Assembly (NCBI GenBank): GCA_964388035.1
Contig: CAYLZE010000080.1
Location: forward strand, 1-23,293
Reading direction: 5' to 3'
Origin: an uncultured archaeon
Lineage (GTDB): Archaea > Asgardarchaeota > Lokiarchaeia > Sigyniarchaeales > SOKP01
Length of the DNA stretch: 23,293 nucleotides
Below the pieces are notes generated by a model. It saw only the letters and a program-made list of their open reading frames with translations. It had not been told where the DNA came from and searched no databases. Positions 1 to 23,293 of this stretch are shown here, piece by piece (the first letter of the stretch is position 1; every line of letters begins with the position of its first letter). Made by a program: the position numbers and the translations under genes.

Positions 1-1
1 C

Positions 2-391
2 ATCAATCACGGAAAAAGAGCGGGGAGATGGTTTAAAAATAATATAAACGTGATAGAATCTCGCTTTAAAGTTCATTTAATATCTGATGATGTTAAAGAA
101 ATTTACTATGCGATATATTTTCATAATACGCCGTATAATTTCTTATTAAAAAATGAGGAATATCTGAACCATAAATACATAATAGATATAGTCAAAACAG
201 CAGATGCAGTGGATAGATATCGACTTCCTAGCCTTCGATTATGGATCAAAGACAAATATCTTTCTTATATTCCTCCAAATTACATAAAAAATGCTGCGTT
301 TCAATTGGTTATAAAAAGTGAAGCCGATTTTTTAAATGGCTTGACTAATAAAGAGAGTGTATTGTCTGCGATTAATGACTTGATTCAATAA
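2..391 (+). CDS. HD-domain phosphohydrolase, 5'-truncated at the window edge
   Basis: The frame is open from base 2 (INHGKRAGRWFKNNINVIES...), so the GTG at 50 is probably internal. The C-terminal HD-fold motifs are present: HGKRAG, AIYFHN, IVKTADAVDRYR. Confidence 0.7.
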   Translation: MNHGKRAGRWFKNNINVIESRFKVHLISDDVKEIYYAIYFHNTPYNFLLKNEEYLNHKYIIDIVKTADAVDRYRLPSLRLWIKDKYLSYIPPNYIKNAAFQLVIKSEADFLNGLTNKESVLSAINDLIQ

Positions 392-409
392 AGCCTTATT
401 TTTACTCCA

Positions 410-940
410 CTACTCCACTATTTCTTTTCTTTTAATCTCAAGAGAGACTTTGATTAATAATTTTTCCAAGTCCAGATGATAACCAATTAATGGAGTTAAT
501 TGTACTTCGTGATGGTCGTTATTCAATTGAAGATATCCTATTTTCTCTAATTCTTTTAAATCTTCTATAATATTTTTTTTATTCCTAAGCTCCTTTATCT
601 CTGCGATTTTCGTGATACCTGAATGCTTTAGACAACAAATAATGACACTAAAAAGAGTAGCGGCTAACTTAGGGCGTCCTTCGAAGGGATTTAATTTGAT
701 TATATCAGAGATTGTAGCATCATGGGCAATGAACCAATGAGAATCTATGGGATTATATCTTATTCGAAGTCCAAGAGGATTGAGATATTCTGCCAAATTA
801 CTAATGATTCGATCAAATAATATGGTCTTATTTTTATTGTTAAAATTTAATTTTTCACAAATTTCTTTTTTAGAAGCTCCCATGGTTTGGATGTGGCCTT
901 TTTTGGTGAGGAGGTGCATCAATACTGAAAATTCATTCAT
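410..940 (-). CDS. KITE subunit (tandem winged-helix; ScpB/Nse1/Nse3-like) of the SMC complex
   Basis: 176 aa, last gene of the smc-kleisin operon, with GGTGA RBS upstream. FDRIISNLAEYLNPLGLRIRY resembles the WH-A helix/wing of ScpB/Nse1/Nse3. LKELEKIGYL...VQLTP resembles WH-B. No RING motif. Confidence 0.7.
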   Translation of the reverse strand: MNEFSVLMHLLTKKGHIQTMGASKKEICEKLNFNNKNKTILFDRIISNLAEYLNPLGLRIRYNPIDSHWFIAHDATISDIIKLNPFEGRPKLAATLFSVIICCLKHSGITKIAEIKELRNKKNIIEDLKELEKIGYLQLNNDHHEVQLTPLIGYHLDLEKLLIKVSLEIKRKEIVE

Positions 941-954
941 TTAATCACCCATAA

Positions 955-1584
955 TTATTTATATAATGTATGTGTTTCTTTTTGATATTTAATTCTTCCT
1001 AATTGCAGAAGATGTAATAAATAGATGAATTTCTCATAAATTTGAATTTGATCTCTCTCGTTTTCAAAAATAGCATTAAACTTGCAAGGAAGTAGGTTAG
1101 CAACTTTCTCATAAAAATTGTTCATGTTTTCTTCGAAAGTTTTCTGGGGTATTTCAAGGATGAAATCTCTCTTTTTTTCCTTAAATTCTAGATGTTCTAT
1201 TTTAATGGGTTCAGAAATCATGGATGATAATTTATCCTTACTTTTTATCATGAAATCAATGGATATCGTTTCTAATGAAAAAGGGAACATCCAGCACCCT
1301 TGAAACAATAGTGATATGTCATGATCTGAGGGATCTTGTTTTAAGTATTCCATGAAATTATTTTGATTATCTAAGGATCGCAATAAAATTTGGAATTCTT
1401 GAAATTTTTTTTCCAGAATATCATACACTTGTTGATATGTATCGGTTGAAGCTTCTAAATTCGTAATAGTGATTAGCTTTTTTAATCTGTTAAATAGAGG
1501 CACGAGTTCCAAATTTAATAAGGTAGTTTTTCCTTTAATTACATTCTCTTGAATCTCTTGTAATTCTTTTTCCAATTCTTCCAT
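955..1584 (-). CDS. scpA: Kleisin (ScpA/Nse4-like)
   Basis: 209 aa, immediately downstream of smc. The N-terminal helical domain (VIKGKTTLLNLELVPLF...YDILEKK) fits the kleisin neck-binding region. The C-terminal FIYLLHLLQLGRIKYQKE matches the ScpA/kleisin winged-helix motif FxxLLxLxxxGxI. Confidence 0.8.
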   Translation of the reverse strand: MEELEKELQEIQENVIKGKTTLLNLELVPLFNRLKKLITITNLEASTDTYQQVYDILEKKFQEFQILLRSLDNQNNFMEYLKQDPSDHDISLLFQGCWMFPFSLETISIDFMIKSKDKLSSMISEPIKIEHLEFKEKKRDFILEIPQKTFEENMNNFYEKVANLLPCKFNAIFENERDQIQIYEKFIYLLHLLQLGRIKYQKETHTLYK

Positions 1585-1601
1585 TTTTTTTAACTTTACT
1601 C

Positions 1602-4600
1602 TTAATCTGTTTTATTATTTTTATTTTTTGTAGGGATTAGCTTGGGGATTAGAATAGTGGAAGCTTCATTTTTCCCCGTTCTTGCTACTCCAATTAATTT
1701 TTCTGCTAATGAAAAGAGTGCTTTTGATGATTTTGGAAGAAATAATATCATCTGTATTGGATTGTGTTCTAAAGTGGATCGAATAAGTTGATAGGCGGCT
1801 TCAGAATTTCTTTCATCTAAAAACATCCCGGCTTCATCAAGCATACAGAGAGGGGAAGGTTTAATTTCTTGTAAAGAAAGTATCAAGCAAATCGAGATCA
1901 TGGATAATTGTCCTCCACTGAGTGCCGAACAAGAAATAAATTGATTATTTCCAGTAGCTGCTTTAACATCTACTTCTAGATCCTCAAATTCTCCCGTCAA
2001 GTAAAGAGAACATTGAACATTGATATTGGCCTTCGAAAATTTCTGATTTATATTCAATTCGATATTATTTAAAACTTTTTTAAATCGATTAGTATATGTC
2101 TTTTCCAGTTTATTTTCGGTTTTTATGGCTCCTTTTATATCTTGCTCTAAATTTGCTTGATTTTGGGAAATTTCTTTAAGAGAAGACATTATGTGATCTC
2201 GTTCTACAAGTAAAGATTCGTCCACATCATAATATTTCAGTAATTCTTGATCCAATCGATAAAGATCTTTTTTGATTTCCTCCATGGTTCGAATTTCAAT
2301 CTTCCTTTCAGAAATCAATGGACCAATTTCATCATTTATTCGGTTTAAGTCATCATTTTTATGAAAAAATTCTTTTTTCTCAGTATTTAATTCTATATTT
2401 TTGCGTTCTAACTCCAGTTCAATTTCCACTTTTTTCCTTTCGATGGAACTTTTTTCTTGTTCCAGATCACCTTTTTTTATTTTTAACTCTGCCATCACAT
2501 TTTGGAGCTCGTTCAATTTCTCTTCCGTTTCTTCTAAAGTTCTATACGTTTGAAACGCTTTATTATCTGCTTTCCGAAAAGCTTCTATTTCAGTATTATA
2601 TTGACTTTTTAATAAATGAAGCTGGGTCGTATTGTTATTGATCTTTTCTTCTAATTCTTTGGATATTATTACATTTTCATCTAAATTTTTATCCCATTTC
2701 TTCTCCTCAATTTTTAAATTGCTCATTTCTGCAGGAAGCTCTTTAATTCTCTGATTCCATTCCCATAATTTGGGATCTTTTTTAGCTTCTAATTCTGTAA
2801 TTTTGGATTCTAAATCTTTGAGTTCTTCTTTTAAAGTTGAATTTAATACTTCAATTTGATTCCGTTTATCATATTGATCGTTCTTTTTTTTCGTGAGCCT
2901 TTCTCTTTGATTAAAATTGTAAAGAAGATCATCAAAGGCCTTTTTTTTCCCATAAATCTCCTTTTGGAGATGATCTAACTTGGAAGCTTCTACCTTTAAA
3001 TTGGATATATTATCATTAAGTCCCTTTATTTCTAATTCTAAAATTTTAACTTGCTCCATTTGGGAACCCGTGCTCAAAAATCCTTTTAATTTTTTTATGT
3101 GAGGTGTTTCATAGACATACTTTAATGAACTGATTTGTTCTCCATTTAAGGTCACGCATTTTCCTCCAAAATTGGTAGATTTATAGAGGCTTTTTCCAGA
3201 AAGAAAGTCTTTTACCACCACAGTATTTTTTGCAACTGAATATATTACTTTTTTAATATCAAGATTCTCACACTCGATTAATTCCGCAAGGTAACCCATT
3301 ACTCCATGAGCTGATATCTCGGGAAAAAGCTTAATGCTTATATTTTTGGGAAGATAGATATTACAGTATGCGTTGTATTTGTTTTTTAAACGCCTTAATA
3401 ATTCCACTGTATCCCAGTTGGAAGCAACAAAACTATATAAGACTTTTTCTCCCAGAATGGACTCAATTGCATAACTCATCTTGTCATTATATTTTAAATA
3501 TTCAATTATGGGACCGATTGCCTCTAAATTGCGTTTGATAATTTCTTCTTTTAAAATACTGATTGGAGTTGGTAAAAGTACTTGTCGTTTTCTTAAAGAT
3601 TCCGTTAGAAAGCTTAAATCTCTTAGTTTTTTATTTTTTTCTATTTCTTTTTTTTGAAGATCATTATCCGTATCATACAACTGGAAATTTGTGTCTCTCA
3701 AATCATCATCTAATTTTTTTAACAAATTTTGGGTAGGATCTTTCAGAAACCACTTATTTTGCTCAAATTTATGCCCAATATCCTTTATGCTTTGAAAGAT
3801 CTGATTGATTTCAGAATTTAAGGTTTTTATATTTTTTTCGTTTTCAAGAATAATTTTTATTTTTTGTGCTTTTTCAGTAATAAGATTATCGTGTTGCTCT
3901 AAAATTTCTTTATTAACTTCAATTTTATTAAATAAATCTTGTTGTTCCTTGAGTATCTGTTCAAAATCTTTGTTTATCTTTTCTTTTTCATTTTTAATCA
4001 TTTCAATTTCTTTGTGCAATTTATCGTAATTCTCATGATAATTTTCTAAGACTTTTTCCTGTGATTTAACTTTTTCTTCAAGTAGGTCAATTCCTTTTTT
4101 CTTTTCTATTTTTCCTTGTTGCCATGTTTCTATCTCGGTTATTAGATTTTCCTTTTTATTGTTTAAAGCGCCTAGCTTTTCTGACATCTCTGTAAGTGAG
4201 GATTCCAAATCTTTTATTTTATCAAGAATGGAAACAACTTTTTTTTCTTCAGAAACCTTCCCATTTTCAAGAATTTGTACTTTTTTCTCAAGCTCTTTAA
4301 TAATTTCTCCTAAAGTCACGATCTCTTCCAGAAGAGCCTGCCTATTTGCCCATAATAGCTCATCCTCAAAAGTTTTCCGCTCTTCTACTAATTTCATCTT
4401 ATCTTTTAAGCGTGCCAGTTTTGGCTTTAGCATGTCCAAATTAATGCTTAATGCATTTTTTTTGGTAATCAGAGATTGTAAATTTTTATTAAGTTCCAAT
4501 ACGTTATTTTTTTGCTGCAGAATTTCTTGGCGCAAACTGCTCAAACCTATTCCCTGTTCAAGAAATTTACATAATTCATTAGGACGTAGGCTTTTTATTG

Positions 4601-5084
4601 CATCAATTTTCCCTTGACTAACCAGAGCAAATTCATTATCTGGATTATAATTTAATCTTTTCACAATCTCTTGAACTTCAGTTGCTAGCACCTTATTAAA
4701 TTGTTTATCTGAACTGGTCATTAAATGATAATATGGAGAGTGTCCTCTAACCACGGTCCTCCGTATTTTAAATTCGTTCTTCCCCTCTTGAATATGAAGT
4801 TCTACCATGGCATGATTTTGTCCATGTCTAATGAAATCAGACCATTTTTGATATCTTTCATCCCTTTCGTTACTACCTAAGCAAAATTTGATTGCTTGAA
4901 AGATCGATGTTTTTCCACTCCAATTTGGTCCCACGATAATGATAAAACTAGAATTCCCCAGATCTACTTCGTCCTTTTCAAAAGACAAGAAATTTTCTAA
5001 AATCACTTTTTTAATATAAGGCGATTTTTTAAAAGCTTCTTCCATTCCATCATAATTTTGTGTATCTGAAATGTCTCTTGGCAT
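1602..5084 (-). CDS. smc: SMC protein, SMC5/6-like (coalescin-related) type
   Basis: 1160 aa. ILENFLSF, Walker A GPNWSGKT, Q-loop NPDNEFALVSQG, long coiled coils, central hinge (AIGPIIEYL...AIESILG...CVTLNGE), signature LSGGQ, Walker B/D-loop LCMLDEAGMFLDERN, and QMILFLPK in place of the H-loop. Confidence 0.93.
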   Translation of the reverse strand: MPRDISDTQNYDGMEEAFKKSPYIKKVILENFLSFEKDEVDLGNSSFIIIVGPNWSGKTSIFQAIKFCLGSNERDERYQKWSDFIRHGQNHAMVELHIQEGKNEFKIRRTVVRGHSPYYHLMTSSDKQFNKVLATEVQEIVKRLNYNPDNEFALVSQGKIDAIKSLRPNELCKFLEQGIGLSSLRQEILQQKNNVLELNKNLQSLITKKNALSINLDMLKPKLARLKDKMKLVEERKTFEDELLWANRQALLEEIVTLGEIIKELEKKVQILENGKVSEEKKVVSILDKIKDLESSLTEMSEKLGALNNKKENLITEIETWQQGKIEKKKGIDLLEEKVKSQEKVLENYHENYDKLHKEIEMIKNEKEKINKDFEQILKEQQDLFNKIEVNKEILEQHDNLITEKAQKIKIILENEKNIKTLNSEINQIFQSIKDIGHKFEQNKWFLKDPTQNLLKKLDDDLRDTNFQLYDTDNDLQKKEIEKNKKLRDLSFLTESLRKRQVLLPTPISILKEEIIKRNLEAIGPIIEYLKYNDKMSYAIESILGEKVLYSFVASNWDTVELLRRLKNKYNAYCNIYLPKNISIKLFPEISAHGVMGYLAELIECENLDIKKVIYSVAKNTVVVKDFLSGKSLYKSTNFGGKCVTLNGEQISSLKYVYETPHIKKLKGFLSTGSQMEQVKILELEIKGLNDNISNLKVEASKLDHLQKEIYGKKKAFDDLLYNFNQRERLTKKKNDQYDKRNQIEVLNSTLKEELKDLESKITELEAKKDPKLWEWNQRIKELPAEMSNLKIEEKKWDKNLDENVIISKELEEKINNNTTQLHLLKSQYNTEIEAFRKADNKAFQTYRTLEETEEKLNELQNVMAELKIKKGDLEQEKSSIERKKVEIELELERKNIELNTEKKEFFHKNDDLNRINDEIGPLISERKIEIRTMEEIKKDLYRLDQELLKYYDVDESLLVERDHIMSSLKEISQNQANLEQDIKGAIKTENKLEKTYTNRFKKVLNNIELNINQKFSKANINVQCSLYLTGEFEDLEVDVKAATGNNQFISCSALSGGQLSMISICLILSLQEIKPSPLCMLDEAGMFLDERNSEAAYQLIRSTLEHNPIQMILFLPKSSKALFSLAEKLIGVARTGKNEASTILIPKLIPTKNKNNKTD

Positions 5085-5104
5085 TATTCTGACTCTCCCC
5101 CAAT

Positions 5105-6370
5105 TTATTTACCAAACGCTTGTTTTAATAAATCAATTCTTTTTTTTGCTTTTTCTAAATTAATTTGAGCAATATTGGGCGTGTCATTTAATACAATTGG
5201 ATACTTTACTAAGATTTTCCTGGCATTTTCCTCTAATGGTTCATTTTTCTTTAACTTATCGATTATTATTGTTAACTCGTTATAGTTTTTAGAGGCGGCC
5301 TCTTCATAGAGTTGGTCCGATAAAAAATCAGGATATCGCTTTTCTTGTATCTCTTTAAGTAATGAAATGATATTTTTTCGAGATGTAGAATCCTCCCTTA
5401 TTCCTTCCGAGATCTCCTTCAATTCTCTTGCGGGTGTTAATGGTTCTATAGATTTAATTTTCTCTTTTTCCAATTTAAGAATATTGCTAGGGAAGACTTC
5501 TCCCGAGTCAATTAGACTAAAAATGAGGTCTGTAATTTCATTACTAGTTTTATTAACTTCATCTCTCAATTGATGCTTTAAAATCGCCATTCTGAGAAGA
5601 TGACCGATTTCCTTAATCTCCCAATTTCTTGTTTTCTCTACAACTTGTTCTAAATGAAATGTAATTTCTTTATTTTTCTCTAAAAAGTCTTTTAGATATG
5701 TTTCTCGTTCTATATCGCTTAGGATAGGAATTTTAAGGTATAAATCAAACTTCTTAAACACATCCATGGAGTTCTCCATGAGAATCTGCCTGTCATGATT
5801 TATCCAGACCAGAATGACTCCATTTTCGATTAAAGAGGTATTTTTTTCTCCTTTAATTTCAAGATAAATAAACTGCTGTAAAATGCTACGATCTTCAAGT
5901 AATTTTAAAAAGATTTTCTTTTCGTTAATTAAAACAATGTTGATCACCTTATTGGATTTATCCTTCCCCTTTTCTTTTAGAAGATCATTTCCTACTATTT
6001 CTTCAACCTTTTTTTTATTTTTTATAAGATTTGCAAAACTATTCATGAAATAAGCTAAAAAATTGGGAATATCTTTAATTATTTGCACGAAATCAAACTC
6101 TATAATGTTCAAGTAATAATTTTTGGCAATTAATTTAATATAATCTACAAAATCGGTTCCTTCAGGAACGGTTACTATTAGAGCTCCTTTTAACTTTAAA
6201 TCAGAGAGTAATCCGGAATCTTCTGAACGAGTTAATAATAATTTAAAATAATTCATAATTTCATCATATCTTCCTCTGAAAAATACGTCACCCTTATCAA
6301 TTACTAATTTTGAATAAGGAATAGTTCTGAAATATCTATGAAGTCCTGCCCCTTCTTTTATTTCATCCAT
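5105..6370 (-). CDS. Degenerate (probably inactive) classical-clade AAA+ ATPase with a C-terminal helical extension
   Basis: 421 aa, colinear with CDC48/PAN-type AAA modules: KGALIVTVPEGTDFVDYIKLIAKN (cf. [21 protein letters not shown]), IVLINE (Walker B DE>NE), VILVWINHD...KKFDLYLKIPILSDIERETYL (cf. RFDRxIxIPLPxxxxRxxIL) and lid LEQVVEKTRNWEIKEIGHLLRMA. Confidence 0.65.
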   Translation of the reverse strand: MDEIKEGAGLHRYFRTIPYSKLVIDKGDVFFRGRYDEIMNYFKLLLTRSEDSGLLSDLKLKGALIVTVPEGTDFVDYIKLIAKNYYLNIIEFDFVQIIKDIPNFLAYFMNSFANLIKNKKKVEEIVGNDLLKEKGKDKSNKVINIVLINEKKIFLKLLEDRSILQQFIYLEIKGEKNTSLIENGVILVWINHDRQILMENSMDVFKKFDLYLKIPILSDIERETYLKDFLEKNKEITFHLEQVVEKTRNWEIKEIGHLLRMAILKHQLRDEVNKTSNEITDLIFSLIDSGEVFPSNILKLEKEKIKSIEPLTPARELKEISEGIREDSTSRKNIISLLKEIQEKRYPDFLSDQLYEEAASKNYNELTIIIDKLKKNEPLEENARKILVKYPIVLNDTPNIAQINLEKAKKRIDLLKQAFGK

Positions 6371-6784
6371 ATCTCATTCACTTTTCAATTTAGTTTTTTC
6401 TTTCAATATTCATTAAATGGTAAGAATTGATATTTAAATATTTGGGATGTTTTACGTTTAATATATTTATTCATTAACGTATCCGACAAAAATTCCCTTT
6501 CAAAAATTCAAAGTCCTTGACAATTTCTTATTTTTTTCTTATTTTTAATCATCCTATTTCTAAAGTATAATTAATACAATTTTTTAAAATCATGTAGTCT
6601 AGTGAATTTTGATAAAATAAATGTAAATGTAAATTCTAAACTAAGATTCTAAGGTCGAAGATTATATGATCACATTTTTTAAAATGATGCAATTTAAAAT
6701 AACACGATTTTACTTTGTAACATCAGAAACTTATTCCATTTAAATTAAAAAAATGTAATAATTGAACAAATTAGTTGGTGTCCA

Positions 6785-7741
6785 ATGGATTTTTTCACCC
6801 ATATGATGATTGGAATATTACTATATAAATCCATTTCTCATTCTTTGAGTTTTGATTACGTAATTTTTATTGCCCTAATGGCCGTTTTTCCCGATTTGGA
6901 TGTTTTTTTAGGCGTCTTTAAAAGAATAAAATCTTCTGTATTTTTATCCCACAAAGGAGTTTCCCATACCTATTTTGCAGCTCTATTAGTTTCCATACCT
7001 ACTGGTATCATCTTCTCTTTAATTACAAAAAGTCCCCTCTATATTGCGATTTTATATGCATTTATTTTTTACAGCTTACATGTTACTTTAGATGGTTTAG
7101 CCGCTTCAAAAATGATGGTATTTTATCCCTTCTCAAAGAAGAGACACAGACTATTTTTAGATAGAGCCATAAATCCTTTCTTATTAATAGTATCTCCCAT
7201 CTTTTTCGCCTCGGATATAGTTTATCTCTTTACTTTAAATGCCCTTTACTTCTTAGTTATTACTTATATTCAATTAACCTTTTATGGTATCTATTTTGGA
7301 ATTAAAGTCTTTGTTAAAGTGTTCGTTTATTTGCAGCTTTCCCCCACTCAACAATACCTTCCCGGAATTTTTCCATTTTGGTATTATATTTATGAACGAA
7401 CAGCGGCAGTTGGAAAGCATACTTTCACTCTAATTAAAAAATCTATATTTTCAAAAAAAAATGACATTGTAATAAGCGCTTCAATACCCAAAAATTCAAG
7501 GGATGAACTATTATTATTAAAAACGATTGATTATAGCCAGAGATATGCTTTTTTCTCAAAGTGGGAATACATGATCCCCATGGTTAAAGAGGAAGATAGC
7601 GTTATTAACTTTTATTTATTTCTAGCTGAAAGTTATTCAAGAGGCAGGGCTTACCATATAGAAATACAATTTAATAAGAATACGCAAGAGATTATCAACG
7701 CAGAAGAAGGATTTGACCTTAAGCTATTAAAATTATCTTAA
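6785..7741 (+). CDS. Membrane-bound metal-dependent hydrolase (YdjM/DUF457 family)
   Basis: Motifs MDFFTH, FPDLD, HKGVSHT, HVTLD and FYPFS; several TM segments; soluble C-terminal domain. Confidence 0.85.
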   Translation: MDFFTHMMIGILLYKSISHSLSFDYVIFIALMAVFPDLDVFLGVFKRIKSSVFLSHKGVSHTYFAALLVSIPTGIIFSLITKSPLYIAILYAFIFYSLHVTLDGLAASKMMVFYPFSKKRHRLFLDRAINPFLLIVSPIFFASDIVYLFTLNALYFLVITYIQLTFYGIYFGIKVFVKVFVYLQLSPTQQYLPGIFPFWYYIYERTAAVGKHTFTLIKKSIFSKKNDIVISASIPKNSRDELLLLKTIDYSQRYAFFSKWEYMIPMVKEEDSVINFYLFLAESYSRGRAYHIEIQFNKNTQEIINAEEGFDLKLLKLS

Positions 7742-7953
7742 TTTACTAACTAAAATAAAAGAAGGAAATAGTTTATGATTTATATATCAACTTTAGAAGA
7801 AAAATAAATAATAATTGCTACAAATTAGATATAATAAAAAGAGATAAGCGTTATTTCTGAGAATTTTAACATTATATTTGTAATGATTTTGATCTATTTC
7901 TATATTCTCCTACAAAAAAAATACTTAATAAAAATAGACGTCATATTTTAATA

Positions 7954-7982
7954 TAACAATAAGTTGTTAAACTTAATTAAGT
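7954..7982. promoter_or_regulatory. Two adjacent palindromes upstream of the longin gene (possible operator)
   Basis: TAACAA-N4-TTGTTA (7954-7969) and the perfect 12-bp ACTTAATTAAGT (7971-7982), just upstream of the start at 7991/8003. The AT-rich background weakens the significance. Confidence 0.3.
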
Positions 7983-7990
7983 AGTATTAG

Positions 7991-8425
7991 ATGATTTTTT
8001 TTATGAGTATTGTCGAAGAATTCTTTGTGATGAACTGGGATGGTATAAAACTGTTTAGCTATGCTCCAGATATCAAAGATATGGATCAAAATCTCATAAC
8101 CAGTTTCTTTTCCGCAGTTCAATCATTCTCGAAAGAAATAGATCATCAAAATCATGGATTAATTGATTCATTAAGTATAGGGGATTATAGCTATACCTTT
8201 ATTTCCAATGCAAATCATCGACTATACTTTGTGTTAAAAACCTCGAAAAGCAAAAAAAAGAAAGAAATAATTGGAAAGCTACACGAAATCGAAAAGATGT
8301 TCATTAATGAATATCAAGATTACTTGAATAAGTTTGACGGTGACGTCACCCCATTTCAAAAATTTAAAATTAAATTCGAGGAACATTTTCAAGATCTATT
8401 TGTAAAACTGAAAGGAATGTGGTAG
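7991..8425 (+). CDS. Stand-alone longin-like domain protein (start may be the ATG at 8003)
   Basis: EFFVMNWDGIKLFSY...DQNLITSFFSAVQSFSKEI...IDSLSIGDYSYTF...LYFVLKT...IEKMFINEY...FDGDVTPFQKF follows the bb-a-bbb-aa longin pattern of Asgard longin/TRAPP-like proteins. Confidence 0.8.
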   Translation: MIFFMSIVEEFFVMNWDGIKLFSYAPDIKDMDQNLITSFFSAVQSFSKEIDHQNHGLIDSLSIGDYSYTFISNANHRLYFVLKTSKSKKKKEIIGKLHEIEKMFINEYQDYLNKFDGDVTPFQKFKIKFEEHFQDLFVKLKGMW

Positions 8426-8427
8426 TT

Positions 8428-9012
8428 ATGGCATGCGATGTATGTTTAGGACTTCTTATAATAAGTATCACGAGTTTTATAATTGGGGGTTATTTACTGA
8501 ATAAGTATTTAAAAAATAAGAATACTTTCACGGCTTACATGGTAATTTTCTTCTTTGCTAACGGAATTGGATTCTTAATTAGATTTTTAACCACAGACTG
8601 GGTATTTAATATCTATCAAGAATCATTAGAAGTTCTGGTAATTATTGGGATTTTGCCTCAAATCATACTCTTATTGTTTGTCTTAGCATTTTTTGAAGTA
8701 GATATAAAACTATCAATAGTCATTGTAATTGTTGTAATTGGACTTACAATCGTTCATTTATTTGTCCCCCAATTGCACATTTTAACTTACGTGGCTACGG
8801 TCATTATTATAGCTAACGTGGTGCTATTCATTCTAAATTGGAGAAGAAATCAAGATATTAAATCTCTGGGTTTTTCAATAGGATTATTGTGTATTTTAAT
8901 TGGTGAAGCTCTCTATGTTGTTTCTCCTCTTGTTAATGGTATTTTTCTGATATTAACTTCTATAGCTTGGCTCATTACATATTCTGGATTATTAGAAAAA
9001 ATAACCGCTTGA
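8428..9012 (+). CDS. Seven-transmembrane membrane protein, function unknown
   Basis: Seven hydrophobic segments with short loops and no soluble domain. ATG at 8428 lies 2 nt after the longin stop; the alternative GTG at 8419 overlaps it. Confidence 0.75.
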   Translation: MACDVCLGLLIISITSFIIGGYLLNKYLKNKNTFTAYMVIFFFANGIGFLIRFLTTDWVFNIYQESLEVLVIIGILPQIILLLFVLAFFEVDIKLSIVIVIVVIGLTIVHLFVPQLHILTYVATVIIIANVVLFILNWRRNQDIKSLGFSIGLLCILIGEALYVVSPLVNGIFLILTSIAWLITYSGLLEKITA

Positions 9013-9030
9013 TCCTTAAGTAAAAGCCAC

Positions 9031-9037
9031 TTTTTTT
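9031..9037 (+). terminator. Oligo-T archaeal-type terminator
   Basis: T7 run 19 nt after the 7-TM stop, followed by T-rich sequence. Confidence 0.35.
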
Positions 9038-9147
9038 ATTTATTATTTATTATCATTTTATTTGGAGTTTAAACTATTATCATTAAATTCAAATACTAGA
9101 ATTATCTAAATTCGTATATTTAATCCATAGTATTATTTGGTCAAAAA

Positions 9148-10812
9148 ATGGAAAAAAATAATCTAATCAGTCCGTCTATTGATCTAGAAAGAAATGAACT
9201 CCGCTATATCTTCTATGCAAATGATCAATTTGCACTCATTTCTGATTTCGAGGACCTGGGATTCGTTGACACGATATATGAAAAGACACCGTATACTAAG
9301 ACAATATATTTCGGATCTAAGGTTGGCTTGAAGCCGGGATTGTCAATTAAGGTTAGAGAATATACTCTATATCCAGAGGAAAATTTGTGGAATCGTGAAA
9401 AGAATTCCCTTTTTAATATAATAGAAATAAAATCCACAATAAACCAAGGAGATCAATATTTTCAAGGATTGATAGAATCAGAATCAGATTTTCCTACACA
9501 AAATCGCTTGATAGAAGGGTTACCTGGCATAATTTCTAAAGATCTCCTTTTTCGAATACAGCGAATATCTGAGGATGGAATATTGGGAGATTCTACGCTC
9601 AAATCAAAAAGTCGTGTAAAAAAATTAGATTTTTCAAATACGACAATAGAAAACAGTCTAACTTTAGGGGAAGCTATTACAATTTTATGCAAGTCTAGTG
9701 ATTTGGACACTTATTTATCAGAAAAACTTTTAACTGTTCTAAACAATAAAATTAGACCCCTTTTTTATAAAAATTTAGAACCCTATTTCATGACTCAATA
9801 TTTTCGAAGACATTTAATTCCCAATGGTGAAGATTTAAAAGAAATTATTAGAATTACTGTTGATCCTGGTGTAGAATATTATTCAGTTCATTTCAGTTTT
9901 CCTGATAATTTTTTAAACGATCCCTCCTTAAAGGGAGAATATCTTACTCGAGAGAATTTTTGTAGACTTGAAATTAAGTTAGATCCCAGTAAAATTAAGA
10001 ATTATCCGAATTTAACCAAAGGATTGAGTGGAATTCTAAGAAAGTATGGTTGTATCGCCTATATATCAAAAAAGTGGTCCGGAGTTACCCTCGTTTCAGA
10101 AAGGCATATTGAAAAACAAGCTTTGTGGAAGGAACCATTAGGAGTACAAATATCTGGTTTCTTTCCCGTGGATCCAACCTGGTTTGCATATGGACAAATC
10201 ACGGAAGAATTATCTAAAATTATTAATTCTTCCTCGAGTTTTTCGAGTTATGAAAAAGAACCAAGAATTTTAGTAAAAAATGAAAATTTTGTCCGAGGTA
10301 CCCTAGGGGTTCCCATTCCTTCTCTTATTGTTAATGTAAAGGGGCCTTTAATTACTTATTATCTTCCTCCCAGAGGATTTTTGGTTAAGATGATAAAGGA
10401 TGAACCTGAATTTTATATTACAGAAGAAAACGAAATTCCCGTGAGATCTACTTTAATATCTTCAAAAGAAGAATTGGATCGGGTATTACATCCTTCGATT
10501 AAAATAGAAGGATATTCTTTCTTAAGAAGCTACGGTTTTCTCGTCATGCACAATGTCTCTAATAGGGTATACAAGCTAACCATTGAAAGAAAAACAGATA
10601 CAGTAAATCAAGTTCCCAGTAGCGAAGTATACTGTAAGATGCGCTACATTGGCAATAAAATCGGTTTAAAAATAATAAATAAACATGATATTTATAAAGA
10701 ACTGCAAACGTTTTATGAAGAATTCTATCCTGCAATGGAAAAAACGATTTCTGAGTTTGCATTTTTGGCCTCCAAATCGTTGAATATGAAAGAAGAATTA
10801 CCTTTTAAGTGA
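9148..10812 (+). CDS. VTC-like (polyphosphate polymerase / CYTH-TTM fold) domain protein with a long C-terminal domain
   Basis: VTC motifs in the expected order: ERNELRY, TKTIYF, IKVREY, IEIKS, KSRV, LEPYFMTQYFRRH, IRITVD, RLEIK, ISKKW. A further ~230 aa follows at the C-terminus. Confidence 0.7.
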   Translation: MEKNNLISPSIDLERNELRYIFYANDQFALISDFEDLGFVDTIYEKTPYTKTIYFGSKVGLKPGLSIKVREYTLYPEENLWNREKNSLFNIIEIKSTINQGDQYFQGLIESESDFPTQNRLIEGLPGIISKDLLFRIQRISEDGILGDSTLKSKSRVKKLDFSNTTIENSLTLGEAITILCKSSDLDTYLSEKLLTVLNNKIRPLFYKNLEPYFMTQYFRRHLIPNGEDLKEIIRITVDPGVEYYSVHFSFPDNFLNDPSLKGEYLTRENFCRLEIKLDPSKIKNYPNLTKGLSGILRKYGCIAYISKKWSGVTLVSERHIEKQALWKEPLGVQISGFFPVDPTWFAYGQITEELSKIINSSSSFSSYEKEPRILVKNENFVRGTLGVPIPSLIVNVKGPLITYYLPPRGFLVKMIKDEPEFYITEENEIPVRSTLISSKEELDRVLHPSIKIEGYSFLRSYGFLVMHNVSNRVYKLTIERKTDTVNQVPSSEVYCKMRYIGNKIGLKIINKHDIYKELQTFYEEFYPAMEKTISEFAFLASKSLNMKEELPFK

Positions 10813-10821
10813 GATTAACTA

Positions 10822-11481
10822 TTGTGGGAATGGAGAATCTTTTTCCAACAGAGATCATCAGCGTTAACTTCTTTTTTGATGTCTTTTGAGAATTTAATTG
10901 AGAAAATCACTCCAGAAGAGCGTTCCGATATATATTATGATCTCTCTAACAGATATGTCGGATTAAAAGGAAGGGGAATAATGACTCGTGAAGCTGTTTC
11001 TCCTCTCATGGAATTGAAATTATTATTGGAAGAAAAAGCTAATGGAATGGAATACTGGATAAAAAAAGTGAAAAGAAATATCCCTATTACCCCAAATTCT
11101 AACAAGATAATTGAAAGAGAATTAATTATTAAATATTTACTCGAAGAAACTGAAGGGAATGCCAATCAAATAAATGAAATGATAAATTCAGTAATCTCAT
11201 TGCTTAAAAATCACGACCCCAAATTGGTGGAAATTAAAAAAAGCAGAAAAAGAATTAGAATTAATTACGATTTCAAAAAGAAAAGATTCGTTAATTCAAA
11301 CTCTAATTATTTCACAATTCGAGGGGAAATGACTGAAATAAAGTTGGAGGGGATTACATGGTACACATTCTGTTTAGAAAGCAAGGAGCTTTCATATCTA
11401 GATGAAATTTTAACAGATTGGTTTCCTTTCAAGGATGTTTTTATAGGAGGATATCCCGAATTTATCATGAGGAATACTTAA
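10822..11481 (+). CDS. CYTH-like (triphosphate tunnel metalloenzyme) protein
   Basis: TTG start 9 nt after the VTC stop. Motifs WEWRIF, EERSDIYY, GLKGRG, MELK, EYWIK, IKKSR, EMTEI, WYTFCLES and GGYPEF. Confidence 0.65.
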   Translation: MWEWRIFFQQRSSALTSFLMSFENLIEKITPEERSDIYYDLSNRYVGLKGRGIMTREAVSPLMELKLLLEEKANGMEYWIKKVKRNIPITPNSNKIIERELIIKYLLEETEGNANQINEMINSVISLLKNHDPKLVEIKKSRKRIRINYDFKKKRFVNSNSNYFTIRGEMTEIKLEGITWYTFCLESKELSYLDEILTDWFPFKDVFIGGYPEFIMRNT

Positions 11482-11519
11482 CCTAATCTTAGCATGATTA
11501 TAAAAATTAAAACTTAGAA

Positions 11520-12617
11520 TTAGTTTTCAGATTCGAATCTTATTAATTGATACAATTTCCCTTTAAATTCGGATAAGGATAAATCACTATTTCTAGATAC
11601 TCCAAGTACTTTTAGATTCTTAAGTTTTAAGATTTCATTTGGAAGTTTTTTTAATTCATTATTCTCCACGTATAGGATCTCTAATTTCGTTAAATCACCA
11701 ATGCTTTCAGGGAGTTCGATTAATTCGTTATCATCCAAGATTAATTCTCTGAGATTCTCAAGTTTTCCCATTTCCTTTGGGAGTTCTACTAATTTATTTC
11801 GTTCCAAATCCAACTTGGTTAATTTGGAAAGGTTACAAATGGAATCGGGTAAAAATCTTATACTGTTATGATATAGTCCTAATTCTTTTAAATTTTCTAG
11901 ATTTCCTAAAGCATCCGGTAGCAGTTCAAGATTATTCTCCTCTAACTCCAATCTCGTCAACTCTCTTAAGTTTCCAATACTATCGGGTAAAAATTCTATG
12001 CAATTATCTCTTAAATCAAGCCGTTTTAGCCTTGTTAATTTTCCTATATCGTCAGGTAAGCTAACTAATTTATTTCTCTGTATGTTTAAATAAATTAGAT
12101 TTCTTAAGTCACATATCTCTTCGGGTAACATGAAGATTTCATTATTTCTTATTGCTAACCATTCTAGTTTGTTTAAATTGTTGATCTTTTTAGGTAACCT
12201 ACCAATTTTATTATGAATTAAATAAAGCCGTTCTAAATGTGAAAGATTTCCAATTTCTTCAGGAAGAAGAGATATGTAATTTCTTCCTAAATTTAAGTAT
12301 CTTAGTTTTTTTAAATCAAATATTGAAGGGGGTATAACCTTAAATTCATTCTGTTCTAAATTTAGATACATCAACTCTTGGAGTGTCGAAAAACTTCCGG
12401 GTAAAGATGATAAAAAATTACCACTCAAATCCAATCTTTTTAGATGGATCAATTCACCGATTTGTTCAGGGAGTGAGGGAATATAAAGTCTTGAAAAATC
12501 AAGCTTGATTAATTTCTCTCCCAAAAATAAGGTATTTTTTCTTTTTAATATCTTATATATCTTCCCTCTTAAATTTAAAATCTTTACAATCTCGTTAAAT
12601 ACATCAATATCTTTCAA
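11520..12617 (-). CDS. Leucine-rich repeat protein (about 14 repeats of 23 aa, SHOC2/LAP-like type)
   Basis: Repeats of LxxLxLxxNxLxxLPxxIGxLxx. The TTG start is supported by an AGGTGAT RBS about 8 nt upstream. Confidence 0.95.
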   Translation of the reverse strand: MKDIDVFNEIVKILNLRGKIYKILKRKNTLFLGEKLIKLDFSRLYIPSLPEQIGELIHLKRLDLSGNFLSSLPGSFSTLQELMYLNLEQNEFKVIPPSIFDLKKLRYLNLGRNYISLLPEEIGNLSHLERLYLIHNKIGRLPKKINNLNKLEWLAIRNNEIFMLPEEICDLRNLIYLNIQRNKLVSLPDDIGKLTRLKRLDLRDNCIEFLPDSIGNLRELTRLELEENNLELLPDALGNLENLKELGLYHNSIRFLPDSICNLSKLTKLDLERNKLVELPKEMGKLENLRELILDDNELIELPESIGDLTKLEILYVENNELKKLPNEILKLKNLKVLGVSRNSDLSLSEFKGKLYQLIRFESEN

Positions 12618-12640
12618 GAATTCTAATCACCTTCTCTTTT

Positions 12641-13966
12641 TTATCCCTGGTAAATGTCAACAAAACAGCCATTAGCTTTTAATTTTTTAAACATTACATG
12701 GTTTGATTCTTCAAGGGGATTCCCCGCTATCCATAAGCATGTGAGGCTTATCAATTCCTCTAAAAATCGAGGAATGGAGGTCATCTTATTATTTCTTAAA
12801 TCCAAAAATCTTAATCTCTTTATCTTTGCAATTGACTCTGGAATTTCTGTGAGATTGTTATTCCTTAGATTCAAATCTTCAAGCTGATCTAATTTACTTA
12901 TTTTGGGGGATATAGTATTTAAATTGTTGTGGGAAAGATTTAAAGAAGTTAAGTTCAATAAATTCCAAAAATCATCTGAAAGTCCCGAAAGGCGATTTCC
13001 TCCAAGATTGCATTCACGCAAATAATGTAGTTTTTGAAAGCTTTTTGGAAGTTCTTTAATGGAATTATTCTGAATTTCGATTTTTTTTAGATCTCCTAAT
13101 TCACCTAGTGTTTCGGGCAAGAATTGCAGGTAATTCCCATATAACCGCAAATCTTCAAGTCTTTGTAGATTAATTATGTTTTCAGAAATATATTTTAGGT
13201 TATTGAATGTAAGATCTAAGCGTTCTAAATTCTTCAACTCCCAAAAGGTATTTGGCAGGGAAGTTAGCTTATTTGCTCTTATATCCACTCGTTTTAATTT
13301 CTTAAGACTACCAAAGCTTTTTGGGAGTGAATCAATCCTATTTTTTTGAATATTCAATACTTCCAGTTTAGAAAGAGAATCGATCTCCGAAGGTAATGTT
13401 TTCAAGTAATTATTTCCAAGATCCAATATCTTTAATTTCCTTAAATAACATAGTGATGAGGGTAAAGAAAGCAACCTTAAATTGCGCAAGCTTAAATAAT
13501 TTAACTTTTTTAAATTTGAAACTTCTTGAGGAATTTGGTTAATGTTATTGCTCCCTAATTCTAATTTGCGTAACTTTTTGAGACTTGTTAAGGATTCTGG
13601 AAAGTCTTTCAGCAAATTTTCTCTCAAATCCAATTTTCGGAGATTTATTAGTTTATTAAAATCTAAATCTAATGATTCGAAAGAATTTGCTCTTAGGTCC
13701 AGCCTGTTCAAATTAATAAGCTTTTCGATAGCTTGAGGTAGATTTTTGAGTTTATTATATCTAATATCTATTCTTCTTAAAGATTGAAGCATTCCGATGC
13801 TCTCTGGAATCTTTTCGAGATTTAAATTCTTCAGATCAATCTTTATTAAATTCCCATCCCCATCTAAAAATTCAGTATTTATTCTCTCAGTTATTATCTC
13901 TTCTTTAATTTCAAGATCTTTTAAAAATTGAGCGAAAATTTCAAAATTGCTATAATTATTCGACAT
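12641..13966 (-). CDS. Leucine-rich repeat protein (about 17 repeats of 23 aa)
   Basis: Same LRR consensus. N-cap GNLIKIDL, C-cap LWIAGNPL...KKLKANGC. Confidence 0.95.
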   Translation of the reverse strand: MSNNYSNFEIFAQFLKDLEIKEEIITERINTEFLDGDGNLIKIDLKNLNLEKIPESIGMLQSLRRIDIRYNKLKNLPQAIEKLINLNRLDLRANSFESLDLDFNKLINLRKLDLRENLLKDFPESLTSLKKLRKLELGSNNINQIPQEVSNLKKLNYLSLRNLRLLSLPSSLCYLRKLKILDLGNNYLKTLPSEIDSLSKLEVLNIQKNRIDSLPKSFGSLKKLKRVDIRANKLTSLPNTFWELKNLERLDLTFNNLKYISENIINLQRLEDLRLYGNYLQFLPETLGELGDLKKIEIQNNSIKELPKSFQKLHYLRECNLGGNRLSGLSDDFWNLLNLTSLNLSHNNLNTISPKISKLDQLEDLNLRNNNLTEIPESIAKIKRLRFLDLRNNKMTSIPRFLEELISLTCLWIAGNPLEESNHVMFKKLKANGCFVDIYQG

Positions 13967-13989
13967 TGGGAAATTCGATATCGATATAA

Positions 13990-13996
13990 TTATAAA
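13990..13996 (-). promoter_or_regulatory. TATA box for a probably leaderless LRR transcript
   Basis: TTTATAA on the minus strand at -30 to -24 from the ATG at 13966, the typical archaeal spacing. No SD is visible. The palindrome TCGATATCGA (13975-13984) lies between the box and the start. Confidence 0.4.
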
Positions 13997-14033
13997 TTAG
14001 TGTAGATAAAAATAAAAGTTCAACTTAAAAAAA

Positions 14034-14537
14034 TTATTCCCGAATGGAAGGATAATTGATTATGGGATGATTAAATAAGGGCATGGAAGATGCGCTCATA
14101 TCACTCTCCAATAATTCAAATAATCCCTCTGGTTTTAACCTTGCTTCTCCATTTTCAAATTCATCAATCGATTTCCATATAACCTTAAAGTTGCGTTTGC
14201 TGGTAGCTTCATATCCCGTTAGAGATTCTTGCTCATATAATAATGCATCCTTAAATTCTCCATCGAAAATAAAAAAGATTTCGTGTTTTAATTCTCCTTT
14301 CACGCGATCTATACTCTCGATAACCCCCAAATAATTTAAATGAGCGACATCTACATTTAATTCCTCTCTGATTTCTCGTTTTAATGCAGCTGCGCTATTT
14401 TCACCAAACTCTATAGATCCGCCCAGAGGTCTATAATATTGACCATCAAGATATTCAGCAACGAGTATTTTATCGTGATTTCTAAATACACAGATGGATT
14501 TTGTCTTGATCGCTTTGTTTTCAGTGTTTTTAATCAT
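14034..14537 (-). CDS. NUDIX hydrolase
   Basis: Nudix box GGSIEFGENSAAALKREIREELN. Confidence 0.93.
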   Translation of the reverse strand: MIKNTENKAIKTKSICVFRNHDKILVAEYLDGQYYRPLGGSIEFGENSAAALKREIREELNVDVAHLNYLGVIESIDRVKGELKHEIFFIFDGEFKDALLYEQESLTGYEATSKRNFKVIWKSIDEFENGEARLKPEGLFELLESDMSASSMPLFNHPIINYPSIRE

Positions 14538-14767
14538 CTATATATACTCACAAAATATAAAAATATTCTATTTTCCGTTTCTTATATTAATAATATTAAA
14601 AAATAGGGATAATATTATAGGATATAGAATATATAGCACTATATATTTTCAGATCATATTATTAATTCTCATAAAATGCCGATGAAAAACTCTTTTTCTT
14701 CCAAGAACTTTAATTCTTTTAATGTTTAAGAAATCTACATAAGCAATAATGAATTTTTTATAAATAA

Positions 14768-15403
14768 TTGAAAAATCCATTCAAAAAGAAAATGTCTAAT
14801 AATAATATAATTTCCATTGTAGAAAATTATGCTCAAGCTCATTCCGTGAGTAATGATATTCATGGCTTTCCCCATGTGATAAGAGTTTATAATACGTGTA
14901 TTCAAATGGGAAGGGCTCTAAATGCCGATTTACTAATCCTGAAAATTTCAGCCCTACTTCATGATATTGGAAGAATCAAGGAAAAGGAGGATCTTTTGCA
15001 TAAAAACCATTCAGAAATTTCTGCAGAAATGGCACGTTCTTTTTTCGAAACAAACAATTTCGAGCTTTCACCGGATTCAATAGGAAATATCGTCCATGCA
15101 ATTCGAGCTCATTCATTCTCTAATAAAGTTCCAGCAAGAACTTTAGAAGCGCAAATTTTATCCGATTCGGATAAATTGGATGCTATAGGAGCAATTGGAA
15201 TATACAGAACTATAGGGTTTACGATTCAGAATGGTGGGGGCATTGAGCAAGTATTAAAACATCTTACGGATAAAATATTGAAATTGAAAGACTTATTATA
15301 TTTAGAGCAATCTAAAAAAATGGCTAAAGAACGTCACGCCCTCGTTCTGGATTATTATAAAAAGTTAAGTGATGAAATTGTAAATTCTCAACCAGAGGAA
15401 TAA
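14768..15403 (+). CDS. HD-domain phosphohydrolase (YedJ-like); start may be the ATG at 14792
   Basis: HGFPHVIRV, ALLHDIGR, HSEISA, IRAHSFS, LEAQILSDSDKLDAIGAIG. Confidence 0.92.
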   Translation: MKNPFKKKMSNNNIISIVENYAQAHSVSNDIHGFPHVIRVYNTCIQMGRALNADLLILKISALLHDIGRIKEKEDLLHKNHSEISAEMARSFFETNNFELSPDSIGNIVHAIRAHSFSNKVPARTLEAQILSDSDKLDAIGAIGIYRTIGFTIQNGGGIEQVLKHLTDKILKLKDLLYLEQSKKMAKERHALVLDYYKKLSDEIVNSQPEE

Positions 15404-15449
15404 GATTATTAAAAAAGTAAAAAAGAGAGATTAAAAAAGATTTTACAAT

Positions 15450-16778
15450 CTAAAGTTTTTCTACGTATTCTGCAATCGTGTTGTAAATCTTCTCAAATTC
15501 TCCAAATTTAAAAATATCCAATATATCACGAGCCCAAACATTACTATATCCGAAATTGTAATCGATTTTATATTTCGGGTCAATTTCAAACTTTTTCATT
15601 AAAATGTAACATGTCAGTTCCGCAAGTAATTCGTTCCTGTCAGCATCTTTATCTTCCTCGCCAATTAACTCTAATTCCGAAGCAATGTGATATCCTAAAC
15701 CGTGAAAAACCTCATGAGATGTTTTCTTTTGAACAATAATTGATTTAGTTTCATAATTATAATTCATGAGATTACTAATATATGCTCCATTTTCTTCAAT
15801 ATTCACGTCAGGAAACTTTTCTTTAAGAAAATCCACTGCGCTTTCATATTCAATTTCTTCCTTTGATTCAATTTCATTTTCAAATTCTTGAATATTTTGT
15901 TGGAACTCCTCATATTTATCTGTTTGAGAAATATCAAATACACTTCCCAATTTAAAGCCCACTAAAGCTCCTTTTTTCATTACTGGTACTAATATCTTAT
16001 AACTATAAGGTTTTGATTTATCGGGATTGCGTTTGACTTGAGCCCCTTGATCCCGTTTCCAACCCCAATAGCTATTGATTATCCCCATAAAATTGCCATC
16101 TCCTCGTTTCCGTGCTTGAGACAAAACTAATAAATAATTCCTCACGGAATATCCGTGAATTTTTTTTAATTCTGCGACCTTCTGAATGCGTTCTAACTTA
16201 TCCTTATCAAGTTCTTCACTTTCTTCTCCTTCTGTCTCGGTTTCTTTTTTAGGAGCTAATGTTTGTAATCGCGAATTTTTATCTATTAGTTCTACTACAT
16301 CTTTAATAGTTTGTTGCTTTAAGAAATCATCAAACATGCCTTCTACTTCTTTCTTTTCTTGTTCTTTTTGTTGTCGATAAGCTTCTTTTTCTTCTTCAGT
16401 AAAATCTTTCCATTGTTTTTTAGTTGTTTCTTTTTCCTCTACACTTTCCACTTGTGGTTCTTTTTCTTTTATGGGTTCCTCTTTCTTTTCCTTCTCTTTA
16501 TATTCAAAGATGAATCTATAATCATATCTCGTTTGCTCGCCTTTTAGAATTTCGCAAGATGAGATGGTTAACTCTCCCCGTACTCTCCAGCCGGAAAGAT
16601 CCTTATAAAACCCTGCCAGGGGTATCCGTTCAGTTGCATTTACACGATTTACCTCGATAAAGACGTGATTCTCGACAAATTCTTTATAATACGTCTCCAT
16701 AAATTTTTGAAGGTCCTCGTGACGACTAAAGAAGGTTTGTCTGTTTTTCCGAAAGATATTATCAATTTTTTGACTCAT
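15450..16778 (-). CDS. ArdC-like protein: ssDNA-binding ArdC-N domain plus zincin-like domain, with an extra N-terminal domain and charged linker
   Basis: HGYSVRNYLLVLSQ...SYWGWKRDQGAQVKR...KILVP...GFKLGSVFDISQT is the ArdC-N pattern. HEVFHGLGYH...NELLAELTCY...GYSNVW is a metallopeptidase-like C-domain. Confidence 0.8.
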   Translation of the reverse strand: MSQKIDNIFRKNRQTFFSRHEDLQKFMETYYKEFVENHVFIEVNRVNATERIPLAGFYKDLSGWRVRGELTISSCEILKGEQTRYDYRFIFEYKEKEKKEEPIKEKEPQVESVEEKETTKKQWKDFTEEEKEAYRQQKEQEKKEVEGMFDDFLKQQTIKDVVELIDKNSRLQTLAPKKETETEGEESEELDKDKLERIQKVAELKKIHGYSVRNYLLVLSQARKRGDGNFMGIINSYWGWKRDQGAQVKRNPDKSKPYSYKILVPVMKKGALVGFKLGSVFDISQTDKYEEFQQNIQEFENEIESKEEIEYESAVDFLKEKFPDVNIEENGAYISNLMNYNYETKSIIVQKKTSHEVFHGLGYHIASELELIGEEDKDADRNELLAELTCYILMKKFEIDPKYKIDYNFGYSNVWARDILDIFKFGEFEKIYNTIAEYVEKL

Positions 16779-16900
16779 TTTACTGTTAGTGCGATTATAA
16801 TTTTAACTGCAAATAATATATTCTTAATATTTTTACTTTTTAATACATCTTCTAAAATTTAATATTTTCCTTTTTTTTCCACGAAAAGACACTTATCATT

Positions 16901-18967
16901 TTAATTGATAGAAAGAGTTAAATCAAGTGAATCAATAATATCTTCAAATCTTTGAAATGGGGTAATGTTTCCTTGGAAATTTATAATATAATCATGGAAT
17001 TCTTTCCAAAATCGCTTGTAGATTGCTTTTAATATCTTTTTAGTGATTTCAATGGAGGTTTTTGAACTAATTCGTCCTAAAATAAAGAAATTTTTATTCT
17101 CTTCTTGAAATAGCGTATAGGAATCATTTCCAATAGTAATTGAATCTAATTCTCTTTGGGCGATTTCTACACTTATATTTTTTAGGGCGGTAATAAATCC
17201 ACCAAGTAAATCTTGATCCATTTCTGTTTCAGGGGCATACGAGAACAATTTCACCCCCGATATTGTTGAAAATATCCAAATTTCTTTGATATATCCAAGG
17301 GGATGCAGTTTATTAGGTTTTTGAATCTCGCTCTCATGAATGCGTTCTGATACCAATTTTACTCTATCGGAATAATAAGGTATTTTATCATATTGTTTGA
17401 GCGTGGTAAGTATGGATAAAATTTGATTTAAAATCACTAATTCTTCATGTACAGGAATATCAAATTTACTAAGAATATCTTCAGCTATTATTAAATTCCC
17501 CATTCCTTCTTGGAAATTATATAAAAAAATGAGAGAATGTGCTAGATCATGGTATAAAGATGCGATAGAAAATGAATCAATGAATCCAAATCGTTCCAAA
17601 TCATGTAAAATGTCTCCAATAAACATCGCTCTTTTTTCATGTAATTTTAATTTTTTAAAAAGTTGGATTACTTTTTTGGATACACCAAGTTGATTGAAGG
17701 GAATATTTTTAGCATGAATAATCTCTAAAGTTTTCATGTAATAATCCAGCGCGGTGTTTTCATTCTCAACAATTTCATAAAGATTTCCTATTGTAAGCAG
17801 AACGTGGATTAAAGTGGAATAATCTTCTAATTCTTCTAATATTTTTTCAGAATTTATATAAAAGTTTAATGCATCGGTCAAATAATTCTGATACTCTCCC
17901 ATTCGAATATAACCCAATTCATTAATCTTAGCAGCATGTAATCTAAATAGTACATTTCCCATTTCATAATAGACTTGTGAAAGTTGCTTTTTTTGTTTTC
18001 CGTTTCGCTGAAGTTCGAGTAATTTTTCAAGAGCATTATTAAACATATCAAATGCTTCATTGAACTTATTTGAATGTACCAAGCTTTTTCCAAATACAGT
18101 ATAAAATTGAATTAAGTTTATCTTTTTTGGATTTATTTTCTTGAGGTTATTAAATAATCGATTTGCAGATATAAAATCCTCAAGTTTATATGCAGCAAAT
18201 GCCTCCATGAATAAACTTGCTTCGTAATATTTTTTATCCTGTATTCTTTCGTATATTCCATTTAATTGATTAAAATAGTGTTTTGCTTTTGCGTAATTTT
18301 TCTTTTTAACAAGTAAATTCCCCATTAGATACAAGACTTCCGCCATTAAATTCAAATGTTGTTCTTTTTCAAATTTTAAAAGGACTTTCTTAAAAATACT
18401 GTATGCTTCTTCATCATTATTTTGCTTATATAATGTGATTCCTGCTTGAAAATCTTCCATTGCTGCTGAATAAGAATATGTATCACTTATTTTAACATCT
18501 GCGTCTTTAGGAATAATTTTCAAACTTAGGATTTTTTTAAACTCTTCATAGTAGTTTTCAAGAGAAACCGTTTTGTATTTTAGAAAGTTTTGAGATACTT
18601 TTAATAGGATCTCATTAAAAAATTTCAATTCTTCATCCTCAAAATAATCAGGAGCAAGAAGAACAATGAAATATGGTTGAAATCCCCCTCTAATATGTTC
18701 ATTTAGAATAGAATTAAAGATAACATTCGCTTTTCTGTTCAATTTAAATATTGGAACAATTATCTCCGCTTTATGATAAGGAATATCGGGATTCTGATAA
18801 AAAAACTCATATAATTGGAAGATATAAATAGATAATTCTTCTAAATTACCTAGATTAAAATGAGGATATACATCAATTACTTTTGGACCCAATAAATCAT
18901 CCCAGATAGCCATGAATGTGTAGAGTTCTCGTGTTTCATTATTTTTTGAAGATAGAATGTCCTTCAT
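16901..18967 (-). CDS. uDENN/longin - TPR - longin protein (paralog A, Arg-containing)
   Basis: N-terminal FMAIWDDLLGPKVIDVYP...IRGGFQPYFIVLL; central TPRs (AEVLYLMGNL, SQVYYEMGNV, LLTIGNLY, ASLYHDLA); C-terminal longin IKEIWIF...SGVKLFSY...DQDLLGGFITAL...FQGNITPFQRF. Confidence 0.8.
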   Translation of the reverse strand: MKDILSSKNNETRELYTFMAIWDDLLGPKVIDVYPHFNLGNLEELSIYIFQLYEFFYQNPDIPYHKAEIIVPIFKLNRKANVIFNSILNEHIRGGFQPYFIVLLAPDYFEDEELKFFNEILLKVSQNFLKYKTVSLENYYEEFKKILSLKIIPKDADVKISDTYSYSAAMEDFQAGITLYKQNNDEEAYSIFKKVLLKFEKEQHLNLMAEVLYLMGNLLVKKKNYAKAKHYFNQLNGIYERIQDKKYYEASLFMEAFAAYKLEDFISANRLFNNLKKINPKKINLIQFYTVFGKSLVHSNKFNEAFDMFNNALEKLLELQRNGKQKKQLSQVYYEMGNVLFRLHAAKINELGYIRMGEYQNYLTDALNFYINSEKILEELEDYSTLIHVLLTIGNLYEIVENENTALDYYMKTLEIIHAKNIPFNQLGVSKKVIQLFKKLKLHEKRAMFIGDILHDLERFGFIDSFSIASLYHDLAHSLIFLYNFQEGMGNLIIAEDILSKFDIPVHEELVILNQILSILTTLKQYDKIPYYSDRVKLVSERIHESEIQKPNKLHPLGYIKEIWIFSTISGVKLFSYAPETEMDQDLLGGFITALKNISVEIAQRELDSITIGNDSYTLFQEENKNFFILGRISSKTSIEITKKILKAIYKRFWKEFHDYIINFQGNITPFQRFEDIIDSLDLTLSIN

Positions 18968-19008
18968 TAATTTTTTCCCTTTTTTTATATTTTCTGCTTA
19001 ATTAATTT

Positions 19009-21054
19009 TCATCCACTTTCGTAATCCAAGTGACTATATTTCAATCCCTGTAATATTTTTTCAAAATCAGAGAAAATTGAATTATCATCTTTAAAATTTT
19101 GAATGATATTAGCAAAATTCATCCAAAAGGCATTGTATATTATTTTGAATACTTTTTCAATAAATTTCACCGAGAAATTTGTGCTTGACCTTCCCACGAT
19201 AAAAAAGGGAGAATCTCCCTTATACAAGGTATATTTATCGAATCCTATATTAATGGATTTTAGACTTTCTGATGTCAATTCAATGCTGAAATTCAGTATT
19301 GCGTTTATAAATCCTGCAAAAAGTTCGGGATTTAAATCGAAGCCAGGCGCATGAGTGAATAGGAGCATGCCTGTTTCATTAAATATCCAAATTTCTTCAA
19401 ATATGAACAACACGTTATATTTTTCTTCTTTCTCTGCTTGTATCTTTTCAAATTTTTGATTTGCAAGGGTCAACCGTCCTTCATAGTAGGAAATGTATTT
19501 TTGTTGATGGGAGGATTTATAAATATCTAAAATATACTTTAAGACTATCGCTTCTCGTTCAACTGGTACTAAGAATTTATCATAAATATTTAAGGCTATT
19601 AAAAATTCAGATAATGCTTCTTTTTGACGATCTAATTGATAAAATGCCTTTCCAAGCTTGAAATGATATCCCGCAACAGTATTAAGATCCAAAAATGCAT
19701 AAGGTTTAATCTTTGAGAGCGCCTTATCAATTTCTTTTAGAATCCTTTCATGATCATTTAACTTTTCTAAATTTTGGATAACGAGATTAAATATTTGCAA
19801 TCTATTAAAAATATCGTTGGAAATTTCTGCAAATTCAATAGCTTTTTTATATTTTTTAGTCGATTCTTCAATATCGTTCTGTAAACTTAAAATATCTCCG
19901 ATGATCTTATTTGTCTGAATTAAGCCCGGATAAAACTTTAATTGCTCCCAATGATCTAAAGATAAATTGTAATATCTCAACGCATCATTTAAGTACTCTT
20001 GATATCCCATCTGAGCTGACTTTGTTTTTTGGAACATACTGAATGCGAGACTATAATATACATTCCCTAATTCAAAAAGCAATCTTGCTCTTTTTTTCTC
20101 AATATTTTGTGAACTTTTTTTGCCTTGCGAAATGATTAATGCTTCTTCTAACAAATTCTTAGCTTCTGAAATCTTTCCCAGTTGTTTTAATGTTCTTCCT
20201 AAGAGATAATATAATGTAAACTTATCGATAAAGCTGAGCTTTTTTTCCTTCAATTCATTGAATTTTTCTAAAGCTAAGGAATATTCTTTCATTTTAAAAT
20301 ACGTAAAACCGCGCATGTAGAGAGAAATTTCTTGATATTTCAAGTGCTTATATTTAACGGAAAGATCCGTTAAAGCTTCATAATAGGGAAGGGATGCTTC
20401 GAATTGGTTTAAATTTGTTAAAGTTGATGCCAAAAAGTAGGTGGCTTCTAAGACTAATTTAATTTCATTTAATAAAGCAAACTTTTGATGGGCTTTTCTA
20501 AGTAATAAATAACATTCTTCGTAATTCTTCTTAGAAAAGAATTCTATTGCGGTTTTAAAATCCATTAATGCATTCTCATATGTATAAGACCTCTCTATTT
20601 TTATTTCAGAATCTTGAATTTTTTGATTACGAGAAAATATCTGTGTAATTTGCTCAAAATATTCATTTAATTCAGTATATTTTATTCTCTCTTGATTCTT
20701 GTAAATCTCATTCAAAATTGAATCAAATTTACTTAAATTTTCTTCAGAAAAATAATTAGGGAATAAAAGAGCAACCATGAGTAAGGATTCCTTCTGCCCA
20801 TGATGATTATGATTTGACCTTTTATCTATCAAAATTCTCGCATTCCGCCCTATATTATTAAGGGGTAAGGTAAATAACGCTTGCTCAATTCCCTTTTTCT
20901 GTTCTGAATAATATAGATTATAAAAAGTGAGAAAAATTTTCATGGATATAATATTCAAATCAAAACTTACCCCAATAGGATAATATTGGATGATATGGGA
21001 ACCGGAGTCCATAGTCCATTCGGCAACGAATAAACACGGAGGAATGCTTGACAT
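19009..21054 (-). CDS. uDENN/longin - TPR - longin protein (paralog B)
   Basis: Colinear with paralog A: LFVAEWTMDSGSHIIQYYP, SYTYENALMDF (A: TYSYSAAMEDF), TPRs, and a C-terminal longin FEEIWIFNETGMLLF...ELFAGFINAILNFS. Confidence 0.8.
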   Translation of the reverse strand: MSSIPPCLFVAEWTMDSGSHIIQYYPIGVSFDLNIISMKIFLTFYNLYYSEQKKGIEQALFTLPLNNIGRNARILIDKRSNHNHHGQKESLLMVALLFPNYFSEENLSKFDSILNEIYKNQERIKYTELNEYFEQITQIFSRNQKIQDSEIKIERSYTYENALMDFKTAIEFFSKKNYEECYLLLRKAHQKFALLNEIKLVLEATYFLASTLTNLNQFEASLPYYEALTDLSVKYKHLKYQEISLYMRGFTYFKMKEYSLALEKFNELKEKKLSFIDKFTLYYLLGRTLKQLGKISEAKNLLEEALIISQGKKSSQNIEKKRARLLFELGNVYYSLAFSMFQKTKSAQMGYQEYLNDALRYYNLSLDHWEQLKFYPGLIQTNKIIGDILSLQNDIEESTKKYKKAIEFAEISNDIFNRLQIFNLVIQNLEKLNDHERILKEIDKALSKIKPYAFLDLNTVAGYHFKLGKAFYQLDRQKEALSEFLIALNIYDKFLVPVEREAIVLKYILDIYKSSHQQKYISYYEGRLTLANQKFEKIQAEKEEKYNVLFIFEEIWIFNETGMLLFTHAPGFDLNPELFAGFINAILNFSIELTSESLKSINIGFDKYTLYKGDSPFFIVGRSSTNFSVKFIEKVFKIIYNAFWMNFANIIQNFKDDNSIFSDFEKILQGLKYSHLDYESG

Positions 21055-21180
21055 GGTTAAGATATATTTATAATATACTAATATAATTTCAATTTATCAC
21101 TTTTACAAAAAAATGGACTCCAATTATATTTTATAATATCCTTCAATTTAAAAAATATAAATAAAATTCGGTTTTTATAA

Positions 21181-22209
21181 ATGTCAGATGCTACAATAGT
21201 TCGCTTTAAAAATGTTACTAAAAATTACCACGATTTAACCGCGGTAGAAAATTTAAATTTAGAAATCAATGAGGGAGAGATATTAGGGTTTGTTGGACCT
21301 AATGGTGCAGGAAAAACAACCACGATGAAGATGTTAGGACGATTGGTTAAACCTTCAGCAGGAATTATCGAGATTAATATCGGAAACGGTAAATTTGTGA
21401 ATATTGATGATTATCCCATGGAATTATATAAACATTTTGGATTTTTACTCGATATTCCGGCTTTTTATGGCTATGCAACCCCAAGAGACATCCTCAAGTA
21501 CTATTGTAAACTTTTAGGAGTACCTAAAAATGAAATTGAAGCGAAGATTGATCTTTCGCTTGATATCGTGGATTTAACAGAATGGAAAAATAAAAAAATC
21601 GGAGAATTTTCAAAGGGAATGGTACAAAAATTGGGATTGGCGCAAGCAATAGTCCATGACCCGATAATTACCGTATTAGATGAACCTCAGACGGGTTTAG
21701 ATCCTGCTGCACGAGTTCAAGTGAGGAACATTATGAAAAAAATAAAGAATCTGGGAAAAACTATTTTTCTTTCGTCTCACATGCTTTACGAAATTTCTGA
21801 AATCTGTGATCGAATCGCAATAATTAACCGAGGGGAATTAATAGCTGTTGATAAATTGGTTAATTTAGAGCAAAGAATGACCAAAAAAGAAATTGTTGTT
21901 GAGTTATTGAGTTCACCTTCATCCTCATCAATTCCAGATTTAACTCAACAAATTGCGAAGAGAATCGAGAATTATACTGAAAATGATGGGAAAATTCCTG
22001 TTATTTATGATGAAACTGTGCCTGGTTTCCATATTTTTTATGATGGAAAACCAACTTCAAGAAAGGAAATACATGATATATTATCTTCAGAAATACATTT
22101 ACCCATTATAGGATTCAGCAAAATACGTTCTTCTCGCTTAGAGGATCTTTACATGGATTTAGTTGAACATAATAATCAAAAAGGAAAAAAAATGGAGAGT
22201 GGTAAATAA
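21181..22209 (+). CDS. ABC-2 type (multidrug/export) transporter ATP-binding protein
   Basis: Walker A GPNGAGKTT, signature FSKGM, Walker B VLDEP, H-loop SSH, C-terminal LEDLY. Confidence 0.95.
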   Translation: MSDATIVRFKNVTKNYHDLTAVENLNLEINEGEILGFVGPNGAGKTTTMKMLGRLVKPSAGIIEINIGNGKFVNIDDYPMELYKHFGFLLDIPAFYGYATPRDILKYYCKLLGVPKNEIEAKIDLSLDIVDLTEWKNKKIGEFSKGMVQKLGLAQAIVHDPIITVLDEPQTGLDPAARVQVRNIMKKIKNLGKTIFLSSHMLYEISEICDRIAIINRGELIAVDKLVNLEQRMTKKEIVVELLSSPSSSSIPDLTQQIAKRIENYTENDGKIPVIYDETVPGFHIFYDGKPTSRKEIHDILSSEIHLPIIGFSKIRSSRLEDLYMDLVEHNNQKGKKMESGK

Positions 22210-22212
22210 AAA

Positions 22213-22983
22213 ATGGAATCCTCAAAAACTACGAAGAAAAGCAGTCTAAATCTTAATCAAATAATAGATATATGGAGATTTGAAACTTTTTTATATAAAA
22301 AGAGGCATTTGGTTCTCATTCTCATTTCTGCAGTCCTTTATAATATTATTGCAATAGTTTTACTATTCAATTTACCCACATTACCCCGAGAATTTGCAGG
22401 TGCCACTTTAAGTCAAATTGGATCGTTTTTAATCTTTTTAACTCTATTTTTCGCTGGCGGAATCCTTGCCGATGAATTTGATAAACGAACCGCTTTGACT
22501 AACTTTACAAAAACGGGAAGGGATAATTTCTTTCTTGGAAAAACATTAGCAGCATACACGTGCGTATTGTCTTGGACAGCAATACCGGTGTTAGAAACAA
22601 TGATTTTCACGTTAATTCTTTATGTTCAAATCCCAATAGAATTGTTCATCTGGTTTGGGTATTATTGCATCGTTGGATTCATGTATGTTTCGCTCTATTT
22701 GTTATTCAGTGCCATTTTCAGCTCGGGTTCTAAAGCTATGACTTTCGGATTCGTCGCTTTCATTGTTCTTGCTTCCGCTTTTGGAATTTGCGGAGCCTTT
22801 TTTAACATGTGGCAGTATTTTCCAATATATGCGGAAGTGGTTGGGCAATCTATTTTTTCAGGCATAACCACCGATTCAGGAGGCATCCCAATATCGATTG
22901 GAGGTGCTATAATAATGCTGCTTTCTTACATAATCCCCTGCTACGTGCTTGCTTATTTGAGATTTAAAACAAAGGATGTTTAA
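22213..22983 (+). CDS. ABC-2 type transporter permease
   Basis: About 6 TM segments; GILADEFDKRT...RDNFFLGK motif; C-terminal RFKTKDV; starts 3 nt after the ATPase stop. Confidence 0.92.
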   Translation: MESSKTTKKSSLNLNQIIDIWRFETFLYKKRHLVLILISAVLYNIIAIVLLFNLPTLPREFAGATLSQIGSFLIFLTLFFAGGILADEFDKRTALTNFTKTGRDNFFLGKTLAAYTCVLSWTAIPVLETMIFTLILYVQIPIELFIWFGYYCIVGFMYVSLYLLFSAIFSSGSKAMTFGFVAFIVLASAFGICGAFFNMWQYFPIYAEVVGQSIFSGITTDSGGIPISIGGAIIMLLSYIIPCYVLAYLRFKTKDV

Positions 22984-22991
22984 GCTATTCC

Positions 22992-23000
22992 TTTTTTTTT
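22992..23000 (+). terminator. Oligo-T terminator
   Basis: T9 run 9 nt after the permease stop. Confidence 0.45.
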
Positions 23001-23165
23001 AATCATTCAATGAAAAATAACAATTTAATTATAAAATGTGCTCTATTAATGAAAAAATTATTATTTTTATTGATTTTCTCATAATTAGTCAATATACCGT
23101 ACTTCTTATTAATCCCATAAAAGGATAACAAAAATTTATAAATACAAACTAGATTAATTATATGT

Positions 23166-23216
23166 GTTAATTGAAAACATTCAACGATACTTTTTTGCTT
23201 ATTGTGTTCAATTAAC
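23166..23216. repeat. 14-bp inverted repeat (1 mismatch) with a 23-bp spacer
   Basis: GTTAATTGAAAACA (23166-23179) versus TGTGTTCAATTAAC (23203-23216; reverse complement GTTAATTGAACACA). Confidence 0.5.
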
Positions 23217-23293
23217 GATTATTGCTTTTTTCGCAATAATTTTTTTTAAATTAATTTTTAAAAAAAACCTTACATTTTTACGCATTACTTTAG

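Follow-up and report, generated by a model that had tools for sequence, protein, structure and literature searches.

A selected pseudo-AAA protein linked to the second SMC-kleisin-KITE operon of Asgard archaea

SMC complexes are described as assemblies of an SMC dimer, a kleisin and KITE or HAWK proteins. A second SMC-kleisin-kite operon of TACK and Asgard archaea has been published and was read as SMC5/6-related, and the published accounts of this operon treat three subunits (10.1101/2024.01.07.573240; PMC8665677). In these archaeal operons (van Hooff, Raas, Tromer and Eme; Yoshinaga and Inagaki 2021), a second SMC paralogue is followed by small kleisin-like and KITE-like genes, as is the case in the DNA analysed here. 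The main texts of 10.1101/2024.01.07.573240 and PMC8665677 contain no occurrence of the term 'AAA', which in the supplements of the preprint appears inside taxon names only, and neither account mentions the gene that precedes the second SMC. Full-text literature searches likewise did not turn up any account of an AAA gene located at an SMC operon of archaea. Hence, the second Asgard/TACK SMC operon itself was already known, and the pseudo-AAA gene that heads it is absent from the literature searched.

The window, i.e. the whole stretch of 23,293 nucleotides that was analysed, is DNA of an Asgard archaeon with a G+C content of 30%. On its minus strand, four genes are arranged head to tail, encoding a protein here designated X (6370-5105), an SMC protein (5084-1602), a 209-aa protein (1584-955), and a 176-aa protein (940-410). 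The features of this run are as follows.

6371..6784, minus strand: AT-rich intergenic region between X and the divergent YdjM gene, read from the sequence only
5105..6370, minus strand: X, pseudo-AAA protein of 421 aa, gene 1 of the operon (intact ORF; homologues; AAA fold)
5085..5104, minus strand: gap of 20 nt between X and SMC with the Shine-Dalgarno-like GGGGAG at 5095-5100, 10 nt before the ATG of SMC (sequence)
1602..5084, minus strand: divergent SMC paralogue of 1160 aa in which Walker A, Q-loop, signature motif and Walker B are all intact (SMC_N and SMC_hinge domains)
955..1584, minus strand: kleisin-like protein of 209 aa (conserved position; weak matches to ScpA C-terminal winged-helix domains)
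410..940, minus strand: KITE-like tandem winged-helix protein of 176 aa (conserved position; SMC_ScpB and DUF4194 matches in orthologues)

The original prediction, which was made from the sequence of this DNA, had described X as an intact frame of 421 aa heading an SMC operon, and both points held. The frame at 5105-6370 on the minus strand is uninterrupted, and the 20-nt gap to the SMC gene has no room for a separate promoter or terminator and shows no sign of either: apart from the Shine-Dalgarno-like GGGGAG, no terminator-like site was found between 5085 and 5104. The operon promoter is likely located in the intergenic region 6371-6784, which contains a TATA-like TATTTAAATA at 6431-6440. 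A sigma-70 promoter and terminator scan returned counts at chance level, the model underlying the scan being ill-suited to archaea. Among Lokiarchaeia-type loci with called genes, HD and YdjM genes recur around X.

The catalytic residues of the window SMC are invariant, and the protein scored 213 bits against TIGR02169, compared to a cut-off of 729. Since a canonical SMC (contig C27) and ScpB (contig C39) are encoded elsewhere in the genome, we regard the operon as a second SMC system. The designation 'SMC5/6-like' for this operon stems from published phylogenies. Placing the window SMC with SMC5/6 by HMM scores against SMC chains of the PDB was tried and rejected, as the ranking, which is not a phylogeny, gives no such grouping: SMC4, SMC2, SMC3 and SMC1 chains (185-227 bits) scored above SMC6 and SMC5 chains (143-160 bits). 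The profile of the kleisin-like protein obtained only weak matches, to the ScpA C-terminal winged-helix chains 4i99_C and 5xns_C (E 0.07-0.4). For the KITE-like protein, SMC_ScpB was matched by two of 13 orthologues (best E 1.2e-6) and DUF4194 by one.

Sequence searches of Pfam, NCBIfam and the PDB with the window X protein returned nothing meaningful, no AAA model of Pfam or NCBIfam being matched, and alignment of its close-homologue profile (A1) to a PAN sequence by hhalign was not significant (E 0.32). The AAA fold, which had been proposed on the basis of residual motifs, was established at the level of structure by Foldseek and VIA-align searches with an AlphaFold2 model. This model was built on 32 homologues and had a mean pLDDT of 73.6. 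The top Foldseek matches were all classical-clade AAA proteins (E ~1e-6, probability 1.0), including Cdc48/p97, katanin, Trip13, Msp1, FtsH and PAN. VIA-align superimposed 245-260 residues on p97 D2, SPATA5, spastin, Vps4 and Rpt subunits, with Z scores of 15-16 and an rmsd of ~4.5 A. In sequence searches with 19 X orthologues from other Asgard families, PF00004 was matched by 13 (best E 4e-25) and AAA_lid_3 by seven; NCBIfam matches of orthologues comprised FtsH, PAN, CDC48 and CdvC, all far under the curated cut-offs. In two loci, an HMM of X orthologues also detected the neighbouring PAN gene (E 6.6e-14). X would thereby descend from an AAA ATPase of the classical clade (PAN/Cdc48/FtsH type). 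More than 360 homologues were collected, all of them 400-430 aa in length, annotated as 'hypothetical', and of Asgard origin (labelled Promethearchaeota, Lokiarchaeota, Thorarchaeota or Hodarchaeota). Ten longer members of the family (514-623 aa) carry extensions without any Pfam domain, and no fused X-SMC protein occurred among the longer proteins searched (738-2105 aa), which is weak evidence. According to the model, X consists of an AAA module (residues 1-295), a linker (296-334), and a compact helical domain (335-421), with the following parts.

5732..6343, minus strand: AAA large (alpha/beta) subdomain, residues ~10-213 (secondary structure of the model; alignment to p97 D2, spastin and Vps4)
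5486..5731, minus strand: AAA lid (small helical subdomain), residues 214-295, with the motifs IPxLxxxERE and T-x-x-W-E-x-x-[DE]-I (model; AAA_lid_3 in 7 of 19 orthologues)
5369..5485, minus strand: linker, residues 296-334, of low confidence and poorly conserved (pLDDT 29-46; 16 to 45 residues long among orthologues)
5108..5368, minus strand: C-terminal helical domain, residues 335-421, the most conserved part, with a net basic last helix

In place of the helical C-terminal region of ~120 aa described before, X thus has a low-confidence linker of ~39 aa (296-334) followed by a compact helical domain of 87 aa (335-421). The latter is the most conserved part of the family, and distant orthologues match the profile there only. 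Modelled alone, the domain reached a pLDDT of 87.9. Its last helix has a net charge of +3 to +6 in all 31 orthologues analysed, and the AAA module is acidic. No fold relatives of the domain were obtained (Foldseek against the PDB, E>=2; VIA wide search, Z<=5.4). A shape search of the Atlas retrieved solely its own Thorarchaeota orthologues, and a feature search of the Atlas gave no usable match. The many HTH matches at Z ~4 sit under the noise level of the tool and are not taken as evidence of a DNA-binding fold.

Inspection of the AAA module revealed that the motifs quoted in the original prediction are present, although TVPEGTDF is located at 6149-6172 and not, as given there, at 6148-6171. 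Two of the positions concerned are as follows.

6149..6172, minus strand: degenerate P-loop TVPEGTDF, residues 67-74, with conserved G71-T72-D73 and without GK[ST] (sequence and homologue alignment)
5918..5935, minus strand: strand IVLINE at the position of Walker B, residues 146-151; family consensus LLINQ (sequence and homologue alignment)

The claim that the catalytic elements are eroded was accurate for Walker A, the acidic pair of Walker B and the arginine fingers, whereas the sensor-1 Asn (WIN, N192) is apparently kept. A canonical Walker A is found in none of 119 close X homologues and in one of 63 full-length representatives of the family, and the acidic pair of Walker B (hhhhDE) is not conserved in the family. 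The SRH region, WINHDRQILMENSMDVFKKFD (residues 189-209), is without both SRH arginines. The arginine-finger position reads MDVFKKFD, and no Arg aligns with RPGRFD. The lid motif RNWEIKEI corresponds to residues 248-255, and by alignment no pore-loop aromatic is left. Thorarchaeota-type orthologues display an equal loss of motifs in a more AAA-like background (GPPGTDF, LYIERIE). In orthologues of two other families, Walker A is intact (GTGKT, GNGKT) and Asn replaces the catalytic Glu; these Walker-A-retaining proteins have an N-terminal extension of ~100 to 200 residues. As a few lineages keep Walker A without the catalytic Glu, the dead form of X is derived from an ATP-binding one. Judging from its motifs, X in this lineage is probably no longer able to bind or hydrolyse ATP, and the distribution of motifs suggests that its ancestor may have been an ATP-bound switch that was later frozen into a nucleotide-free form.

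Linkage of orthologues to the SMC operon, another element of the original prediction, was found throughout: X directly precedes the same SMC clade in all loci examined, covering at least eight Asgard families. The order X, SMC, kleisin-like gene, KITE-like gene, all on one strand, was found in 41 of 41 Asgard loci for which sufficient DNA was available. The distance between X and SMC in other loci ranges from -19 to +60 nt, several being overlaps of 4 nt. Profiles of the X C-terminal domain and of the KITE-like protein were compared across the same 301 Asgard genomes; both were present in 135 genomes, KITE only in 14, X only in seven, and neither in 145, counts that carry no test statistic as related genomes are not independent. 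The X-only and KITE-only cases are mostly fragmented assemblies, and those that were inspected represent contig ends or a divergent C-terminal domain. At the level of families, both profiles are common to the same eight, and about twenty families have neither. The profile of the X C-terminal domain matches at most once per genome, and X is present in 62/68, 7/7, 60/76, and 6/6 of the genomes searched within carrier families.

In almost all of the matched genomes, the X frame is open and free of internal stops. The dN/dS ratio of X in the closest pairs was 0.14-0.25 (Nei-Gojobori, dS 0.85-1.1), which describes the family and not the window copy alone, the closest relative of the window gene in the comparison being saturated (dS 1.65). 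The corresponding ratios were 0.11-0.28 for the kleisin-like gene, to which X is similar in this respect, and 0.11-0.14 for the SMC gene. Purifying selection and open frames support the earlier notion of a maintained pseudoenzyme as opposed to a decaying gene. Taken together, we concluded that there is strong support for X as a selected pseudo-AAA protein tied to the second SMC system.

A complex prediction, which had been proposed along with the original reading, was performed on full-length X and the head and neck of the SMC (residues 1-260 and 900-1160), with alignment rows in the same genome order. An ipSAE of 0.64 was obtained in each of three runs, compared to 0.25 for the best of three controls, and the result supports binding at the level of the model. 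The two controls with unrelated partners scored 0.00. In the control that scored 0.25, the C-terminal SMC piece had been replaced, and this score fits a predicted interface that lies almost wholly on the N-terminal SMC neck helix. When the tool was calibrated, 58 of 80 solved complexes attained this mark, as did 2 of 110 mismatched pairs, figures that are only a rough guide here given custom alignments and three chains. At least 28% of contacts are shared between the runs, and the partner pLDDT is at least 66. As we know of no solved complex between an AAA protein and an SMC neck, a pass from model memory is unlikely. The predicted docking site is the following.

4419..4487, minus strand: N-terminal coiled-coil helix of the SMC neck, residues 200-222, where X is predicted to dock (predicted interface list)

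Confident predicted contacts connect SMC residues 200-222 with three segments of X. By alignment, residues 26-43 of X correspond to what used to be the adenine-binding N-loop together with helix alpha0, residues 80-86 to the end of the P-loop helix, and residues 218-227 to the first helix of the lid. Hence, the prediction supports docking of the AAA module on the N-terminal helix of the SMC neck, and the neck helix would run across the mouth of the dead nucleotide cleft. Within the AAA module, the residues of the X interface are those conserved most strongly, with a mean of 0.91 versus 0.68 for the module in alignment A1, which was not used in the prediction; none of 20,000 random sets scored as high (p<1e-4). 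The interface includes eight family-invariant residues (F30, R32, Y35, K43, L80, Y85, Y86, and E221). Conservation of the interface residues does not extend from Lokiarchaeia-type to Thorarchaeota-type orthologues. The SMC side is moderately conserved, ranking 93-99 of 591 arm windows (~top 16%). A concerted clade-specific change on both sides of the interface is visible and was rejected as evidence, since related genomes share such patterns anyway. The C-terminal domain, the most conserved part of X, lies outside the predicted SMC contact, and since the prediction covered X with the SMC head and neck, the main contact of X could lie elsewhere, on kleisin, KITE, hinge or DNA.

From these data, we consider it reasonably probable that X is a maintained pseudo-enzyme derived from a classical-clade AAA protein and is dedicated, as a non-catalytic subunit or regulator, to the second Asgard SMC-kleisin-KITE complex. 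In light of the strict adjacency and the predicted contact, X is likely a physical subunit of the SMC complex, and it probably represents an undescribed fourth subunit of the second SMC system. An accessory or loader functionally analogous to Nse5/6, as put forward originally, is still the best reading, with linkage, selection, fold and predicted neck binding pointing in its favour. Kleisin N-domains bind SMC necks in solved complexes, and the site of X would lie at or just above this position. There, X may modulate the neck gate or head engagement and thereby affect loading, release or control of the ATPase, its placement resembling the one that Nse5/6 has on Smc5/6. With its flexible tether and basic end helix, the C-terminal domain may make a second contact with DNA, the kleisin/KITE pair or the other SMC. 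A further-reaching version, which we regard as possible and rather doubtful, is that the nucleotide cleft of X was converted into a clamp for the SMC neck: the ancestral protein would have been an ATP-bound switch gating ring opening or loading that later became a constitutive regulator, and Nse5/6 would have taken over its job in eukaryotic Smc5/6. This mechanism is offered as a specific and testable prediction and not as a finding.

Other explanations for the gene were also weighed. As an adaptor, X might connect the SMC ring with an active AAA machine (PAN, Cdc48 or MoxR), either within a mixed ring or for remodelling or extraction of SMC; the original prediction had likewise suggested a link to a CDC48/PAN-type unfoldase. 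Inactive classical-clade subunits do occur in mixed rings, and the Ycf2-FtsHi motor is among the fold matches of X. In addition, PAN is encoded ~5 kb upstream in loci L001 and L003, and a truncated X of one Asgard family is immediately preceded, on its own strand, by a MoxR-type AAA gene together with a weak VWA protein. However, neither PAN nor any other AAA gene besides X occurs within the window, PAN where present is on the opposite strand, and the MoxR link was seen in a single one of the families examined. Moreover, X has lost the arginine fingers, which are ring-joining elements, and by alignment has no pore-loop aromatic. The link to an unfoldase thus gained no support, and an adaptor function appears unlikely. 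The net basic last helix in every orthologue and a weak resemblance (Z ~4) of the C-terminal domain to winged-helix/HTH domains and Orc/Cdc6 C-terminal domains would fit a nucleoid or DNA-binding factor that is co-regulated with the SMC genes and physically separate, with the AAA shell as a scaffold or oligomerisation module. We consider this quite unlikely, as scores of Z ~4 are under the stated noise level of the tool, and the strict adjacency of the genes, whose stop and start codons often overlap, together with the supported predicted SMC contact, argues for a shared complex.

Restriction of plasmids and viruses is an established function of SMC-family systems that carry extra subunits, and the weak NCBIfam matches of X orthologues include the anti-phage ATPase IteA. 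Accordingly, the four genes might make up a defence system of the Wadjet-like or SMC5/6-like kind that is directed at foreign DNA, with X as sensor or effector partner. In contrast to a defence island, the family shows the pattern of a core gene, with at most one match per genome and presence in most genomes of carrier families. The HD and YdjM neighbours recur among the Lokiarchaeia-type loci with called genes, and no nuclease or other effector gene is present, so that a role in defence seems very improbable. That X is a decaying remnant without function would be in line with the erosion of its catalytic motifs; yet open frames in nearly all matched genomes, the dN/dS values of 0.14-0.25, many invariant surface residues and the highly conserved C-terminal domain already contradict this explanation, to which we assign next to no probability.

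If true, a conserved and selected pseudo-AAA subunit of the Asgard SMC paralogue, the reading that we prefer, would constitute a new kind of SMC accessory. The system would then provide a tractable model for the regulation of a homodimeric SMC5/6-type complex before eukaryotes arose. As the predicted interface names residues to mutate, the hypothesis is directly testable with recombinant proteins and does not require an Asgard genetic system.

In comparison with known systems, X has the two-subdomain fold and the order of motif positions in common with classical-clade AAA ATPases (PAN/Rpt, Cdc48/p97, FtsH, Vps4/CdvC, spastin/katanin). It differs from these in being without an N-terminal substrate-binding domain and in having an extra, family-specific C-terminal helical domain on a flexible linker. 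A similar case, in which selection has preserved an AAA fold although catalysis was lost, is FtsHi of the Ycf2-FtsHi motor (PDB 8xku), which is among the fold matches of X. However, FtsHi proteins stay in AAA rings with active partners, whereas X is tied to an SMC ring and has lost the ring-forming elements. To our knowledge, none of the extra SMC regulators known so far (Nse5/6, Scc2/4, Wapl, MatP, JetD) has an AAA fold. Nse5/6 is an alpha-solenoid and shares no homology with X, the fold of which is that of an AAA protein. Nse5/Nse6 is described as a non-catalytic accessory near the SMC heads and necks that regulates ATPase activity and loading (Taschner et al. 2021, PMC8327961). This head/neck location in eukaryotic Smc5/6 is comparable to the neck position predicted for X.

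Genes of a YdjM-family membrane protein and of an HD-domain protein form repeated surroundings of the operon encoding the pseudo-AAA protein X, SMC, and the kleisin-like and KITE-like proteins, occurring in the window and at the Asgard loci L001, L003, and L005. In the window, these genes are located as follows:

6785-7741, forward strand: YdjM-family membrane protein gene, divergent to X
14768-15403, forward strand: HD-domain gene

The YdjM gene was also found in L001 and L005, and in L001 and L003 the HD gene is adjoined by a gene encoding the AAA ATPase PAN. No PAN gene was found in the 23,293-nt window. Two neighboring leucine-rich-repeat genes and two TPR genes, the latter tandem paralogues, are also present in the window:

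11520-12617, reverse strand: leucine-rich-repeat protein of 365 aa (LRR_8, E 7e-50)
12641-13966, reverse strand: leucine-rich-repeat protein of 441 aa (LRR_8, E 2e-61)
16901-18967, reverse strand: TPR-containing protein of 688 aa
19009-21054, reverse strand: TPR-containing protein of 681 aa

Among the full-length family representatives obtained by searching with the profile of the Lokiarchaeia type, P0185 (374 aa) is the only member with a canonical Walker A motif (GPLGTGKS). An Atlas feature search with P0001, the X protein of the window, additionally yielded two clusters of hypothetical proteins from Actinomycetota at 0.96, just under the cluster of P0001 itself. These proteins of 356 and 426 aa have no Pfam family and may represent further cryptic AAA-like proteins.

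At L032, L033, and L038, with the start taken at the first ATG, GTG, or TTG, the SMC open reading frame of the operon begins approximately 300 nt past the end of X and is about 100 residues short; this could stem from a frameshift, from a mistake in the assembly, or from initiation at a different codon. The family with a Walker-A-bearing X has an operon SMC of 832-835 residues (L016:5070-7577, L025:4792-7290), approximately 300 fewer than at other loci.

In one further Asgard family, distinct from that of the window and represented by L010 and L020, X is a truncated protein of 271-276 aa, and the genes for SMC, the kleisin-like, and the KITE-like protein come after it, in that order. Two genes are situated directly upstream of X:

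L010:3050-6429 and L020:8-3287, same strand as X: MoxR-type AAA gene and gene for a protein of 557-559 aa

The MoxR-type gene product matched AAA_5 (E 1e-10) as well as AAA_3 and AAA_lid_2, and the 557-559-aa protein displayed a weak match to VWA_2.

The following genes occur upstream of the Walker-A-bearing X:

L016:2610-3347 and L025:2333-3052, strand of X, approximately 350 nt upstream of X: protein of 240-246 aa
L016:9-980 and L025:137-1285, farther upstream: ThiF-family E1-like gene

The 240-246-aa protein matched the Peptidase_M48 motif barely above the cut-off (24-25 bits versus 20.3 bits), and a weak match to zf-RING_2 (E 1.3e-4) fell below the cut-off. An SMC5/6-type operon with a RING or E1 neighbor may merit attention.
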